Source of the DNA: Acidobacteriota bacterium
GTDB taxonomy: Bacteria; Acidobacteriota; Polarisedimenticolia; JACPZX01
Direction: 5' to 3'
Assembly: GCA_016195325.1 (NCBI GenBank)
Contig: JACPZX010000030.1
Coordinates: 103,043 to 167,042, forward strand
DNA: 64,000 bases
Shown: positions 1 to 64,000 of the stretch, piece after piece
How the letters are laid out: the number at the start of each line of letters is the position of its first letter
Numbering within the stretch: the first letter of the stretch is position 1
The notes under the pieces: generated by a model
Database searches by the model: none
What the model was told of the DNA's origin: nothing
The model's input: the letters and a program-made list of their open reading frames with translations, nothing else
Program-made: the position numbers and the translations under genes

Positions 1-92
1 AGGGTCACCTTCGCCGCCTTCACCATGGCGTCGGCCGCCTCGATCATCGCCACCAGCCCGCGGGTCTCGATCATACCCAGGGCTTCACCCAT
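1..92 (-). CDS. BMC-H (PduA/EutM/CcmK-type) microcompartment shell protein. N-terminal 30 codons only; the gene continues beyond the window start.
   Basis: The reverse complement of 1..92 translates to [31 protein letters not shown], the canonical BMC-H consensus ([25 protein letters not shown]). A strong SD (GAAGGAGAAGGAGG) lies just upstream of the ATG at 92..90. An alternative ATG 24 nt upstream would give MKEKEDAGMGEAL. Confidence 0.75.
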   Translation of the reverse strand, partial: [30 protein letters not shown]

Positions 93-128
93 ACCGGCGT
101 CCTCCTTCTCCTTCATTCTCAGCCTCGG

Positions 129-902
129 CTAGGTCAGTCCTTTGACGACGTCCGAGACCAGCTCGACGAGCTGGTCGCGCGTGACGTGAATCTTCTCCGG
201 GTCCTTCCCGCCGATCTTCTCCTCGAGCACCGGGCACGTGAAGCAGGCGTGCGCCCTGGGCTCGAAGTGCGCGCGGCGGCGAATCGCCTCGAGCTTGGCG
301 ACGTTCTCCGGGGAGAGCGGCCGCTCCTCGCCGAGGATGCGCGCGACCATCCAGATGTGCGCGAAGTGCTCGAGCGTCTCCATGCGGTCGTACGCGCTGA
401 AGACGTCGCTTCCCGAGGCCATCGCCCCGTGGTTGGCGAGCAGGATGGCGTCGTGGTCCCTCACGTAGGGCTCGATGGCCGCCGCGAGCTCCGGCGTCGT
501 CGGCGTGCCGTACTCGGCGAGCGGGATCGTGCCGAGCGTCAGCACCACCTCCGAGATGAGCGGCTGATCGAGGGGAACGCCGGCCACCGCGAATCCCGTC
601 GCGTGCGGCGGATGCGCATGCACGACCGCGCCGACGTCGGGACGCTCGCGGTACGCCACCAGGTGCATGACGATCTCGCTCGAGGGCTCGAGCTTCCCGT
701 AGAGTTTCCGCCCGTCCGCGTCGGTGACGACGAGATCCTCCTCGTCGAGCCGCCCCTTGTTCCGGCCGGAGGGGGTGACGAGCAGGCGGCCGTTGTCCAT
801 CCGGACGGAGATGTTCCCGTCGGCGGCCGCGATCATCCCCTTCTGATAGAGGCGGCGGCCGACCTCGCAGATGTCCTTGCGGAGCTGGTGCTCGCTTCTC
901 AA
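129..902 (-). CDS. Class II aldolase/adducin-family protein (fuculose- or rhamnulose-1-phosphate aldolase-like) with a C-terminal amphipathic extension.
   Basis: C-terminal 235 aa of ORF 129..1685 match the class II aldolase fold (GNISVR...VVHAHPPHATGFA...LANHGAMASGSDVFSAY). The N-terminal part of the long ORF is antisense noise over the TPR gene. The likely start is TTG at 902, giving M-RSEHQLRKDICEVGRRLYQKG and matching the FucA N-terminus; it overlaps the upstream gene's TGA as TTGA. The alternative ATG is at 836. Confidence 0.8.
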   Translation of the reverse strand: MRSEHQLRKDICEVGRRLYQKGMIAAADGNISVRMDNGRLLVTPSGRNKGRLDEEDLVVTDADGRKLYGKLEPSSEIVMHLVAYRERPDVGAVVHAHPPHATGFAVAGVPLDQPLISEVVLTLGTIPLAEYGTPTTPELAAAIEPYVRDHDAILLANHGAMASGSDVFSAYDRMETLEHFAHIWMVARILGEERPLSPENVAKLEAIRRRAHFEPRAHACFTCPVLEEKIGGKDPEKIHVTRDQLVELVSDVVKGLT

Positions 903-1594
903 GAAGCCCCGCCCCCCGAGGCCCGCTTCGTCCTCTCCTTCGCCATCTCCTCCTTCAGCGCGTCGAGGTTGATGGCGCCGGGATTGATCTCGGCGACCTT
1001 GTTGAAGGCCTTCTGCGCGCGGTCGAAATCGCCCAGGTCGTACATCGCGACGATGCCGATGTTGAACCACCCCTTCCAGTGCTTCGGGTCGGTGGCCACG
1101 GCGCTCTCGAAGAGCTTCATCGCCTCGGCAGGCTGGCCGGTGTTCCGGAGCGCGGTGCCGAGATCGGTCGCGATGTCGACGTCCCCCGGCTTCACGGCGA
1201 GCGCCCTCTGGTAGTACTCCTTCGCGCCGTCGAACTTGCCGGAGTCGAAGTACATGTCGCCGAGGCGGCGCAGGGCGTCGTAGTTCTTCGGATCCTTCTC
1301 GATGAGGGCCTTGAGGGAGCCGATCTCCTTCTGGACCTGCTCCATCATCGCCATGTTGGGCGCGCCGTCGGCGCCCCCCGCGGCCGCGTCGGCGCCCCCC
1401 GCCGGGGGCATCGTCCCGCCCGCGGGGCGATCCGCGCCGGCGACCGGTCCGACCTTCCCCTCCATCCCCGGGGGGATCGGCGGGTGGGCGAAGCCGCCGC
1501 CGCGACCGGCCCAGATCTCGTGGGCGACGACGAATCCCATCAGAAAACCGAAGAGGAGCCCGGCAAACGCGAAGGAGACCTGACCTTTGTTCAT
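899..1594 (-). CDS. Membrane-anchored TPR-repeat protein.
   Basis: ORF 899..1675 with the start trimmed to ATG at 1594 (MNKGQVSFAFAGLLFGFLMGFVVA is a TM helix). TPR-like repeats follow (YDALRRLGDMYFDSGKFDGAKEYYQRALAVKP...). Confidence 0.6.
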   Translation of the reverse strand: MNKGQVSFAFAGLLFGFLMGFVVAHEIWAGRGGGFAHPPIPPGMEGKVGPVAGADRPAGGTMPPAGGADAAAGGADGAPNMAMMEQVQKEIGSLKALIEKDPKNYDALRRLGDMYFDSGKFDGAKEYYQRALAVKPGDVDIATDLGTALRNTGQPAEAMKLFESAVATDPKHWKGWFNIGIVAMYDLGDFDRAQKAFNKVAEINPGAINLDALKEEMAKERTKRASGGGAS

Positions 1595-1683
1595 CGCTGA
1601 AGATTCTCCGAAGGAACGCGGCCAGCGTAGCAGAAAGCGCTCCAAGAGGGTCAATCGGATCGCGGCGGAGAGCATAATGGGGC

Positions 1684-2598
1684 ATGGGCTCAGCGGTCCT
1701 CGAGATCCGCGATCTGGCGAAGAGCTACGGCCGCACGGTCGCGCTCGACGGCCTGACGCTCTCGCTCGAGCCCGGCGAGATTTTCGGCTTCCTCGGCCCT
1801 AACGGCGCCGGGAAGACGACGACGATCCGGCTCCTGCTCGATCTCATCCGCCCCACGCGCGGCGAGATCCGGATCTTCGGTCTCCCGCCGCGCGACCCCG
1901 CGTCGCGCGCGCGCGTCGGGTACCTTCCCGACCTCCTCGGCCTCGACGATCGCCTCACCGGTCGTGAGACGCTGGCCTTCTTCGACGCGCTCCGCCCGAA
2001 GGGCTCCCCTCCCGCCCGGCCGGAGCGCGTCGCCGAGATCTGCTCCCGGCTCGGCCTCCCCACCCGCGATCTCGATCGCGTCGTGCGGAGCGATTCGCGG
2101 GGCACGAAGCAGAAGGTCGGCCTCGCGGCCGCCTTCCAGGGGGATCCGGATCTCCTGATCCTCGACGAGCCGACCGCCGGGCTCGACCCCCTCGTCCGCG
2201 AGGCGGTCTTCGACCTGATGCGCGAGGCGGCGCGCGCGGGGCGCACGATCTTCCACTCGTCGCACGTCCTCTCCGAAGTCGATCGCACGTGCACGCGCGT
2301 GGGAATTCTCCGCGAAGGGCGGCTGGTCGCTCTGGACACGATCGAGGCGATGCGGCGGAGCTCGGTGCGACGGATGGTGGTCCGGTTCGAGGATGGGAAG
2401 GCCCCCGGCGCAATCTCCCTTCCCGGCGTCGAGGTCGTCGAACGCGAGGGAAGCCGCCTCGTCCTCAACATCTCGGGGGATCTCCACCCCCTCCTCGGGT
2501 TCCTCGCCGCGCACTCCGTCACCGACGTCGTCTTCCCCGAGAGGGATCTCGACGAGGCCTTCGCGCAGCATTACCGCGGACCGGAGGCGCGGCCATGA
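1684..2598 (+). CDS. ABC transporter ATP-binding protein (ABC-2 type exporter ATPase).
   Basis: Walker A GPNGAGKTTT, ABC signature and Walker B (LILDEPTAGLD), H-loop. 304 aa. Confidence 0.85.
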   Translation: MGSAVLEIRDLAKSYGRTVALDGLTLSLEPGEIFGFLGPNGAGKTTTIRLLLDLIRPTRGEIRIFGLPPRDPASRARVGYLPDLLGLDDRLTGRETLAFFDALRPKGSPPARPERVAEICSRLGLPTRDLDRVVRSDSRGTKQKVGLAAAFQGDPDLLILDEPTAGLDPLVREAVFDLMREAARAGRTIFHSSHVLSEVDRTCTRVGILREGRLVALDTIEAMRRSSVRRMVVRFEDGKAPGAISLPGVEVVEREGSRLVLNISGDLHPLLGFLAAHSVTDVVFPERDLDEAFAQHYRGPEARP

Positions 2599-3392
2599 TC
2601 GGAACGCTCGTCGCGCGCAACCTGAAACACCAGAGGCGGCTCCTCCTCGCCGGGCTCGCCGGCCTCGTCGCGTTCGAGACGCTCCTCTGCTGGGCCGCCT
2701 CTCAGATCGACCGGAATGTCGGGCTTCGCGCGCTCATGCAGCTCATGCCTCCGTCGATCCAGAGCCTCATGCCGGCCGAGGCGAGCTTCGTCTCCTTCCC
2801 CGGCGCGGTGGCGTTCGGTTTCACGCACCCCGTCGCCCTCGCCATCTCCTTCGCGCTCGTCCTCGCGGCGGCGACGACTCCGGCAGCCGAGCACGAGTCG
2901 GGATTCCTGGATCTCGTCGTGGCGCGCCCCGTCTCCCGGACGACGTACCTCGCGGCGACGCTCCTGGGCGTCGCGCGCGCCGCCGTGGCCGCTCCCATCG
3001 CGCTGCTGATCGGAGCGGCGATCGGGATCGCCGTCGCCGCCTCTCCCACCGCGCTCCCCTGGACGGCCTACATCCCCGGCGCCCTCGAGCTGAGCGCCCT
3101 TCTCCTCGCCGGAGGCGGCCTCTCGCTCGCCATCTCGGCGGGCGCCGCGCGCCGAGGTCCGGCGATGGCCCGATCGGTGGCGATTCTCCTCGCCTGCTTC
3201 TTCCTCGATTTCCTCGCGGGGATCCGGCCGGAGCTGAGGACGCTCGGCGCCCTCTCCCTCTTCCACTACTTTCGTCCCGTCGCCGCCGCCGTGAACGGGG
3301 AGCCGCCGCTCGGGGGCTGCGCCGTTCTTCTCGCGGTCTGCGGGGTCGCCACCGCCATCGCCTTCGTGCGCTTCGCCCGCCGCGATCTCTGA
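2595..3392 (+). CDS. ABC-2 family transporter permease.
   Basis: The ATG at 2595 overlaps the ATPase stop as ATGA. Polytopic hydrophobic protein (MIGTLVARNLKHQRRLLLAGLAGLVAF...), about six predicted TM segments. The long N-terminal extension of track ORF 2289..3392 is antisense/overlap noise. Confidence 0.7.
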   Translation: MIGTLVARNLKHQRRLLLAGLAGLVAFETLLCWAASQIDRNVGLRALMQLMPPSIQSLMPAEASFVSFPGAVAFGFTHPVALAISFALVLAAATTPAAEHESGFLDLVVARPVSRTTYLAATLLGVARAAVAAPIALLIGAAIGIAVAASPTALPWTAYIPGALELSALLLAGGGLSLAISAGAARRGPAMARSVAILLACFFLDFLAGIRPELRTLGALSLFHYFRPVAAAVNGEPPLGGCAVLLAVCGVATAIAFVRFARRDL

Positions 3393-3411
3393 CGCGGGGG
3401 GACGCGGTAAC

Positions 3412-6400
3412 ATGACGCGCGTGCGGCGACTCCTCGCTCCCCTCCTCGCGATTGCGGCCGCCGGTCTCGCGGCGACGGCGGCCGAGCTCCCCGCGAGCCC
3501 ACCGGCGCATCACGCCCTCACGGTCCGACTCGATCCCGCGCACCACGCGATCCGGGTCTCGGATGAGCTGGACCTTTCCGGAGCGCCGGCAGGAGCCGAC
3601 GGCGGCTACCGTTTCACCCTGCACGCCGGCCTCGCGCCGAGGGTCGCCACGGCGGGGTGGCGCCTCACGAAGGATTTCCGCGAGGCGGAGCCGGGAGACG
3701 TGCCGCTCGAAGCCTGGCGCCTGATCCCTCCCGCGAGCGGCGGCGCCGATGTCGCGATCGAGTATGGAGGGGCGATCGATCACCCCGTCGCCGTCGGCGA
3801 GGAGGAGTACCAGCGCGGCTTCTCGGAGACCCCCGGGACGATCGAGGAGCGCGGCGTCTACCTCGCCGGCGCGACACACTGGGTTCCGACCTTCGGCGAA
3901 GCCCTGGTGACGTTCGATCTCGAGGTGGACGGCCTCGCGCCCCTCTGGGACGTCGTGAGCGCCGGGGAGCGCACGCGTCACGAGACGGCGGCGGGGGAGC
4001 GCACGACCGCGTGGCGATCGACGCACCCCGTCGAGGAGATCCACCTCGTCGCCGGCCCGTGGATCGAGCGCGACGATCGCGCCGGCGCCGTCCCCTTCGC
4101 GGCCTTCCTGAGGGAGGACGACCCCGCGCTCGCCGCGCGCTACCTCGACGCGGGGAAGCGCTATCTCAGGATGTACGAGGGGATCCTCCCGCGATTCCCG
4201 TGGCCGTCGTTCTCCCTCGTCGAGAACTTCTGGGAGACCGGATACGGGATGCCGGGGTTCACGCTTCTCGGGCCGAAGATCATCCGCATGCCGTGGATCC
4301 TGACGTCGTCGTACCCGCACGAGCTGCTCCACAACTGGTGGGGAAACTCGGTGTACGTCGCGCCTCAGGGGGGCAACTGGAGCGAGGGGCTGACCGCCTA
4401 CATGGCCGACCATCTCTTCGCCGAGCAGTCGGGGGAGGCCGAGACGTACCGGCGCACGACGCTCCAGAAGTACGCCGACTTCGTGCGCGGCAACAACGAC
4501 TTCCCTCTCGCCGCCTTCACCTCGCGCCGCTCGGCCGCCTCGGAGGCGGTCGGATACGGGAAGGCGATGATGCTCTTCCACATGGTGAGGCGAACCGTCG
4601 GCGACGCCGTCTTCCTCGAGCGCCTCTCCCGCTTCGCCGACGCGCACCGCTACGCGCGCGCGTCGTTCAGGGACGTCGCCGAGGCGTTCGCGGGAGCGGG
4701 TGAGACCGACTGGCCCGCCTTCTTCGAGACGTGGACGACGCGGACCGGCGCGCCGGCGCTCGAGCTCTCGAAGGCCACGGTCCGACCGGCCACCGCCTCG
4801 CCGGGCGCTTTCACGCTCGACCTGGAGATCCGCCAGACGCAGGCCGAAGATCCATTCCCTCTCGTGGTCCCCGTCGCGATCACCGTCGCCGGCCGCGAGG
4901 AGCCGATCCTGAAGGACATCCCGTCCACGGAACGCGTGGCGGCCGCGTCGATCGATTTGCCCTCGCGGCCGCTGCGCGTCACGGTCGATCCCTCCTTTGA
5001 CCTCATGCGACGCGTGGACCCTCTCGAGGTCCCACCGGCCCTCTCGTCGCTCCTCGGCGACGAAGATCCGCTCTTCGTGATCCCGTCGCGCGCCCGGGCG
5101 GTCGAGGCGAAGGCGTGGCGCGATCTCGCCGCCGCGTGGACGCACGGCCACGCGCCGCGCGTCGTCACCGACGCCGAGACGGCGAAGCTCCCCGAAGGAA
5201 CGGTCTGGCTCCTCGGCTGGGACAACGCGCTCGTGCGCGACTTCGCGGAAGAGCTGGCCGACCCCGCGGTGACGGCGCGCGCGGACGGCGTCACGATCGA
5301 TGGGACGGTCACCTCCCGTACAGGGCGCTCCGCCGTCCTCGTCGCACGGCGGCGCGCCGACGCGCGAAAGGCTGTCGGCTGGATCGCGGCCGATCCGATC
5401 GCGGCGATCCCCGGCCTCGCCCGCAAGCTCCCGCACTACTCGCGCTACTCGTGGCTCCTCTTCAAGGGGGACGAGCCGGAGAACACCGGCAAGGGAGCCT
5501 GGGCGCCGCACGGCTCGCCGCTCGTCCGGGATCTCGCGCCCGGGGGCGCCCCTCCGCTCCGCCTGCCCGCGCGAAAGCCTCTCGCCGATCTCCCCGCGGT
5601 CTTCGACGGCGCGGCGATGCAACGCACCGTGGAGTCGCTGGCGTCACCGGAGATGGCCGGCCGCGGCGCGGGAAGCGCGGGCCTCGATCGGGCGCTGGCG
5701 CTCGTCGAGCGCGCGTTCACCGACATGAAGCTGACGCCCGCGGGGGACGCGGGGTATCGCCAGAGTTTCAAGGAAGGGACGAACCTTCTCGGCGCCCTCC
5801 CCGGCTCCGACGCCGCGCTCGCGGATCATCCCGTCGTCGTCCTCGCCCATCTCGATCATCTAGGCTCGGGAGGCGCGCTCGCCCGCGCCGGAAACGACGG
5901 GAAGATGCACCCGGGCGCCGACGACAACGCGTCGGGGGTCGCCGTCCTCCTCGAGCTGGCGCGATCGATGGCGGCCGAGCCGCGCGGCGTGAGGCCCGTC
6001 CTCTTCGCCGTCGTCTCGGGCGAGGAGATCGGCCTCCTGGGCTCACGCCACTTCATCTCGACGCGCGCGCCGGAGCGCCTCCCCTTCGCCTGCGTCAACC
6101 TCGACACGGTGGGGCGGCTCCGCGACGGGAAGCTCTACGCCCTCAACACCGACTCGGCGCGCGAGTGGCGCTTCATCTTCATGGGGATCCAGGCGACGAC
6201 CGGCATGCCGATCACGATCGTCCCCGAGCCCCTCGACAGCTCCGATCAGACCGCCTGCCTCGAGAGCGGTGTCCCCGCGGTCCAGCTCTTCACGGGTCCG
6301 AACGCCGACTACCACCGCCCGTCGGACACTCCCGAGAAGATCGACGCCGACGGGATGGCCCGCGTCGCCGAGGCGGCGCACGAGGCGGTGGCGTATCTCG

Positions 6401-6750
6401 CCTCACGCGCTGAGCCTCTCACCGTGAAGCTCGCCGCGGCGGGGGCCGCGGCGGCGCCGGGAGCTGCCTCGCCGGCGCCTCCCGCGCGGCGCGCGGGGAT
6501 GGGGTGTGTCCCCGACTTCGCCTTCGCCGGCCCCGGCGTGCGCGTGCAGGACGTCGTCGCCGACTCGCCCGCGGCGAAGGCCGGCCTCATGGCCGGCGAC
6601 ATCCTCCTCTCCTTCGGCGGCGCGGAGATCGCGGGGCTGAAGGGCTACTCAGATCTCCTGAAGGCGCACGCCCCGGGCGACATCGTCGAGGTCGTCGTGA
6701 AGTGCGGGGAGCAGAAGCTCACGATGAAGGTGACGCTGGCGGAGAGGTGA
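3412..6750 (+). CDS. Secreted multidomain zinc peptidase: M1-like gluzincin domain, then M28 aminopeptidase domain, then C-terminal PDZ.
   Basis: Signal peptide MTRVRRLLAPLLAIAAAGLAATAA. HEXXH-X18-E motif (YPHELLHNWWGNSVYVAPQGGNWSEGLTAY). M28 motifs (VVLAHLDHLGSGG, HPGADDNASGVAVLLELARSMA, VLFAVVSGEEIGLLGSRHFI). PDZ at the C-terminus (GVRVQDVVADSPAAKAGLMAGDILLSFGG). Confidence 0.8.
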   Translation: MTRVRRLLAPLLAIAAAGLAATAAELPASPPAHHALTVRLDPAHHAIRVSDELDLSGAPAGADGGYRFTLHAGLAPRVATAGWRLTKDFREAEPGDVPLEAWRLIPPASGGADVAIEYGGAIDHPVAVGEEEYQRGFSETPGTIEERGVYLAGATHWVPTFGEALVTFDLEVDGLAPLWDVVSAGERTRHETAAGERTTAWRSTHPVEEIHLVAGPWIERDDRAGAVPFAAFLREDDPALAARYLDAGKRYLRMYEGILPRFPWPSFSLVENFWETGYGMPGFTLLGPKIIRMPWILTSSYPHELLHNWWGNSVYVAPQGGNWSEGLTAYMADHLFAEQSGEAETYRRTTLQKYADFVRGNNDFPLAAFTSRRSAASEAVGYGKAMMLFHMVRRTVGDAVFLERLSRFADAHRYARASFRDVAEAFAGAGETDWPAFFETWTTRTGAPALELSKATVRPATASPGAFTLDLEIRQTQAEDPFPLVVPVAITVAGREEPILKDIPSTERVAAASIDLPSRPLRVTVDPSFDLMRRVDPLEVPPALSSLLGDEDPLFVIPSRARAVEAKAWRDLAAAWTHGHAPRVVTDAETAKLPEGTVWLLGWDNALVRDFAEELADPAVTARADGVTIDGTVTSRTGRSAVLVARRRADARKAVGWIAADPIAAIPGLARKLPHYSRYSWLLFKGDEPENTGKGAWAPHGSPLVRDLAPGGAPPLRLPARKPLADLPAVFDGAAMQRTVESLASPEMAGRGAGSAGLDRALALVERAFTDMKLTPAGDAGYRQSFKEGTNLLGALPGSDAALADHPVVVLAHLDHLGSGGALARAGNDGKMHPGADDNASGVAVLLELARSMAAEPRGVRPVLFAVVSGEEIGLLGSRHFISTRAPERLPFACVNLDTVGRLRDGKLYALNTDSAREWRFIFMGIQATTGMPITIVPEPLDSSDQTACLESGVPAVQLFTGPNADYHRPSDTPEKIDADGMARVAEAAHEAVAYLASRAEPLTVKLAAAGAAAAPGAASPAPPARRAGMGCVPDFAFAGPGVRVQDVVADSPAAKAGLMAGDILLSFGGAEIAGLKGYSDLLKAHAPGDIVEVVVKCGEQKLTMKVTLAER

Positions 6751-6763
6751 GCGCGATCCGATC

Positions 6764-8869
6764 TCACGGCGCCGCCGGAAGATCCGACGCGCGGTACGGC
6801 TCGGCGAGGAGCTTCGACGCCTCCTCGTGCGCGCCGCGAAGATCCGGAAGGTCGAGAGCCCTCCGGTACGCGCGGAGGGCCGCCGAGCGTCTCCCCGCCA
6901 GATCGTGGATCTGGCCGATGCGAACCTGGTTCCACGACCGTAGATCCGGATCCGCGGGGAGCCAGAGCGGCGGCGGAAACTCGGCCGCGCCCGCGTCCTC
7001 GGCGACGCCGCGGCGAAGCCGCTCGTCCTCGCGCGCCCGGCGCTCGGCGATGCGCGCCGTCTCCTCGTGGGCCATCAGGGCGGCGGCGTACTCCTTGAGG
7101 GCGACGTCGACGCGCCCCTCGCGGTAGCGCGGGAGCACCGCCCGGGGGTCGGCCTCCTGCGCCGCGCGGTACTTCCTCATCGCCTCCTCGAAGCGCCCGG
7201 CGCGCTCTGCGGCCAGCCCCTCGCGGGCGAGGGCGGCGGAGCGCGACGCGACGTCGAGGAGGGCGAGCGCCTCGCGGACCGTCGGGTCGATCCTCGGGAT
7301 CGTCAGATCGGGATCGACCAGCGCCTCGGTGACGCGGAAGGGAAACGGGACCTCGACGCGGCTGACGCGCCCCCCGAGCCTCACCGGGCGCGACTCGCGG
7401 CGGCCGCCGCCTCGCGCTTCCACGGGGATCAGGAGCCGGAAGGTGCGCGCCCCGGTCTGCCGCACCTCCCCGGTGACGAGCCCCTCGACCGATCCGGACC
7501 CGACCCGCAGTTCCGACTCGATCTCGGGGAGCCCCGAGAGGTGGACCCACTCGTCCCGCAGCCATCCGAAGGGGAGCCCGGAGGCCTTCTGAAGCGCCGT
7601 CACGAGGCCGTCGGTCGTCAGGCGGCGGCTCGAGCCCGGAGGATATTCGCCGGCCAGGGCCTGGAGCGCCTCGTCGAGCGCCTCGGGCGACGCGACGGAC
7701 GCGATCATCCTGAAGATCATCGCCCCCTTGGTGTAGTAGAGGAGGCGCGCGTCGGGATCGACGCGCCGCGTCGCGGAGATCGGCGGAAGGAGAGCGATGG
7801 TCTCACCAGGCGCGCTCTTCCGGCTCGCGAGCTCAAGGAGATCGGCGCGGCGCCAGCGATCGACGACCGTCTTCTCCCCCATCGAGTCCAGCGCGCGGCG
7901 CGCGAAGTCCTCCGCGAGCCCCTCGTTGATCCAGTCGTCGTACGTGTGCGTGTCGGCGAGGGGCGCGAAGGCGTGCCCGATCTCGTGGAGGATGCGCCTC
8001 AGCGTTTCGTCCTTCTCCTCGCGGGTGAGAGGCCCCTCCAGCCCCGGCTCGGTGAGCCAGCCCGTCGGGATGACGACCAGAGGTGGCCGCGCGTAGCCGT
8101 CCCCTTCGCGGGGGACGATCGCGATCGTCACCGTCGCCGGGGGGGCGGCCGATCGCGGCGGCCGCATCCTCGAGGCGATCGCCTCGCAGCCGCGCGCCAG
8201 ATCCCCCGGGAGCCACGTCGCGACGGAGCCCGGGAGATCGGCCGAGACGATCTCGAGCCGGCAGGAGGCGCCCGCGGTCACGGAGATCTCGCGCATCGCG
8301 GAAGAGAGGATGAGCGGGACATCGTCACCCGAGGAACGGCCGCGCGCGATCCGGGTCGTCGCGGGCGCTCCCGTCGTCACCAAGCGTTGGACCTGCGGCG
8401 CCTCGACCTCAATCACGTAGTCGAACCCCTGCGGTCCCTCGAGGATGGGAAACCACGCCGCGTAGAGGTTCAGCTCGGTGAGGTCCGGAGTGATGCGGCT
8501 GATCGATCGGGGGCCGCCGGGAAGCGAGCCGTGATAGCGCACGACGAGACGCATCGTCTCGCCCGGGGCGGGGGGCGACGGGATGCTGAACCTCCGGCTC
8601 GCCGGTGAAAACGCGAGGTGGTCGTCGGGGTCGCCCCTCGTGAAAGGGACCGGCGCGCCGTCCACCTCGACGCCGTCGATCTCGAAGTCGCGGTTCAGGA
8701 AGAAAGAGAGCGCCGCGGCAGGAGCGAGATCGAGCGATGCGGTCGCGATCAACGTGCCCGCCACGGGATCGATCGCCACGTGCATCGAGAGATGCTCGAC
8801 CGACGGGGGGGCCGCGACGGCGGCGGAGATCGCGGCGAGCCCGAGGACCAGGATCCCGCGGAGGCTCAG
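6764..8869 (-). CDS. Secreted M1-like zinc metallopeptidase with a C-terminal TPR-like region. Start uncertain: ATG at 8785, or an in-frame upstream non-ATG codon at 8869.
   Basis: HEXXH...E motif (LHEIGHAFAPLADTHTYDDWINEGLAEDF). The ATG at 8785 gives a protein with no signal peptide. The 84 in-frame nt upstream encode a classic signal peptide (LSLRGILVLGLAAISAAVAAPPSVEHLS) starting at a CTG that directly abuts the upstream gene's TAA stop. Confidence 0.65.
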   Translation of the reverse strand: MSLRGILVLGLAAISAAVAAPPSVEHLSMHVAIDPVAGTLIATASLDLAPAAALSFFLNRDFEIDGVEVDGAPVPFTRGDPDDHLAFSPASRRFSIPSPPAPGETMRLVVRYHGSLPGGPRSISRITPDLTELNLYAAWFPILEGPQGFDYVIEVEAPQVQRLVTTGAPATTRIARGRSSGDDVPLILSSAMREISVTAGASCRLEIVSADLPGSVATWLPGDLARGCEAIASRMRPPRSAAPPATVTIAIVPREGDGYARPPLVVIPTGWLTEPGLEGPLTREEKDETLRRILHEIGHAFAPLADTHTYDDWINEGLAEDFARRALDSMGEKTVVDRWRRADLLELASRKSAPGETIALLPPISATRRVDPDARLLYYTKGAMIFRMIASVASPEALDEALQALAGEYPPGSSRRLTTDGLVTALQKASGLPFGWLRDEWVHLSGLPEIESELRVGSGSVEGLVTGEVRQTGARTFRLLIPVEARGGGRRESRPVRLGGRVSRVEVPFPFRVTEALVDPDLTIPRIDPTVREALALLDVASRSAALAREGLAAERAGRFEEAMRKYRAAQEADPRAVLPRYREGRVDVALKEYAAALMAHEETARIAERRAREDERLRRGVAEDAGAAEFPPPLWLPADPDLRSWNQVRIGQIHDLAGRRSAALRAYRRALDLPDLRGAHEEASKLLAEPYRASDLPAAP

Positions 8870-10708
8870 TTACCCGACTCCCACCACCGACAGGACGTCG
8901 AGCGCTCCCTGCACCTTGCCGAACGGGGCGGAGACCTGCACCCCCTGCACGAGGCCGCGCACCTCCTCGAGCGTCTCGCGGGCGATGGCGGTCCCCTCCT
9001 CCTTCGCCTTCCCCTCGGCCTCGGCGCGCTGCATCCGCTCCATGACCGCGTCGGGGACGACGACGCCGGGGACCTCGTTGCGCATGAACTCGGCGTTCCG
9101 CAGGGAGGCGAGCGGCCAGATCCCCGCGATGATCGGGATCTCGTGGTCCTTCACCGCCGCGAGGAACTTCGTGAGCTGCGCGGTGTCGAAGACCGGCTGG
9201 GTGATCGCGAACTCGGCCCCCGCCTCGACCTTGTACTTGAACCGCTTCAGCTCGAAGTCCATGTCGACCGCCCCGGGGTTCGCGCCGACGCCGACGTGGT
9301 ACCCGGTGGGCTTGCCGATGGGGCTCCCGCCGAGGTCGAGGCCGTGGTTCAGGCGGGTGACCATGTTCGTCAGGCCGATGGCGTCGACGTCGAAGACGGC
9401 GGTGGCGTCGGGGTAGTCGCCGAGCTTGGGGGGATCGCCGGTGATGATCAATATGTTGCGCAGCCCCACGGCGTACATGCCGAGGAGATCCCCCTGCATG
9501 CCGATGAGGTTTCGATCGCGGCAGCAGTAGTGCAGGATCGACTCGATCCCCGCCTGCTGCTCCATCATGATGGCCAGGAACATCGCGCCCATGCGGGCCG
9601 CGGCGCGCGCGCCGTCGGGGACGTTGACGGCGTCGACCTTCTTCTCCCTGAGGAGCCTCCCGCTGTCGAGGACCTTCGCGGCCGAGATCCCTCTGGGCGG
9701 GTTCAGCTCCACCAGCGTGACGAAGGCGCCGTCGGCGATCTTCCGGGCCACGAGCGACTTCTCGCGCCGCGCGATCGGCTCGACGTCGAGGCGCTGCTCG
9801 CTCGGCACGAAGATCTGGACGTGACGCTGGGAGGGCCTCAGCATCCGCACCGACTTCACGATGGAGCGGATGTGGTCGGGGGTCGTCCCGCAGCAGCCCC
9901 CGACGATCTTCGCGCCGGCGACGATGAAGCGCTTCGCGTACGTCCCCATGTACTCGGGTGAGCAGAGGTACAGGTTGCGCCCGTCCACGTTGCGCGGCGT
10001 GCCGGCGTTCGGCTGCGCGACGAGCGGCTTTTCCGTCGCCCGGGCGATGCGCTCGACGGCCGCGAGCATCGCGTGCGGCCCGACCGAGCAGTTCACGCCG
10101 ACGACGTCGGCCCCCCACGCGTCGAGCCTCGAGGCGAAGACCTCCGGCTCGGTGCCGTACAGCGACGTGCCGTCCTCCTCCAGCGTCATCTGCGCGACGA
10201 TCGGCAGATCGCACAGCGATCGGATCGCGAGGATCGCCTGGTGCATCTCGTTCAGGTCCGACATCGTCTCGATGCTGAAAAGGTCGACGCCGCCGTCGAT
10301 GAGGCCGCGCGCCTGCTCGAGGAAGGCGGCGCGCGCCTCGTCGACCGAGGTCGGCCCCCAGGGCTCGATCTTGATCCCGAGCGGCCCGATGGAGCCGGCC
10401 ACGTAGCCGTCCTCGCCGGCGACGTCGCGGGCGACGTGGGCGCCGGCCCGGTTGATCTCGCGCGACTTCTCCGCGAAGCCGTGCGCGTTCAGCTTGATGG
10501 GGTTGGCGCCGAAGGTGTTCGTCTCGAGAACGTCGGCGCCGGCCTTCCGGTACGCGCGGTGGACGTCCCTCACGAGATCGGGATTGCTGAGGTTGAGCTC
10601 GTCGAAGCACCGGTTGATGAAGATGCCGCGCGCGTAGAGCTCGGTGCCCATCGCGCCGTCGAAGACGACGAGGGTGTCGGTGAGGGTGTCGCGGAAGGGT
10701 TTTCGCAT
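8870..10708 (-). CDS. yitJ: Bifunctional homocysteine S-methyltransferase / 5,10-methylenetetrahydrofolate reductase (YitJ-like).
   Basis: 612 aa, the same length as B. subtilis YitJ. N-terminal Hcy S-methyltransferase fold (GGCCGTTPDHI zinc site) and C-terminal MTHFR domain. Confidence 0.85.
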   Translation of the reverse strand: MRKPFRDTLTDTLVVFDGAMGTELYARGIFINRCFDELNLSNPDLVRDVHRAYRKAGADVLETNTFGANPIKLNAHGFAEKSREINRAGAHVARDVAGEDGYVAGSIGPLGIKIEPWGPTSVDEARAAFLEQARGLIDGGVDLFSIETMSDLNEMHQAILAIRSLCDLPIVAQMTLEEDGTSLYGTEPEVFASRLDAWGADVVGVNCSVGPHAMLAAVERIARATEKPLVAQPNAGTPRNVDGRNLYLCSPEYMGTYAKRFIVAGAKIVGGCCGTTPDHIRSIVKSVRMLRPSQRHVQIFVPSEQRLDVEPIARREKSLVARKIADGAFVTLVELNPPRGISAAKVLDSGRLLREKKVDAVNVPDGARAAARMGAMFLAIMMEQQAGIESILHYCCRDRNLIGMQGDLLGMYAVGLRNILIITGDPPKLGDYPDATAVFDVDAIGLTNMVTRLNHGLDLGGSPIGKPTGYHVGVGANPGAVDMDFELKRFKYKVEAGAEFAITQPVFDTAQLTKFLAAVKDHEIPIIAGIWPLASLRNAEFMRNEVPGVVVPDAVMERMQRAEAEGKAKEEGTAIARETLEEVRGLVQGVQVSAPFGKVQGALDVLSVVGVG

Positions 10709-10767
10709 GGGGTCCGGGGAGTATAATGACGCGCCCTGTGGCGCTTCAACTTCTCACACGGTGAGCC

Positions 10768-11694
10768 ATGCCGCGCAACGTCGTCCTCCCGCGCCCTTTC
10801 CTGAAATGGGCCGGGGGCAAGACCCAGCTTCTCGACCGGTTCGAGCCCCTCTACCCGCGCGGCCCGATCTCGCGGTACGTCGAGCCGTTCGTCGGGAGCG
10901 GGGCGGTCTTCTTTCACGTCGCCCGGACGCTCCGCCCCGGCAGCATCGTTCTCGCGGATGGGAACGAGGAGCTCATCAACGCCTACGAGGTGATCCAGCG
11001 GGACGTCGAGCGGCTGATCCGGGCGCTCGCGAAGCACAAGCGGGATCACGGCGAGGATCACTACTACGAAGTGCGGGAGCAGTCCCCCTCGGCGCTCGGC
11101 ACCGTGGCCCGGGCGGCCCGCCTCATCTATCTCAACAAGACGTGCTTCAACGGACTCTACCGCGTGAACAGCCGGGGAGAGTTCAACGTGCCGATGGGCC
11201 GCTACACCGATCCGCCGATTCTCGACGAGCCCAACCTGCGCGCCGTGGCCCGAGCGCTCTCCGGGGTCACCCTGAAGGTCGCCCATTTTCGAGAGACCGT
11301 GACCTACGCGAAGAAGGGGGATTTCATCTACTTCGATCCACCCTACGACCCGGTCTCCGCCACGGCGTACTTCACGGCCTACGCCGTCAACGGCCAGCGG
11401 AGTCACTTCTCGATCGCCGATCAGGAGGAGCTGGCGAGCGTCGGCGCGACCCTGGCCGCGCGCGGGTGCCGGGTGATGCTGAGCAACAGCGACACGCCGC
11501 GCATCAGGAAAATCTACGGCTCCGGATCGCGGTGGCGCACCGTCCCGATCACGGCGCGGCGCAACATCAACTCGAGGGCGGACAGGCGGGGCTCGGTCCG
11601 GGAGCTGGTGATCCTCGGCTACGACACCCAGGTGATGGAACAAAGGCCGCTCAGCCGCGCGCGTCGATCGGCGGCCACCGGGCGCCCGGCGTAG
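10768..11694 (+). CDS. dam: DNA adenine methyltransferase (Dam / D12-class N6-adenine MTase).
   Basis: Motif I FLKWAGGK and motif IV FDPPY. 308 aa. Confidence 0.85.
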   Translation: MPRNVVLPRPFLKWAGGKTQLLDRFEPLYPRGPISRYVEPFVGSGAVFFHVARTLRPGSIVLADGNEELINAYEVIQRDVERLIRALAKHKRDHGEDHYYEVREQSPSALGTVARAARLIYLNKTCFNGLYRVNSRGEFNVPMGRYTDPPILDEPNLRAVARALSGVTLKVAHFRETVTYAKKGDFIYFDPPYDPVSATAYFTAYAVNGQRSHFSIADQEELASVGATLAARGCRVMLSNSDTPRIRKIYGSGSRWRTVPITARRNINSRADRRGSVRELVILGYDTQVMEQRPLSRARRSAATGRPA

Positions 11695-11703
11695 GAGTTC
11701 GGG

Positions 11704-12096
11704 ATGGCGGGGACGAGGACGGCGCTCAAGCACGCCGCGGAGCTGCAGTCGGCCGTCGTCGAGCTCGCGCGCCGGCTGGAGCTCGACGTCCGCGAGGAGG
11801 TGCGTGTCGGGCGGCGGCTCTGGGGCAGCGAGCGGAAGATCGATGTCGTCGTGACGCAGAGGGAGAGCCGCCGCAGCCTCGGGCTCGAGTGCAAGTTCCA
11901 GGCGGTCGGCGGCTCCGCGGAGGAGAAGATCCCCTCGACGATCGCCGACATCGGCGCATGGCCCATCCCCGGACTGGTCGTCTTCTCGGGGGACGGCTTC
12001 TCGTCGAACATGCGCTCGTACCTGGTCTCCACCGGGAAGGCCGTCGATCTCGAAGACCTCGAGTCCTGGCTTCGGCTCTTCTTCGGAATCGACTGA
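11704..12096 (+). CDS. Small PD-(D/E)XK-fold nuclease-like protein, a candidate restriction-endonuclease partner of the Dam-like MTase.
   Basis: 130 aa, beginning 9 nt after the dam stop. Putative catalytic core ...RKIDVVV...LGLECKFQ (D ... E-x-K). No other recognisable family assignment could be made from sequence alone. Confidence 0.45.
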   Translation: MAGTRTALKHAAELQSAVVELARRLELDVREEVRVGRRLWGSERKIDVVVTQRESRRSLGLECKFQAVGGSAEEKIPSTIADIGAWPIPGLVVFSGDGFSSNMRSYLVSTGKAVDLEDLESWLRLFFGID

Positions 12097-12112
12097 CGGG
12101 AGGTTGACGAGG

Positions 12113-12460
12113 ATGCCCACCATCGACTGGCGGTATCACCGGAACGGGTGAGTGAGCTGCGGCAGGACGCAGGAGTTTCTTGCGAAGAGGAAGATCGAGT
12201 CGAGGGAGCTTCGGGACGCGAAGAAGCAGACCATCGGCGGGAGCGAGGCGCTGAAGCTCGTGCTCGAGATGGACGAGATCTACGTCGCGAAGGGATCCAA
12301 GCTCGTGCACATCGACGTGAAGAAGGATCGGCCGGACGCGGCCACGTTGAAGGCGCTGGTCATCGGCCCCACGGGCAACCTCCGCGCGCCGTGCGTGAGG
12401 ATCGGGAGGACGATGCTCATCGGCTTCAGCGAGGAGGCGTACCTCAAGGTGCTTGCCTGA
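12113..12460 (+). CDS. ArsC/Spx/YffB-family thioredoxin-fold protein with an in-frame TGA at 12149..12151. Either a candidate selenoprotein with a U-x-x-C motif or a disrupted gene.
   Basis: ATG at 12113 is preceded by GGGAGG and reads MPTIDWRYHRNG-TGA-VSCGRTQEFLAKRK... in a single frame. The C-terminus (PCVRIGRTMLIGFSEEAYLKVL) matches the YffB/ArsC C-terminus ([22 protein letters not shown]). The TGA sits where the family has its redox Cys (Spx SPSC-TSC-RKARAWLE vs RNG-U-VSC-GRTQEFLAK). A hairpin (CGCAGG-AGUUU-CUUGCG) begins 17 nt downstream of the TGA. Track ORF 12152..12460 (GTG start, no RBS) is the conservative alternative. Confidence 0.45.
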
Positions 12461-12487
12461 GGTTTCGGTCCGCCATACCTTGAGCCC

Positions 12488-13204
12488 GTGCGACGAGGAG
12501 CGACGATGAGGCGAGATGTTGCGACATTCGGGATATTCCGCGCCGTCGGCATCCTCGCGATCGCGGGTCTCGCCGCCGGCGCCGCCCGCGCCGACCAGGG
12601 CGAGCCCCCCACCTCGGGCGCCGGCGAGAGGTACTTCTACAACCGGACCGTCGGCCCCGGGAAGGTTGCCTGCGCGGACTGCCACACGATCGAAGACCCC
12701 GCGAAGGGGGCGATGGACGACCTCGTCCGCGCCGGCCACTCCCTCTTCGACGCCTTCGCGCGCGGCTCGTGGTGGAACGGCCACGTGACGACCGACTCCG
12801 GAGAGGCGGCCGAGGTCTGCCACCACCGCTTCCAGGGAGGCGAGGAGATCGACAGCCGATCGCGGACCAGCCTCGTCATGCTCATGAAGGACCACTCGAC
12901 CCCCGTCTCGAGCCCCATCACGGTGCTGCGCGTGCCGCCGGGCCGGACGCCGGTCAACTCCGGGGACGCCGCCAGGGGGAAGGATCTCTTCCGGCGGGCC
13001 TGCGCCGTCTGCCACGAGGCGACCGGCCCGAACGGCGGCGGGAGCCTCGCGGCGTCGTCGAAGACGCCGCGGGAGATCGCCGACGTCGTTCGAACGGGGC
13101 AGGGACGGATGCCTCTCTTCCAGGGCGACGTCCTGTCGGACGACCAGGTGGCCGACATCGCCGCGTACGCCTTCTCCCTCCAGCCCCCCGCGAAACAGCC
13201 GTAG
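12488..13204 (+). CDS. Dihaem c-type cytochrome (secreted).
   Basis: Signal peptide and two CXXCH haem-binding motifs (CADCH, CAVCH). Confidence 0.75.
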   Translation: MRRGATMRRDVATFGIFRAVGILAIAGLAAGAARADQGEPPTSGAGERYFYNRTVGPGKVACADCHTIEDPAKGAMDDLVRAGHSLFDAFARGSWWNGHVTTDSGEAAEVCHHRFQGGEEIDSRSRTSLVMLMKDHSTPVSSPITVLRVPPGRTPVNSGDAARGKDLFRRACAVCHEATGPNGGGSLAASSKTPREIADVVRTGQGRMPLFQGDVLSDDQVADIAAYAFSLQPPAKQP

Positions 13205-13262
13205 TCCGGTAAGTCCGGACGATCGGTGTTGTCCTGACACCCTTCTCGCGGTAGTTTTCGCC

Positions 13263-14915
13263 GTGCCGTGGGGGGGAGTTGTGCCCCGACGGCGATCGAA
13301 CTCCCCGCTCACGGAAGCGCCCTTGAGAGAAAACCCAGGTTCCAGCGCGCCCCCGTCTCGCCTTCGGGACTGGATTCCCGTCCTCCTGACGGGGCTGGCG
13401 CTCCTCCATCCGGAGGTCGGCTTCGGCGCGTCGTGCACCGGGATCTCGCCGGCGTCCTCGGCGCAGCTGGACGCCGTCGTGATCGCGACGGGGCTCCCCC
13501 GCCCGCTCTTCGTGACGTCCATCCCGGGCGACAACTCGCGGATTTTCGTCCTCGAGCAGGGAGGGCGGATCCGCGTCCTGCGGGGGGCGTCGCTCCTCCC
13601 CACACCGTTTCTCGACATCACGTCGATCACGGCCTCTCCGGACAACGGAGGCTTTGGAGAGCAGGGCCTGCTCGGGCTCGCCTTCGATCCGGCCTACGCG
13701 ACCAACGGCTGGTTCTACGTGTACTACACGCCCATCTCGGGCGGGCGCAACATCGTGGCCCGCTACACGCGATCGGCCCTCGACCCGGACATCGCGGACC
13801 CGAACAGCGGCGTCGAGGTGCTCTCGATCACCCACCCGGGCGGCTTTCACAACGCCGGCATGCTGGCCTTCGGGCCCGCCGACGGATTGCTCTACGTCGG
13901 CGTCGGCGACGGCGGGGATTACTGCGATCGGGTCGGCAACGCGCAGAACGGCGCCACCGACATGGGGAAGATCCTGAGGGTGGACGCGCGCCACGTCCCC
14001 GCGACGATCCCTCCGTCGAACCCCTTCGTCGGCCCCGACGGCGTGAACGACGAGATCTGGGCCCTGGGGCTTCGGAACCCGTGGCGGTTCTCCTTCGACC
14101 CGCTGACCTTCGACCTCTACCTCGGCGACGTCGGACAGGCCTCCCGCGAGGAGATCGATTTCCGGCCGGCCGGGAGCCCCGGAGGTGAGAACTACGGCTG
14201 GAACAGCTACGAGGGATCGGTGTGCCCGAACCCATCCTGCGGGAGCGCCAGCTGCTCCGTGCCGTCGTACGAGCCCCCGGTGCTCGACTACGATCACACG
14301 AACGGCTGTGCCGTCGTCGCGGGGTACGTCTACCGCGGATGCCGCATGCCGGATCTCGCCGGCACATTCTTCTACGGGGACCTCTGCTCCGCCTTCGTCC
14401 GCACGTTTCAGATCTCGGGAGGGACGGCGGTGAACCTCCGCGATCGGACGGCGGAGCTCGTCCCCAACGGGGGCGCTCCCATCGCGTGGATCACGTCGTT
14501 CGGCACAGACGCCCGCGGAGAGATCTACGTCGTCGACGGCGGCCTCGGGAACGGCAACATCGGGACGATCTACAAGATCGTCCCGGCACTCCCGGAGATC
14601 GAGGTCTCCGGGGTCGGCGCCAAACAGCTCTCCGTGAGCGCGTCCGGTTGGTCCTGGGAGAACGTGACCGCGATGTCGTCGCAGCCGATCTCGGAGTACC
14701 GCGTGTACCGGGCGAGCGCGCCTTCAGGACCGTTCGAGTGCGTCCACGCGGGCACGGAGTTCAGCTGGGCCGGCGGCGACTCCGCCGCACCCGCGCCCGG
14801 GCACGCGTTCTACTACGTCGTGATCGGGGTCAACGCATCGGGGGAGGAGACGAACTCGGGGTGGGGAACGAACGGCAGCCCGCGGTCTCTCTCGGGCGCC
14901 GCCTGCCCTCCTTGA
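13263..14915 (+). CDS. PQQ-dependent soluble sugar dehydrogenase (glucose/sorbosone dehydrogenase family beta-propeller) with a C-terminal extra domain.
   Basis: Motifs GLLGLAFDP, HNAGMLAFGPDGLLYVGVGDGG, GLRNPWRFSFDP. The exact start is uncertain: a hydrophobic signal-like stretch (WIPVLLTGLALLHP) sits about 35 aa after the first ATG. Confidence 0.8.
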   Translation: MPWGGVVPRRRSNSPLTEAPLRENPGSSAPPSRLRDWIPVLLTGLALLHPEVGFGASCTGISPASSAQLDAVVIATGLPRPLFVTSIPGDNSRIFVLEQGGRIRVLRGASLLPTPFLDITSITASPDNGGFGEQGLLGLAFDPAYATNGWFYVYYTPISGGRNIVARYTRSALDPDIADPNSGVEVLSITHPGGFHNAGMLAFGPADGLLYVGVGDGGDYCDRVGNAQNGATDMGKILRVDARHVPATIPPSNPFVGPDGVNDEIWALGLRNPWRFSFDPLTFDLYLGDVGQASREEIDFRPAGSPGGENYGWNSYEGSVCPNPSCGSASCSVPSYEPPVLDYDHTNGCAVVAGYVYRGCRMPDLAGTFFYGDLCSAFVRTFQISGGTAVNLRDRTAELVPNGGAPIAWITSFGTDARGEIYVVDGGLGNGNIGTIYKIVPALPEIEVSGVGAKQLSVSASGWSWENVTAMSSQPISEYRVYRASAPSGPFECVHAGTEFSWAGGDSAAPAPGHAFYYVVIGVNASGEETNSGWGTNGSPRSLSGAACPP

Positions 14916-14937
14916 CGCGCGTCACCGACCTCTTCGC

Positions 14938-16002
14938 TCATCGAGCCCGGTCGAGCCAGCTCCGGGCGAGCCGCAGCTGGGCGGCCTGGCCTCCGGTGCG
15001 GATCAGCACCCGCGTGAACAGAAAACCCTGGAACGCGATCATCCCCGCGATCGCCGCGACGGGCGACCAGTACGCGAGCGCGCGATCGATCGGGATGAAG
15101 GCGAGCACGGCGCCGATTTGAAGAACGAGGCATCCCAGCTCGATCCCGAAGAAGGCCCCCGGCCGTGCCCGCGCGAGCGCCACGGGAAGGCCGAGCAGCT
15201 CGCGCAGGGACGCCCCGGGGCGCAGCACCGCGTGGGCCCGCGCGTACTCGAAGACCACCGAGACCATCTGGAAGCAGCCGGCGAAGGCAAGAGCCCGCGC
15301 GATCGTGAGCGCGACGCCGAGCCGCTCGTCGGCGACCCCCTCGAGCAGGGTGTCGAGGAGCGACACCGCGAGGACGTTGAGCAGCTGGTGGATCAGCCAG
15401 TACAGGGGCAGCGAGAGGGAGAGGAGGAGAACGAACCGAGCGAAGTGCCGGGCCGACTCGCGCAGGAAGCTCTGCACGGAGAGCGGTCCCGGGGAGGCCG
15501 AGCGCCATTCGGGGGTGGCGCCGCGGTAGAAGGGATCCGGGAGCGGCTCGAAGGAGAGCGCCGGGTGGGGCCCGATCTTCAGCGCCTCGAGGAGGCCGCC
15601 CGCGAAGAACGCCGACGTCACGGCCATGAGGATCCCCGCCGCGCTCAGCATCCCCGCGCTCGCTCCGAAGAGGGCCGACTCGGAGACGCCGAGATCCGTC
15701 CACCACCGGTAATCGAACTCGCGCCCGATGCGGGAGGCATCGGGCTGATGGCTGAGCGAGGCGTCGATCGCCCCGTAGAGGGGGAAGAGAATCAGCGCGG
15801 CGAGCGCGAGGTTGGCGATCGCGATGAGGAGGATGTTGCGGCGCACCGCCCATCCCGCGCGCAGGCCGCCGCGGAGGGCCGCGACGGCGGTCAGCCCCTC
15901 ATCCGTCGGGGCCGCCGGCGGACGGGCGGCCCCGGGCGTGGCAGGCGGCGGCGACTTGAGGATCGGGAGCGACGGGGCGCCCGGGGTCGTCACGTCACTC
16001 AT
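14938..16002 (-). CDS. Polytopic inner-membrane protein of unknown function.
   Basis: 354 aa ORF with multiple hydrophobic helices. Its start lies 4 nt after the stop of the upstream M1 peptidase gene on the same strand. Confidence 0.5.
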   Translation of the reverse strand: MSDVTTPGAPSLPILKSPPPATPGAARPPAAPTDEGLTAVAALRGGLRAGWAVRRNILLIAIANLALAALILFPLYGAIDASLSHQPDASRIGREFDYRWWTDLGVSESALFGASAGMLSAAGILMAVTSAFFAGGLLEALKIGPHPALSFEPLPDPFYRGATPEWRSASPGPLSVQSFLRESARHFARFVLLLSLSLPLYWLIHQLLNVLAVSLLDTLLEGVADERLGVALTIARALAFAGCFQMVSVVFEYARAHAVLRPGASLRELLGLPVALARARPGAFFGIELGCLVLQIGAVLAFIPIDRALAYWSPVAAIAGMIAFQGFLFTRVLIRTGGQAAQLRLARSWLDRAR

Positions 16003-16005
16003 GCG

Positions 16006-18303
16006 TCACGCCATCCCGGAGTAGAAGTAGAGGACCGACTGGCCCCACGAGACGAGCCGCGTCCACCACTTGAGGGCCGGCCAGGGGTCGCCCTTCACGG
16101 TTCGCGCGTTGTTGTTGAAGTCGGCGTCGAGCGCGACGGCGGCGTCGGGATCGATCCGCACGGAGACGAGGGCCTCGGGACCCGCCTCGGAGACCTTCAG
16201 CCAGCGGTAGGAGCCATCCCACACGCGCGTCTCGGTCTTCCCCGAGGCGAAGGTGAGCTGGTACCGGACGGGAACGCGCACGTCCCCGAGACGCCTCAGG
16301 ACGAACTCGTTCCGGAACCCATCGGCGGACGGCGCGGCGGACCGCGCCTCGCCGATCGAGACGGTTTTCCTCGACGCGGGCGGACCGAAGACTCCGGCCC
16401 CGGCTTTCGGCCGCTCGCTCGAGACCGACGCCACCGCGTAGTCGAGCACGCCGCTGCCGTGCACGGTCTGGTCGAAGTACGCCGAGAGATCGGTTCCCGA
16501 CACCTCGCTCGCCGTCCTCAGGAAGTCGGCGGTCGACGGGTGCCTGAACCGGAAGCGCTCGTGGTAGATCCTCATGACGCGGGCGACGGTGTCGGGGCCG
16601 AGGATCGCCTCGAGAGTCCTGAGCGTGAGGGCCGTCTTCGAGTAGGAGTTGTTGGCGTACGATTCCTCGTCGAGGAACTCCCATGCGTTGCGCACGAGCT
16701 CGTCCTTCGTCGGCCCTCCCTTGAGATACCGCATGCGCCGCTCGAGCGGATCGCGCACGGCGACGTCGCCGGGGGAGTGGACGAGCGGCAGATCGCGGAA
16801 GGCGTTCAGCAGGGAATCGTTCGAGGCTCCCGTGAAGCGAAGGCCCAGGAACCGGGTCACCGGATCCCCTTCCGGACCGGGGTTCCGCGAGGAGGGATCC
16901 GGGTCCTTCGGCAGATCGAGCAGCGCCATCCTCACCAGCGGGACTCCCGCGACCTCGACGATCTCGTGGTTCGGGCCGAAGACCTTCTCCATCACCTTGC
17001 CGGTGGAGTAGGTGTTGAACCCCTCGTCGAGCCACGCCTCCTCGAACTCGTTGTTGGCGACCATCGCGTACCAGAACTGGTGGCCGAACTCGTGGACCGT
17101 CACCCCCTCGGGGGACTGGCGCCCCGTGGGCGCGAGGTAGCTCGCGCCGGCGGTGATGAAGGTCGGGTACTCCATTCCCCCGGCGCCGCGGGCCCCGTAC
17201 GCGGGGTCGACGACGGTGAGCGTCCGGTACGGGTAGCGCCCGTACCAGTACCCGAAGTACTTGATCCCGGCGAAGGCGGCCTTGAAGTGCCGATCGACGA
17301 GCGCGGCGTGCTCGGGCTGCGCGAGGAGCGTCACCTCGACGTCGCTGAGCCGCAGATCCTCCGGGACGCCGGAGAGATCCGACGCCCCCGCCGGGGGAAT
17401 CGCGCGCGCGTCGAGGCCGAGAATGCGGGCCATCCGCCTCTCCTCCCCGGGGTCGCGCTCGGCGGCGTACCGGAACGTGCGCGTCACCTTCAGGTACCGC
17501 GGCTCAGCTGTCCACGCGAAGTCGTGGATGTCCGTCTCCGCGAAATGGTACGTCGTCGTGTCCCCCGCCACCCGCGGGCTCTCCGTCTCTTTGCCTGTCG
17601 CACCGACGACGAACGGCGACGGGACCGTCAGCGTCACGTCGAACGAGCCGAAATCCGCGTAGAACTCGCCCGAGGCGTGGAACTGGTGGCAGTTCCATCC
17701 GGAGGCGACGCGCCCCCGGAACCCCGCCGGCTCGTAAACCCCCAGCTTCGGGAACCACTGCCCCACGAGATAGAAGTCGCCCTTGTACCCGGTGCGGGCG
17801 AAGACGCGCGGAAGGCGCGAGTCGAACGCCGCCTCGAACGTCACCTCGCCCCCCGGCGGCACCGGCGCGGGAAGCGGCACGATGAGGACCGTCTCATCCT
17901 CGGCGTTCTCGTCGTCGGGGTGGATGAAAGCCGCGCCGGCGAGGAGATCGGCGCCCGACGCGAGCTTCAGCGACGTCAGATCGATGAAGCCCCAGCCGCC
18001 GTCGCGCGCGCGGAAGCCGCGGTGGCGCCCCTTCGACTCCTTCATGAACGTGCTGCGCTCGTTCTTGAAGGCGTTCAGGTAGAGGTGAAGACGGAGATCG
18101 CCCACGCTCTCCGCGGAGAGGTTGCGCCACGTGACCGACTCGCGGCCGTGGACCGTCCGGCTCGGGTGATCGAGCGACGCCTCGATGCGGTACGAGACCA
18201 CGCGCTCGCTCGACCGCGGCAGCGCGGCGCGGGCGGAGGAGATGGTGCCCACGAGAGCAGCCGTGAGCGCGAGCAGGCCGGCGATGACGTTGCGAGGTGT
18301 CAC
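16006..18303 (-). CDS. Secreted M1-family zinc metallopeptidase (aminopeptidase N-like).
   Basis: Signal peptide MTPRNVIAGLLALTAALVGTISSARA. GGMEY (GAMEN-like) followed by HEFGHQFWYAMVANNEFEEAWLDEGFNTY (HEXXH-X18-E). Confidence 0.8.
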   Translation of the reverse strand: MTPRNVIAGLLALTAALVGTISSARAALPRSSERVVSYRIEASLDHPSRTVHGRESVTWRNLSAESVGDLRLHLYLNAFKNERSTFMKESKGRHRGFRARDGGWGFIDLTSLKLASGADLLAGAAFIHPDDENAEDETVLIVPLPAPVPPGGEVTFEAAFDSRLPRVFARTGYKGDFYLVGQWFPKLGVYEPAGFRGRVASGWNCHQFHASGEFYADFGSFDVTLTVPSPFVVGATGKETESPRVAGDTTTYHFAETDIHDFAWTAEPRYLKVTRTFRYAAERDPGEERRMARILGLDARAIPPAGASDLSGVPEDLRLSDVEVTLLAQPEHAALVDRHFKAAFAGIKYFGYWYGRYPYRTLTVVDPAYGARGAGGMEYPTFITAGASYLAPTGRQSPEGVTVHEFGHQFWYAMVANNEFEEAWLDEGFNTYSTGKVMEKVFGPNHEIVEVAGVPLVRMALLDLPKDPDPSSRNPGPEGDPVTRFLGLRFTGASNDSLLNAFRDLPLVHSPGDVAVRDPLERRMRYLKGGPTKDELVRNAWEFLDEESYANNSYSKTALTLRTLEAILGPDTVARVMRIYHERFRFRHPSTADFLRTASEVSGTDLSAYFDQTVHGSGVLDYAVASVSSERPKAGAGVFGPPASRKTVSIGEARSAAPSADGFRNEFVLRRLGDVRVPVRYQLTFASGKTETRVWDGSYRWLKVSEAGPEALVSVRIDPDAAVALDADFNNNARTVKGDPWPALKWWTRLVSWGQSVLYFYSGMA

Positions 18304-18500
18304 GAATTCTCCGTTCGGGGGCCCCCTCCCCGGCGCGGCTCGCGGCGGCGGACTCTCCCGCGCGCGCCGTCGAGGGGGAGGAGACTACACCATCCGTCCG
18401 GCGCCCGCGCGGGGGCGGGACGGATCCGGAAACCTCTGTTATATTCCCGTCCTCTGTGACGCGGCGGAGGTGTCGCCGCGACGCACCCGCTGGGGAATCG

Positions 18501-21500
18501 ATGCTCTGCCTCAAGTGTTCCACGCCGAATCCCGACACCAGCCGCTTCTGCGCGACGTGCGGCGAGATCCTCCACGCCGACGACGACTCGGCGACGGGGA
18601 GCGGTGTCACCAAGGGATTCCTCCCCCCCACCGGGATCGGCGTCGTCACGCACGCGCTGATGCCGGGGACGATCCTCAACGATCGCTACCGCATCATCAC
18701 CACGATCGGCTCCGGCGGCATGGGGATGGTCTACAAGGCCGTCGATCTCCAGCTCGAGGTCCCCGTCGCGCTGAAGGTCATCCGCCCCGAGTACGCGAGC
18801 GACGACAAGATCCTCGAGCGGTTCAAGAAGGAAATCACGATCGCGCGGAAGGTCACGCACAAGAACGTCGCGCGCATCTACGACCTCGGCGAGTCCTCGG
18901 GCCTCAAGTACATCTCGATGGAGTTCATCGAGGGGCAGGACCTCGCGCACATCATCGAGCACGAGGCCCCTCTCGCCATCGAGAAGGTCGTCTCCATCCT
19001 GAGGCAGTGCTGCGCCGCCCTCGCGGAGGCCCACTCGATGGGGGTCGTCCACCGCGATCTCAAGCCGCACAACGTGATGATCGACGCGCACGGCGACGTG
19101 CACCTCATGGACTTCGGAATCGCGCTCGCGCAGGAGACGCGCGGCCTCACGCGCACCGGCGCCATCATCGGGACGCCGGAGTACATGTCCCCGGAGCAGG
19201 CCGAGGGGAAGAAGGTCGATCACAGGGCCGACATCTACTCGCTCGGGATCACCATCTACGAGGCGCTCACCGGCATCGTCCCCTTCTCGGGGACCACGCA
19301 GTGGGAGGTGATCCGGAAGCAGATCCAGGATCGGCCGCGCCCGCTCAAGAAGCTGAGGGCCGAGACCCCGTCGTGGATCGAGACGCTCGTCATCAAGTGC
19401 ATGGAGAAGGACCCGGGGCTGAGGTACCAGTCGATCGAGGAAATCGTGAGGGACCTCGATCGGCAGAAGGCGACGCGCGGCGTGAGGGCGTACGCCCCGA
19501 AGAAGCGGACCGTGGGCCTCACCATCGGGGCCGTCGCCCTGGTCCTCGCGGCGGCCGGCGTGACGCTGCTGGTGAGGCCGCGCGGGATCGTGGTCGGCCC
19601 CGGGGGGCGCACGTCGATCGCCGTCCTCCCGTTCGAGAACCAGACCGGGCGGACCGATCTCGACTGGCTGCGGACCGGCATCGCCGAGAACCTCTCCACC
19701 GACATGGCGCAGTCGAAGTACTTCCGCATCCTCACGCGCGAGCGCCTCGGGCAGATCCTCAAGGACTTCGGCAAGGAGCTGACGGGGCCGATCGACGGCG
19801 AGACGCTCGCCCGCGTCGCGGACTACGGCGGCGTCCAGGCGGTGGTCACGGGGTCGTTCGTGCGCGGGGGCGGCGACGCGCTGCGCATCAACCTGCGCGT
19901 CCAGGACCCGAAGTCCGGCGAGGGGATCGGCAGCTCGGTGGTGACGGGGACCGAGGGCGAGGTCCTCGCGATGATCGACCAGCTCACGCTCAAGACCAAG
20001 GAGCTCCTCAATTTCTCGCAGGAGAAGATCGCGACCGACGTCGACACGACCATCGCCTCGGCCCGAACGTCGTCGGTCGAGGCGGCGAGCCTGTACCAGC
20101 AGGGCGTCGACCTGATCGACCAGGGGCGCAATCTCGAGGCGATCAAGCCGCTCGAGCAGGCCACCGGGAAGGACGCCGATTTCGCGCTCGCGTACGCGAG
20201 GCTCTCGCAGGCCTACCGGGCGCTCGGCTACGACGACAAGGCCAGGACCGCCGGCGAGGCGGCCCTCTCGAAGGTGCTCAAGGCGATCGATCGCGTGACC
20301 CCCGCCGACCGGGCGTTCATCCGCGCGGCCCACGCCGCGGCCGCGCACAACGGCCAGGAGGCGATCGAGGCGTACGAGGAGATGGCGAAGGCCGATCCGT
20401 TCGATGCCACGGCGGCGTTCAGCCTCGGCCAGGCCCACGAGGTGATCGGCACCTACGACAAGGCGGAGGTCCACTACCGGAAAGCCCTCGAGATCGATCC
20501 GAAGTACACCCCTGCGCTGATGGCCGTCGGCCGCATCAAGATTCGCACCGGGCACCCGGATGAGAGCTTCTCCGAATTCCGGAAGGCGATCGAGGTGTAC
20601 CGCAAGGTCGGGAGCAAGGAGGGGGAAGCGTCCGGGTACCAGGCCATCTGCGAGGCGAACCTCGGCCTGCGTCGGTGGGAGGAGGCGCTCACCTACTGCA
20701 ACAAGTCCGCATCGATCAAGGAAACCATCGGCGACAAGCGCGGCCTCGCCGTCAGCCTCGCGAGCACGGCGTACATCCACCAGGTCTCGGGGCGCCTCGA
20801 CGAGGCCCTGAGGACGCAGCAGAGGGCGCTCGACATCAGCCGCGAGATCGGCGACACCGCGGGGACCGCGCTGGTCCTCACGACCCTGGGCAGCATCCTC
20901 GAGGACCGTGGGGCTCTCCCCGACGCCCTCAAAGCGCGGGAAGAGGCCCTTGGACTCTCGAGGCAGGTCGGGCGCCAGGCGGACGAAGGGGAGATTCTTC
21001 AAGCCCTGGGCTCGCTCCGCATCCAAGTGGGCGACCTCGCGCAGGCGGAGAAGGATCTCGACGGTGCGGCGGCCATCTACGCTCGCCTCGGCATCGCCGA
21101 GGGGACCGCTCAGGTCGTCTCGGACCAGGGGATGCTCGCCCTCGCGCGCGCCGAGATCGCGAGGGCCGACGATCTCCTCGGCCGCGCGATGTCGCAGTGG
21201 CGCTCGCTCGAGTCGGAAGAGGGCGTCTCCGAGACCCAGTACCGCCTCGCCCTCGTCGCGCTGAGGCGCGGTCTTTACGGCACCGCGCGCAAGCTCGCGA
21301 GCCAGGCCCTCGCCGATTACGAGAAAGCGGGAGATCGGCTCAACGTCGCACGCATCCAGCTCGCGATCGGGGTAATCTCGCTCCGCGCGGGTGACCCCGA
21401 GCGCGCAGCCGTCTCGCTGGACGCCGCGCTCGCCTCCGCGCGCACCGTCGGCAACCCGATCCTGCGCGCGGACGCCGAGGCGGCGCGTGCCGAAACGGCG

Positions 21501-22073
21501 CTGGCGTCGGGGAACCCGGCCGCGGCGGAGCCCCTCACGCAGTCCGTCTGCGCGCGCGCCGAGACGGGGCGCCTCGCGAGGCTCTCATTCGCCTGCGCCA
21601 TGTCGCGCGGCGCCTCCGCAATCGCGGCGCGCAATAAGGCGCTCGCTGCATCGCTCTCGGCCGACGCTCTCCAGCGCGCCACGGAGACCGGCCGACCGAT
21701 CGACACGCTGGACGCAACGCTGCTGCGCCTGCGAGCCCAGGCCTTGACCGCGGACCCGGCCGCGGCGGCGGCAGCGGGGATCACGGCCCTCGATCGCGCG
21801 GCCGCAGCCGGAGCGGGTGACGCCGTCCTGCGGGGAGCTCCGGCCGTGGGTCACATCCTCGCGTCGGGAGCGAGAGCGGATATCCCGCCGGGTATCGGTG
21901 CGGCCCTGGCCGCGGCGCTCGACGCGACCCGCAAGGACCTGCCGCCCGACGAGGTTGCAGGATTCCTCAAGCACGGCATGGACGCCGACGGGTGCCGCCA
22001 GTTCGCGCAGCATCTGCGGAAGCAGGGGCGCGCGGCCGACGCCGACCGGATCGAATCCCTCCTCAAGCCGTAG
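18501..22073 (+). CDS. Ser/Thr protein kinase with an N-terminal zinc ribbon, a single TM helix and a long C-terminal TPR-repeat region.
   Basis: Start trimmed to ATG at 18501 (MLCLKCSTPNPDTSRFCATCGE). Kinase subdomains GSGGMGMVYKA, VALK, HRDLKPHNVM, DFG, SPE. TM helix LTIGAVALVLAAAGVTLLV. Many TPR-like repeats follow. The upstream 68 codons of track ORF 18297 are unsupported. Confidence 0.85.
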   Translation: MLCLKCSTPNPDTSRFCATCGEILHADDDSATGSGVTKGFLPPTGIGVVTHALMPGTILNDRYRIITTIGSGGMGMVYKAVDLQLEVPVALKVIRPEYASDDKILERFKKEITIARKVTHKNVARIYDLGESSGLKYISMEFIEGQDLAHIIEHEAPLAIEKVVSILRQCCAALAEAHSMGVVHRDLKPHNVMIDAHGDVHLMDFGIALAQETRGLTRTGAIIGTPEYMSPEQAEGKKVDHRADIYSLGITIYEALTGIVPFSGTTQWEVIRKQIQDRPRPLKKLRAETPSWIETLVIKCMEKDPGLRYQSIEEIVRDLDRQKATRGVRAYAPKKRTVGLTIGAVALVLAAAGVTLLVRPRGIVVGPGGRTSIAVLPFENQTGRTDLDWLRTGIAENLSTDMAQSKYFRILTRERLGQILKDFGKELTGPIDGETLARVADYGGVQAVVTGSFVRGGGDALRINLRVQDPKSGEGIGSSVVTGTEGEVLAMIDQLTLKTKELLNFSQEKIATDVDTTIASARTSSVEAASLYQQGVDLIDQGRNLEAIKPLEQATGKDADFALAYARLSQAYRALGYDDKARTAGEAALSKVLKAIDRVTPADRAFIRAAHAAAAHNGQEAIEAYEEMAKADPFDATAAFSLGQAHEVIGTYDKAEVHYRKALEIDPKYTPALMAVGRIKIRTGHPDESFSEFRKAIEVYRKVGSKEGEASGYQAICEANLGLRRWEEALTYCNKSASIKETIGDKRGLAVSLASTAYIHQVSGRLDEALRTQQRALDISREIGDTAGTALVLTTLGSILEDRGALPDALKAREEALGLSRQVGRQADEGEILQALGSLRIQVGDLAQAEKDLDGAAAIYARLGIAEGTAQVVSDQGMLALARAEIARADDLLGRAMSQWRSLESEEGVSETQYRLALVALRRGLYGTARKLASQALADYEKAGDRLNVARIQLAIGVISLRAGDPERAAVSLDAALASARTVGNPILRADAEAARAETALASGNPAAAEPLTQSVCARAETGRLARLSFACAMSRGASAIAARNKALAASLSADALQRATETGRPIDTLDATLLRLRAQALTADPAAAAAAGITALDRAAAAGAGDAVLRGAPAVGHILASGARADIPPGIGAALAAALDATRKDLPPDEVAGFLKHGMDADGCRQFAQHLRKQGRAADADRIESLLKP

Positions 22074-22166
22074 GCCCCCCGACGCGCCCTCCCTGAAACA
22101 CGAAGGGCGCCGCCCGCCGGCATCCCGGCGAACGGCGCCCCCGAAATCCGAGCGACGCTTCGTCTC

Positions 22167-22970
22167 TTACAGCAGGGTGAGAGTGAAGATCAGCGTCGAG
22201 GCCTTCGCCTCGAGCTTGCCGGCGATGTTGCCGCCGGGCACGTTCGAGTTGTTGGGGATCGTCGTGCCGCTCCCCGCCAGGACGAAATTGATGAAGTTCT
22301 TCAGGCCGAGGATCGCGGCCGGCTTGTCCCCGGCGTTGATCGCGGCGTTCACGCTGAAGACCATGTTTCGGAGTGTCGACAGCGTCGTCGCGTCGATGTA
22401 CTTCTCGGCGTCCGACCCCGGGCCCAGCAGCCCGATGAGCGCGTTGATCTTGTTCTTGATGATCGTGTTGTTCGAGAGGGAGTCGTCGGCGATGAGGAAC
22501 TCGGAGAACCCAGGAATGCGGCTGCGCGGGTCTCCCGGAACCGGGATAATCGTAACATCCTCCCAACCGGCGTCCTTCGGCGGCGGGCAGACCGCGCGGA
22601 AGATGTGAGCGTTCGGGTCCGAGCTCTGGCTGTTCGTGTCGACGGTGTCGGTGAAGACCGCCGTCGTCTCGATGCGAATGACCGCGAAGTGGTTGTCCCC
22701 GGCCGGTACATTGAACCGCGACGGGATCGGCGTCCCGCAGGGGGACAGGCGGACACCGGGCGGGAGATCCGTTCTGGTGATCGTCGTGTTACCGCCGACG
22801 ATGACGTTCCCGAACACCAGCTTGATGTTTGCGTCGGGGAACTGGAGAACGAGGCCGTTGCCTACGGGAGTGTTCCCCGGGGGTGTGTCGGTGGCGGGAG
22901 TCTGCGAACTGGTCAGCGCCATCAGCGAAAGCGCGCACGCAACGGCAAGAACGGAGTTCCTGAGCTTCAT
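22167..22970 (-). CDS. Secreted hypothetical protein (Asn/Thr-rich), in a markedly lower-GC segment.
   Basis: Start chosen at ATG 22970 (MKLRNSVLAVACALSLMALTSSQT is a signal peptide). A-ending and T-ending codons are frequent, unlike the neighbours. No family recognised. Confidence 0.5.
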   Translation of the reverse strand: MKLRNSVLAVACALSLMALTSSQTPATDTPPGNTPVGNGLVLQFPDANIKLVFGNVIVGGNTTITRTDLPPGVRLSPCGTPIPSRFNVPAGDNHFAVIRIETTAVFTDTVDTNSQSSDPNAHIFRAVCPPPKDAGWEDVTIIPVPGDPRSRIPGFSEFLIADDSLSNNTIIKNKINALIGLLGPGSDAEKYIDATTLSTLRNMVFSVNAAINAGDKPAAILGLKNFINFVLAGSGTTIPNNSNVPGGNIAGKLEAKASTLIFTLTLL

Positions 22971-23144
22971 CTTGTTCTTCTCCAATGGGTCCGGCACACC
23001 GAGGCAGGCGACCAGCCGGTGCGAGGGAAGGTTGTCGCGGACCAGACAGTCCCCGAATTATACGCCGGAACGCCCGAATGGCAAGGCGAATCCGGACGGT
23101 CAAGCGAATCGGGAAACCCGGGAGTGTGGGCTTCCTCCCGGGCT

Positions 23145-23153
23145 GTGATACAA
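23145..23153 (+). promoter_or_regulatory. Candidate extended -10 promoter (TGaTACAAT) upstream of ptsN.
   Basis: TGATACAAT at 23145..23153, about 75 nt upstream of the ptsN ATG. The -35 is weak. Confidence 0.3.
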
Positions 23154-23227
23154 TCGCCCGCGTGCTCGTCGAGCGCGCCGCGCGGAGAACTCACTCCTCG
23201 GGACCCGAGGCAGGAAACTACCCGTCT

Positions 23228-23701
23228 ATGACCCACAAGGAGTTCATCTCCTACTTCCATCCCGAACTCTTCATTGCCGATCTCGAGGCCACGAGCAAGG
23301 ACAGTGCGATCGAGGAAGTCGTGGCGCACCTCGTGGAGAGGCGCCAGATCCGGAGCGGAACGGTCGTCGTCGAGGCGCTCAAGAAACGGGAGAGCCTCGG
23401 CAGCACCGGCATCGGCAAGTCTCTCGCGATCCCTCACGGGCGCACGACGGTGACGGGAAAACTCACCGTCGCCTACGCCCGGTCGGTGGCGGGAATCTCC
23501 TGGGAGTCGATCGACCACAAGCCGGTGCACTTCATCTTCCTCATCCTGGCGCCGCACCAGGAGAAGGACAACCACTACCTCCCCCTGCTCGGCAAGATCG
23601 TCGAGTTCGCGCGGGACGCCGGCGTGCGCAAGAAGCTCCTCAAGGTCGAAACGCACGAAGAGCTCATGGGGGTCCTCGAAGGAGCCCGGACGGCCTCATG
23701 A
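23228..23701 (+). CDS. ptsN: PTS EIIA type-2 (nitrogen-regulatory EIIA-Ntr, PtsN-like).
   Basis: MTHKEFISYFHPELFIADLEATSKDSAIEEVV...GIGKSLAIPHGR...VHFIFLILAP. The conserved phospho-His motif (AIPHG) is present. Confidence 0.75.
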   Translation: MTHKEFISYFHPELFIADLEATSKDSAIEEVVAHLVERRQIRSGTVVVEALKKRESLGSTGIGKSLAIPHGRTTVTGKLTVAYARSVAGISWESIDHKPVHFIFLILAPHQEKDNHYLPLLGKIVEFARDAGVRKKLLKVETHEELMGVLEGARTAS

Positions 23702-24039
23702 CCTCACGACTCGAGCAGATCATCATCCTCCAGGACCTCGACCTCATGATCCGCGAGATGAGCGATCACGCCACGACCTCCCAGCTCCGCAAGATCGGAT
23801 TCGAGCTCGACGAGGTGGCGACGCTCCGCGAGACGCGCGCCGAAATCGCCACGAAGATCGATCGCGATCTGCTGAACACGTACGATCGCCTGATGAAGCG
23901 ATACCCTCGCGCGGTCGCTCCGGTGCGCAGCGGCGTGTGCCTCGCATGTTTCATCAAGCAGCCCACGCAGCTCTCCGCGTCGGATCTCGAGAAGGTGCGG
24001 TTCTGCGAGCAGTGCAAGCGCATCCTCTACGCCATCTGA
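23698..24039 (+). CDS. C4-type zinc-ribbon domain protein (DUF164-like).
   Basis: 113 aa, overlapping the ptsN stop as ATGA. C-terminal CLACFIKQ...CEQCKRILY zinc ribbon. Confidence 0.55.
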   Translation: MTSRLEQIIILQDLDLMIREMSDHATTSQLRKIGFELDEVATLRETRAEIATKIDRDLLNTYDRLMKRYPRAVAPVRSGVCLACFIKQPTQLSASDLEKVRFCEQCKRILYAI

Positions 24040-24072
24040 CCGCCGAGCCGGCATGGCGCGCCGCAGGGCCTC

Positions 24073-24102
24073 TTGACACACTCGACGGGCATCCTTTATC
24101 GT
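24073..24102 (+). promoter_or_regulatory. Candidate sigma-70 promoter for the HU gene.
   Basis: Perfect -35 TTGACA (24073..24078), 18-nt spacer, -10 TATCGT (24097..24102). RBS GAGGTGA before the ATG at 24223. Confidence 0.35.
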
Positions 24103-24222
24103 AACTTCCGGCGTAACGAGGAGATGCGTGCCCTCTGCCCCGGGCCCGGCACTCCGTGCCGTAACGCTGATGTGGCGCCGTACGCGGGGGGTTGGCTGCA
24201 TTCTTCCCGGTGAGGTGATGAG

Positions 24223-24507
24223 ATGAACAAGGCGGACCTGGTGGAGAGGATTTTCGCCGAGCAGGGGCCAAAGGTCTCCAAGGCTCAGGCGGGTCGGGCG
24301 CTGGATTCGGTCATCAGCGGTATCACGGCGGCTTTGAAGAGAGGCGAGCGGGTCACCATCTCGGGATTCGGGACGTTCGCGGCCTCCAAGCGCCGCGCGC
24401 GCGTCGGCCGGAACCCGCAGACGGGAGCCCCGATCAACATACCTGCGCGCACCGTGGCCCGCTTCACGCCGGGCAAGGAACTGCGCCACGATTTAGAGAA
24501 GACCTGA
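24223..24507 (+). CDS. hup: HU/IHF-family nucleoid-associated DNA-binding protein.
   Basis: MNKADLVERIFAEQG...GERVTISGFGTFAASKRRARVGRNPQTGAPINIPARTVARFTPGKELR, the classic HU fold. 94 aa. Confidence 0.85.
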   Translation: MNKADLVERIFAEQGPKVSKAQAGRALDSVISGITAALKRGERVTISGFGTFAASKRRARVGRNPQTGAPINIPARTVARFTPGKELRHDLEKT

Positions 24508-24608
24508 ACCGGGCCCCGCGGCGCCGCGCGCTGCGGGTGACCCCGCGAGATCCCTGGATTCCAAGGAGCGGGAGACCGCTCCTTTTTCTTTTCGGACGCC
24601 GGAAACCG

Positions 24609-27413
24609 ATGAGCCCATCGTTTCGCTCGAAGCTCGTCCCATGGGTCGCCGCAGTCTTCGTCGTGGCGCTGGTCTCGGCCGCATCCTCCGCCGACACACC
24701 GTCGCTGTATCCGTGGGAGGGGAAGCGCCTCGACTCGGTGGCCCGCCCCGCCTCGGTCCTCGGCTACGAGCCGGGCACCCGCCTCGTCGATCACGCCGAC
24801 ACGCTCCGTTACTTCGACGCGCTCGCCGCCTCGTCGGATCGCGTCCGCCTGTTCGGCTATGCGCGATCGCACGAGGGGAGAATCCTGAGGTACGCGGTCG
24901 TCTCCTCGGCGGCCAACCTCGCGCGGCTCGAGGAATACCGCACGGCGATGGGGCGCCTCGCCGATCCCCGCGGGCTCGATGCCGCGGAGGCCGCAGAGAT
25001 CATCCGGCGCACGCCAGCCTTCGTCTGGCTCGCCTACGCCGTCCACGGGAACGAGCACTCGTCCACCGAGGCGGCCCTTTCCGTCGCGTACCACCTCGCG
25101 TCGGCCGACGACGAGCGCACGCGGGTCCTCCTCGACGGCGCGATCGTGTTCATCGATCCGATACAGAATCCCGACGGCCGCGATCGCTTCATCCGCTCGT
25201 ACCGCGAGGCCGCGGGCGTTGCGCCCGTCACCGACCCGGCCGCCGCGGAGCACGACGAGCCCTGGCCTTCGGGCCGCTTCAACCACGATCTCTTCGACAT
25301 GAACCGCGACTGGTTCTTCGAGACGCAGCCCGAGGTGCGCGGCAGGATTGCCGCGTTCCTCGCGTGGCGCCCGCTCATCTACGTGGACTTCCACGAGATG
25401 GGAACGGACCAGTCCTATTACTTCCCGCCCCCGGCGCGCCCGTTCAACCCCAACGTCGCCGAGAGCGCGTCGAAGTGGTTCCGGCTGATCGGCGAGGTGA
25501 ACGCGCGCACCTTCGACGCGCTCGGGTTCGACTACTTCACGCGCGAGGTCTTCGATCTCTTCTACCCCGGCTACGGCGACTCGTGGCCGACGCTCAGCGG
25601 GGCCATCGGCATGACGTACGAGGTCGGCGGCGCGCAGGGGCTCGCGATCGAGAGGAAGGACGGATCCATCCTCACGCTCAGGGACGCGATGCGCCGCCAC
25701 ATCGCGTCGAGCCTGGCCACCGTCGAGATGGCGGCCGCGCGGCGCGAGGAGCTGCTGCGCGACTACGCGGCCACGCGGCGCGCCGCCATCGAAGACTCGG
25801 GCCCCGTGAAGTCGTTCGTCGTCTCCGCCGAGCCCGACCCCGCGGGGGCGGCGCGGCTCGCGAATCTCCTCGCCTCCCAGGGGATCGACGTGGGGCTGGC
25901 GAAGGAGCCCTTCTCGACGCGCGTCACGCGCGGCGAGGGGGATGCGGCCGACGTGAAGTCGTTCCCGGCGGGAAGCCTCCTCGTCCCCCTGGCGCAGCCC
26001 GGCCGGCGTCTGGCGAGCGCCCTCTTCGAGCGCGACGTCGCCATCGAGGAGTCGGTCCTCAAGGACGCCGTCGAGAGGCGGCGTCTTCACGGAGATCCTC
26101 CGTTCTACGACTCGACGGCCTGGTCCCTTCCCCTGGCGATGAACCTTAAGTCCTACGAGGCGACCGAAACGCCGCGTGTCTCCCGGTCCTCGCTCACGCC
26201 CGCCCCCTCCCGGGGGCTCCCCGGACACGGGGTGCCCCCCGCCGGGCTCGACCCGTGGCCGCCGCCGATCGCCCGGACGATCGACGCGGGCGGAGCGGCG
26301 GCGGCTCCCGCCGAGGCGGGGTTCGCGTACCTTCTCCCCCCGGCCGGCAATGGGACTCTCGCGGCCTTCGCGTCGCTCGTCGCGCGCGACGACCTCGTGG
26401 TGGAGGTGGCGGCCAAATCGTTCACGGTCGGCGGCCGCTCGTATCCTCCCGGAACGTCGGTGCTCAAGGTCCGCCGCAACCCGCCGAACCTGGGCACGAT
26501 CATCGCGGAGGCGACGCGGACGTTCGGGGCGCCCTTCGGGACGACGTCGTCGGGGCTGGTCGACGCGGGAGTCGATCTCGGCAGCGCGTCCGTCGTCCGC
26601 GTGAAGATGCCGCGCATCGCGACGATCTACGGCGAGCCGGCGTCGCCCACCTCGGCCGGATGGGTTCAGTTCGTCCTCCGCGAGCAGTACGGTCTGAAGA
26701 TCGCGCCGATCCGCGCGCGGACGCTCGTCACCCAGGCGGACCTGCGGCGGTACGACGTCATCATCCTGCCCGACGGGAGCGCCGCAGGGTATCGCGAGGC
26801 GTTCGGGAAGGACGGCGTGGCGCTGCTGCGCAACTGGATGGAGGCGGGCGGCACGATGATCACCTTCAAGGGGGCCTCGGCCTTCGCCGTCTCGAAGGGG
26901 ACCGCGTGGGTCTCCTCGAAACAGGTCCGCCAGCCTCGCTCCGCGCCGATCGTCCCGGCCGGCGCCCCCGAGCCGGCCCCGGCTCCCTCCCCGGCCCCCG
27001 CCGCTCACGCGGAGGCCGACCCCAACGGCCCGGACGCCGACGCGGGCGACGAGGAGAGTCCTGCTTTCGTCCCCGGCGCGATTCTCAGAGTCGTCCTGGA
27101 GCCGTCGCACCCGCTCGCCTTCGGCTACGACGCCGAGGTCCCCGCGATGATCAGCTCGAGCCTCGTCTTCTCCCTCGCGCGGGACGGCGTCAACGTCGGG
27201 GTCTTCGCGGCGAAGGAGAGGCTGAGGCTCGGCGGCTTCATGTGGAAGGAGTCGATCGATCTCCTCGCGGGCAAGCCCTTCGTGATCGCCGAGAGACGCG
27301 GGCGCGGTACGGCCGTGCTCTTCGCCGACGACCCGGACTACCGGGGAGGGTGGGACGGCCTCAACCGCATGCTCCTGAACGCCGTCCTCCTGGTTCCGGC
27401 GTTCGACAACTGA
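24609..27413 (+). CDS. Secreted M14-family zinc carboxypeptidase with a large C-terminal extension, possibly a class-I glutamine-amidotransferase/DJ-1-like fold.
   Basis: Start trimmed to ATG 24609 (signal peptide MSPSFRSKLVPWVAAVFVVALVSAASSA). M14 motifs HGNEHSSTEA, NPDGRD, DFHEMG. C-terminal region ...YDVIILPDGSAAGYREAFGKDGVALLRNWMEAGGTMITFKGA. Confidence 0.8.
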   Translation: MSPSFRSKLVPWVAAVFVVALVSAASSADTPSLYPWEGKRLDSVARPASVLGYEPGTRLVDHADTLRYFDALAASSDRVRLFGYARSHEGRILRYAVVSSAANLARLEEYRTAMGRLADPRGLDAAEAAEIIRRTPAFVWLAYAVHGNEHSSTEAALSVAYHLASADDERTRVLLDGAIVFIDPIQNPDGRDRFIRSYREAAGVAPVTDPAAAEHDEPWPSGRFNHDLFDMNRDWFFETQPEVRGRIAAFLAWRPLIYVDFHEMGTDQSYYFPPPARPFNPNVAESASKWFRLIGEVNARTFDALGFDYFTREVFDLFYPGYGDSWPTLSGAIGMTYEVGGAQGLAIERKDGSILTLRDAMRRHIASSLATVEMAAARREELLRDYAATRRAAIEDSGPVKSFVVSAEPDPAGAARLANLLASQGIDVGLAKEPFSTRVTRGEGDAADVKSFPAGSLLVPLAQPGRRLASALFERDVAIEESVLKDAVERRRLHGDPPFYDSTAWSLPLAMNLKSYEATETPRVSRSSLTPAPSRGLPGHGVPPAGLDPWPPPIARTIDAGGAAAAPAEAGFAYLLPPAGNGTLAAFASLVARDDLVVEVAAKSFTVGGRSYPPGTSVLKVRRNPPNLGTIIAEATRTFGAPFGTTSSGLVDAGVDLGSASVVRVKMPRIATIYGEPASPTSAGWVQFVLREQYGLKIAPIRARTLVTQADLRRYDVIILPDGSAAGYREAFGKDGVALLRNWMEAGGTMITFKGASAFAVSKGTAWVSSKQVRQPRSAPIVPAGAPEPAPAPSPAPAAHAEADPNGPDADAGDEESPAFVPGAILRVVLEPSHPLAFGYDAEVPAMISSSLVFSLARDGVNVGVFAAKERLRLGGFMWKESIDLLAGKPFVIAERRGRGTAVLFADDPDYRGGWDGLNRMLLNAVLLVPAFDN

Positions 27414-27447
27414 CCGGAGGCGGTGGCTCGCCCTGAATTCGTGGGGT

Positions 27448-29013
27448 ATGATCCGCACACGGCCACCCCCCGCCTCGATCGGAGAGCGCGTCTTGAGCCT
27501 GAAATCCGCCCTGTCCGCCACGTTTCGCGGTTCCCGTCGCTGGTACTTCCTGAGCGCGCTCGCGCTGATCGGCGCGGGGTGGCTCTGGTTCGGCTCCGGA
27601 AACGGCGCGGAGACGGACAACTACCTCACGGCCACGTCGGACCGCGGCGTCATCCGGAACTCGGTGGCCGCGACCGGCACCATCCAGGCGGTCCTCACCG
27701 TCCAGGTCGGGAGCCAGGTCAGCGGGCGCATCGCGACCCTGAGCGCCGACTTCAACTCCGTCGTGAGGAAGGGGCAGGTCCTCGCGACGATCGACCCTGC
27801 GAATTTCGACGCGCAGCTCGAGCAGGTCCGCGCCGACCTCAACAACACGCGCGCCGGCGTCGGCACCGCCCAGGCGCAGGTCTCGACGCAGCAGGCCGAC
27901 CTCGCGGCGGCGAAGGTCGCCGCCCGCGACGCCGGGGCGGCGCTCACGCGGGCCAACGAGCTGAAGTCCGACGGCATCGTCTCCACGCGCGATCTCGAGA
28001 TCGCGCAGGCGACGTTCGATCAGGCCACGGCGCGCGTCGAGCAGGCGCAGGCCCAGGTGCAGGCGTCGCTCGCGGCGCTCGAGCAGTCGAAGGCCCGCGT
28101 CGAGCAGTCGCGGGCCTCGGTGAGGCTCGCCGAGGTGAACCGCGTCTACACCGTCATCACCTCGCCCGTCGACGGCGTGGTCATCTCCCGCAGCGTCGAC
28201 GTGGGGCAGACCGTCGCGGCCAGCCTGTCCGCCCCCGTGCTCTTCTCGATCGCGAACGACCTCACGAAGATGCAGGTCGTCGCCAACGTGGACGAGGCGG
28301 ACATCGGGTCGATCACCGGCGACTCGCGCGTCGGCTTCACCGTCGACGCCTTCCCGGGGGAGATGTTCAGCGGGGCGCTCAACCAGATCCGGCTCAATCC
28401 CCAGACGCAGCAGAACGTCGTCACGTACAGCGTCATCATCGACTTCCCCAACCCCGAGCTGAAGCTTCGCCCCGGGATGACGGCGAACACCACCTTCACC
28501 ATCGCCGAGCGCGCCGACGCGCTCCGGATCCCGAACTCCTCGCTGCGGTTCTGGCCCGACGACGTGCCGCGCGAGAAGGAGCGCGAGATGCTCGCGAAGG
28601 CCGCCGGCGAGCCCGCGCCCCCGGCCGCGGTCCCGGCCGCCGGCGCCGCGGAGGGCGCAGGGGGCGGCGGCACGTGGGACGGGAAACGCGGCGCGTTCCG
28701 GCGCGGCCCCCCGGCGACGACGCCGGCGGACATCCAGGGTGGCGTCATCCGCTTCCCCGCCGGCCGGAAGTCGATCCCGCGGTCGCGCATCGTGTGGGTG
28801 CTGGCGGCCCCCGGCAAGGCGGAGCCCCGCGTCGTGAGGGTCGGCATCTCCGACGGAAGCTTCACGGAGGTGGTCGACGGCCAGCTCAAGGCGGGCGAGC
28901 CCGTCGTCATCGGCCGGAACGTCGGCCCCGAGTCCGCGCAGGCGCAGGGAAGGTCGCCGTTCGGATCGGCGATGGGCCCCATGGGCCCGCGCGGCGGAAG
29001 ACCGGGCCGGTAG
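27448..29013 (+). CDS. HlyD/MacA-family periplasmic adaptor (membrane fusion protein).
   Basis: N-terminal TM segment, long coiled-coil (QLEQVRADLNNTRAGVGTAQAQVSTQQADLAAAKVA...) and beta-barrel/lipoyl motifs. The start may be a downstream GTG. Confidence 0.8.
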   Translation: MIRTRPPPASIGERVLSLKSALSATFRGSRRWYFLSALALIGAGWLWFGSGNGAETDNYLTATSDRGVIRNSVAATGTIQAVLTVQVGSQVSGRIATLSADFNSVVRKGQVLATIDPANFDAQLEQVRADLNNTRAGVGTAQAQVSTQQADLAAAKVAARDAGAALTRANELKSDGIVSTRDLEIAQATFDQATARVEQAQAQVQASLAALEQSKARVEQSRASVRLAEVNRVYTVITSPVDGVVISRSVDVGQTVAASLSAPVLFSIANDLTKMQVVANVDEADIGSITGDSRVGFTVDAFPGEMFSGALNQIRLNPQTQQNVVTYSVIIDFPNPELKLRPGMTANTTFTIAERADALRIPNSSLRFWPDDVPREKEREMLAKAAGEPAPPAAVPAAGAAEGAGGGGTWDGKRGAFRRGPPATTPADIQGGVIRFPAGRKSIPRSRIVWVLAAPGKAEPRVVRVGISDGSFTEVVDGQLKAGEPVVIGRNVGPESAQAQGRSPFGSAMGPMGPRGGRPGR

Positions 29014-29020
29014 GGCGCCC

Positions 29021-29845
29021 ATGGCCGCCGAGCCGCTGGTTCTCCTCAGGGACGTGCACAAGATCTACCGGACGGGCGATCTCGAGGTCCACGCGCTCCG
29101 CGGCATCCATCTCGCGATCGGCGCGGGGGAGTTCGTCGCCGTCGTCGGCGCGTCGGGCTCCGGGAAATCGACGACGATGAACATCGTCGGATGCCTCGAC
29201 CGGCCGACGCGCGGCCGATACGAGCTGGAAGGGCACGACGTCACCGATCTCGGACGCGACGATCTGGCCGACATCCGCAACCGCCGCCTCGGCTTCGTCT
29301 TCCAGACGTTCAACCTCCTCTCCCGCACCTCGGCTCTCGAGAACATCGAGCTGCCGCTCCTGTACGCCGGCGTCCCGTCGGCTGCGCGCCGGCGCCGCGC
29401 CGAGGAGTCGCTGGCCCGCGTCGGCCTCGAGGGGCGCGCGGCGTTCATGCCCAACCAGCTCAGCGGAGGCCAGCAGCAGCGCGTCGCGATCGCCCGCGCG
29501 CTCGTGAACCGCCCCGCGCTGATCCTCGCGGACGAGCCGACGGGAGCGCTCGACACCCGAAACTCGTTCGACGTGCTCGGCCTCTTCCAGGAGCTCAACG
29601 CGGATCTCGGCGTCACCGTCATCCTGGTGACCCACGAGAACGACATCGCGCGGTGCGCGAAGCGCGTCGTCTCGTTCCGCGACGGCCACATCCGATCCGA
29701 CGCCGCCGTGACCGACCGGATCGACGCCCGCGCGCAGCTCAAGCTGCTGCCCGTCGAGGAGGACGATGCGGCGGCCGAAGCTCCCGCCGTGACCTCCGCC
29801 GCGCCCGTGCCGCGCGCCCCCCGCCCGGCGGAGGGAAGGGCCTGA
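29021..29845 (+). CDS. ABC transporter ATP-binding protein (LolD/MacB-type).
   Basis: Walker A GASGSGKST, signature LSGGQQQRVAIARAL, Walker B LILADEPTGALD. Confidence 0.85.
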   Translation: MAAEPLVLLRDVHKIYRTGDLEVHALRGIHLAIGAGEFVAVVGASGSGKSTTMNIVGCLDRPTRGRYELEGHDVTDLGRDDLADIRNRRLGFVFQTFNLLSRTSALENIELPLLYAGVPSAARRRRAEESLARVGLEGRAAFMPNQLSGGQQQRVAIARALVNRPALILADEPTGALDTRNSFDVLGLFQELNADLGVTVILVTHENDIARCAKRVVSFRDGHIRSDAAVTDRIDARAQLKLLPVEEDDAAAEAPAVTSAAPVPRAPRPAEGRA

Positions 29846-31065
29846 TGGGGCCGGGGACGATCCTCAAGCTCGCGCTCCGGGCGCTCGGCCGCAATCGCGT
29901 CCGATCGGTCCTGACGATGCTCGGCGTGATCATCGGCGTCGCGGCGGTCATCGCGATGGTCTCCCTCGGCGCCGGGGCGCAGGCGCAGGTCGCGAACGAG
30001 ATCTCGTCGATGGGCGCGAACATCCTGTACGTCTGGCCCGGAAGCATGAAGAACATGGGCATGCGCATGGGCGCCGGGAGCGTCCAGACGCTCAACGCCG
30101 AGGACGCCGACGCGATCCAGAAGGAGTGCCCGGCGGTGAGGTGGGTCTCCCCGATGGTCGGGTCCAACGTGCTGGTCGTCTACGGAAACCAGAACTGGTC
30201 CACGCGGGCCGACGGCGCGAACGAGCAGTTCCCGGACATCCGGAACTGGCAGGTCGAGTCCGGGGCCTTCTTCACCGACACCGACGTGAGGACCGCGGCG
30301 CGCGTCGCGGTTCTGGGCCACACCGTCGCCGATCACCTCTTCCAGGGAATCGACCCCGAGGGGCAGACGATCCGCGTCCGGAACCTGCCGTTCCGGGTGC
30401 TCGGCGTGCTGTCGAGGAAGGGACAGAACCAGTGGGGGCGGGACCAGGACGACACGATCCTCGTCCCCTACACCACGGTCCAGAAAAAGCTCTCGTCGAG
30501 CTCGCTGTGGGTGAGCCAGATCATGGTCTCGGCCGTCTCGTCGCGCGCCGGCTACACCGCGGAGCAGGAGATCGCGGAGCTTCTCCGTCAGCGCCACCGG
30601 ATCGCCCCGGGGCGCGAGGACGACTTCAACGTGCGCAACCTCTCGGAGATGGCCGAGGCCGCCGAGGCGACGCAGAAGACGATGGGGCTCCTGCTCGGGA
30701 GCATCGCCGGGGTCTCGCTCATCGTGGGGGGCATCGGCATCATGAACATCATGCTGGTGAGCGTCGCCGAGAGAACCCGCGAGATCGGCATCCGCATGGC
30801 GGTCGGCGCGCGCTCGCGCCACGTGCGTCTCCAGTTCCTGTCGGAGGCGCTGGTCCTCAGCACGCTGGGCGGCCTGATCGGGATCACCCTGGGGATCCTC
30901 GTCTCGTTCTCGATGGCGGGCGGGCTCGGGTGGCCGACGCTGATCTCGAAGTCGTCGATTCTCGTGTCGGTCGTCTTCTCGGCGGCCGTCGGCGTCTTCT
31001 TCGGCTACTACCCCGCGAGCAAGGCGGCGGCGCTCGATCCCATCGACGCGCTGCGGTACGAGTGA
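29845..31065 (+). CDS. ABC transporter permease, FtsX/MacB-like.
   Basis: Start ATG 29845 overlaps the ATPase stop. N-terminal TM helix, large periplasmic domain, then a C-terminal 3-TM FtsX domain (LLLGSIAGVSLIVGGIGIMNIMLVSVAERTREIGIRMAVGA). Confidence 0.8.
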   Translation: MGPGTILKLALRALGRNRVRSVLTMLGVIIGVAAVIAMVSLGAGAQAQVANEISSMGANILYVWPGSMKNMGMRMGAGSVQTLNAEDADAIQKECPAVRWVSPMVGSNVLVVYGNQNWSTRADGANEQFPDIRNWQVESGAFFTDTDVRTAARVAVLGHTVADHLFQGIDPEGQTIRVRNLPFRVLGVLSRKGQNQWGRDQDDTILVPYTTVQKKLSSSSLWVSQIMVSAVSSRAGYTAEQEIAELLRQRHRIAPGREDDFNVRNLSEMAEAAEATQKTMGLLLGSIAGVSLIVGGIGIMNIMLVSVAERTREIGIRMAVGARSRHVRLQFLSEALVLSTLGGLIGITLGILVSFSMAGGLGWPTLISKSSILVSVVFSAAVGVFFGYYPASKAAALDPIDALRYE

Positions 31066-31074
31066 CCCGCCCGC

Positions 31075-32079
31075 TCAGGCGTCGAGCGGCGCCGCCATCC
31101 CGGGCTCGACGCCCCGGCCCCCCTCGGCCGGCGCCGGCGTCACGGCGGGCTCGCGGCTCCTCCCGCCGCCCGTGGCGGTGATCACGACGACCGCGAGGAC
31201 GATGATCGCCCCCGCGGCGAGCGTGCGCGGCGAGACCGGCTCCCCCGCGAAGACCCGGCCGAGCGCGAGGGCGACGACGGGGTTCACGTACGCGTACGTC
31301 GAAACCCGGGCCGCCGTCGTCACCCTGAGCAGCCACACGTAGGCCGTGAAGGTGACGACCGAGCCGAGAAGGCTGAGGTAGGCGACGCTGATCGCGGAGC
31401 GGAGCGACACGGAGGCCAGGGTGAATCTCCCCCACTCCCCGAGAGCCCCGCCGCCGAGGATCAGCAAGGCGCCGCCGGCGAGGCACTCCATCCCGACGGC
31501 GAGGAGCGGCGAGGCGGGCAGCGGCGCCGACCGCGAGTACAGCGAGCCGGCCGCCCAGCACGACGAGGTGAGCATCAGCAGCGCGACGCTGAAGGGATCG
31601 ACGCCCCCCGCCGCACGGCTCCCGCCGAGGTCAACGAGGAGGGAGATGCCGCCGAGGCCGAGGACGAGCCCCAGGATCATCGCGCGCCCCGGGCGCCGGC
31701 CGCCGTGCACGAGCCAGTCGAGGAGGGCCATCCAGATGGGGATGGTCGCGATGATGAGGGCGACGAGCCCCGACGGGACGTGCTGCTCCGACCACGTCAC
31801 CCCCCCGTTGCCGGCGAGGAAGAGAAGCGCCCCGATGACCGTCGCGGCGCGCCAGTGCCGGAAGGACGGGCGCGCGGCGCCGGTGATCCGGGCCCACGCG
31901 CACAGAATCGCCCCGGCGCTGAGGAGCCGGCAGCCCGCCATGAGCAGCGGCGGAATGGTCTCGATCGCCACGCGGATCGCGAGGTAGGTCGATCCCCAGA
32001 TGAGGTAGATGGCCGCGAACGCCGCGATCAGCCGCAGGCGCGGCGGCCCGGGCGTTCCGGAAGTGGTCTTGGCCCGCAT
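31075..32079 (-). CDS. EamA/DMT-superfamily transporter.
   Basis: Ten-TM hydrophobic protein with duplicated EamA-like halves. Confidence 0.7.
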   Translation of the reverse strand: MRAKTTSGTPGPPRLRLIAAFAAIYLIWGSTYLAIRVAIETIPPLLMAGCRLLSAGAILCAWARITGAARPSFRHWRAATVIGALLFLAGNGGVTWSEQHVPSGLVALIIATIPIWMALLDWLVHGGRRPGRAMILGLVLGLGGISLLVDLGGSRAAGGVDPFSVALLMLTSSCWAAGSLYSRSAPLPASPLLAVGMECLAGGALLILGGGALGEWGRFTLASVSLRSAISVAYLSLLGSVVTFTAYVWLLRVTTAARVSTYAYVNPVVALALGRVFAGEPVSPRTLAAGAIIVLAVVVITATGGGRSREPAVTPAPAEGGRGVEPGMAAPLDA

Positions 32080-32090
32080 GGCAGGAGAGA

Positions 32091-32984
32091 ATGGACGAAC
32101 GCGCGCGAGCCCGCAACCGGATTCTTGACCTCGAACCCGGCCGGGGACACAGTGGGGTCCTCGTGAGACGCCGAAACCACCGTCCTCCCGCCGGGACCCT
32201 GAGGTACGGCGCGGTCGCCCTCTCGATCGGCGCCGCGCTCGCGGGGCTCCCGACGCTCGCCGCCGTCGCCGTCCCGCCGCGCCCAGCCGGGAGCGTCTAC
32301 GACGGCGCGCGCGTCGTGAGCGCGCCGGACGCCGCCGCGCTCGAGACGCTGAGCCGTGAGCTCTGGGAGAAGGGGAAGGTCGCGCTCGTCGTCGCTACTC
32401 TCAAAGACCTCGGCGGCTCCCCTCTCGAGGAGGTCACTCGCACAATCTCCAGGGAATGGGGGATCGGCGGGAAGGAGAACCGGGGCGTGCTGCTGCTCGC
32501 CGCCATCGGCGATCGCAGGCTGCGGATCGAGGCGGGGTACGGCGTCGAGGGGTACCTGACCGACGGAACCTGCGGCGAGATCATCGACGAGGAGGTGCTG
32601 CCGAGGTTTCGCGCCGGGGACGTCTCCGGTGGCCTGCGCGCGGGCGCCGAGCGGATCGCGGCTCTCTCCGCGCGCGAGTTCGGATTCCAGATCACCGGCC
32701 TCAGGCCGGCGTCGCGGGCGGGTCGACGCTCCGGCTCCCCGACGCTCGGGCTGATTGTGGCAGCGCTCTTCGCGCTGGTCTTCTTCTTCCGCGCGCTCGC
32801 CCTGGGCCGCGGCAACCTGATGACGGGCCTCCTCCTCCTGCTCGCGGCGCGATCGTCTCGGGGCTACCGGCGCGGCGGGGGCTTCGGCTCGGGGGGGTTC
32901 AGCTCCGGCGGCTTCGGGGGGGGCGGCTTCGGTGGGTTCGGAGGCGGATCGTTCGGGGGCGGCGGGGCGTCCCGCGGCTGGTGA
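32091..32984 (+). CDS. TPM-domain (YgcG-like) protein with a C-terminal TM helix and Gly-rich tail.
   Basis: TPM core (VALVVATLKDLGGSPLEEVTRTISREWGIGGKENRGVLLLAAIGDRRLRIEAGYGVEGYLTD), then a TM helix, then GGFGSGGFSSGGFGGGGFGG. The true start may be the in-frame GTG at about 32163 (MRRRNHRPP...LRYGAVALSIGAALAGLP is signal-like). Confidence 0.65.
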   Translation: MDERARARNRILDLEPGRGHSGVLVRRRNHRPPAGTLRYGAVALSIGAALAGLPTLAAVAVPPRPAGSVYDGARVVSAPDAAALETLSRELWEKGKVALVVATLKDLGGSPLEEVTRTISREWGIGGKENRGVLLLAAIGDRRLRIEAGYGVEGYLTDGTCGEIIDEEVLPRFRAGDVSGGLRAGAERIAALSAREFGFQITGLRPASRAGRRSGSPTLGLIVAALFALVFFFRALALGRGNLMTGLLLLLAARSSRGYRRGGGFGSGGFSSGGFGGGGFGGFGGGSFGGGGASRGW

Positions 32985-33026
32985 TGCGGGCGGGCCCGCT
33001 GGCCAACGGCCGGGCGGGCCCATAGG

Positions 33027-33773
33027 ATGGCGGACATGGCGACAGCTCTGGAATCGAAGCTCGACGCGCTCATCGCGAACCTTCGCGCCGCGCTGCACGG
33101 CGATCTCGTGTCGGTGGTCCTCTACGGCTCGGCGGCGCGCGACGAGCACGCCGGCGAGGCGTCGAACCTGAACTTGCTGGTGGTGGTGACGGACGACGCG
33201 CCGGAGCGCCTCCTCGCGGCCGCGGGCCCCCAGAAGCGCTGGACGAAGGACGGGAACCCGCCGCTCCTCTTCGTGACGCCGCGCTGGATCCACGACTCGA
33301 CCGACGTCTTCCCGATGGAGTTCCTGGACATGCTGGATCACCGGAAGATCCTCTCGGGGGCGGACCCCCTCGCCGGCGTCGCGGTCTCCCGGGCGAACCT
33401 GCGGCTCCAATGCGAGCGCGAGGCGCGCTCCATCCTTCTCAAGCTTCGCGCGGCGTGGCTCGAGGCGAGCGGCGACTCCCGCGCCCTCCACGATCTCGTA
33501 ACCTCGAGCCTCGGTCCGGTCATGGCCCTGGTGCGGGGATCGCTGCGCCTCGCCGGCGAGCCGGTGCCGTCCCGGACCTCGGACGTCCTCCTGGCGCTGG
33601 CGCGCCGGTTCGACCTCGACGCGGCCCCGTTCGCCGCGGCCGTCGCGGTGAAGGGGGCGGGACCGAAGCGGGATTCCGAGCGGTTGAGGCTCGTCTTTCT
33701 CCGATACTTCGAGGGAGTGGAGCGCCTCGGGCGCGCTCTCGACGCGCTCAGGACGGAGCCCGGCCCGGGCTGA
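33027..33773 (+). CDS. Nucleotidyltransferase-fold (Pol-beta superfamily) protein. The catalytic Asp pair appears substituted.
   Basis: VVLYGSAARDEHAGEASNLNLLVVV. The G-S motif is present, but the usual D-x-D after it reads N-L-N. Confidence 0.5.
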   Translation: MADMATALESKLDALIANLRAALHGDLVSVVLYGSAARDEHAGEASNLNLLVVVTDDAPERLLAAAGPQKRWTKDGNPPLLFVTPRWIHDSTDVFPMEFLDMLDHRKILSGADPLAGVAVSRANLRLQCEREARSILLKLRAAWLEASGDSRALHDLVTSSLGPVMALVRGSLRLAGEPVPSRTSDVLLALARRFDLDAAPFAAAVAVKGAGPKRDSERLRLVFLRYFEGVERLGRALDALRTEPGPG

Positions 33774-33817
33774 GCGTTCATCAGGATCCGCCCGGCGCGG
33801 CTCCGCCCGGGCGATAC

Positions 33818-34399
33818 ATGGAGAACCACCGGATGCTGAAAAAAGGTTGCGCCATTCTCGCCGCTCTCGGCCTCATCGCGCTCGTGCTGGCCGGCTGGGT
33901 CGTCTCGAAATACAACGGCCTCGTGACCCTCAACGAGGAGAGCGATAAGGGATGGGCCCAGGTCCAGAACGTCCTCCAGCGACGCGCCGACCTGATCCCG
34001 AACCTCGTCGAGACCGTGAAGGGGTACGCCGCCCACGAGAAGGAGATCTTCGAGCAGGTCGCCGCGGCCCGCTCCCGCCTCGCCGGAGCCACGACCCCCG
34101 CCGACGCCGCCACGGCGAACGCCGCGATGTCGTCGGCTCTCTCGCGCCTCCTCGCCATTGCCGAGGCCTACCCGGATCTGAAGGCGAACGCCAACTTCAT
34201 CCGGCTCCAGGACGAGCTGGCGGGGACGGAGAACCGCATCGCCACCGAGCGGCGCGACTTCAACGAGATCGTGCGGAACTACAATGTGGCGCTGAAACGG
34301 TTTCCCGTGAACGTCATCGCCGGCGCGTTCGGCTTCAAGGAGCGCGACTACTTCGAGGCGGCTGCCGGGGCTCAGGAGGTCCCGAAGGTGAAGTTCTGA
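33818..34399 (+). CDS. lemA: LemA-family protein.
   Basis: N-terminal TM helix then the conserved LemA core (YNGLVTLNEESDKGWAQVQNVLQRRADLIPNLVETVKGYAAHEKEIFEQV...ENRIATERRDFNEIVRNYN). Start set at ATG 33818; an alternative ATG lies at 33833. Confidence 0.8.
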   Translation: MENHRMLKKGCAILAALGLIALVLAGWVVSKYNGLVTLNEESDKGWAQVQNVLQRRADLIPNLVETVKGYAAHEKEIFEQVAAARSRLAGATTPADAATANAAMSSALSRLLAIAEAYPDLKANANFIRLQDELAGTENRIATERRDFNEIVRNYNVALKRFPVNVIAGAFGFKERDYFEAAAGAQEVPKVKF

Positions 34400-34426
34400 A
34401 TCTTCGAGCGAACAGGAGGTTTACCC

Positions 34427-34840
34427 GTGGCACCGTCTTTCATCATCGGATTGTTCGTCGTCGTCCTCCTCGGAATCCTCGTCGGGTACACCGTCCCGAC
34501 GCTCATCCAGATCCGGAAGACCGCGCGGGCGGCCGAGGAGTTCCTGAAGGGCATGACTCCCCGCATCGAGAGCGCGACGTCGAATCTGGACTCGGTCCTC
34601 GGCCGGCTGGATCGCGTGATGCGCGGGATGGAGGACGGCACGCGCGGGCTGAGCGGAGCCATCGGCGGCATGGGGGACTTCCTGTCGTTCCTGAAGCCGC
34701 CGGGCCGGAAGGAGGGAAGCTCCTCGGGGATCCTCGCGGCCCTCGCGAGCGTGGTCGCGGGGTTCTCGCAGGCGTGGAGCCTCATGACCGGCGGCCGCCC
34801 GGCCCCCGCCGCCGGCGAGGGAGGGACGCAGCATGAGTGA
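34427..34840 (+). CDS. Small membrane-anchored hypothetical protein (DUF948-like).
   Basis: GTG start. N-terminal TM helix (FIIGLFVVVLLGILVGYTV) and a helical region. Confidence 0.4.
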   Translation: MAPSFIIGLFVVVLLGILVGYTVPTLIQIRKTARAAEEFLKGMTPRIESATSNLDSVLGRLDRVMRGMEDGTRGLSGAIGGMGDFLSFLKPPGRKEGSSSGILAALASVVAGFSQAWSLMTGGRPAPAAGEGGTQHE

Positions 34841-35039
34841 CGATCGCGGGCACTCGGAGCTGACGCTGGCGCTCGTCTTCCTGGCGGGCGCGCTCGTCGG
34901 CGCGGGGGTGGCGCTGCTGGTCGCCCCGCAGTCCGGCGCCGAGACGAGGGAGAAGGTCGCGGACTGGGCGAAGCGCGCCCAGGAGAAGGCGCGGGAAGCG
35001 GCCGCGGGGATCCAGAGCGCCGCGCGCGGCGAGTCCTAG
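34833..35039 (+). CDS. YtxH-like small membrane protein.
   Basis: 68 aa, overlapping the previous gene. TM helix LTLALVFLAGALVGAGVALLVAP then a charged helix. Confidence 0.4.
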   Translation: MSDDRGHSELTLALVFLAGALVGAGVALLVAPQSGAETREKVADWAKRAQEKAREAAAGIQSAARGES

Positions 35040-35046
35040 CGGGCGG

Positions 35047-38000
35047 TCAGGAAGTGGAAGGCCCCGCGTCGTTCCGGGTCTCGTCGACGACCAGGGCGAT
35101 GAGCGCGTCGACCTCCTCGAGGCGAAACGGCTTCGCGAGATAGTGGTTGCCGGTGCGCTGGAAGAGCTCCTGCGTGACGGGGTTGACCGTGTCCCCCGTC
35201 GAGAAGATGACCCGCTTCTTGAGGTGCGGCTTGCGCTCCGCGATGCACTCGTAGAGCTTCTGTCCTCCCATGTCGGGCATCTTCACGTCCGAGATGATGA
35301 TGTCGAAGTCGGTGACACTGACCTTCTCGAGGGCCTGGCGCCCGTTCTGGGCGCGCTCCACGTGGTGCCCGGACATCTCGAGGACGGATTCGAGGAGATC
35401 CAGGATCGTCTCCTCGTCGTCGACCACGAGGATGTGCCTGCTTCCGACCGCCTGAGGAACGGCCTCCTGCGCCGCTTCTTCCTCCACGATCGACGTCCCG
35501 TTTTTCACCGGCAGCTCCACCTGGAATTCGGCCCCGTCGCCCGGGAGGCTCTTCACGTCGATGCGACCCTCGTGCTCGCGGACGATCCCGTACGAGAGGC
35601 TCAGCCCCAGCCCGGTTCCCTTCCCGATCTCCTTGGTCGTGGAGAAGGGATCGAAGATCTTGGACAGATGACCGTCGGCAATGCCCGGGCCGTTGTCCTT
35701 GATCGAGACGCGGATCGCTTCCCCGACCCTCTCGGTCCGCATCGTGAGCCGGCCCGGACGCCCCGCGTCCTGCATCGCGTGATGCGCGTTGTTGATGATG
35801 TTGACGAAGACCTGCTGGAGCTGGTGGAAGTCGCCGAGCGTCTTCGGAAGCCCCTCCGCGAGCTCCTTCACGATCTCGACGCCGTCCACCTTGAGCTGAT
35901 ACTCGCGCAGCTCGAGCGTCGCCTCCACGAGCGCGTTGACGTCGAGCATCTTCCGCTCCGGCGCGCGCCGGCGGGCGAAGGTCAGGAGGTTCTGGACGAT
36001 CTTCTGGCACCGCACCGCCTCGCGGTGGATCTTCTCGAGGTTTCCCTTCGCCTCCGCCGAGACGCTGGAGCCGAGGAGCATCTGCGAGTACCCCATCACG
36101 CCGGTGAGCGGGTTGTTCAGCTCGTGGGCGATGCCGGAGATGAGCTCGCCGAGCGCGGAGAGCTTCTCCGCCTGCATGAGCTGCTGCTGCATCGCCTTGC
36201 GATCCGACTCGGCCTTCTTCTGCTCGCGCAGGTCGCGCACGATCGCGAAGCAGCCGAGGAGCGCGCTCTCCTCGCGGAACGGGCTCGCGGAGACGTGAAC
36301 CGGGATCAGCTCCCCGTCGCCCGCGCGGATGCGAATCTCGAACCGCGCCGCGCGCCCGCCCTCCTGGAGGGCCGCCTGGGCGCGGAACGTCGCGAGGTCC
36401 TCGGGCTCGAGCAGCGATCCGAGGGATCGCCCGCTGATCAGCATCTCCGGCTGTCCGACGAGCTGCCCGAAGGCCGGGTTGGCGAAGACGATCCGCTCGC
36501 GGAGATCGACCGTGAGGACGCCGTCGTACATCGTCTCGACCAGCGCGCGGTACCGCTCGGTCGTCTGGCGCACCTCCTGATCGAGCTTCTTCTCCTCGAT
36601 GGAGTGCGCGACCTGGTTCGCGAACAGCTCCAGCGGCGAGATCGACTCGGCGCTCGGGCGCCGGCCGTCCTCCGGGTCGTCGACCGACACGATGCCGACG
36701 ATTTTGTGGTTCGTTCCGTACAGTGGAATGAAGAGGAAGTCGTCGGGATGCCAGTCGACCATCTCGGCCGGACCGCCGCTGCTCCGCACTCCCTCGTAGT
36801 GCCACCCCTCGCTGTGGGGGATGTAGTACGAGTTCCCCAGGCGGTACTTCTCCTGGAAGATCGTGATCCGCTCCCGGTTCGTCATCTTGTTCCGGTGGAA
36901 CGTGTCGATGTCCTCCTGGGCCAGGCCGGCGAAGTACCACTCGTAGCCGCGGAAGTCGTCGTCGCACAGGGTCAGGATGGCGCGGTGGAACGTGCTCACG
37001 GTGCTGACGGCGTCGACGAACATCTTGCACACGCTGTCGAGATCCTTCTCCTGGAGGATCATGCTGCTGATCCGGCTGAACTCCTTCAGCTGGCTCAGGG
37101 AACGGCTGGTCGTCTCCTCCCGCGTCCGCAGATCCAGGGCCCGGCGTCTCTCGTCGGTGACGTCGCGCCCCGTCCAGAGGACGCCGCGGCACGCACCCGC
37201 CGAGTCGTGGATGCGGCCGGCGCTCAGGCTCAGCACGCGCGGCGCGCCTCCGCGCGTGACCACGGCGAAGTCCCAGTCCTCGACCTTGCCTCCCGAGAGG
37301 GCGAGAAGGTGCGCCTCGCGCCAGGACGGGCGGCTCGGCTCGGGCACGAGCAGCTCGATAGCCTCCCGGCCGAGGACGTCGGCGAGCCGGCATCCCGTCA
37401 GATCCTGGAAGACCTTGTTGAAGAGAATCGTGCGCCCCTGGAGATCGAGGCCGAGCACGCAGGCGTTCGCCGCCTCGAGGAGGCTGCGCGTGAAATCCTT
37501 CTCCCGGCGGAGGTGCTCGACGAGGCGGTCGCGCTCCGTCAGCTCCCGGAGCGACAGGAGGAAGACGGGCTCGTGGGGGAGATCCAGGAGGTCGACGCCG
37601 ACGTGGATGGGTCTCGGCGCGTCGCCGTCCGCGGCGAGATCGATCTCCTCGGTCGCCGCGGCGCCCGCCTGCGCCGACTCCATGAGGGCCGCGAGACGCT
37701 CGCAGGCCGGAGCCGGAAGCCGCTCGGCCAGCCGGTCTCCCGGCGCGAGGCGCACCTCCGGGCCGGCGGCCCGCGCGGCGGCTCGATTGATTCTCCGGAT
37801 GAGACCGTCGCGGGTCGCGAGGATCAACCCGTGACTGCTCGCGTCGAACGCCCGGGCGGCCGGATCGGCGGGAAGCTCTCCCGAATCGTCCCGCGTCCCG
37901 TCGGGCCGGGCCCCCGCCATCTCCTCGAGCGCCGACCGGAGGAAGTCCGTCAGCGGCGCGCCCGGCGGCGGGCCCTCTCCCCACACGAGCGCGTAGCGGT

Positions 38001-38313
38001 CATGGCCGCCCCGGGGGGACGGAGTCGAGAGCGAGCTGAACACGGCCCAAGAGGCGAGGGGACCGACGATCGGGCGGAAGGCCTCGAGATCGCCGTCGGC
38101 TGCGAGCGAGGGCGGCGCGGCCGACCCGATGCGGGAGGCGTGGGTGACGGCGGAGAGACGAATCGCCGCGCTGCCCGGGGAGGGATCGCGGCCGAAGAAG
38201 GCGTCGGGGACGAGCTCGGACCCGGATCGCCGAAGCAGGCAGGCCCCGGCGCCCGCGCCCAGACCTTCGAGCGCCGCGCGCACGGTCTGCTCCATCGACG
38301 CCGATTCAGGCAT
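35047..38313 (-). CDS. Hybrid sensor histidine kinase: multiple PAS/GAF-like sensor modules, HisKA, HATPase_c, C-terminal receiver.
   Basis: H-box (IAHELNNPLTGVMGYSQML), N/G boxes (NAHHAM, DNGPGI, GTGLGLS), C-terminal REC (ILVVDDEETILDLL...DIIISDVKMPDMGG). Confidence 0.85.
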   Translation of the reverse strand: MPESASMEQTVRAALEGLGAGAGACLLRRSGSELVPDAFFGRDPSPGSAAIRLSAVTHASRIGSAAPPSLAADGDLEAFRPIVGPLASWAVFSSLSTPSPRGGHDRYALVWGEGPPPGAPLTDFLRSALEEMAGARPDGTRDDSGELPADPAARAFDASSHGLILATRDGLIRRINRAAARAAGPEVRLAPGDRLAERLPAPACERLAALMESAQAGAAATEEIDLAADGDAPRPIHVGVDLLDLPHEPVFLLSLRELTERDRLVEHLRREKDFTRSLLEAANACVLGLDLQGRTILFNKVFQDLTGCRLADVLGREAIELLVPEPSRPSWREAHLLALSGGKVEDWDFAVVTRGGAPRVLSLSAGRIHDSAGACRGVLWTGRDVTDERRRALDLRTREETTSRSLSQLKEFSRISSMILQEKDLDSVCKMFVDAVSTVSTFHRAILTLCDDDFRGYEWYFAGLAQEDIDTFHRNKMTNRERITIFQEKYRLGNSYYIPHSEGWHYEGVRSSGGPAEMVDWHPDDFLFIPLYGTNHKIVGIVSVDDPEDGRRPSAESISPLELFANQVAHSIEEKKLDQEVRQTTERYRALVETMYDGVLTVDLRERIVFANPAFGQLVGQPEMLISGRSLGSLLEPEDLATFRAQAALQEGGRAARFEIRIRAGDGELIPVHVSASPFREESALLGCFAIVRDLREQKKAESDRKAMQQQLMQAEKLSALGELISGIAHELNNPLTGVMGYSQMLLGSSVSAEAKGNLEKIHREAVRCQKIVQNLLTFARRRAPERKMLDVNALVEATLELREYQLKVDGVEIVKELAEGLPKTLGDFHQLQQVFVNIINNAHHAMQDAGRPGRLTMRTERVGEAIRVSIKDNGPGIADGHLSKIFDPFSTTKEIGKGTGLGLSLSYGIVREHEGRIDVKSLPGDGAEFQVELPVKNGTSIVEEEAAQEAVPQAVGSRHILVVDDEETILDLLESVLEMSGHHVERAQNGRQALEKVSVTDFDIIISDVKMPDMGGQKLYECIAERKPHLKKRVIFSTGDTVNPVTQELFQRTGNHYLAKPFRLEEVDALIALVVDETRNDAGPSTS

Positions 38314-38349
38314 CCGGCCCCTCCCGCCCGTCAGAGTCTTCCCGGATCG

Positions 38350-38925
38350 TCAGGCGGCCTGTTCGAGCAGCCGCGCCACCTCGCGGCGGAGATGCTCGAT
38401 CTGCAGGGGCTTCATGAGGCAGAGATCCGCTCCCGATCGGTAGGCGCGATCGATGTTTCCCTGCTCGGGATGTCCCGTGATCGCGACGACCTTGATCGTC
38501 TCGGTGTCGGGATCGCCCTTGATGCGCTTGCACACCTCGATGCCGTCCATGTGGGGCATCATGATGTCGAGGATGATCAGGTCGGGACGGAACGTCCCGA
38601 TCTTCAGCCCGGCCTCGTAGCCGTCGTGCGCCGTGTTCACCTGGAACGACTGCGCGTCGCTGAGCGCCTGGCTGATGACCTCGACGATCGAGCTCTCGTC
38701 GTCGACGACGAGGATGCGCTTCTTCTCCTCGACGAAGAAGTTCGGATCGACGGGCATGCCGTACCGGCCGAGGAAGTCCTTGAAGTCGCTCTTCCGGATC
38801 CGGTAGTGCCCACCCGGCGTGGAGTAGGCCTTGAGCTTCTTGGCCTTGATCCACTTGACGACGCCGTCGTTCGTCACCTGGCAGTACTGAGCGACCTCGG
38901 ATGTCGTAAGAAGTCTGTCGTTCAT
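38350..38925 (-). CDS. Response regulator with inverted architecture: N-terminal HTH (excisionase/MerR-like HTH_17), C-terminal receiver.
   Basis: LLTTSEVAQYCQVTNDGVVKWIKAKKL...GGHYRI is an HTH. Then RILVVDDESSIVEVI...DLIILDIMMPHMDG...KVVAITG is a REC domain. Confidence 0.8.
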   Translation of the reverse strand: MNDRLLTTSEVAQYCQVTNDGVVKWIKAKKLKAYSTPGGHYRIRKSDFKDFLGRYGMPVDPNFFVEEKKRILVVDDESSIVEVISQALSDAQSFQVNTAHDGYEAGLKIGTFRPDLIILDIMMPHMDGIEVCKRIKGDPDTETIKVVAITGHPEQGNIDRAYRSGADLCLMKPLQIEHLRREVARLLEQAA

Positions 38926-39036
38926 GGGCTGTCGTCCCCCTCTGGATCGGAGGCCCCGCTCTGGAGCGCTCCCTGGATTCTTGAAAACAAAGTATTTAGT
39001 CCTTTTACTCCGTATACTTGAATTCTTGAATTCTCA

Positions 39037-39064
39037 AATCTATTTCCTCGTAACACTAAGTCAA
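39037..39064 (-). promoter_or_regulatory. Candidate sigma-70 promoter (minus strand) for the HTH-REC regulator, inside an AT-rich island.
   Basis: Minus-strand reading: -35 TTGACT (39064..39059), 16-nt spacer, -10 TAGATT (39042..39037). It lies in a 105-bp, roughly 35% GC island (38985..39090) in a 70% GC genome. Confidence 0.4.
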
Positions 39065-39327
39065 ATCGTCACTTTGCGAGTATTCGTCTTGGAGCCGGCC
39101 AGGTTCAGGATTGTTCAAACCAGCCCGTAGTCCTGTTGCGGCCATCGCAAAGCGCTCGGCCCGGGGGTCCGCGGGCCCGCAGGCAGGGCGATTCGTCCCC
39201 CGGACGGGATCGGTCCTGCGGAATCAGGCCCCTGCGTGAAGGAGGCTCGACGCCGGACGATCCGGCGCCTGCGTGATATCGTGACCTGCCGGGCATCCCC
39301 CCCCGGGTGAAGAGGAGGAGGTCAGCG

Positions 39328-39537
39328 GTGAAGATCGTGGTGGATCGAGGCAAGTGCATCGGGGCGGCCAACTGCGTCGGGATGGCCCCGAAGACGTTCA
39401 CTCTCGACGGCCAGAAGAAGGCGGTCGTCGTCAAGGCGGAAGGGCACGACGACGCGACGCTGTTCGAGGCCGCCGAGTCGTGTCCCACGGAGGCGATCGC
39501 GCTGTACGACGACGGCGGGGAGCAGCTCTTCCCGTAG
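39328..39537 (+). CDS. Small ferredoxin (single Fe-S cluster, Pyrococcus/Thermotoga-type).
   Basis: GTG start at 39328 preceded by AGGAGGAGG. MKIVVDRGKCIGAANCV...AAESCPTEAI. Confidence 0.7.
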   Translation: MKIVVDRGKCIGAANCVGMAPKTFTLDGQKKAVVVKAEGHDDATLFEAAESCPTEAIALYDDGGEQLFP

Positions 39538-39557
39538 GGGCGCCCCGGGGGCTCCCG

Positions 39558-40538
39558 TCAGCCTTTGTGGGTGGAATAGCCCGGGAAAACCGTCGAAGCC
39601 GGATTCAGGAAATGAGCGGCGTTGTTGATCGCAGTGGCGGCCTCGCCGAAGTCGGTCGCGATGAGACGGACCTTCCCGGGATACGACACGATGTCACCGG
39701 CGGCGTAGATTCCCGCCTCACTCGTCTCCATGCGGCTGTTCACGACGATCGAGTGGCTGTCGAGCTCGAGGCCCCACGCCGAGAGCGGGCCGATGTCGGC
39801 GACGAATCCAACCGCCGCGACGACGGCGTCGACGGCAAGCGTCTCCTGCGCGCGCGTGGTGTTGTGGTAGATCATCGCCGACTCGACCCGGCCGTCGCCC
39901 CGGACGGCTCCCAGCTCGTACGGCGTCTTCACGACGGCCCGCGACGCCCTCAGCTGGCGCAGGGAGTCCTCGTGGGCTCGAAAGACGTCGCGCCTGTGAA
40001 TCAGCGTGACCTCCGAGGCGATGGGCGCGAGGTTGAGCGTCCAGTCGACGGCTGAATCGCCTCCCCCCACGATCAGCACGCGCTTCCCGCGGTACACCTC
40101 CATGGAGCGCACGAAGTAGACCAACCCCTTCCCTTCGTACGCCGCGAACGACGCCAGGCGCTTCGGCTGGAACATGCCGATCCCCGCGGTGACGAGGACG
40201 GCGCGGCCGCGGTGCTCTCCGCGATCGCTGGTGAGGGTGAACGAGGCGTCGCCGTCGCGCCGGATGAGGCGCACCGGCTCCTCCAGGCGGACGTCCGGCG
40301 AGTACCGGCCGGCCTGCTCGACCAACCGATCCACCAGCTCGCGTCCCGTGACCTTCGGGAATCCGGCGACGTCGTAGATCGGCTTCTCGGGGTACATCGC
40401 GGCCACCTGCCCGCCGAGCTCGGGAAGCGAGTCGATGATGCGCGATCGCAGCCCGCGGAACCCCGCGTAGTACGCCGCGAAGAGGCCGGTCGGGCCGCCT
40501 CCCACGATGATGAGATCGGTCGGTTCCTCTGGGGACAT
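39558..40538 (-). CDS. Thioredoxin-reductase-like ferredoxin-NADP+ oxidoreductase (YumC-type FNR).
   Basis: FAD motif IIVGGGPTGLFAA and NAD(P)H motif VLIVGGGDSAVDW. 326 aa, with no CXXC thioredoxin-reductase disulfide. Confidence 0.75.
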   Translation of the reverse strand: MSPEEPTDLIIVGGGPTGLFAAYYAGFRGLRSRIIDSLPELGGQVAAMYPEKPIYDVAGFPKVTGRELVDRLVEQAGRYSPDVRLEEPVRLIRRDGDASFTLTSDRGEHRGRAVLVTAGIGMFQPKRLASFAAYEGKGLVYFVRSMEVYRGKRVLIVGGGDSAVDWTLNLAPIASEVTLIHRRDVFRAHEDSLRQLRASRAVVKTPYELGAVRGDGRVESAMIYHNTTRAQETLAVDAVVAAVGFVADIGPLSAWGLELDSHSIVVNSRMETSEAGIYAAGDIVSYPGKVRLIATDFGEAATAINNAAHFLNPASTVFPGYSTHKG

Positions 40539-40709
40539 CGTCTCCTCGTGACGGCGTGGACGGCGGCACGAACGGCCCGTGCCCCGGCATGTTACCCGCC
40601 TGGGGCCCCCCCTGTCTCACACGCATCCGAGCCAGGGCACGAGGCCGCGTCTTCGGCTCCGTTGAACGCGCCGACGGGGCTGTGATAGGTTTGGGCCTCC
40701 TCACAGGTC

Positions 40710-40786
40710 GGGCCCATAGCTCAGCTGGATAGAGCGTCGGACTACGAATCCGAAGGTCGGAGGTTCGAACCCTCCTGGGCCTACCA
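40710..40786 (+). tRNA. tRNA-Arg (anticodon ACG), with encoded CCA.
   Basis: Manual cloverleaf: acceptor GGGCCCA/TGGGCCT, D-arm GCTCAGCTGGATAGAGC, anticodon stem TCGGA/TCCGA with loop CTACGAA, T-arm GGAGGTTCGAACCCTCC, then ACCA. Confidence 0.85.
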
Positions 40787-40865
40787 GCCGGACGCGGCGG
40801 ACGCCGCCCGGCGCGATCGGTCGACGCCGCCCGCGCCGCCTCGAGGGACTACGGACCCGTCATCC

Positions 40866-41366
40866 TTGGCGAGAACCCGCTCCGTTCCGAGCGCGCGACC
40901 GCCGGACGACGAGCGATGGATGCGCGCGGCGCTGGCCGCCGCGTCGCGCGCCGCCGCCCGGGGAGAGGTGCCGGTCGGCGCCCTGGTCGTCCTCGGCGGG
41001 AAGCGTGTCGCGAGCGGCGGGAACCGCACCGTGGGGGCGAAAGACCCCTCCGCGCACGCGGAGATCGTGGCCCTCAGGCGCGCCGCCCGGCGCGCCGGCA
41101 ATCACCGCCTGGTCGGCGCCACTCTCTACGTCACGCTCGAGCCGTGCCTCATGTGCCTCGGAGCCATGGTCCAGGCCCGGATCCAGCGCCTGGTCTACGC
41201 CGCGGACGATCCGAAGGCGGGGGCCGTCGGCCTCCTCGACGACGCGGCGTGGCGACGAAGACTGAACCACCGCTTCGAGCTTTCGCGAGGGTTGCTCGGG
41301 CGCGAGGCGTCGCAGCTGCTGAAGGAATTCTTCGCCGCGAGGCGGCGGGGAAGAACCGGGGCCTGA
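40866..41366 (+). CDS. tadA: tRNA-specific adenosine(34) deaminase TadA.
   Basis: CDA zinc motifs HAEIVAL and LYVTLEPCLMCLGA. Lies 80 nt downstream of its substrate tRNA-Arg(ACG). The start may be the internal ATG at 40920. Confidence 0.85.
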   Translation: MARTRSVPSARPPDDERWMRAALAAASRAAARGEVPVGALVVLGGKRVASGGNRTVGAKDPSAHAEIVALRRAARRAGNHRLVGATLYVTLEPCLMCLGAMVQARIQRLVYAADDPKAGAVGLLDDAAWRRRLNHRFELSRGLLGREASQLLKEFFAARRRGRTGA

Positions 41367-41745
41367 CACGCGCAAGGCCGGCGCCTCGACCCCCATGGCG
41401 GCGTGGCGCCGGCCCGGCCACATGAATCGCCGGCCACGATCGCCGGCGACCTCCTCCTCCCGGCGGCTCGGACCGACGCCGCCCGTGGCCCTGATGCGTT
41501 CCCCTCCGCGCGGGCCCTCGAGGACGACCTTGATATACGCACAGCCGCGCCGCCGCGCCACAAGATCCTGGGAAAAATGTCGTAACGGCAATACCCCGCT
41601 GTTGACACGGCATTCCGGGCCGTCGCCGCGACGGGCGCACCGGCCCCGGGGACGGACGGCCGCGCGCCCCGGAGCGCCGGGAGCCGAGGGGTGTCAGTCC
41701 GCGGGAGTTGTGGTTATACTGTGCGGCTTCCGAAACGCGTGCCGC

Positions 41746-41836
41746 GGAGAGGTACCGAAGTGGTCGCAACGGGCCCGCCTCGAAAGCGGGTTGTCGGGAA
41801 ACCGGCACGTGGGTTCGAATCCCACCCTCTCCGCCA
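41746..41836 (+). tRNA. tRNA-Ser (anticodon CGA), long variable arm, with encoded CCA.
   Basis: Acceptor GGAGAGG/CCTCTCC, anticodon stem CCCGC/GCGGG with loop CTCGAAA, variable arm TTGTCGGGAAACCGGCAC, T-arm GTGGGTTCGAATCCCAC, then G-CCA. TATACT (-10-like) lies 20 nt upstream. Confidence 0.8.
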
Positions 41837-41845
41837 GCCGCACCG

Positions 41846-42139
41846 TCAGTCGAGATCGAATGGTTTCTCGGGAGGGGTTTCGTCGTCGGCGGCCTTTTCG
41901 AGCGCTTTGCGGAATTTCTTCTCGAGGATCTCGCTCTGATGAGCCCGCTCCCCAAGCGCCCTGTCGAACTGCGATGCCGCCCGTTTCTTCGCGGCCTGCA
42001 CCTCGCCGGCGGCCTCCTCGAACGTGAACTGGGTGCCCTTCTTGGGCGAGACGTGGGTGATGATCGCGCCCGTCGTGCGATCGACGGTGATGACCGCGGC
42101 GCAGCACGGACAGGCGATGTCGAGCGTCGAGTCGTCCAT
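41846..42139 (-). CDS. Small hypothetical protein with an N-terminal CPCC motif and lysine-rich C-terminus.
   Basis: 97 aa ORF, MDDSTLDIACPCCAAVITVDRTTGAIITHV... No family recognised. Confidence 0.45.
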   Translation of the reverse strand: MDDSTLDIACPCCAAVITVDRTTGAIITHVSPKKGTQFTFEEAAGEVQAAKKRAASQFDRALGERAHQSEILEKKFRKALEKAADDETPPEKPFDLD

Positions 42140-42168
42140 GGCCTCCGGATTCTAGCACCCTCCTGTCG

Positions 42169-43944
42169 ATGACCCCGAGCGCGCCGCCGATCCCGCGCCC
42201 CGCGACCTCCGGCGAGGAGGAGCGCGCGTTCTACGAGTCCGCCGAGGCGTATCTGAGATCGTCGCTTCAGTTGAACCCGGTGTCGGCGACCTACTACGGC
42301 TACCACGCCTTCGACGGCCGGCTCGAGGACCACAGCCCCGGGGGCATCCAGGAGCGGGTTCGCTTCTACCGGGAGGCGAGGGCTCTCTTCGCGGGGCTGG
42401 CGCGCGGCAGGATGTCGACGGGCGCGCTGATCGATCTGGACCTCGTGACCGGCGACATCGAGGCGAGCCTGTTCTCCCTCGAGGAGCTGAAACCCCACAT
42501 CCACGACCCGGGGCACTACAACGAGCTGCTCGGGTACGGAACGCTCTTCCTCACCATCCTCGAGGAGGGGGACCCGGCGTGGCCGGACCGCCTGGAGTCG
42601 CTCCTCTCGAGAATGGACGCGATCCCGCGATTCCTCGATCAGGCGAAGGCCAATCTCGCCGACCCGCCGCGCGTCGTCACGGAGTTCATCCTGCAGCAGC
42701 ACCGGGCGAACATCGCCTTCTTCGAGGAGACGCTTCCCGGGCTGTACCGCCACGCTCCGGCGCTCGCGGAGCGGCTCGACGCCGCGAGGGGGCCAACGCT
42801 CCGCGCGCTCGAGTCGTACGAGTCGTTCCTGCGGGACGACCTCCTCCCGCGCTCGAACGGCGACTGGCGGCTGGGGCCGGAGAGGTGGGCCCGGAAGCTT
42901 CGCCTGTCGCTGCAGAGCGACCTCGGGCCCGAGGAGATCCAGAGTCGGGCGTGGGAGCGCCTGCGCTCGGAGCGCGCGGCGATGCTGGGGCTCGCCGAGC
43001 CGCTGCACGCCTCCATGTTCCCGGAACACGCGCACGGCGAGACGGGGGAGGCCCGTGTCAACGTGATCGTGCGCGAAGTGATCGATCGGATCAGCCTCCG
43101 GCACTCGACCCCGGATCGCCTCTTCCCCGACGTGAAGGAGAGGTGGGTCCCGCGGGCGCGCGACTTCATCCGGAAGGTCGATCTCCTCACGCTCCCTCCG
43201 GAGTCCGACAACTTCGTCGTCGAGCGGACCCCTGGGTTCCTCGACGGCCTCGCCGTGGCGTTCTTTCAGCCTCCGCCCGCGTTCGAGCCGCATCTGAAGA
43301 AGTCGTACTGGATCTCGTCGATCCCCGCGACGGGGAATCCCGAGGGGGATCGCGCCCGCGCGGAGTCGTTCCTTCGGGAGTACAACGACTACGGCCTGCA
43401 GAGCCTGACGATTCACGAGGCGCTGCCCGGCCATTACGTGCAGTTCTGGTACGCGATGAATTCGCCGTACGCCTCGATCTACAAGAAGATCTACGCGAAC
43501 AACACCTTCGCGGAAGGATGGGCCGTCCTCGTCGAGGAGCAGATGTTCGCGGCCGGGTACGCGGCGGACGAGCCGGAGTGCCTGCTGATCCACAAGAAGA
43601 TCAATCTGCGCAGCCCCATCAACGCCATCCTCGACGCCCGCCTGCACACGGAGCGGATGACCGACGTCGAGGCGGATCGGTGGGCGCTCGATTTCATGCG
43701 GGAGTACGGTTTCCAGGAGGAAGCGGAGGCCGTCGGCAAGCTCCGCCGCGCGAAGATCACGGCGGCGCAGCTCTCGACCTACTTCGTGGGGCTCGTGGAG
43801 CTGGGGGATCTCCTGCGGGATTGCCGCGCGCGCGAGGGCGCCGCGTTCTCGCTCAGGCGGTTCAACGAGACGCTGCTCTCGTTCGGGACAATCCCGCCGC
43901 GTGCGGTGCGGCGCCTGATGCTGGAGGGGATGGACACCGCGTGA
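42169..43944 (+). CDS. DUF885-family protein (putative metallopeptidase-like, HEXXPGH motif).
   Basis: Conserved LTIHEALPGHYVQFWYA segment typical of DUF885. 591 aa. Confidence 0.7.
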   Translation: MTPSAPPIPRPATSGEEERAFYESAEAYLRSSLQLNPVSATYYGYHAFDGRLEDHSPGGIQERVRFYREARALFAGLARGRMSTGALIDLDLVTGDIEASLFSLEELKPHIHDPGHYNELLGYGTLFLTILEEGDPAWPDRLESLLSRMDAIPRFLDQAKANLADPPRVVTEFILQQHRANIAFFEETLPGLYRHAPALAERLDAARGPTLRALESYESFLRDDLLPRSNGDWRLGPERWARKLRLSLQSDLGPEEIQSRAWERLRSERAAMLGLAEPLHASMFPEHAHGETGEARVNVIVREVIDRISLRHSTPDRLFPDVKERWVPRARDFIRKVDLLTLPPESDNFVVERTPGFLDGLAVAFFQPPPAFEPHLKKSYWISSIPATGNPEGDRARAESFLREYNDYGLQSLTIHEALPGHYVQFWYAMNSPYASIYKKIYANNTFAEGWAVLVEEQMFAAGYAADEPECLLIHKKINLRSPINAILDARLHTERMTDVEADRWALDFMREYGFQEEAEAVGKLRRAKITAAQLSTYFVGLVELGDLLRDCRAREGAAFSLRRFNETLLSFGTIPPRAVRRLMLEGMDTA

Positions 43945-43965
43945 CGGCCGCGGCGCCCCGGGGCG

Positions 43966-45411
43966 TCACCCGCCGCGGGAGGAGTCGACCATCATCTTCA
44001 GGAAATCGGCGTTCGCTTTCGTCTTGCCGAGCTTGTCGAGGAGCAGCTCGACCGACTCCACCACCGAGAGCTGGTTCAGCACCTTCCTGAGCACCCACAG
44101 CTTGTTCAGGTCCTCCTTGGGGAGCAGGAGCTCCTCCTTGCGCGTGCCGCTGCGCGTGATGTCGATGGCCGGGAAGACGCGGCGATCGACAAGCGTCCGG
44201 TCGAGGTGGAGCTCCATGTTGCCCGTCCCCTTGAACTCCTCGAAGATCACGTCGTCCATGCGGGAGCCGGTGTCGACGAGGGCCGTCGCCATGATCGTGA
44301 GGCTGCCCCCCTCCTCGATGTTGCGCGCGGCCCCGAAGAACCGCTTCGGCTTCTGGAGGGCGTTGGAGTCGATCCCTCCCGACAGCACCTTTCCGGAGGA
44401 CGGCGCCACGGTGTTGTAGGCGCGGCCGAGCCGCGTGATCGAGTCGAGCAGGATGACGACGTCCCTGCCGTACTCGACGAGGCGCTTCGCCTTCTCGATG
44501 ACCATCTCGGCCACCTGCACGTGCTCGCCGGCCGGCTCGTCGAACGTCGACGAGACGACCTCCCCCTTGACCGTGCGCTCCATGTCGGTGACCTCCTCGG
44601 GGCGCTCGTCGATGAGAAGCACGATTAGGTAGACCTCGGGATGGTTCGTCGAGATCGAGTTCGCGATCGACTGGAGGAGCATCGTCTTGCCGGTGCGGGG
44701 CGGCGCGACGATCAGCCCGCGCTGCCCCTTCCCGATCGGGATGAGAAGGTCCATCACGCGCCCCGACGCGTTGTCGGGGGTCGTCTCGAGCCGGATCCGC
44801 GTGTTCGGGTAGAGGGGCGTCAGGTTGTCGAAGAAAATCCGCTCCTTGGAGCGCTCCGGCGGCTCGGAGTTGATCGCCTCGACCTTGATGAGGGCGAAGT
44901 ACCTCTCCCCCTCCCTGGGCGGGCGGACCTGGCCGCTCACGGTGTCCCCCGTGTTCAGATCGAAGGTCTGAACCTGCGACGGGGAGACGTAGACGTCCTC
45001 GGGTCCCGAGAGGTAGTTGTGCTCCCTGGCCCGGAGGAAGCCGAACCCGTCGGGAAGGACCTCGAGAACCCCCTCGAGGAAGATGTACCCGCTCTGCTCG
45101 GTCTGGTGCTTGAGGATCTGGAAGATGATATCGTGCTTCTTCGCGGCCGTCGCGTTCGGAACGTCCAGCTCGCGCGCGATTCGGACCAGCTCCGGGACGG
45201 GCGCTTCCTTGAGCTGCTGGAGCGAGTGGGAGGGCCCGGCGGGCGCCGTCGCCGGCCTCGGGGCGGTGGCCACCGCGTCGGGGAGCCGGTCGAACCGCTG
45301 CGTGGGCGCACCCTGCCCGCCCGGTCCACCCCCGCGCTGTTGATTGCGGAACTGGTGGTCCGGCCGGAAGTTCCCGTGGAGCTTGTGGGGTCTGCCGCGC
45401 CTTCCGTTCAT
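43966..45411 (-). CDS. rho: Transcription termination factor Rho, with an N-terminal Arg/Gly/Pro-rich extension of about 60 aa.
   Basis: Rho N-terminal domain ([12 protein letters not shown]...[10 protein letters not shown]), OB fold ([14 protein letters not shown]), RecA-like ATPase ([16 protein letters not shown]). The first 63 aa ([34 protein letters not shown]...) have no homology and may be a real low-complexity extension or 5' leader mis-included. Confidence 0.9.
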
Positions 45412-45451
45412 AGTTCGGGCGCTGCTCCCGACCTGCGCGGGGAGTTCGTGC

Positions 45452-46966
45452 TCAGGTGAGGAGTTCTCGGAGTTTCTTGGACTTGAGCAGCTTCTTGAGG
45501 GCTTTCGACTCGATCTGGCGGATCCGCTCGCGGGTCAATCCCATCTCGCGGCCCACCTCTTCCAGGGTGTAGTTCCGATGGACGCCGATCCCGAAGCGCA
45601 TCCGGATGACGTTCCCCTCCTTCTCGGAGAGGGTCTGGAGCGCCTCCTCGATCTTCTCGCTGCGGTCGCGGGTGACGGCCTGCTCGAAGGGCGAGATCGC
45701 CTTGTCGTCGGAGATGAAGCGGAGCAGTCCGCCCCCCTCGTCGTCGTCGCCGTTCCTCTCGAAGAAGATCGGGTCCTTGACCAGCTCGAGGATCTCCTTG
45801 ATCTTCGGGATGGGCATGTGCATCTTGCGCGCGATTTCCTTCGGCGAGGGCTCGCGCCCCATGGCCTTGGTCAGCTCCCGGACCGCGTCGGACACCTTCT
45901 TGTACTTCTCGTTCATGTGGACCGGAATGCGGATGATGCGCGACTTGTCCGCGATCGCCCGGTCCATCGCCTGCTTGATCCACCAGAAGGCGTACGTCGA
46001 GAACTTGTAGCCGCGGCGGTACTCGAACTTCTCGACCGCCTTCATCAGACCCAGGTTCCCCTCCTGGATCAGATCCATGAGCGAGAGCCCCTGGTTGACG
46101 TAACGCTTCGCGATGAAGACGACGAGGCGGAGGTTGGCGCGGATCATCTCCTCGCGCGCCCGATCGAGGATGTCGCGCGACTTCAGGGCCCGATCCGCCT
46201 GCTCGAGAAGCACCTCGGGAGTGAGAAAGACCTCCTTCGCGGCGGTGCGAATCCCCGCCCGGTAGCCCTTGATCTCCGAGCGGATCTTCTCGAGGCGGGA
46301 TCCCTGCACCGCGGGGCCGACGCGGAGCTTCTTTCCGACGCGCTTCGGGCGGCCTCCCGCCGCGGGACCGTCATGGATGGAGCCGGCCCGCTGCTTGAGG
46401 ATGCGGATGCGGTCGTTCAGATCCTGGGTCTTGCGGGCGCCGCGCACGAGCTTCTCGACGAACAGATCGAGGTACTGTCGCGGGATCTCCCCCTTCGTGA
46501 AATCCTTGTTGACGTCCGCGGGGACGTGCGCCTTCCACAGCGAAGCGCAGCGGCGGATGACGGCGTTGAGGCCGAGCTTCCCCTGCTCCATCCGCTTCGC
46601 GAGCTCCACCTCGCGCTCCTTGGTGAGGAGCTGCGTCTCGCTCATGTCCCGGAAATAGATGGACAGCAGGCCCGCCTGACGATCGTCGTCGGGCTTCTCG
46701 ACGTGCTCTTCCTTCTCCTCGGCCACGGCCTGGGGCGCGGGCTCGGGAGCGGCCGCCCCCTCGGTGGTCTCGCGATCGACGAACACGGCCTCGAAAGACC
46801 CGGCGTCATCGAAGTCGGCCTCTGCCCCGGTGCCCTTCGACGAGGCGGGGACTCCGGGGATCTTGTCCGCCTCGGGCCAGGCCGCCTGCCACGAGCCCGA
46901 AATCGGGGCATCTCCCGCGGCGGGCTTTCTCCTCTGACCCGCCACAACCGGCTTCACCGACTTCAT
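45452..46966 (-). CDS. rpoD: RNA polymerase primary sigma factor (sigma-70, RpoD).
   Basis: Regions 1.2 to 4.2 present ([78 protein letters not shown]). Acidic N-terminal spacer. Confidence 0.9.
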
Positions 46967-47522
46967 CCGATCGCCTCCTGAACTACGTCTGCCTTCTCCC
47001 GCCGGCCCCTGCCCATGCCGCAGGAAGGATTATCGCCTTCCGTCCTTCGACCCGCGCGGACCCCGCGCGCATTCCGTGCCGCCCAGACCCGGCTTCTCGA
47101 AGCTCCAGTGTCGCTGATGCTGCGCGCGGCTGCCGTGGCGTCGCGCCTGTGGCCGACGCCGAGCGAGTGCGTATGATGCGGTCCGGCTCATTGCCGGATG
47201 GTTCGGTGCGGGCTCACCCCCCCCATCGGTCCTCGGGATAGTGCGGCGACATTCGTCTTCGATTTCCTCGACACGCGCGAAGGGGGATGAGTGCGTCGCG
47301 CGGGTGCCCCAGGATCAAGCCGACGGATGAAAGAACCGGACGAGCCCCGGATACACCGACAGTTGTGGAAATCATACTCCGGGTCTCAACCCTGTCAAGC
47401 AACTCTCTCAACGTTTTTTCGCCAGAGCATAAACCAAGCGTTTTCAGCTACATCACCGGCTCGACGCGGTCGGCGCGGCGAGTGCGGCGACACGGGCCGG
47501 GATTCCCGGGGTGAAGCGTCGC

Positions 47523-48596
47523 CTACAGGACGGTTCTTCCGATGGCGTGCAAAATTTCTTCATTCACCCGATTCCCGCCAACGACGACTCGCACCGAGCC
47601 GGGGACCTCGGCTCCGTCCCATCGCCCGCAGACCACCACAACCGGAATCCGTCGTCGACCCGCCCGCCGAATGACCTCGCGGACCACCTTCCCCCGGTCC
47701 GCCGTCGAGTCGAAGGCACCCTCGCCTGTGACGACGAGATCCGCCCCCGACAGACTCCGGTCAAGTCCGGTCCAATCCGCCAGAGCCCCCGGTCCCGGCA
47801 CCAGCCGACCGCCGCACAATGCGTGAAGCATGGCGCCGAGCCCGCCTGCCGCGCCGCCTCCCGGTAGATCCGCGACCCTGGCGCCCAGATCCCGCTCGAT
47901 GATCGAAGCGATATTTCGGAGACCGAGCGAAAGGGCGGCGACCTCGAGCGGCGAAGCCCCCTTCTGGGCCGCGAAGACCTCGGCAGCCCCGGCGGGGCCG
48001 ACCAGGGGATTGTCGACGTCGCAGAGCACCGTCAGACGCGGCGCCGCCGCGCTTCTCCCGCGGGACGCGGGCGGCTCGATCGATCTGAGCTTCGCGAGAT
48101 CTTCGCCGCACCCTTCGAGGGTCCCCCCTTCCTCCCCGATCAACCTGCAGCCAAGGGCCCTCGCGGCGCCCAACCCGCCATCGACGGTGGCCGATCCCCC
48201 GAGCCCCACCGCGATCGCGCTCGGCTCCATCGCGGCGACCGCCGCGACCACGGTGCCGAGACCATACGTGGTCGCCCGCATCGGGTTTCGGGCCCGAGGC
48301 GGGACGAGATCGAGCCCGCAGATCCGGGCCGACTCGATCACGATTGTCCCGTCCGGAAGCCTCAGGACCTCGGGGTGCCGCGTCTCCCCGAGCGGCCCCG
48401 TGGCGGCAAGGGCGAGCCTCTCGCCTCCCAGGGCCGAGAGCAGCACGTCGAGCGTCCCCTCCCCGCCGTCGGCCAGCGGATGGGAGATCACCTCGGCGCC
48501 GGGGTGCGCGGCCAGGATCCCCGCGCGGAGGTGGCGGCACACCTCGGCCGCGGTGAGGGTCCCCTTGAACTTGTCGGGGGCGAGCAGGACGCGCAC
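47523..48596 (-). CDS. Glycerate kinase (GarK/GlxK family).
   Basis: MRVLLAPDKFKGTLTAAEV...ADGGEGTLD..., the conserved glycerate kinase family N-terminus. 357 aa. Confidence 0.8.
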   Translation of the reverse strand: MRVLLAPDKFKGTLTAAEVCRHLRAGILAAHPGAEVISHPLADGGEGTLDVLLSALGGERLALAATGPLGETRHPEVLRLPDGTIVIESARICGLDLVPPRARNPMRATTYGLGTVVAAVAAMEPSAIAVGLGGSATVDGGLGAARALGCRLIGEEGGTLEGCGEDLAKLRSIEPPASRGRSAAAPRLTVLCDVDNPLVGPAGAAEVFAAQKGASPLEVAALSLGLRNIASIIERDLGARVADLPGGGAAGGLGAMLHALCGGRLVPGPGALADWTGLDRSLSGADLVVTGEGAFDSTADRGKVVREVIRRAGRRRIPVVVVCGRWDGAEVPGSVRVVVGGNRVNEEILHAIGRTVL

Positions 48597-48608
48597 TGCG
48601 GCCCGCTC

Positions 48609-49859
48609 TCAGTCTTCCTCGAGGCGCGCGCCCTTCGGGATCACGACGACGCCCTGGGGCGACGTGACGAAGCGGCGGGCGTCCTCGACAGCGTCGTGCC
48701 CCACGGTGTATCCGGCGGGCACGACCACGTTCTTGTCGATGATGGCGCGCCGGATCCGCGCGCTGCGCCCGACCTCGACCCCGTCCATCAGGATCGAGTC
48801 CTCGACCTGCGCGAACGAGTTGATGCGGACCCTGGGGCTGAGGATCGATCGCCTCACCAGCCCGCCGCTGATGATGACCCCCGGGGAGACGAGGGAGTCG
48901 AGCGCCTCTCCCCGCCGCCCGCCCTCCTCCGCCGACTGGGCGAAGACCATCTTGGCCGGGGGATGGGAGCCCATGTACGTGCGGATGGGCCACGAGCGAT
49001 CGTAGAGGTTGAAGACGGGCTCGACCGCCACGAGATCCATGCTGGCCTCGTAGTAGGAGTCCACCGTCCCGATGTCGCGCCAGTACTTGATGCTCTTCCG
49101 GTTCTCGTCGGCGAAGCGGAAGGCGTGGACCTTCCCCTGGGGCACCATCGAGGGGATGATGTTCCTGCCGAAGTCGTGATGCGTGTCGCTCCGCTTCGCG
49201 TCGTCCACGATGGCCCGCACCAGCGCCCCGGTGTCGAAGACGTACACGCCCATGTTGATGAGAGCGATGTCGCTCCGGCCGGGCACCGGAACGGGGTGCT
49301 CCGGCTTTTCGGCGAACCCGACGATGCGATCCGACCCGTCGACCTGCAGGACCCCGAACGACGACGCCTGCGCCAAGTCCGTCTCGACCGCGGCCACGGT
49401 GAGCGCGGCCGCGTTCTCGATGTGCGCGGCGATCATCTCCGCGTAGTCCATCTTGTAGAGGTGGTCCCCCGAGAGGATGAGCACGCGCGCGGGGCGCTCG
49501 TCCTCGAGGAGGTTGAGGTTCTGGTAGATGGCGTCGGCCGTGCCGAGATACCAGCGGTCCCCCATCCGGAGCTGCGGCGGCACGGTGTAGAGGTAGTCGC
49601 CGAACTCCGCGTCGAACTTGTCCCAGCCCATCTTCAGGTGACGGTCGAGCGAGTGGGACTTGTACTGCGTGAGGACGAAGATCCGGCGGAGGTCCGAGTT
49701 GATGCAGTTCGAGAGCGTGAAGTCGATGATGCGGTAGATCCCGCCGAACGGAACCGCCGGCTTGCTCCGCTCCTTCGTCAGAGGGTAGAGGCGCTCCCCC
49801 TGCCCTCCCGCGAGGATCATCACGAGCGTGTCGTGGAGGAACTGGCGCGTCAACGGCAC
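48609..49859 (-). CDS. glgC: Glucose-1-phosphate adenylyltransferase.
   Basis: ILAGGQGERLYPLT, PAVPFGG, LTQYKSHSL, GTADA. 416 aa. Confidence 0.85.
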   Translation of the reverse strand: MPLTRQFLHDTLVMILAGGQGERLYPLTKERSKPAVPFGGIYRIIDFTLSNCINSDLRRIFVLTQYKSHSLDRHLKMGWDKFDAEFGDYLYTVPPQLRMGDRWYLGTADAIYQNLNLLEDERPARVLILSGDHLYKMDYAEMIAAHIENAAALTVAAVETDLAQASSFGVLQVDGSDRIVGFAEKPEHPVPVPGRSDIALINMGVYVFDTGALVRAIVDDAKRSDTHHDFGRNIIPSMVPQGKVHAFRFADENRKSIKYWRDIGTVDSYYEASMDLVAVEPVFNLYDRSWPIRTYMGSHPPAKMVFAQSAEEGGRRGEALDSLVSPGVIISGGLVRRSILSPRVRINSFAQVEDSILMDGVEVGRSARIRRAIIDKNVVVPAGYTVGHDAVEDARRFVTSPQGVVVIPKGARLEED

Positions 49860-49872
49860 GGGTGTCTCCGCA

Positions 49873-50370
49873 TCACGAGGGCCGCCGCCCCGGCGTCCGA
49901 GGCAGCGCCGGCCGCACCTCGGCGAGGAAGAGCCCCGCCGCGAGGACGACGACGAGCGCCGCCGCCGTCATCGTGCGCCGGCGCGCGATGCCCGCGTTCT
50001 CCGCGGCGACGGGCAGCGCCCTGTCGAGGTCGATCCGATCGTTGATGAGATCCCCGCGCGTCTGGGTCACCTTCTGCAGGCATGAGGACTCCCGCTTCGT
50101 CGGAAACGCCGGCCGCTCCATCGGAAACTTCCGGAGCGCCACTTCGTCGCTGAAAGGCCGGAGCCCGCACTCGGCGGCGACCCCGTCCGCGGCGACGCGG
50201 TCGGCCTCGACGCGGGCCCGCGACTCCCCGGCACGCTGGTCGGATCCTGCCGCGAGCGCGCGCCACGACAGCGCGCTCCAGACGCTGCCGGCCGTGACGA
50301 GCGCGACGACCCCATGATACGCCCAGCGCTTCACCCGCGCCGCCGGCAGATCGCGCGTGCGGACCGTCAT
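49873..50370 (-). CDS. Hypothetical protein with a C-terminal TM helix. The ATG overlaps the upstream response-regulator stop as ATGA.
   Basis: Trimmed from ORF 49873..50661 to ATG 50370 (MTVRTRDLPAARVKRWAYHGVVALVTAG...). The upstream part of the track ORF overlaps the RR gene in another frame. No family recognised. Confidence 0.4.
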   Translation of the reverse strand: MTVRTRDLPAARVKRWAYHGVVALVTAGSVWSALSWRALAAGSDQRAGESRARVEADRVAADGVAAECGLRPFSDEVALRKFPMERPAFPTKRESSCLQKVTQTRGDLINDRIDLDRALPVAAENAGIARRRTMTAAALVVVLAAGLFLAEVRPALPRTPGRRPS

Positions 50371-50738
50371 GGACGCTTCAGCCGCTCCTCGAGGATGGCG
50401 CGGATCTTCGTCTTCAGCTCGGTGAGATCGGACGACTTGATGACGTACGCGTCCGCCGACCACGAGAGGAACGATTCCTGGTACGACGAGTACGCCGAGT
50501 TGAGCACGACGGGGATCCCGTTGTCGCGGGCCAGGATGCGCGAGAGGGCCTCGATGCCGTCCATGCCCGGCATCTTGATGTCGAGCACGACGAGATCGGG
50601 GCGGCTCTGCTCCAGGATCTTCAGCGCCTCGCGCGCGTCCGCGGCCAGCACGACGCTCCACCCCTCCTCGCGCAGCTCCTTCTCGTAAAGCAGCCTGATG
50701 TTCCGCTCGTCATCGACGACAAGAATCGTGGGTGTCAC
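50367..50738 (-). CDS. Single-domain (CheY-like) response regulator.
   Basis: GTG start at 50738 overlapping the HK stop as GTGA. TILVVDDERNIRLLY...DLVVLDIKMPGMDG...VLNSAY. 123 aa. Confidence 0.75.
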   Translation of the reverse strand: MTPTILVVDDERNIRLLYEKELREEGWSVVLAADAREALKILEQSRPDLVVLDIKMPGMDGIEALSRILARDNGIPVVLNSAYSSYQESFLSWSADAYVIKSSDLTELKTKIRAILEERLKRP

Positions 50739-52228
50739 TCGGCGGTCTCCCGGTCCAGCGGCAGTCTGACATCGAACGTGGTCCCCTTCCCCTCGGCGCT
50801 CTCGAACCCGATCGTCCCGTTGTGCTGGACGACGATCTGCGAGGTGATCGCGAGCCCCAGCCCCGAGCCGGAGGGTTTCGTGGTGTAGAACGGTTTGAAG
50901 ATCCGCCGGTGGTCCGACGCCGGGATGCCGCATCCGGTGTCCGACACCCGAACGCTCACGTGGTTCGTGCCCCCGGTGGTCGTCAGCGTGAGCGTCCCCC
51001 CTTCGGGCATCGCCTGCACGGCGTTCTGGATCAGGTTCGTGAAGACCTGGTGGATCTGGTAGCGGCTCGCCTTGATCGCGGGGAGGTCGTCCATGAGCCT
51101 CAGGACCAGCGCGACATGCTTCTCCCCGAGGCCCCCCTCGAAGGGGCGAAGGCTCTGGCGCACGACGTCGTTCAGGTCGCACGGCTCGTAGTCGGTGCGC
51201 GGCGGCCGGACGTACTCGAGGATCTCCGAGACGATCGCCTCGAGCCGCCGGACCTCCTCGCGGATGATCTCGAGGTACTGCCGCTGGGGCGACTCGGGCG
51301 GCGTCTCGCGCATCAGCGTGTTGGCGAAGCCGCCGATCGTGACGAGAGGCGTGCGGATCTCGTGCGCCACGCGCGCCGACATCTCGCCGATCGCCGAGAG
51401 CTTCTCGAGCGCGATGAGCCGCTCCTGGTTCCGGCGGATGTTTCCGTTGGCCTCCTTGAGCTCGTCCACCGTCTTGCGCAGCGCGGCCTCGAGGCGCATC
51501 CGCTCCGAGATGTCCCGGTAGATGACGGAGCGGCCGGCGGCCCGCCCCGACTCGTCGGCCAGCGGGGTGACGGTCAGCTCCACGGGGATCGGCTTGCCTC
51601 CCTTCGCCATCCGGACCGTCTCGTACCCGCGCACGAATCCGTCGCGCGCCATCAGGTGATCGATGCGCGCGATGTCCCCGCGCTCGCGGACGTCCTGGGG
51701 GACGAGCAGCGCGTCGTACGGCTTTCCCAGGGCCTCGGCGGCGAGGTACCCGAACATCAGCCGTGCGCCGTCGTTCCACTGCCTTATCGTCCCGTCGTTG
51801 TCGAGGCTCACGAACGCGTCGGCGGAGTCCTCCGCGGCGCGGGTCAGGTACAGGTCGCGCTCGAGGCGCGCCGCGTCCTTCCTGACGCGCTCCGTGCACT
51901 CGACGAGGATGCCGAGTCGGCGGTCCCCCGGCCAGGGGGCCGTGACGAGGCTGAAGAACCTTGGCGGCTCGCCGTTGAGCCGGACGAGCCTCTCGACCCC
52001 GGGCCGCGGCCACCCCGGACGTCCCGGCGCGCCGCGGGTCCCCCACCCTCCGGCGAAGATGTCGTCGAGGGTGCGGGCCGGGATCGCGTGGAGCGCCTCG
52101 GCGAGCGCCGCGTTGACGAACTGCAGCTCGCCGCGCCGGCCGGCGACGAACAGCGCGATGCCGGCGGCGGCGAGACTCTCGCCGATCGCCTCGACCTCGG
52201 AAGCCCGACTCGCCTCGCTCACGCTCAC
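50735..52228 (-). CDS. PAS-domain sensor histidine kinase.
   Basis: Two PAS-like modules, H-box (ARVAHEIRTPLVTIGGFANTL), N/G boxes (NLIQNAVQAM, DTGCGI, GSGLGLAI). Confidence 0.8.
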   Translation of the reverse strand: MSVSEASRASEVEAIGESLAAAGIALFVAGRRGELQFVNAALAEALHAIPARTLDDIFAGGWGTRGAPGRPGWPRPGVERLVRLNGEPPRFFSLVTAPWPGDRRLGILVECTERVRKDAARLERDLYLTRAAEDSADAFVSLDNDGTIRQWNDGARLMFGYLAAEALGKPYDALLVPQDVRERGDIARIDHLMARDGFVRGYETVRMAKGGKPIPVELTVTPLADESGRAAGRSVIYRDISERMRLEAALRKTVDELKEANGNIRRNQERLIALEKLSAIGEMSARVAHEIRTPLVTIGGFANTLMRETPPESPQRQYLEIIREEVRRLEAIVSEILEYVRPPRTDYEPCDLNDVVRQSLRPFEGGLGEKHVALVLRLMDDLPAIKASRYQIHQVFTNLIQNAVQAMPEGGTLTLTTTGGTNHVSVRVSDTGCGIPASDHRRIFKPFYTTKPSGSGLGLAITSQIVVQHNGTIGFESAEGKGTTFDVRLPLDRETAE

Positions 52229-52256
52229 GCCCGCCGTCCGGAGGTCCCGCTACCCG

Positions 52257-53741
52257 CTAGACCAGCGCCCTCGTCGCCGCCCGGGCCACGGCGCGCTGGT
52301 AGACCTGCTCGTAAGCCGAAGCCGATCGCGCCCAGGTGAAATCACGCTCCATGCCCCGCTTCACGATCGCGGCCCAGCGCGATCGATCCTTGAACGCCCT
52401 GACCGAGCGCGTCACGGCGTCGAGCATCGCCTCAGGCGTGTAGTCGGTGAACGAGAAGCCGTCCCCCGCCGCGCCCTTCGCGTCCGCGTCCACCACGCTG
52501 TCGGCGAGGCCCCCCGTCGCCCGCACGACCGGCACGGTGCCGTAGCGGAGCGAGTACATCTGGTTCAGGCCGCACGGCTCGTACCTCGAGGGCATGAGGA
52601 ACGAGTCGGCCCCCGCCTCGATCAGGTGCGCGAGATCCTCGCTGAACCCGAACTTCACGGTGACCTTCGCGGGCCACCGGGCCGCGGCCTCGGTGAGCAT
52701 CCTGTGAAACCTCTCCTGGCCCGTCCCGAGCACCGCGAGCTGGACGTGGAGGCCCATCAGCCGCTCCATGGCGGCCTCGATGAGGTCGAGCCCCTTCTGC
52801 TCGGCGAGCCTCGTCACGATCCCGATCAGCATCGCCCCCCCGATCGGCGCGAGCGACATCCGCTTCAGCAGCTCCTCGCGGCACGTCGACTTGCCCGCGG
52901 GGCTGGCCGCGGTGTAATGGACCGGAAGCGCGGGGTCCTTCGCGGGGTTCCAGACGTCGGGATCGATGCCGTTGAGGATGCCGACGAGGTCGGCTCCCTT
53001 CTCGCGCAGCACGCCGTCGAGCCCCTCCCCGCGCTCGGCGGTGCAGATCTCCCGGGCGTACGTCGGCGACACGGTGGTCACGACGTCGGCGAGGGTGATC
53101 CCCGTCTTCATGAAGTTCATCCTGTCGAAGAACTCGAACGGGCTCATCGGGTAGAAAGCTTCCATGGGGAACCCAGCGAGCGCCATCGTCCCCGGGGGGT
53201 AGATCCCCTGGTACCCGAGGTTGTGGATCGTGAAGACCGTCCCCACCCCCGCGAAGAACGGATCCTGCGCGAGGGTGCGCTTGAGGTAGGCGGGGACGAG
53301 CGCCGTGTGCTGATCGTGGCAGTGGATGACGTCCGGGCGGAAGCCCACCGTGCGCAGCGCCTCGAGCGCGGCCCGCTGGAAGAAGATGAACCGCTCCGCG
53401 CTGTCGGGATACCCCTCGCGCGTGTCCGGGTCGTCGTAGATCCCCTTCCGCCCGAAGTAGGCGTCGTTCTCGATGTAGTAGATTGAGGGGATCCCGGCCG
53501 GCTCGGAGGCCGAGAGCGCCGCCCTCACGATCCTCCCTGAGACCGGCACGTCGATCGACGAGGCCCCCGCCACGGGGTACGCGGGGTGCCGATCGGCCTT
53601 GATTGCGGCATAGCGCGGGAGGAAGACGCGGACGTCGTGCCCCCGCCGCCGCAGCTCGTCCGCGAGGCTCTGTGTCACGTCTCCGAGGCCGCCGACCTTC
53701 GCGATCGGGGCCATCTCGGCTGCGATGCAGGCGATCTTCAG
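52257..53741 (-). CDS. glgA: Glycogen synthase (GT5, ADP-glucose type). Start is either CTG at 53741 or ATG at 53714.
   Basis: KIACIAAEMAPIAKVGGLGDV matches the GlgA N-terminus (K[IV]L.[12 protein letters not shown]). Reading from the CTG at 53741 reproduces the family N-terminus; GAAGGAGG lies 7 nt upstream, and the CTG overlaps the galT stop as CTGA. The first ATG (53714) would delete the conserved KIACIAAE strand. Confidence 0.85.
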   Translation of the reverse strand: MKIACIAAEMAPIAKVGGLGDVTQSLADELRRRGHDVRVFLPRYAAIKADRHPAYPVAGASSIDVPVSGRIVRAALSASEPAGIPSIYYIENDAYFGRKGIYDDPDTREGYPDSAERFIFFQRAALEALRTVGFRPDVIHCHDQHTALVPAYLKRTLAQDPFFAGVGTVFTIHNLGYQGIYPPGTMALAGFPMEAFYPMSPFEFFDRMNFMKTGITLADVVTTVSPTYAREICTAERGEGLDGVLREKGADLVGILNGIDPDVWNPAKDPALPVHYTAASPAGKSTCREELLKRMSLAPIGGAMLIGIVTRLAEQKGLDLIEAAMERLMGLHVQLAVLGTGQERFHRMLTEAAARWPAKVTVKFGFSEDLAHLIEAGADSFLMPSRYEPCGLNQMYSLRYGTVPVVRATGGLADSVVDADAKGAAGDGFSFTDYTPEAMLDAVTRSVRAFKDRSRWAAIVKRGMERDFTWARSASAYEQVYQRAVARAATRALV

Positions 53742-54769
53742 GGCTGGACCTCCTTCAGGAACTTCGCGGCGTCCTCGGGCGCCGTCGGGTTGATGTAGAA
53801 GCCGGTCCCCCACTCGAATCCCGCCACCCGGGTGAGGCGCGGCAGGATCTCCACGTGCCAGTGGAAGTCGAACTGCAGGCTCTGCCAGTAGTGGGCCCGC
53901 TTGTGCGTCGTCTCGGTGTTGGGGGAGGTGTGGAAGACGAAGTTGTACGGCGGATCCTTGAGCGCCTTGCGGAGCCGCCCCAGAACGTCGCGCATGGCGC
54001 GCGCAAGGCCGACGACGTCGGCGTCGCTCGCGTCCGCGAAGTTGTGGAGGTGCTGCCTCGGCGCGAGCTGGATCTCGAACGGGAACCGGGAGGCGTAGGG
54101 CGCGAAAGCGATGAACTGATCGTCGAGGTAGACGATGCGCTTCCCCTCGTCGATCTCCTGCGCGATGATGTCGCAGAAGAGGCAGCGCTCCTTGATCTGA
54201 TGATGCTGCTTCGCCGAATCCAGCTCGACCGCGACCTGGAGCGGCGTCACCGGCGTCGCGATGATCTGCGTGTGCGGGTGCGCGAGGGAGGCCCCCGCGA
54301 TGGCGCCGTGGTTCCGGAAGATGAGGATGTACTTGAAGCGACGATCCTTCAGGAGGTCGCCCAGCCGATCGCGGTAGATGCCCACGACGGTCGCGAGCTG
54401 CTCGACGGGCATCTCGGCGAGATCCATCGCGTGGTCCGGCGTCTCGACGATGACCTCGTGGGCGCCGACCCCGCGCATCCGGTCGTAGATGCCGATCGCC
54501 TTCTTCTCGAGCCCCCCCTCGATCATGAGGGCGGGAAACTTGTTGGGGATGACGCGCACGTCCCAGCCGGGACCGTTCGCGGCCCCGCCGTTCCGGCGAA
54601 GGGCGAAGATCTCGGGAGGCGTCTTGTCCTCGTGCCCGGTGCAGAAGGGGCAGAAGCCCCCGCCGCCCATCTCGGCCGTCTCCTGGAGGAAGTCGGTGGG
54701 ACGCTTGCTCCGATCCGTGGCGATGATCACCCATCGCCGCTGGATCGGGTCGTGTCTCAGCTCGGTCAT
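53738..54769 (-). CDS. galT: Galactose-1-phosphate uridylyltransferase (HIT family).
   Basis: Zinc-binding CPFC, active-site HPHTQI. 343 aa. Confidence 0.8.
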   Translation of the reverse strand: MTELRHDPIQRRWVIIATDRSKRPTDFLQETAEMGGGGFCPFCTGHEDKTPPEIFALRRNGGAANGPGWDVRVIPNKFPALMIEGGLEKKAIGIYDRMRGVGAHEVIVETPDHAMDLAEMPVEQLATVVGIYRDRLGDLLKDRRFKYILIFRNHGAIAGASLAHPHTQIIATPVTPLQVAVELDSAKQHHQIKERCLFCDIIAQEIDEGKRIVYLDDQFIAFAPYASRFPFEIQLAPRQHLHNFADASDADVVGLARAMRDVLGRLRKALKDPPYNFVFHTSPNTETTHKRAHYWQSLQFDFHWHVEILPRLTRVAGFEWGTGFYINPTAPEDAAKFLKEVQP

Positions 54770-54839
54770 CTCGGAAGCCTCTCGTTGGGTGTGGAGTGCG
54801 GCGGCATGGCCGCCGCGGCGATGCGCGGTTCGGAGCGCC

Positions 54840-57050
54840 CTAAGCTAGTGCTTTTCCGTCCGGTCGGCTACTCCCCGCCGGGCCGGGAACGAGGTCCTCG
54901 ATCGCGATTTCGAGCGTCGTTTCCCCCCGCGCGAGCGACGCCAGAGGCCAGAGCGCGAGGAAGGCGGATCCCTGGTAGATCAGCTCGAAGCCGGACTCGC
55001 AGCGCGAGACTGATCTCACCGGATGGTGCCAGAGCGCGGCCGCGGGAGAGAGGCGCAGCGTCGCCCGGAAGCGCCGGTAGGTCTCCTCGATCCTCGCGAC
55101 CGTAACGGAGGATTCCGCCCAGGGACCGGCGAGATCGCGGGGGGCGCCCGCTCCGGCGGCGACGCGCGTCATCGACTCCACGAGCGACAGGTTCAGCTCC
55201 ACGCCGAAGAGAACGCCCCGCGCGGCGCCGGCGGCCTCCGGAGACGCGAGGGAGAAGGACGCCCGCACCGCCTCCCTGTCGGCGAAGATGTCGAACCTCT
55301 TGATCACCTCGATCGATGTCTCGACCGCGGGCGAGGAGGGGATTCTCAGGGCGACGCGCCGGCGCAGCGTGACGCTCACCGCCCGATCCCCACGGGAGAT
55401 CTCCACCGTCGGAGCCCCGTCGGCGCGCCCGAGGTCCGCGATCGCGACCGTCATGAGCTGCGCGGGCGTCGCGTCGGCCGGGAGGAACCTCTCGAGGAAG
55501 CTGCGCCGCTCCGCGGAATCGGCCACGAGGTGCTCGGGAAGATCCGGCGGCGCCTCGGGGCGCCGCTCGTGGATGTTGATGCGCCCGAATTCGGGCGCGG
55601 CGGCCGCGTGCCCCGCGGCCGCGGAGGCGCGCGACGCCTCCCGGGCCTCCTCGTGGTACGCCTCGGTCCGGCGCGTGAGCGTGCAGCCGAGCGTGAGCGG
55701 CCGCCGCGTGAAATCGAGGACCGACACCGCGCCGCCGCCGGCCGGCTCGATGAGGAGGCCCATCCGCGACGTCTCGATCGAGATCTCGGGGGCGTCCGCG
55801 TCATCCACGCTGGCGAGCTCCACCCGCACCCCCGTCGCGTCGGGGGCCGCGTCCCACGCGGCGGCGGCCGCGCGGGCGAGCTCGTCCTGGATGGCGCGCC
55901 GGATGTGAGGCAGGTAGAGGCCGCCGAAGAGGCCGTGCCAGTAGCCGCAGTTGCACTGCGATCGCCACAGGTGCCGCCTCGCGGGCGAGGGGACGCCGCG
56001 GCGCGCCGCCTCGCCGTCGAGAGCGTCGAGGCGGCGGCTGAGGGCGCGACCGCGCGCGACGCTGCGGCGCGACTCGGGGTAGCGCGCCAGGTACGAGCGG
56101 AAGAAGCCCCCCTTCACGAACGACCGCATCGGCTCCCACTCCCCCTTGTCCCGGAGGCGGTGGGCCATCTCCTCGAACCGGCGCCGCTTCCCGGGAGGAA
56201 GCGACCACTCCCCCATCTCGAAGTAGGAGCTCTCGGGGAGGTAGATCCGGCCTCGCGACGGCAGCGCGTCGCGCGCCTCGGCGAAGGTCGTCGTCAGCAG
56301 CCAGCCTTCCTCCTGCGCCTTCTCGAGCGCGGAGAGGAAGCGATCGAGCCAGCCGCCGCCGTGCACCCACTCCCAGGTGTCGGGCCACAGGCCGTACTTC
56401 TCGCCGTCGTCCATCATCACGACGACGTCGCCGCGCCCCCGGCGCTCGAAGAGGGCCCTCACCGTCTCCTCGGGCTCGCGGAACGGGATCAGGTAGCGCA
56501 GCTCCTCGCTGATCGGGAAGAGGCCGATCGACTCCCCGTCCTGCTCGGTGGTGTAGTAGCCGCCCACGGGATCCTCGTCGACCGATCCCAGGAAGTGGTA
56601 GTCGTCGAGGAGCGTGTACTCGACCCCGGCGCGCTTGAGATCGGCCGCGAGGCCCGGCTCCCAGACGCGCTCGGCGAGCCACATGCCCCGCGCCTTCGCG
56701 CCGAGCTTCTCGTCGATCCAGCGGGTGAGGCAGCGGATCTGCCCCTCGCGATCCGCCGGCGGGATCAGCGTCAGGATCGGCTCGTAGAATCCTCCGGAGA
56801 GGATCTCGATCTGGCCGCGCGCGGCGAGGCGCCGGAGCGCGTCGAGATGAGCGGGGCGCTCGGCCTCGAGCCACTCGAGGAGGCACCCCGAGTAGTGAGC
56901 CACCGCCCGGACCTTCGGGTGCCTCTCGAACGCGGCCAACAGCGGATCGTACGCCCGCTCCGCGGCCTTCGCGATCACCTCCGGAAAATTGCCGACCGGC
57001 TGATGATTGTGGATCCCGAAGATGAAGCGGACCGTCCCCTCGGGCTGCAT
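54840..57050 (-). CDS. Glycoside hydrolase family 57 enzyme (alpha-amylase / 4-alpha-glucanotransferase-like).
   Basis: GH57 N-terminal (beta/alpha)7 signature: FIFGIHNHQPVGNF, HYSGCLLEWL, GQIEILSGGFYEPIL, WLAERVWEP. Confidence 0.8.
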   Translation of the reverse strand: MQPEGTVRFIFGIHNHQPVGNFPEVIAKAAERAYDPLLAAFERHPKVRAVAHYSGCLLEWLEAERPAHLDALRRLAARGQIEILSGGFYEPILTLIPPADREGQIRCLTRWIDEKLGAKARGMWLAERVWEPGLAADLKRAGVEYTLLDDYHFLGSVDEDPVGGYYTTEQDGESIGLFPISEELRYLIPFREPEETVRALFERRGRGDVVVMMDDGEKYGLWPDTWEWVHGGGWLDRFLSALEKAQEEGWLLTTTFAEARDALPSRGRIYLPESSYFEMGEWSLPPGKRRRFEEMAHRLRDKGEWEPMRSFVKGGFFRSYLARYPESRRSVARGRALSRRLDALDGEAARRGVPSPARRHLWRSQCNCGYWHGLFGGLYLPHIRRAIQDELARAAAAAWDAAPDATGVRVELASVDDADAPEISIETSRMGLLIEPAGGGAVSVLDFTRRPLTLGCTLTRRTEAYHEEAREASRASAAAGHAAAAPEFGRINIHERRPEAPPDLPEHLVADSAERRSFLERFLPADATPAQLMTVAIADLGRADGAPTVEISRGDRAVSVTLRRRVALRIPSSPAVETSIEVIKRFDIFADREAVRASFSLASPEAAGAARGVLFGVELNLSLVESMTRVAAGAGAPRDLAGPWAESSVTVARIEETYRRFRATLRLSPAAALWHHPVRSVSRCESGFELIYQGSAFLALWPLASLARGETTLEIAIEDLVPGPAGSSRPDGKALA

Positions 57051-59200
57051 CAGACGCTCCAGTCGAATGAAGGCGCCGCGTCGAAGGAGATCTCCCCTTC
57101 GCGGGGGAGCCTCTCACCGGGGCCCGCCGCGGCCAGGAGCGAGACGGAGAAGGCGACGCGATCCCCGTCCCGGGCCGGAACGGCTGCGAGCGGGACGTCG
57201 ATCTCGACGATCGTGTCGAGCGCGCAGGCCACGCCCGCGACGTCGGCCGAAGGCTCGCCCCCCGCACCCCGCCGGATCGCGACCCTCAGGCTCGCGGGGC
57301 TCGTGATCGCCACGACGATCGCCGCGTCGTCGAGCAGCGCCGCCGCGGTGGGACCGGACGGATCCACGCGGATGAAGAGATGCCCCGGGCTCCAGCCGAA
57401 GGCCACGCGCTCGATTCTCACGGCGCCCGGGCTCATCGAGCCGAGCCCCGAGGCGCGGTCGCACACCCCCGCGAGGAGCCACTCGAAGTAATCGCTTCGC
57501 CGCCCGTCGAGGGTGACCCTCACCGCGCCGCTCGGCGGCTCGAAGGGGGCGCGCCTCCGCCCCATGATCGGCTCGCCGAGCGCCGGAGGGGAAGCCTCTC
57601 CGAGAAGGCGCCACGTCTCCGCGAGCAGGCTCCGGAACGTCGCGTCGAAGATCGAGTCCTCCTCCGAGGAATGCTCGTCGCCATACCACCAGAACCAGTC
57701 GCTTCCCTCGGCCGCCTGCAGGCACTTCCACGCCATGTCGCGATCGGCGCCGTCGATCGAGGGCGCTCTCCGCTCGAAGGCGTCGCGCGCGTCGCGCAGG
57801 AGATCCCACCCACGGTTCTTCTCGGGGTGGCCGATCCACGTCGTGAAGTCCGAGCGGATCCACGAGCCGGCGCGCAGCCGCTCGAGTCGCCGCGGCGCCG
57901 GTGAGGCCTCGAGGTAGCGCGAGAACGACGTCGTCGCCAGCCCCGCAGTGCTCGTGAGCGCACGATACAGCGCCGAGAGGAAGGGAACGCCGTTCTCCGC
58001 GTAGTGCTCCCAGGCGTTCTCACCGTCGAGGATGATGGGAACGACCGCGTCCTCCGCTCCCGATCCGAGGTGGTCGCGAATCCGCTGCAGGCGCCCGACG
58101 AGGTCCGCGGCCGCGTCCTCCCCCCGCCACGACGAGTACGTGAACCCGACGAGATCGGAGATCTCGCGATCCCGGAAGAAGAGCGCCGGCGGGGAGTCCC
58201 TGAGCCTCCACGCCGCGGAGAGATCCGACGTCGTCGGACGGGGGCGCCATCCGCCGCCGGAGAGGGCGAGAGCCGCCGCGAGGATCCCCTCGTCGCTCGC
58301 CGCCCAGGAGACGCCGTTCGCGCCGAGGATGTCGATCGTCTCCTCGCTCAGCGATCCCTCCGAGGGCCAGACCCCCCTCGGGCGCACGCCGAAGACCGCC
58401 TCGTGGCGGCTCACCGCGGATCGGATCTGCTCGGCGGCGTCCGCCGGGCGCCGGAACGGCGGCCTCGGCACGAAGAGCGCCGGCGCCGCCTCGAGGGCGC
58501 TCTCGGAATCGCACAGCAGGGGGAGGATCGGGTGATAGTAGGGGGAGGTGCTGAACTCGAGGGCGCCCCCGCGCGCGATCTCCCGGAGCGCGGGGAGAAC
58601 TCCCCCCAGGAACTCGTGCTGCGTCGCGAGGAGCGCCGCCTTGTCGTCCTCGGTGAACCCCTCCCCCTTGGCGAGGAGCCCGCGCACGACCTCGTGACGC
58701 TTCAGCGTCTCCCCCGACCACGCGAGGTGGAACCAGACGATCAGGTCGCGGAAGTCGTGCGGCTTGAACCGGCGCGCGGCGTCCCGGTACGTGCCGTCGG
58801 ACCCCCGCCCGCCCCGCTTGTGGAAGAGGTTCACGTAACGGGGGAAGGGGGCGATGAGGGTCCTGTAGGGGACCGAGAAGAAGAGGCCCAGGATCGCGAG
58901 ATGCTCCTCCTCCGTCAGCGCGCCGGCGTCCCGCGAGGCGAGCTCGAGCGCCGGGTCAGCCGTCCGGCCGTTCGCGAGATCGTCGAGCTGATCGACGAGG
59001 GAGGGGACGAGATTGAATGTCAGCTCGAGCCCCGGGTGCGCCACGGCCAGCGCCGCCATGTCGTGGTAGTCCTTGAGCGCGTGGAGCCGGACCCACGGGA
59101 GGGACGCGGTCGCGCGGATGGGGTTCACATAAAGAGGTTGGTGAAAGTGCCAGAGGATGGCGACGCGAAGCGTGGGTGACGCGATGGGGGCCTCCGGCAC
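57050..59200 (-). CDS. Second GH57-family glycoside hydrolase (branching-enzyme / amylopullulanase-like).
   Basis: WHFHQPLY, RLHALKDYHDMAAL, LVPSLVDQLDD, TSPYYHPILPLL, GVWPSEGSLSEE. 1-nt overlap with the downstream GH57 gene. Confidence 0.8.
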   Translation of the reverse strand: MPEAPIASPTLRVAILWHFHQPLYVNPIRATASLPWVRLHALKDYHDMAALAVAHPGLELTFNLVPSLVDQLDDLANGRTADPALELASRDAGALTEEEHLAILGLFFSVPYRTLIAPFPRYVNLFHKRGGRGSDGTYRDAARRFKPHDFRDLIVWFHLAWSGETLKRHEVVRGLLAKGEGFTEDDKAALLATQHEFLGGVLPALREIARGGALEFSTSPYYHPILPLLCDSESALEAAPALFVPRPPFRRPADAAEQIRSAVSRHEAVFGVRPRGVWPSEGSLSEETIDILGANGVSWAASDEGILAAALALSGGGWRPRPTTSDLSAAWRLRDSPPALFFRDREISDLVGFTYSSWRGEDAAADLVGRLQRIRDHLGSGAEDAVVPIILDGENAWEHYAENGVPFLSALYRALTSTAGLATTSFSRYLEASPAPRRLERLRAGSWIRSDFTTWIGHPEKNRGWDLLRDARDAFERRAPSIDGADRDMAWKCLQAAEGSDWFWWYGDEHSSEEDSIFDATFRSLLAETWRLLGEASPPALGEPIMGRRRAPFEPPSGAVRVTLDGRRSDYFEWLLAGVCDRASGLGSMSPGAVRIERVAFGWSPGHLFIRVDPSGPTAAALLDDAAIVVAITSPASLRVAIRRGAGGEPSADVAGVACALDTIVEIDVPLAAVPARDGDRVAFSVSLLAAAGPGERLPREGEISFDAAPSFDWSV

Positions 59201-59269
59201 GGGGGTGGGATGGGACGGCGGCGATTATAGGAACCCCCCGCCGGAAGCGTCAACGCGCGCCGCGCCCGT

Positions 59270-59451
59270 GTGGTGGTCGACATTGGGGCGTGGGGGCGTG
59301 TGGGACGAGCCCGGGTACCCGCGCGGGCGTCGGCGCCACCCGTCATCAAACAAGACGGCGCCGCCCGCGTGGGTGGGCGAGCGAACCCGAGGCCGAGCGC
59401 GATTACTTCCCGCGCGGAGGCCGACCCCCACGCCCCAATGTCGACCACCAC
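59270..59451. repeat. Intergenic palindromic element: 27-bp perfect inverted repeats (GTGGTGGTCGACATTGGGGCGTGGGGG) separated by 128 bp, with a nested imperfect hairpin at about 59317..59374.
   Basis: Left arm 59270..59296 equals the reverse complement of 59425..59451. The inner region ACCCGCGCGGGCGTCGGCGCC...GGCGCCGCCCGCGTGGGT is itself palindromic. No ORF and no T-tract. It lies in the divergent region between the GH57 gene and the GspE-like gene. The mirrored track ORFs starting MVVDIGAWG are artefacts of it. Confidence 0.7.
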
Positions 59452-59577
59452 CCCCAGCCCTCAAGCGGGGCGGAAATCGGCCGATTCACTCAAAGACGGA
59501 AGGACGGAGCCCCGCCCGCCGTGCGCTCGACGGCACGGCACGCGCCTTGGGAAACCGCCCCGCCTGGGAGCGAGATC

Positions 59578-61461
59578 ATGAGCGGCGTGAGCGTTTCGGT
59601 CGGCCGGGCCGCCGGTGCCACGTTACAGAAGGTGCTGGAGGAGAAGGGCCTCGTCACCGCCGAGGAGCTGCAGCGGGCCCGCCGCGTCTGGGATCGACTG
59701 GAGCAGAAGGGGCCGTTCGGCGCGCATCTCGTGGCCCTGGGCCTCGTCACCCGCGAGCAGCTCGAGGCGGCGCAGTCGGCGATCCGGGAGTCGCTCTCCC
59801 CCGCGGAGATCCTCGTCGAGATGGGGCGCCTCACCCCCGAGGCCCTCGCCCGCGCGGACGCGGCCGCGCACCGCGCCGGCGCTCCCGTCGAGTCTGAGCT
59901 CGTCGCCTCCGGGGCGACGACCGAGGAGTCGCTGCTCGAGGCGCGCGCCGCCAAGCACGGCCTCGAGGTGATCGCGCTCGAGCCGGAGATGATCGACCTG
60001 GGCCCTTACCGCCGGGTTCCGGCCTCCACGTGGCGCCGGCTCCAGGTCCTCCCGATCGCGCTCCCGAGCGGAAGCTGCGGCCTCGCGATGCCCCGGGTCG
60101 ACGCCGACGCCATCCTCGAGATCCGCGACGCCGTGGGAAGGAATCCGGTCACGAGGCTCTGCAGCGCGACGGCGATGAGCGCGACGCTCAAGGCGCTCGA
60201 GACGCCGCCCCGGCCGCCGGCGGGCGCCCCCCCTGCCGTCGAGGCGCCGCGCGACGGCAGCACCGCCGAGATCGTCGATCGCCTCATCCGCACGGCGCGG
60301 CGCGAGCGCGCGAGCGACATCCACATCGAGCCCGGCGAGACGAAGTCCCGCGTGAGGCTCCGGATCGACGGGCGGCTCGTGCCGATCGCCGAGCTCGGCG
60401 CCGAGCAGGGACGCGCCGTGACGGAGCGGCTCAAGATCCTCGCCGGGTGCGATTTCACCGATCGCACGCGCCACCAGTGCGGCCGCTTCTCCGTGGGCGT
60501 CGACAACGAGAGCGTCGACGTCACCGTCTCGACCTTCGTCTCGGGGCACGGAGAGGATCTCGTCCTCCGGATCCTGGCCCGGAAGGTGGGGCTGGTCGGG
60601 CTCGAGCGGCTCGGCCTCTCGCCGATCATGCTCCGCGAGCTCGTCGACCAGGGGCTGTCGAGCCCCGAGGGGCTCTTCCTCGTGACCGGGCCGAGGGGGA
60701 GCGGGCGCACGACGACGCTCTTCAACGCCATCGACTACTGCAACGACGTCTCGCTCAAGATCATCTCCGCCGAGGATCCGGCCGAGTTCTCCCTCCAGGG
60801 AATGATCCAGTGGTCCCGCCGCCCGGCCGGCGGCCCCACGGTCGCCGAATCGATCCGCGCCAGCCTCAACCAGGATCCGGACGTGGTCGTCATCGGCGAG
60901 ATCCTCGACGCGGAGACGGCGGCGCTCGCCGTCGAAGCGGCGCTCCGCGGCCACCGCGTGTTCGCCACCTTCCGGACGGAGAGCGCCGCGGGGGCCGTCG
61001 TGCGCCTCCTCGACATGGGGATGGAGCCGTTCCTCGTCGGCTCGACCGCCCGCGCCGTGCTCGCGCAGAGGCTGGTGCGGCGCATCTGCCCCGAGTGCGC
61101 GGAGGAGGCGTCCCCGCCCGCCTCGGAGCTGCGCCTCCTGGGAATCTCCCCGCGCGACGCGGCCGCCTACCCGCTGCGGCAGGGACGCGGATGCCCCGGG
61201 TGCCACATGACCGGCTACCGCGGGCGGATGGGCGTCTTCGAGCTGGTCGTGGTCGGCGACGCCCTCCGCGACGCGATCCTCGAGCGCGCGCCGCTCCGGG
61301 AGATCGAGCGCCTCTGCCTCGACGTTCCCGGATACCTCACGTTGACCGAGGACGCGGTGATCAAGGCGCTCCAGGGCCTGACCACGCTGTCGGAAGTGAT
61401 CCACCGCACCCCGCGCGCCCACATCCGGCCCGCGCGCCAGCTCATGGAGAGAGCCTCGTGA
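59578..61461 (+). CDS. GspE/PilB-family (type II secretion / type IV pilus) ATPase-like protein with N-terminal GSPII_E_N (MshEN-like) domains. Catalytic residues are degenerate, so it is probably a pseudo-ATPase.
   Basis: Start trimmed to ATG 59578 (MSGVSVSVG...). Walker A reads GPRGSGRTTT (canonical GPTGSGKTTT, Lys to Arg). Asp box and Walker B (DPDVVVIGEILD) are present. The His box reads TFRTES (canonical TLHTN, His to Arg). The tetracysteine motif is intact (CPEC...CPGC). The N-terminus has motifs like LVALGLVTREQLEAAQ. Confidence 0.8.
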   Translation: MSGVSVSVGRAAGATLQKVLEEKGLVTAEELQRARRVWDRLEQKGPFGAHLVALGLVTREQLEAAQSAIRESLSPAEILVEMGRLTPEALARADAAAHRAGAPVESELVASGATTEESLLEARAAKHGLEVIALEPEMIDLGPYRRVPASTWRRLQVLPIALPSGSCGLAMPRVDADAILEIRDAVGRNPVTRLCSATAMSATLKALETPPRPPAGAPPAVEAPRDGSTAEIVDRLIRTARRERASDIHIEPGETKSRVRLRIDGRLVPIAELGAEQGRAVTERLKILAGCDFTDRTRHQCGRFSVGVDNESVDVTVSTFVSGHGEDLVLRILARKVGLVGLERLGLSPIMLRELVDQGLSSPEGLFLVTGPRGSGRTTTLFNAIDYCNDVSLKIISAEDPAEFSLQGMIQWSRRPAGGPTVAESIRASLNQDPDVVVIGEILDAETAALAVEAALRGHRVFATFRTESAAGAVVRLLDMGMEPFLVGSTARAVLAQRLVRRICPECAEEASPPASELRLLGISPRDAAAYPLRQGRGCPGCHMTGYRGRMGVFELVVVGDALRDAILERAPLREIERLCLDVPGYLTLTEDAVIKALQGLTTLSEVIHRTPRAHIRPARQLMERAS

Positions 61462-62309
61462 ATGCCGTGACCGCCGAGACGTCGGTGCTCGAGAGCGTCC
61501 TCAAGCACGTCCGCGAGGGGGGCCCCGGCATCCCCTCGGTCCCCGCGGCGGCCGCCCGCATCCGACAGATGGCCGGCAGCGATCAGGCGGGCGCGCGCGA
61601 GCTGGGAGGCGCGGTCGGCCAGGATCCGATCCTCGCGGCCTCGCTCCTGAGGTACGCGAACTCGGCGATGTACCGGGGGCTGAGGCCCGTCACCGATCTG
61701 CACACGGCCGTCGCCCGCCTCGGGATCAAGATGGTCATGGCGGCGATGATGGCCGAGCTGAGCCGATCGCTCTACCGGTTCCAGGATCCCGAGGACAGCG
61801 AGCTCTTCATGACGCTCTGGCGGCACGCGGTCGCGTGCGGCGAGACGTCGCGACGCGTGGCGAGGCTCGTCCGGTATCCCGAGCCGGAGCAGGCGTTCAT
61901 GGTCGGGCTGGTCCACGACATCGGCAAGGTGGCGTCGCTCGCGAGCCTCGCGCACCTGAAGTCGCGGGGCGACATCCAGTGGCCGCGGGCCGTCGCGATG
62001 GAGTTCATCCGCGAGACGCACGCGACCGTCGGCTCGGAGCTGCTGAGACGCTGGAAGATCCCCGCCGAGCTCTGCGAGATGGTCCTCCATCATCATCGCG
62101 AGCTCACCGCGTCGTCGGGGGTCGCCCCCGCGATCCTCCAGTTCGCCGATCTCGCGTGCGGCAAGCTCGGTTACGCCCAGGACCCGACCCCCGAGGCGTC
62201 GCTCCTCGCCGAGCCCTCGGCCCACATCCTCGGCCTGAACGACCTGACCATCGCCTCGCTCCTCGTCGATCTGGAGGAGGCGCTCCCCGCCGTCACCCGG
62301 GAGATCTGA
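61458..62309 (+). CDS. HDOD-domain signalling protein.
   Basis: GTG start overlapping the upstream stop as GTGA. HD-related output domain features (LVHDIGKV..., HH HRELTAS). Confidence 0.65.
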   Translation: MNAVTAETSVLESVLKHVREGGPGIPSVPAAAARIRQMAGSDQAGARELGGAVGQDPILAASLLRYANSAMYRGLRPVTDLHTAVARLGIKMVMAAMMAELSRSLYRFQDPEDSELFMTLWRHAVACGETSRRVARLVRYPEPEQAFMVGLVHDIGKVASLASLAHLKSRGDIQWPRAVAMEFIRETHATVGSELLRRWKIPAELCEMVLHHHRELTASSGVAPAILQFADLACGKLGYAQDPTPEASLLAEPSAHILGLNDLTIASLLVDLEEALPAVTREI

Positions 62310-62340
62310 CGCCGGCCTGCGGGCCGCCAATTCAACGGAG

Positions 62341-62825
62341 ATGCCGAACGTGAAGACGAGACGCTCGAAGCTGAATGGACTCCTCGCGTGGCCGCTCGCG
62401 GCCGCGCTGATCGCTCTCCCATTCCTGGCCTGCGGCAAGAAGGAGGCGGAAGGGGGCGCCGAAGGCGGAACCGTGGAAAAGGCCGGGGCCGGCGAAGGAG
62501 GGGGCGAGAGCGCCGGCAAGCCCGGCTCGCTCCTCAACCTCGAGCCCTTCGTCGTCAACCTCGCCGATCCGGGCGGCGGCCGCTACGTCAAGTGCACGTT
62601 CAAGCTCGAGGTGTCGGACAGGCCCGCGCTGGAGGCGATGCAGGCGGACGAGGTCGGGATCCCGAAAATCCGCGATCGGATCCTCGCGCTCCTGTCGAGC
62701 CGGACCGCCGAATCGCTGATGACCTCGCAGGGGAAGGATCTTCTCAAGCGCGAGGTGCAGGCCCGGGTGAACCCGCTCCTGAAGAAGGGAAAGATCCAGG
62801 AGGTCTACATCACGGAGTTCCTGGT

Positions 62826-62832
<7 letters not shown>
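62341..62832 (+). CDS. FliL-family protein (lipoprotein-type signal).
   Basis: Lipobox LACG, then the conserved FliL core LNLEPFVVNLADPGGGRYVKCTFKLEV...ILALLSSRTAESL...IQEVYITEFLVQ. No other flagellar genes in the window. Confidence 0.6.

Positions 62833-64000
<1,168 letters not shown>

What the first reader, a model, noticed from the sequence alone, without database searches (positions are those of the whole stretch)
12113..12460. In-frame TGA at the redox-active position of an ArsC/Spx/YffB-family gene: candidate selenoprotein with a U-x-x-C motif
The conservative ORF (12152..12460, GTG start, no RBS) lacks the first beta-strand and active-site region of the thioredoxin-like ArsC/Spx/YffB fold. 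Reading from ATG 12113 (GGGAGG 10 nt upstream) gives MPTIDWRYHRNG, then TGA, then VSCGRTQEFLAKRK in one frame. This restores the missing beta-strand and puts the TGA exactly where the family has its nucleophilic Cys (Spx LYTSPSC-TSC-RKARAWLE vs RYHRNGU-VSC-GRTQEFLAK). Sec replacing Cys in a CxxC redox motif is the classic signature of prokaryotic selenoproteins. A 6-bp hairpin (CGCAGG/CUUGCG, loop AGUUU) begins 17 nt downstream of the UGA, compatible with a bacterial SECIS. The alternatives are a recent nonsense mutation (pseudogene) or a sequencing error.
Basis: partly seen in the sequence, partly recalled or inferred. Interest (0 to 1): 0.7.

Follow-up and report, generated by a model that had tools for sequence, protein, structure and literature searches.

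The report
Known ArsC-family selenoprotein gene, mis-annotated
The in-frame TGA is real and almost certainly encodes selenocysteine in a small thioredoxin-fold redox protein, but the family is already catalogued as a selenoprotein family, so this is a correct but ordinary call that mainly fixes a truncated annotation.

Summary
ATG 12113 to TGA 12458-12460 is one 115-codon gene with an in-frame TGA at 12149-12151. Read through, the protein matches NCBIfam NF041106 "ArsC family (seleno)protein" end to end (136 bits, cutoff 85). In 80 species-representative genomes from several phyla, plus the window and two independent assemblies of the same gene, the codon at this column is TGA in 77, TGC/TGT in 6, and never TAA/TAG. 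The nine codons upstream evolve like coding sequence in the frame that runs into the TGA. It shows compensatory changes and frozen synonymous sites, and it is weak or degraded in the Cys forms. A structure model puts the Sec/Cys at the N-cap of helix 1, the thioredoxin-fold CxxC position. No Sec machinery lies in the 64-kb window, and the rest of the genome could not be examined. ArsC-like UxxC selenoproteins have been listed since 2006-2008. The public record calls this gene a 102-aa hypothetical protein. Biochemical function is still unknown. Interest is low.

The parts
12098..12103 (+). Shine-Dalgarno-like GGGAGG, 9 nt upstream of the ATG
   Evidence: Read directly from the sequence. The upstream gene's stop TGA is at 12094-12096.
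12113..12460 (+). Full selenoprotein CDS: 115 residues (114 standard codons plus one UGA-Sec codon) followed by the stop. ArsC/Spx/YffB-superfamily protein, NCBIfam NF041106.
   Evidence: Translation. NF041106 hit with E=5e-40, 136.4 bits against a cutoff of 85, profile positions 1-107 of 107 on residues 4-110. An ATG at the equivalent position (-12 codons) occurs in 50 of 75 TGA-form sequences.
12122..12148 (+). Conserved N-terminal peptide IDWRYHRNG (beta-strand 1 and the turn before the redox motif). The public 102-aa gene call omits it.
   Evidence: The motif recurs in frame in all loci. Pairwise identity by codon position is 0.81/0.89/0.51, which is third-position wobble. Beta-1 spans residues 7-10 in the AF2 model of the Cys homologue P0006.
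12149..12151 (+). UGA read as selenocysteine (U13), first residue of the U-x-x-C motif
   Evidence: Codon at this column: TGA 77, TGC 5, TGT 1, no TAA/TAG. It aligns with Cys in full-length homologues. It sits at the N-cap of helix alpha-1 in the model.
12158..12160 (+). TGC encoding Cys16, the resolving partner in the U-V-S-C motif
   Evidence: C16 is nearly invariant in A1 and invariant in A3.
12168..12184 (+). Bacterial SECIS-type hairpin: stem 12168-12174 / 12178-12184 (C-G, G-C, C-G, A-U, G-U, G-C, A-U) with apical loop GUU at 12175-12177. It starts 17 nt after the UGA.
   Evidence: 93.2% of cells are paired against 31-68% in the slid controls. Pair 26/30 is A-U 47, G-C 19, G-U 0. Pair 21/35 has 6 double changes. 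Fisher p=4e-12 for the 26/30 association (sequences are related, so this is not a strict probability). All 68 distinct TGA forms fold into a 6-9 bp hairpin with a G-U-containing loop (mean -9.1 kcal/mol), against -2.75 for the 6 Cys forms. The Leu codon inside the stem is CTT in 69 of 75.
12365..12391 (+). Family signature GPTGNLRAP (residues 85-93)
   Evidence: G85 P86 T87 G88 L90 R91 P93 are invariant in A1. This peptide was used as the scan pattern that recovered at least 598 relatives.

Best explanation
12113-12460 is a single gene for a 115-residue selenoprotein of the curated family NF041106 (ArsC family (seleno)protein), a divergent branch of the thioredoxin-fold ArsC/Spx/YffB superfamily. 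Shown: the UGA at 12149-12151 occupies the column that is Cys in the minority Cys forms, the flanks on both sides are under coding constraint in one frame, and a conserved hairpin lies at bacterial-SECIS distance. Inferred from established knowledge of bacterial Sec decoding: SelB with GTP and Sec-tRNA(Sec) binds the hairpin at 12168-12184 (7-bp stem, GUU loop) while the ribosome has the UGA in the A site, and Sec is inserted instead of terminating. Inferred from the fold: the product carries a U13-x-x-C16 motif at the N-terminus of helix alpha-1 and cycles between a selenol/thiol state and a selenenylsulfide. That would make it a small redox protein (oxidoreductase or redox sensor). The substrate and the reductant are unknown. 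No operon partner is conserved, so it probably acts as a stand-alone protein.
For: Family membership. TGA/Cys column and conserved upstream frame. The 102-aa length class of database homologues shows that gene callers stop at the same TGA everywhere. Two homologues carry W at this column, consistent with a TGA translated under genetic code 4. SECIS conservation, covariation and specificity to TGA forms. Independent assemblies give the same TGA. Fold: AF2 pLDDT 90.9, beta-1 at 7-10, alpha-1 at 15-26, Cys14 at the N-cap. Nearest solved structures are Spx, YffB and ArsC-related proteins. The ArsC Cys12 column aligns with the Sec/Cys column. ArsC-like UxxC selenoproteins are listed in PMC1794560, PMC2398784 and PMC9312934.
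Against: No selA, selB, selD or tRNA-Sec in the 64-kb window, and the rest of the genome could not be examined. No other read-through TGA gene in the window that would independently show Sec use. The window's own RNA segment is not thermodynamically exceptional. There is no experimental evidence for Se incorporation, and none was looked for, for any member of this subfamily. Pfam ArsC scores below its gathering threshold (18.7 against 24). Structural similarity to Spx/YffB is only moderate (TM 0.52-0.58), so the functional analogy is loose.
Confidence: 0.9

Rival explanations
1. Relic gene. The family is a genuine selenoprotein family, but this particular organism has lost the Sec machinery, so the UGA terminates and the gene is non-functional or yields only a 12-residue peptide.
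For: No Sec machinery in the window. No second selenoprotein gene in the window.
Against: Start codon, SD, all conserved N-terminal residues (IDW.YHR.G), the UxxC motif, the SECIS stem and loop, and the full downstream frame are intact. A dead gene would be expected to decay. A 64-kb window is only a small fraction of a genome, so finding no sel genes in it is uninformative.
Confidence: 0.05
2. The TGA is a true stop and the functional product is the 102-aa protein initiated at GTG 12152, by re-initiation or translational coupling after a 12-codon leader.
For: GTG lies immediately after the TGA. Public gene calls use it.
Against: Only 19 of 75 TGA-form sequences have a start-capable codon at +1, and 27 of 75 have none within 24 codons. 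The upstream 9 codons are conserved as protein. The truncated product would lack beta-strand 1 and the first redox residue. There is no SD before the GTG.
Confidence: 0.03
3. Sequencing or assembly error, or a recent nonsense mutation (TGC/TGT to TGA) private to this genome.
For: A single-base change would convert Cys to TGA.
Against: Two independent assemblies from different runs carry the identical TGA. 74 of 80 other species have TGA at the same column. The TGA-specific hairpin is present here.
Confidence: 0.01
4. Genome-wide reassignment of TGA (to Trp or Gly, genetic codes 4/25) rather than Sec.
For: Two database homologues show W at this column.
Against: TGA ends this gene itself (12458-12460), the upstream gene (12094-12096) and many of the high-GC3 open frames listed for this 70% GC window. 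The W residues are best explained as gene-caller artefacts. The column alternates with Cys, not with Trp or Gly codons.
Confidence: 0.01

Closest known systems
NCBIfam NF041106 ArsC_rel_Se_1, 'ArsC family (seleno)protein'
   Same: Full-length match above the curated cutoff. The model includes the N-terminal strand and the Sec/Cys column. Another member, P0013, already carries this name in NCBI.
   Different: Nothing structural. The specific record for this gene (HY049_07455) is annotated as a 102-aa hypothetical protein, and P0013, although correctly named, is also truncated to 102 aa.
'Arsenate reductase 2' (UxxC, cd03032) / 'arsenate reductase-like protein' (COG1393, UxxC) selenoproteins of Zhang & Gladyshev (GOS 2008; 2022 review), and 'ArsC-like' selenoproteins (2006)
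   Same: Same superfamily, same UxxC motif, and same prediction logic (TGA aligned with Cys, plus a bacterial SECIS).
   Different: I did not obtain those sequences, so identity of the subfamily is not shown. Those came from marine and deltaproteobacterial sources, whereas this one is from MAGs labelled Acidobacteriota, Planctomycetota and Methylomirabilota.
Spx / MgsR (TIGR01617) and YffB
   Same: Best sequence and structure matches among solved proteins. An N-terminal CxxC-type motif lies after beta-1 in a thioredoxin-like fold, and there is a C-terminal (L)R.P ... GF motif.
   Different: Only 13-20% identity, TM 0.52-0.58, and 22 bits against a 75-bit cutoff for TIGR01617. The model has a beta-hairpin (residues 56-69) in the region between the N- and C-terminal halves of the fold. 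No evidence of RNA-polymerase binding.
R773-type arsenate reductase ArsC (Pfam PF03960)
   Same: The Sec/Cys column aligns with catalytic Cys12, within a shared YH...C context.
   Different: Pfam score is below the gathering threshold. No R773 ArsC structure appears among the PDB sequence hits at E<=1. ArsC R60 aligns with the family's invariant Gly in a low-probability alignment. The second Cys (UxxC) is typical of the Spx type and not of R773 ArsC (own knowledge).
E. coli fdhF-type bacterial SECIS
   Same: A hairpin inside the coding region just 3' of the UGA, with a conserved G-U in the apical loop, and an apical loop 23 nt after the UGA. Own knowledge of the bSECIS consensus supplies the comparison.
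   Different: Short 7-bp stem with a 3-nt loop and no bulged U. Binding to SelB was not tested.

Membership tests
NCBIfam NF041106 ArsC family (seleno)protein | Whole-protein score at or above the curated cutoff (85 bits) with full-length profile coverage | tested here: met
   136.4 bits, E=5.1e-40, profile 1-107 of 107 on residues 4-110 with U read as C.
Bacterial selenoprotein gene | In-frame UGA at a column occupied by Cys in homologues, and never by other stop codons | tested here: met
   TGA 77, TGC 5, TGT 1, TAA/TAG 0. Cys is present in full-length homologues.
Bacterial selenoprotein gene | Coding constraint in the same frame on both sides of the UGA | tested here: met
   Upstream 9 codons have identity 0.81/0.89/0.51 by codon position, and the downstream codons show the same pattern. 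The conserved peptide is M..IDWSYHRPG-U.
Bacterial selenoprotein gene | SECIS hairpin shortly 3' of the UGA with a conserved apical-loop G | tested here: met
   7-bp stem starting 17 nt after the UGA with a GUU loop. 93% of cells paired, with compensatory changes, and present only with TGA.
Bacterial selenoprotein gene | selA, selB, selD and tRNA-Sec present in the same genome | not testable with these tools
   None in the 64-kb window or in the 82 locus flanks. The remainder of the source genome could not be fetched.
Bacterial selenoprotein gene | Selenium incorporation shown experimentally | not testable with these tools
   Needs 75Se labelling or mass spectrometry.
ArsC/Spx/YffB superfamily (Pfam PF03960) | Pfam ArsC score at or above the gathering threshold | tested here: not met
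   18.7 bits against 24, although several homologues carry a precomputed PF03960 hit.
ArsC/Spx/YffB superfamily (Pfam PF03960) | Thioredoxin-like fold with the redox Cys at the N-terminus of helix 1, closest to Spx/YffB/ArsC structures | tested here: met
   AF2 pLDDT 90.9. The top Foldseek PDB hits are Spx, YffB and ArsC-related proteins with probability 1.00 and TM 0.52-0.58. PDB profile hits are Spx and a putative ArsC at E about 1e-5 to 1e-6.
R773-type arsenate reductase | Catalytic Cys12 plus the Arg60/Arg94/Arg107 triad | tested here: inconclusive
   Cys12 aligns with the Sec/Cys column, and R60 aligns with the invariant Gly. R94 and R107 fall outside the aligned region.
Spx/MgsR regulators (TIGR01617) | Score at or above the curated cutoff (75 bits) | tested here: not met
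   22.2 bits.

The most novel reading that the evidence does not exclude
This subfamily exists mostly as the Sec form (74 of the 80 best species representatives) and stands alone with no conserved neighbours. It is spread across MAGs labelled as soil, groundwater and aquatic phyla (Acidobacteriota, Planctomycetota, Methylomirabilota), and its predicted structure departs from Spx/ArsC. It could therefore have a function that none of its characterised relatives has, for example a selenium-dependent redox sensor or regulator, rather than being a generic thiol oxidoreductase.
Probability: 0.12. Interest if true: 0.5.

Novelty: already known. Interest (0 to 1): 0.2.

Why it matters
The practical value is in annotation. 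The public record for this gene (HY049_07455) and most database homologues are truncated 102-aa 'hypothetical' or 'arsenate reductase-like' proteins that lack the first beta-strand and the catalytic selenocysteine. The data also give a clean example of a SECIS hairpin constraining both synonymous codon choice (Leu CUU, Phe UUU) and an amino-acid choice (Glu-GAG/UUU against Gly-GGG/UUC) inside a coding region. They further imply that this MAG, labelled Acidobacteria in NCBI, uses selenocysteine. None of this changes what is known about selenoproteins, and the family's biochemical role is still open.

Tried and rejected
1. Single-sequence folding of 12149-12215 gave z = -0.49 and the MFE chose a different pairing. 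I dropped it as evidence in favour of comparative analysis.
2. De novo RNAalifold recovered only 5 of the 7 stem pairs, with a weak energy. The named-structure pair count was more informative.
3. Sec machinery. ARAGORN and Rfam on the window found only tRNA-Arg and tRNA-Ser. ARAGORN on 58 locus flanks found no tRNA-Sec. This is uninformative for the whole genome.
4. A search for other read-through TGA genes in the window, using a codon-position GC filter, returned only two ordinary gene junctions at 16008 and 48611. The filter is crude and did not flag 12149 itself, because its upstream arm is so short.
5. GC3-only gene calling could not separate sense from antisense frames at 70% GC.
6. The conserved-neighbour analysis over 81 loci found no operon partner. 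The only recurrent outside cluster was a sulfatase in 13 loci at variable position and strand.
8. Rivals considered and rejected: alternative genetic code, sequencing error, and re-initiation (see rival explanations).

Full report
**Observation.**
- The upstream gene ends with TGA at 12094-12096.
- GGGAGG lies at 12098-12103 and ATG at 12113.
- The frame reads MPTIDWRYHRNG, then TGA (12149-12151), then VSCGRTQEFLAKRK..., ending at TGA 12458-12460.
- The conventional ORF is 12152-12460 (GTG start, 102 aa).
- The hairpin CGCAGG/CUUGCG is at 12168-12173/12179-12184. With one more A-U pair it becomes a 7-bp stem with a GUU loop.

**Family.** With the TGA read as Cys, the 115-aa protein matches NCBIfam NF041106, 'ArsC family (seleno)protein'. 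The match is E=5e-40, 136.4 bits against a cutoff of 85, and covers profile positions 1-107 of 107, so it includes the N-terminal strand and the Sec/Cys column. Pfam ArsC is sub-threshold at 18.7 against 24 bits. TIGR01617 (Spx/MgsR) scores only 22 bits.

**Homologous proteins.** Of 83 database relatives, most are exactly 102 aa and cover about 89% of the query. They are gene calls that begin at the residue after the TGA column.
- The best hit, P0001, covers ORF 12152-12460 end to end (its only difference from my query is M for V at the GTG start codon). NCBI names it 'hypothetical protein HY049_07455 [Acidobacteria bacterium]', on a 178-kb contig.
- P0013 is already named 'ArsC family (seleno)protein' by NCBI, but it is also truncated to 102 aa.
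- The few full-length relatives have Cys at the column (HRNGCTTC).
- Two have W there, which is what a gene caller using code 4 would write for TGA.

**DNA of relatives.** A scan of one genome per species found at least 598 relatives, and the best 80 loci were fetched. Counting the window and two independent assemblies of the same gene as well, the codon at the column is TGA in 77, TGC in 5 and TGT in 1. It is never TAA or TAG.
- The in-frame peptide M..IDW(S/R)YHR.G precedes the TGA in all of the loci.
- Its nine codons show pairwise identity of 0.81/0.89/0.51 at codon positions 1/2/3, which is the signature of translated sequence.
- Only 19 of 75 TGA forms have a start-capable codon right after the TGA, and 27 have none within 24 codons. 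Re-initiation is therefore not the conserved mode of expression.
- L001 and L002 come from two different sequencing runs and both carry the window's exact TGA. This rules out a sequencing error.

**SECIS.** In an ungapped alignment of 74 distinct TGA forms, the stem at columns 20-26/30-36 has 93.2% of cells paired. Registers slid by 1-3 columns give 31-68%. Covariation exceeds all 500 shuffles.
- The closing pair is A-U in 47 sequences and G-C in 19 or 20, and never G-U. The switch couples an amino-acid change (Glu GAG to Gly GGG) with a synonymous change (Phe UUU to UUC). Fisher p=4e-12, but the sequences are related, so this is not a strict probability.
- Pair 21/35 shows six double changes.
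- A few loci (for example L017, L022, L044, L053) use Leu UUG instead of CUU. They rebuild the stem in a shifted register, GC(U/C)CAAG-AGUU-CUUG(A/G)GC.
- The Leu codon in the stem is CTT in 69 of 75 sequences.
- All 68 distinct TGA forms fold locally into a 6-9 bp hairpin with loop GUU (58), AGUU (6), AGUUC (2) or GUA (2). Mean stability is -9.1 kcal/mol.
- The six Cys forms average -2.75 kcal/mol. The only one that keeps a stem (L076, TGT) has lost the loop G.
- The position, with the loop starting 23 nt after the UGA, and the conserved loop G fit the bacterial SECIS pattern as I know it from the fdhF paradigm (own knowledge).
- The single-sequence fold of the window is not exceptional, and RNAalifold de novo recovers only part of the stem.

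**Protein.** An AlphaFold model was built from a 40-sequence alignment headed by the natural Cys form P0006 (54% identical to the window protein). It is confident, with pLDDT 90.9 and pTM 0.82.
- Beta-1 spans residues 7-10 and helix alpha-1 spans 15-26. Cys14, equivalent to U13 in the window, sits at the N-cap of alpha-1, the thioredoxin-fold CxxC position.
- Foldseek against the PDB returns Spx, YffB (PA3664) and ArsC-related proteins first. The match is moderate: TM 0.52-0.58 and 13-20% identity.
- A profile search of PDB sequences gives a putative ArsC and Spx proteins at E about 1e-5 to 1e-6.
- A profile alignment to R773 ArsC puts the Sec/Cys column on catalytic Cys12 and puts ArsC R60 opposite an invariant Gly.
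- I therefore regard the protein as a UxxC redox protein of the Spx/YffB-like branch, and not as a demonstrated arsenate reductase.

**Context.** No gene neighbour is conserved across the 81 loci. In the window the gene sits among these genes:
- a fused homocysteine S-methyltransferase/MTHFR gene (8870-10708, minus strand);
- a Dam-type methyltransferase (10768-11694);
- a PD-(D/E)XK nuclease-family gene (11704-12096);
- a c-type cytochrome (about 12506-13204);
- a glucose/sorbosone dehydrogenase-family gene (13263-14915).

**Sec machinery.** None was found. The window has only tRNA-Arg and tRNA-Ser, and the 58 flanks that were scanned have no tRNA-Sec. tblastn with E. coli SelA, SelB and SelD found nothing. 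No second read-through TGA gene turned up in the window. This does not bear on the genome as a whole, which the tools could not reach. It remains the one open refutation test.

**Comparison with what is known.** ArsC-like selenoproteins were reported in 2006 (PMC1794560). 'Arsenate reductase 2, UxxC, cd03032' is part of the GOS selenoproteome (PMC2398784). The 2022 review lists an 'arsenate reductase-like protein, COG1393, UxxC' and cites that GOS study (PMC9312934). Together with the curated NCBIfam model, this makes the family already known. What is specific to this locus is that the deposited annotation is a truncated hypothetical protein.

**Verdict.** Novelty is 'already known' and interest is low (0.2). 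The residual novel possibility is that this Sec-dominant, stand-alone, structurally divergent subfamily has an uncharacterised function (probability about 0.12).

Noticed in passing
window 10768-12096: A D12-class N6-adenine DNA methyltransferase (10768-11694) is followed directly by a small PD-(D/E)XK nuclease-family gene (PDDEXK_11, 11704-12096). This looks like a compact restriction-modification pair immediately upstream of the selenoprotein gene. The same pair is present in L001/L002.
   Followed up: partly
window 8870-10708 (- strand): A single 612-aa protein fuses a homocysteine S-methyltransferase domain (residues 14-286) with a methylenetetrahydrofolate reductase domain (322-582).
   Followed up: no
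L076:6031-6105: A Cys-form relative (TGT) from a MAG labelled Obscuribacterales still has a perfect 7-bp hairpin at the SECIS position, but its loop is UUU instead of GUU. This could be the footprint of a fairly recent Sec-to-Cys conversion.
   Followed up: partly
L034 (DATIWG010000076.1, labelled Nitrosotalea sp.): A contig assigned to an archaeal MAG carries a TGA-form gene whose protein start and SECIS region closely resemble those of loci labelled Methylomirabilota/Rokubacteria (L026, L057, L062, L063). It is probably a mis-binned bacterial contig.
   Followed up: no
P0013, P0007, P0019 (database homologues): P0013 is named 'ArsC family (seleno)protein' by NCBI, yet it is still the 102-aa product that starts after the UGA. 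P0007 and P0019 have Trp at the Sec column, apparently from translating TGA as Trp. Annotation of this family is inconsistent across sources.
   Followed up: partly
AF2 model m28d35ea9e135 (P0006), residues 56-69: The model has a beta-hairpin (strands 56-61 and 64-69) in the middle of the protein. The TM-score to Spx/YffB/ArsC structures is only 0.52-0.58. The middle subdomain may differ from that of the characterised relatives.
   Followed up: no
L019:8070-8145, L032:7655-7730, L051:9955-10030: A tRNA-Cys(GCA) gene lies 1.6-4 kb downstream of the selenoprotein gene in three loci labelled Methylomirabilota. This is probably lineage synteny and not a functional link.
   Followed up: no
A2 columns 4-6 (codon after the UGA), window 12152: The base immediately after the UGA is A in 65 of 75 TGA forms. 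The window has G, the minority state. This may reflect a context preference for Sec decoding or simply the preferred residues there (Lys/Thr/Met).
   Followed up: no
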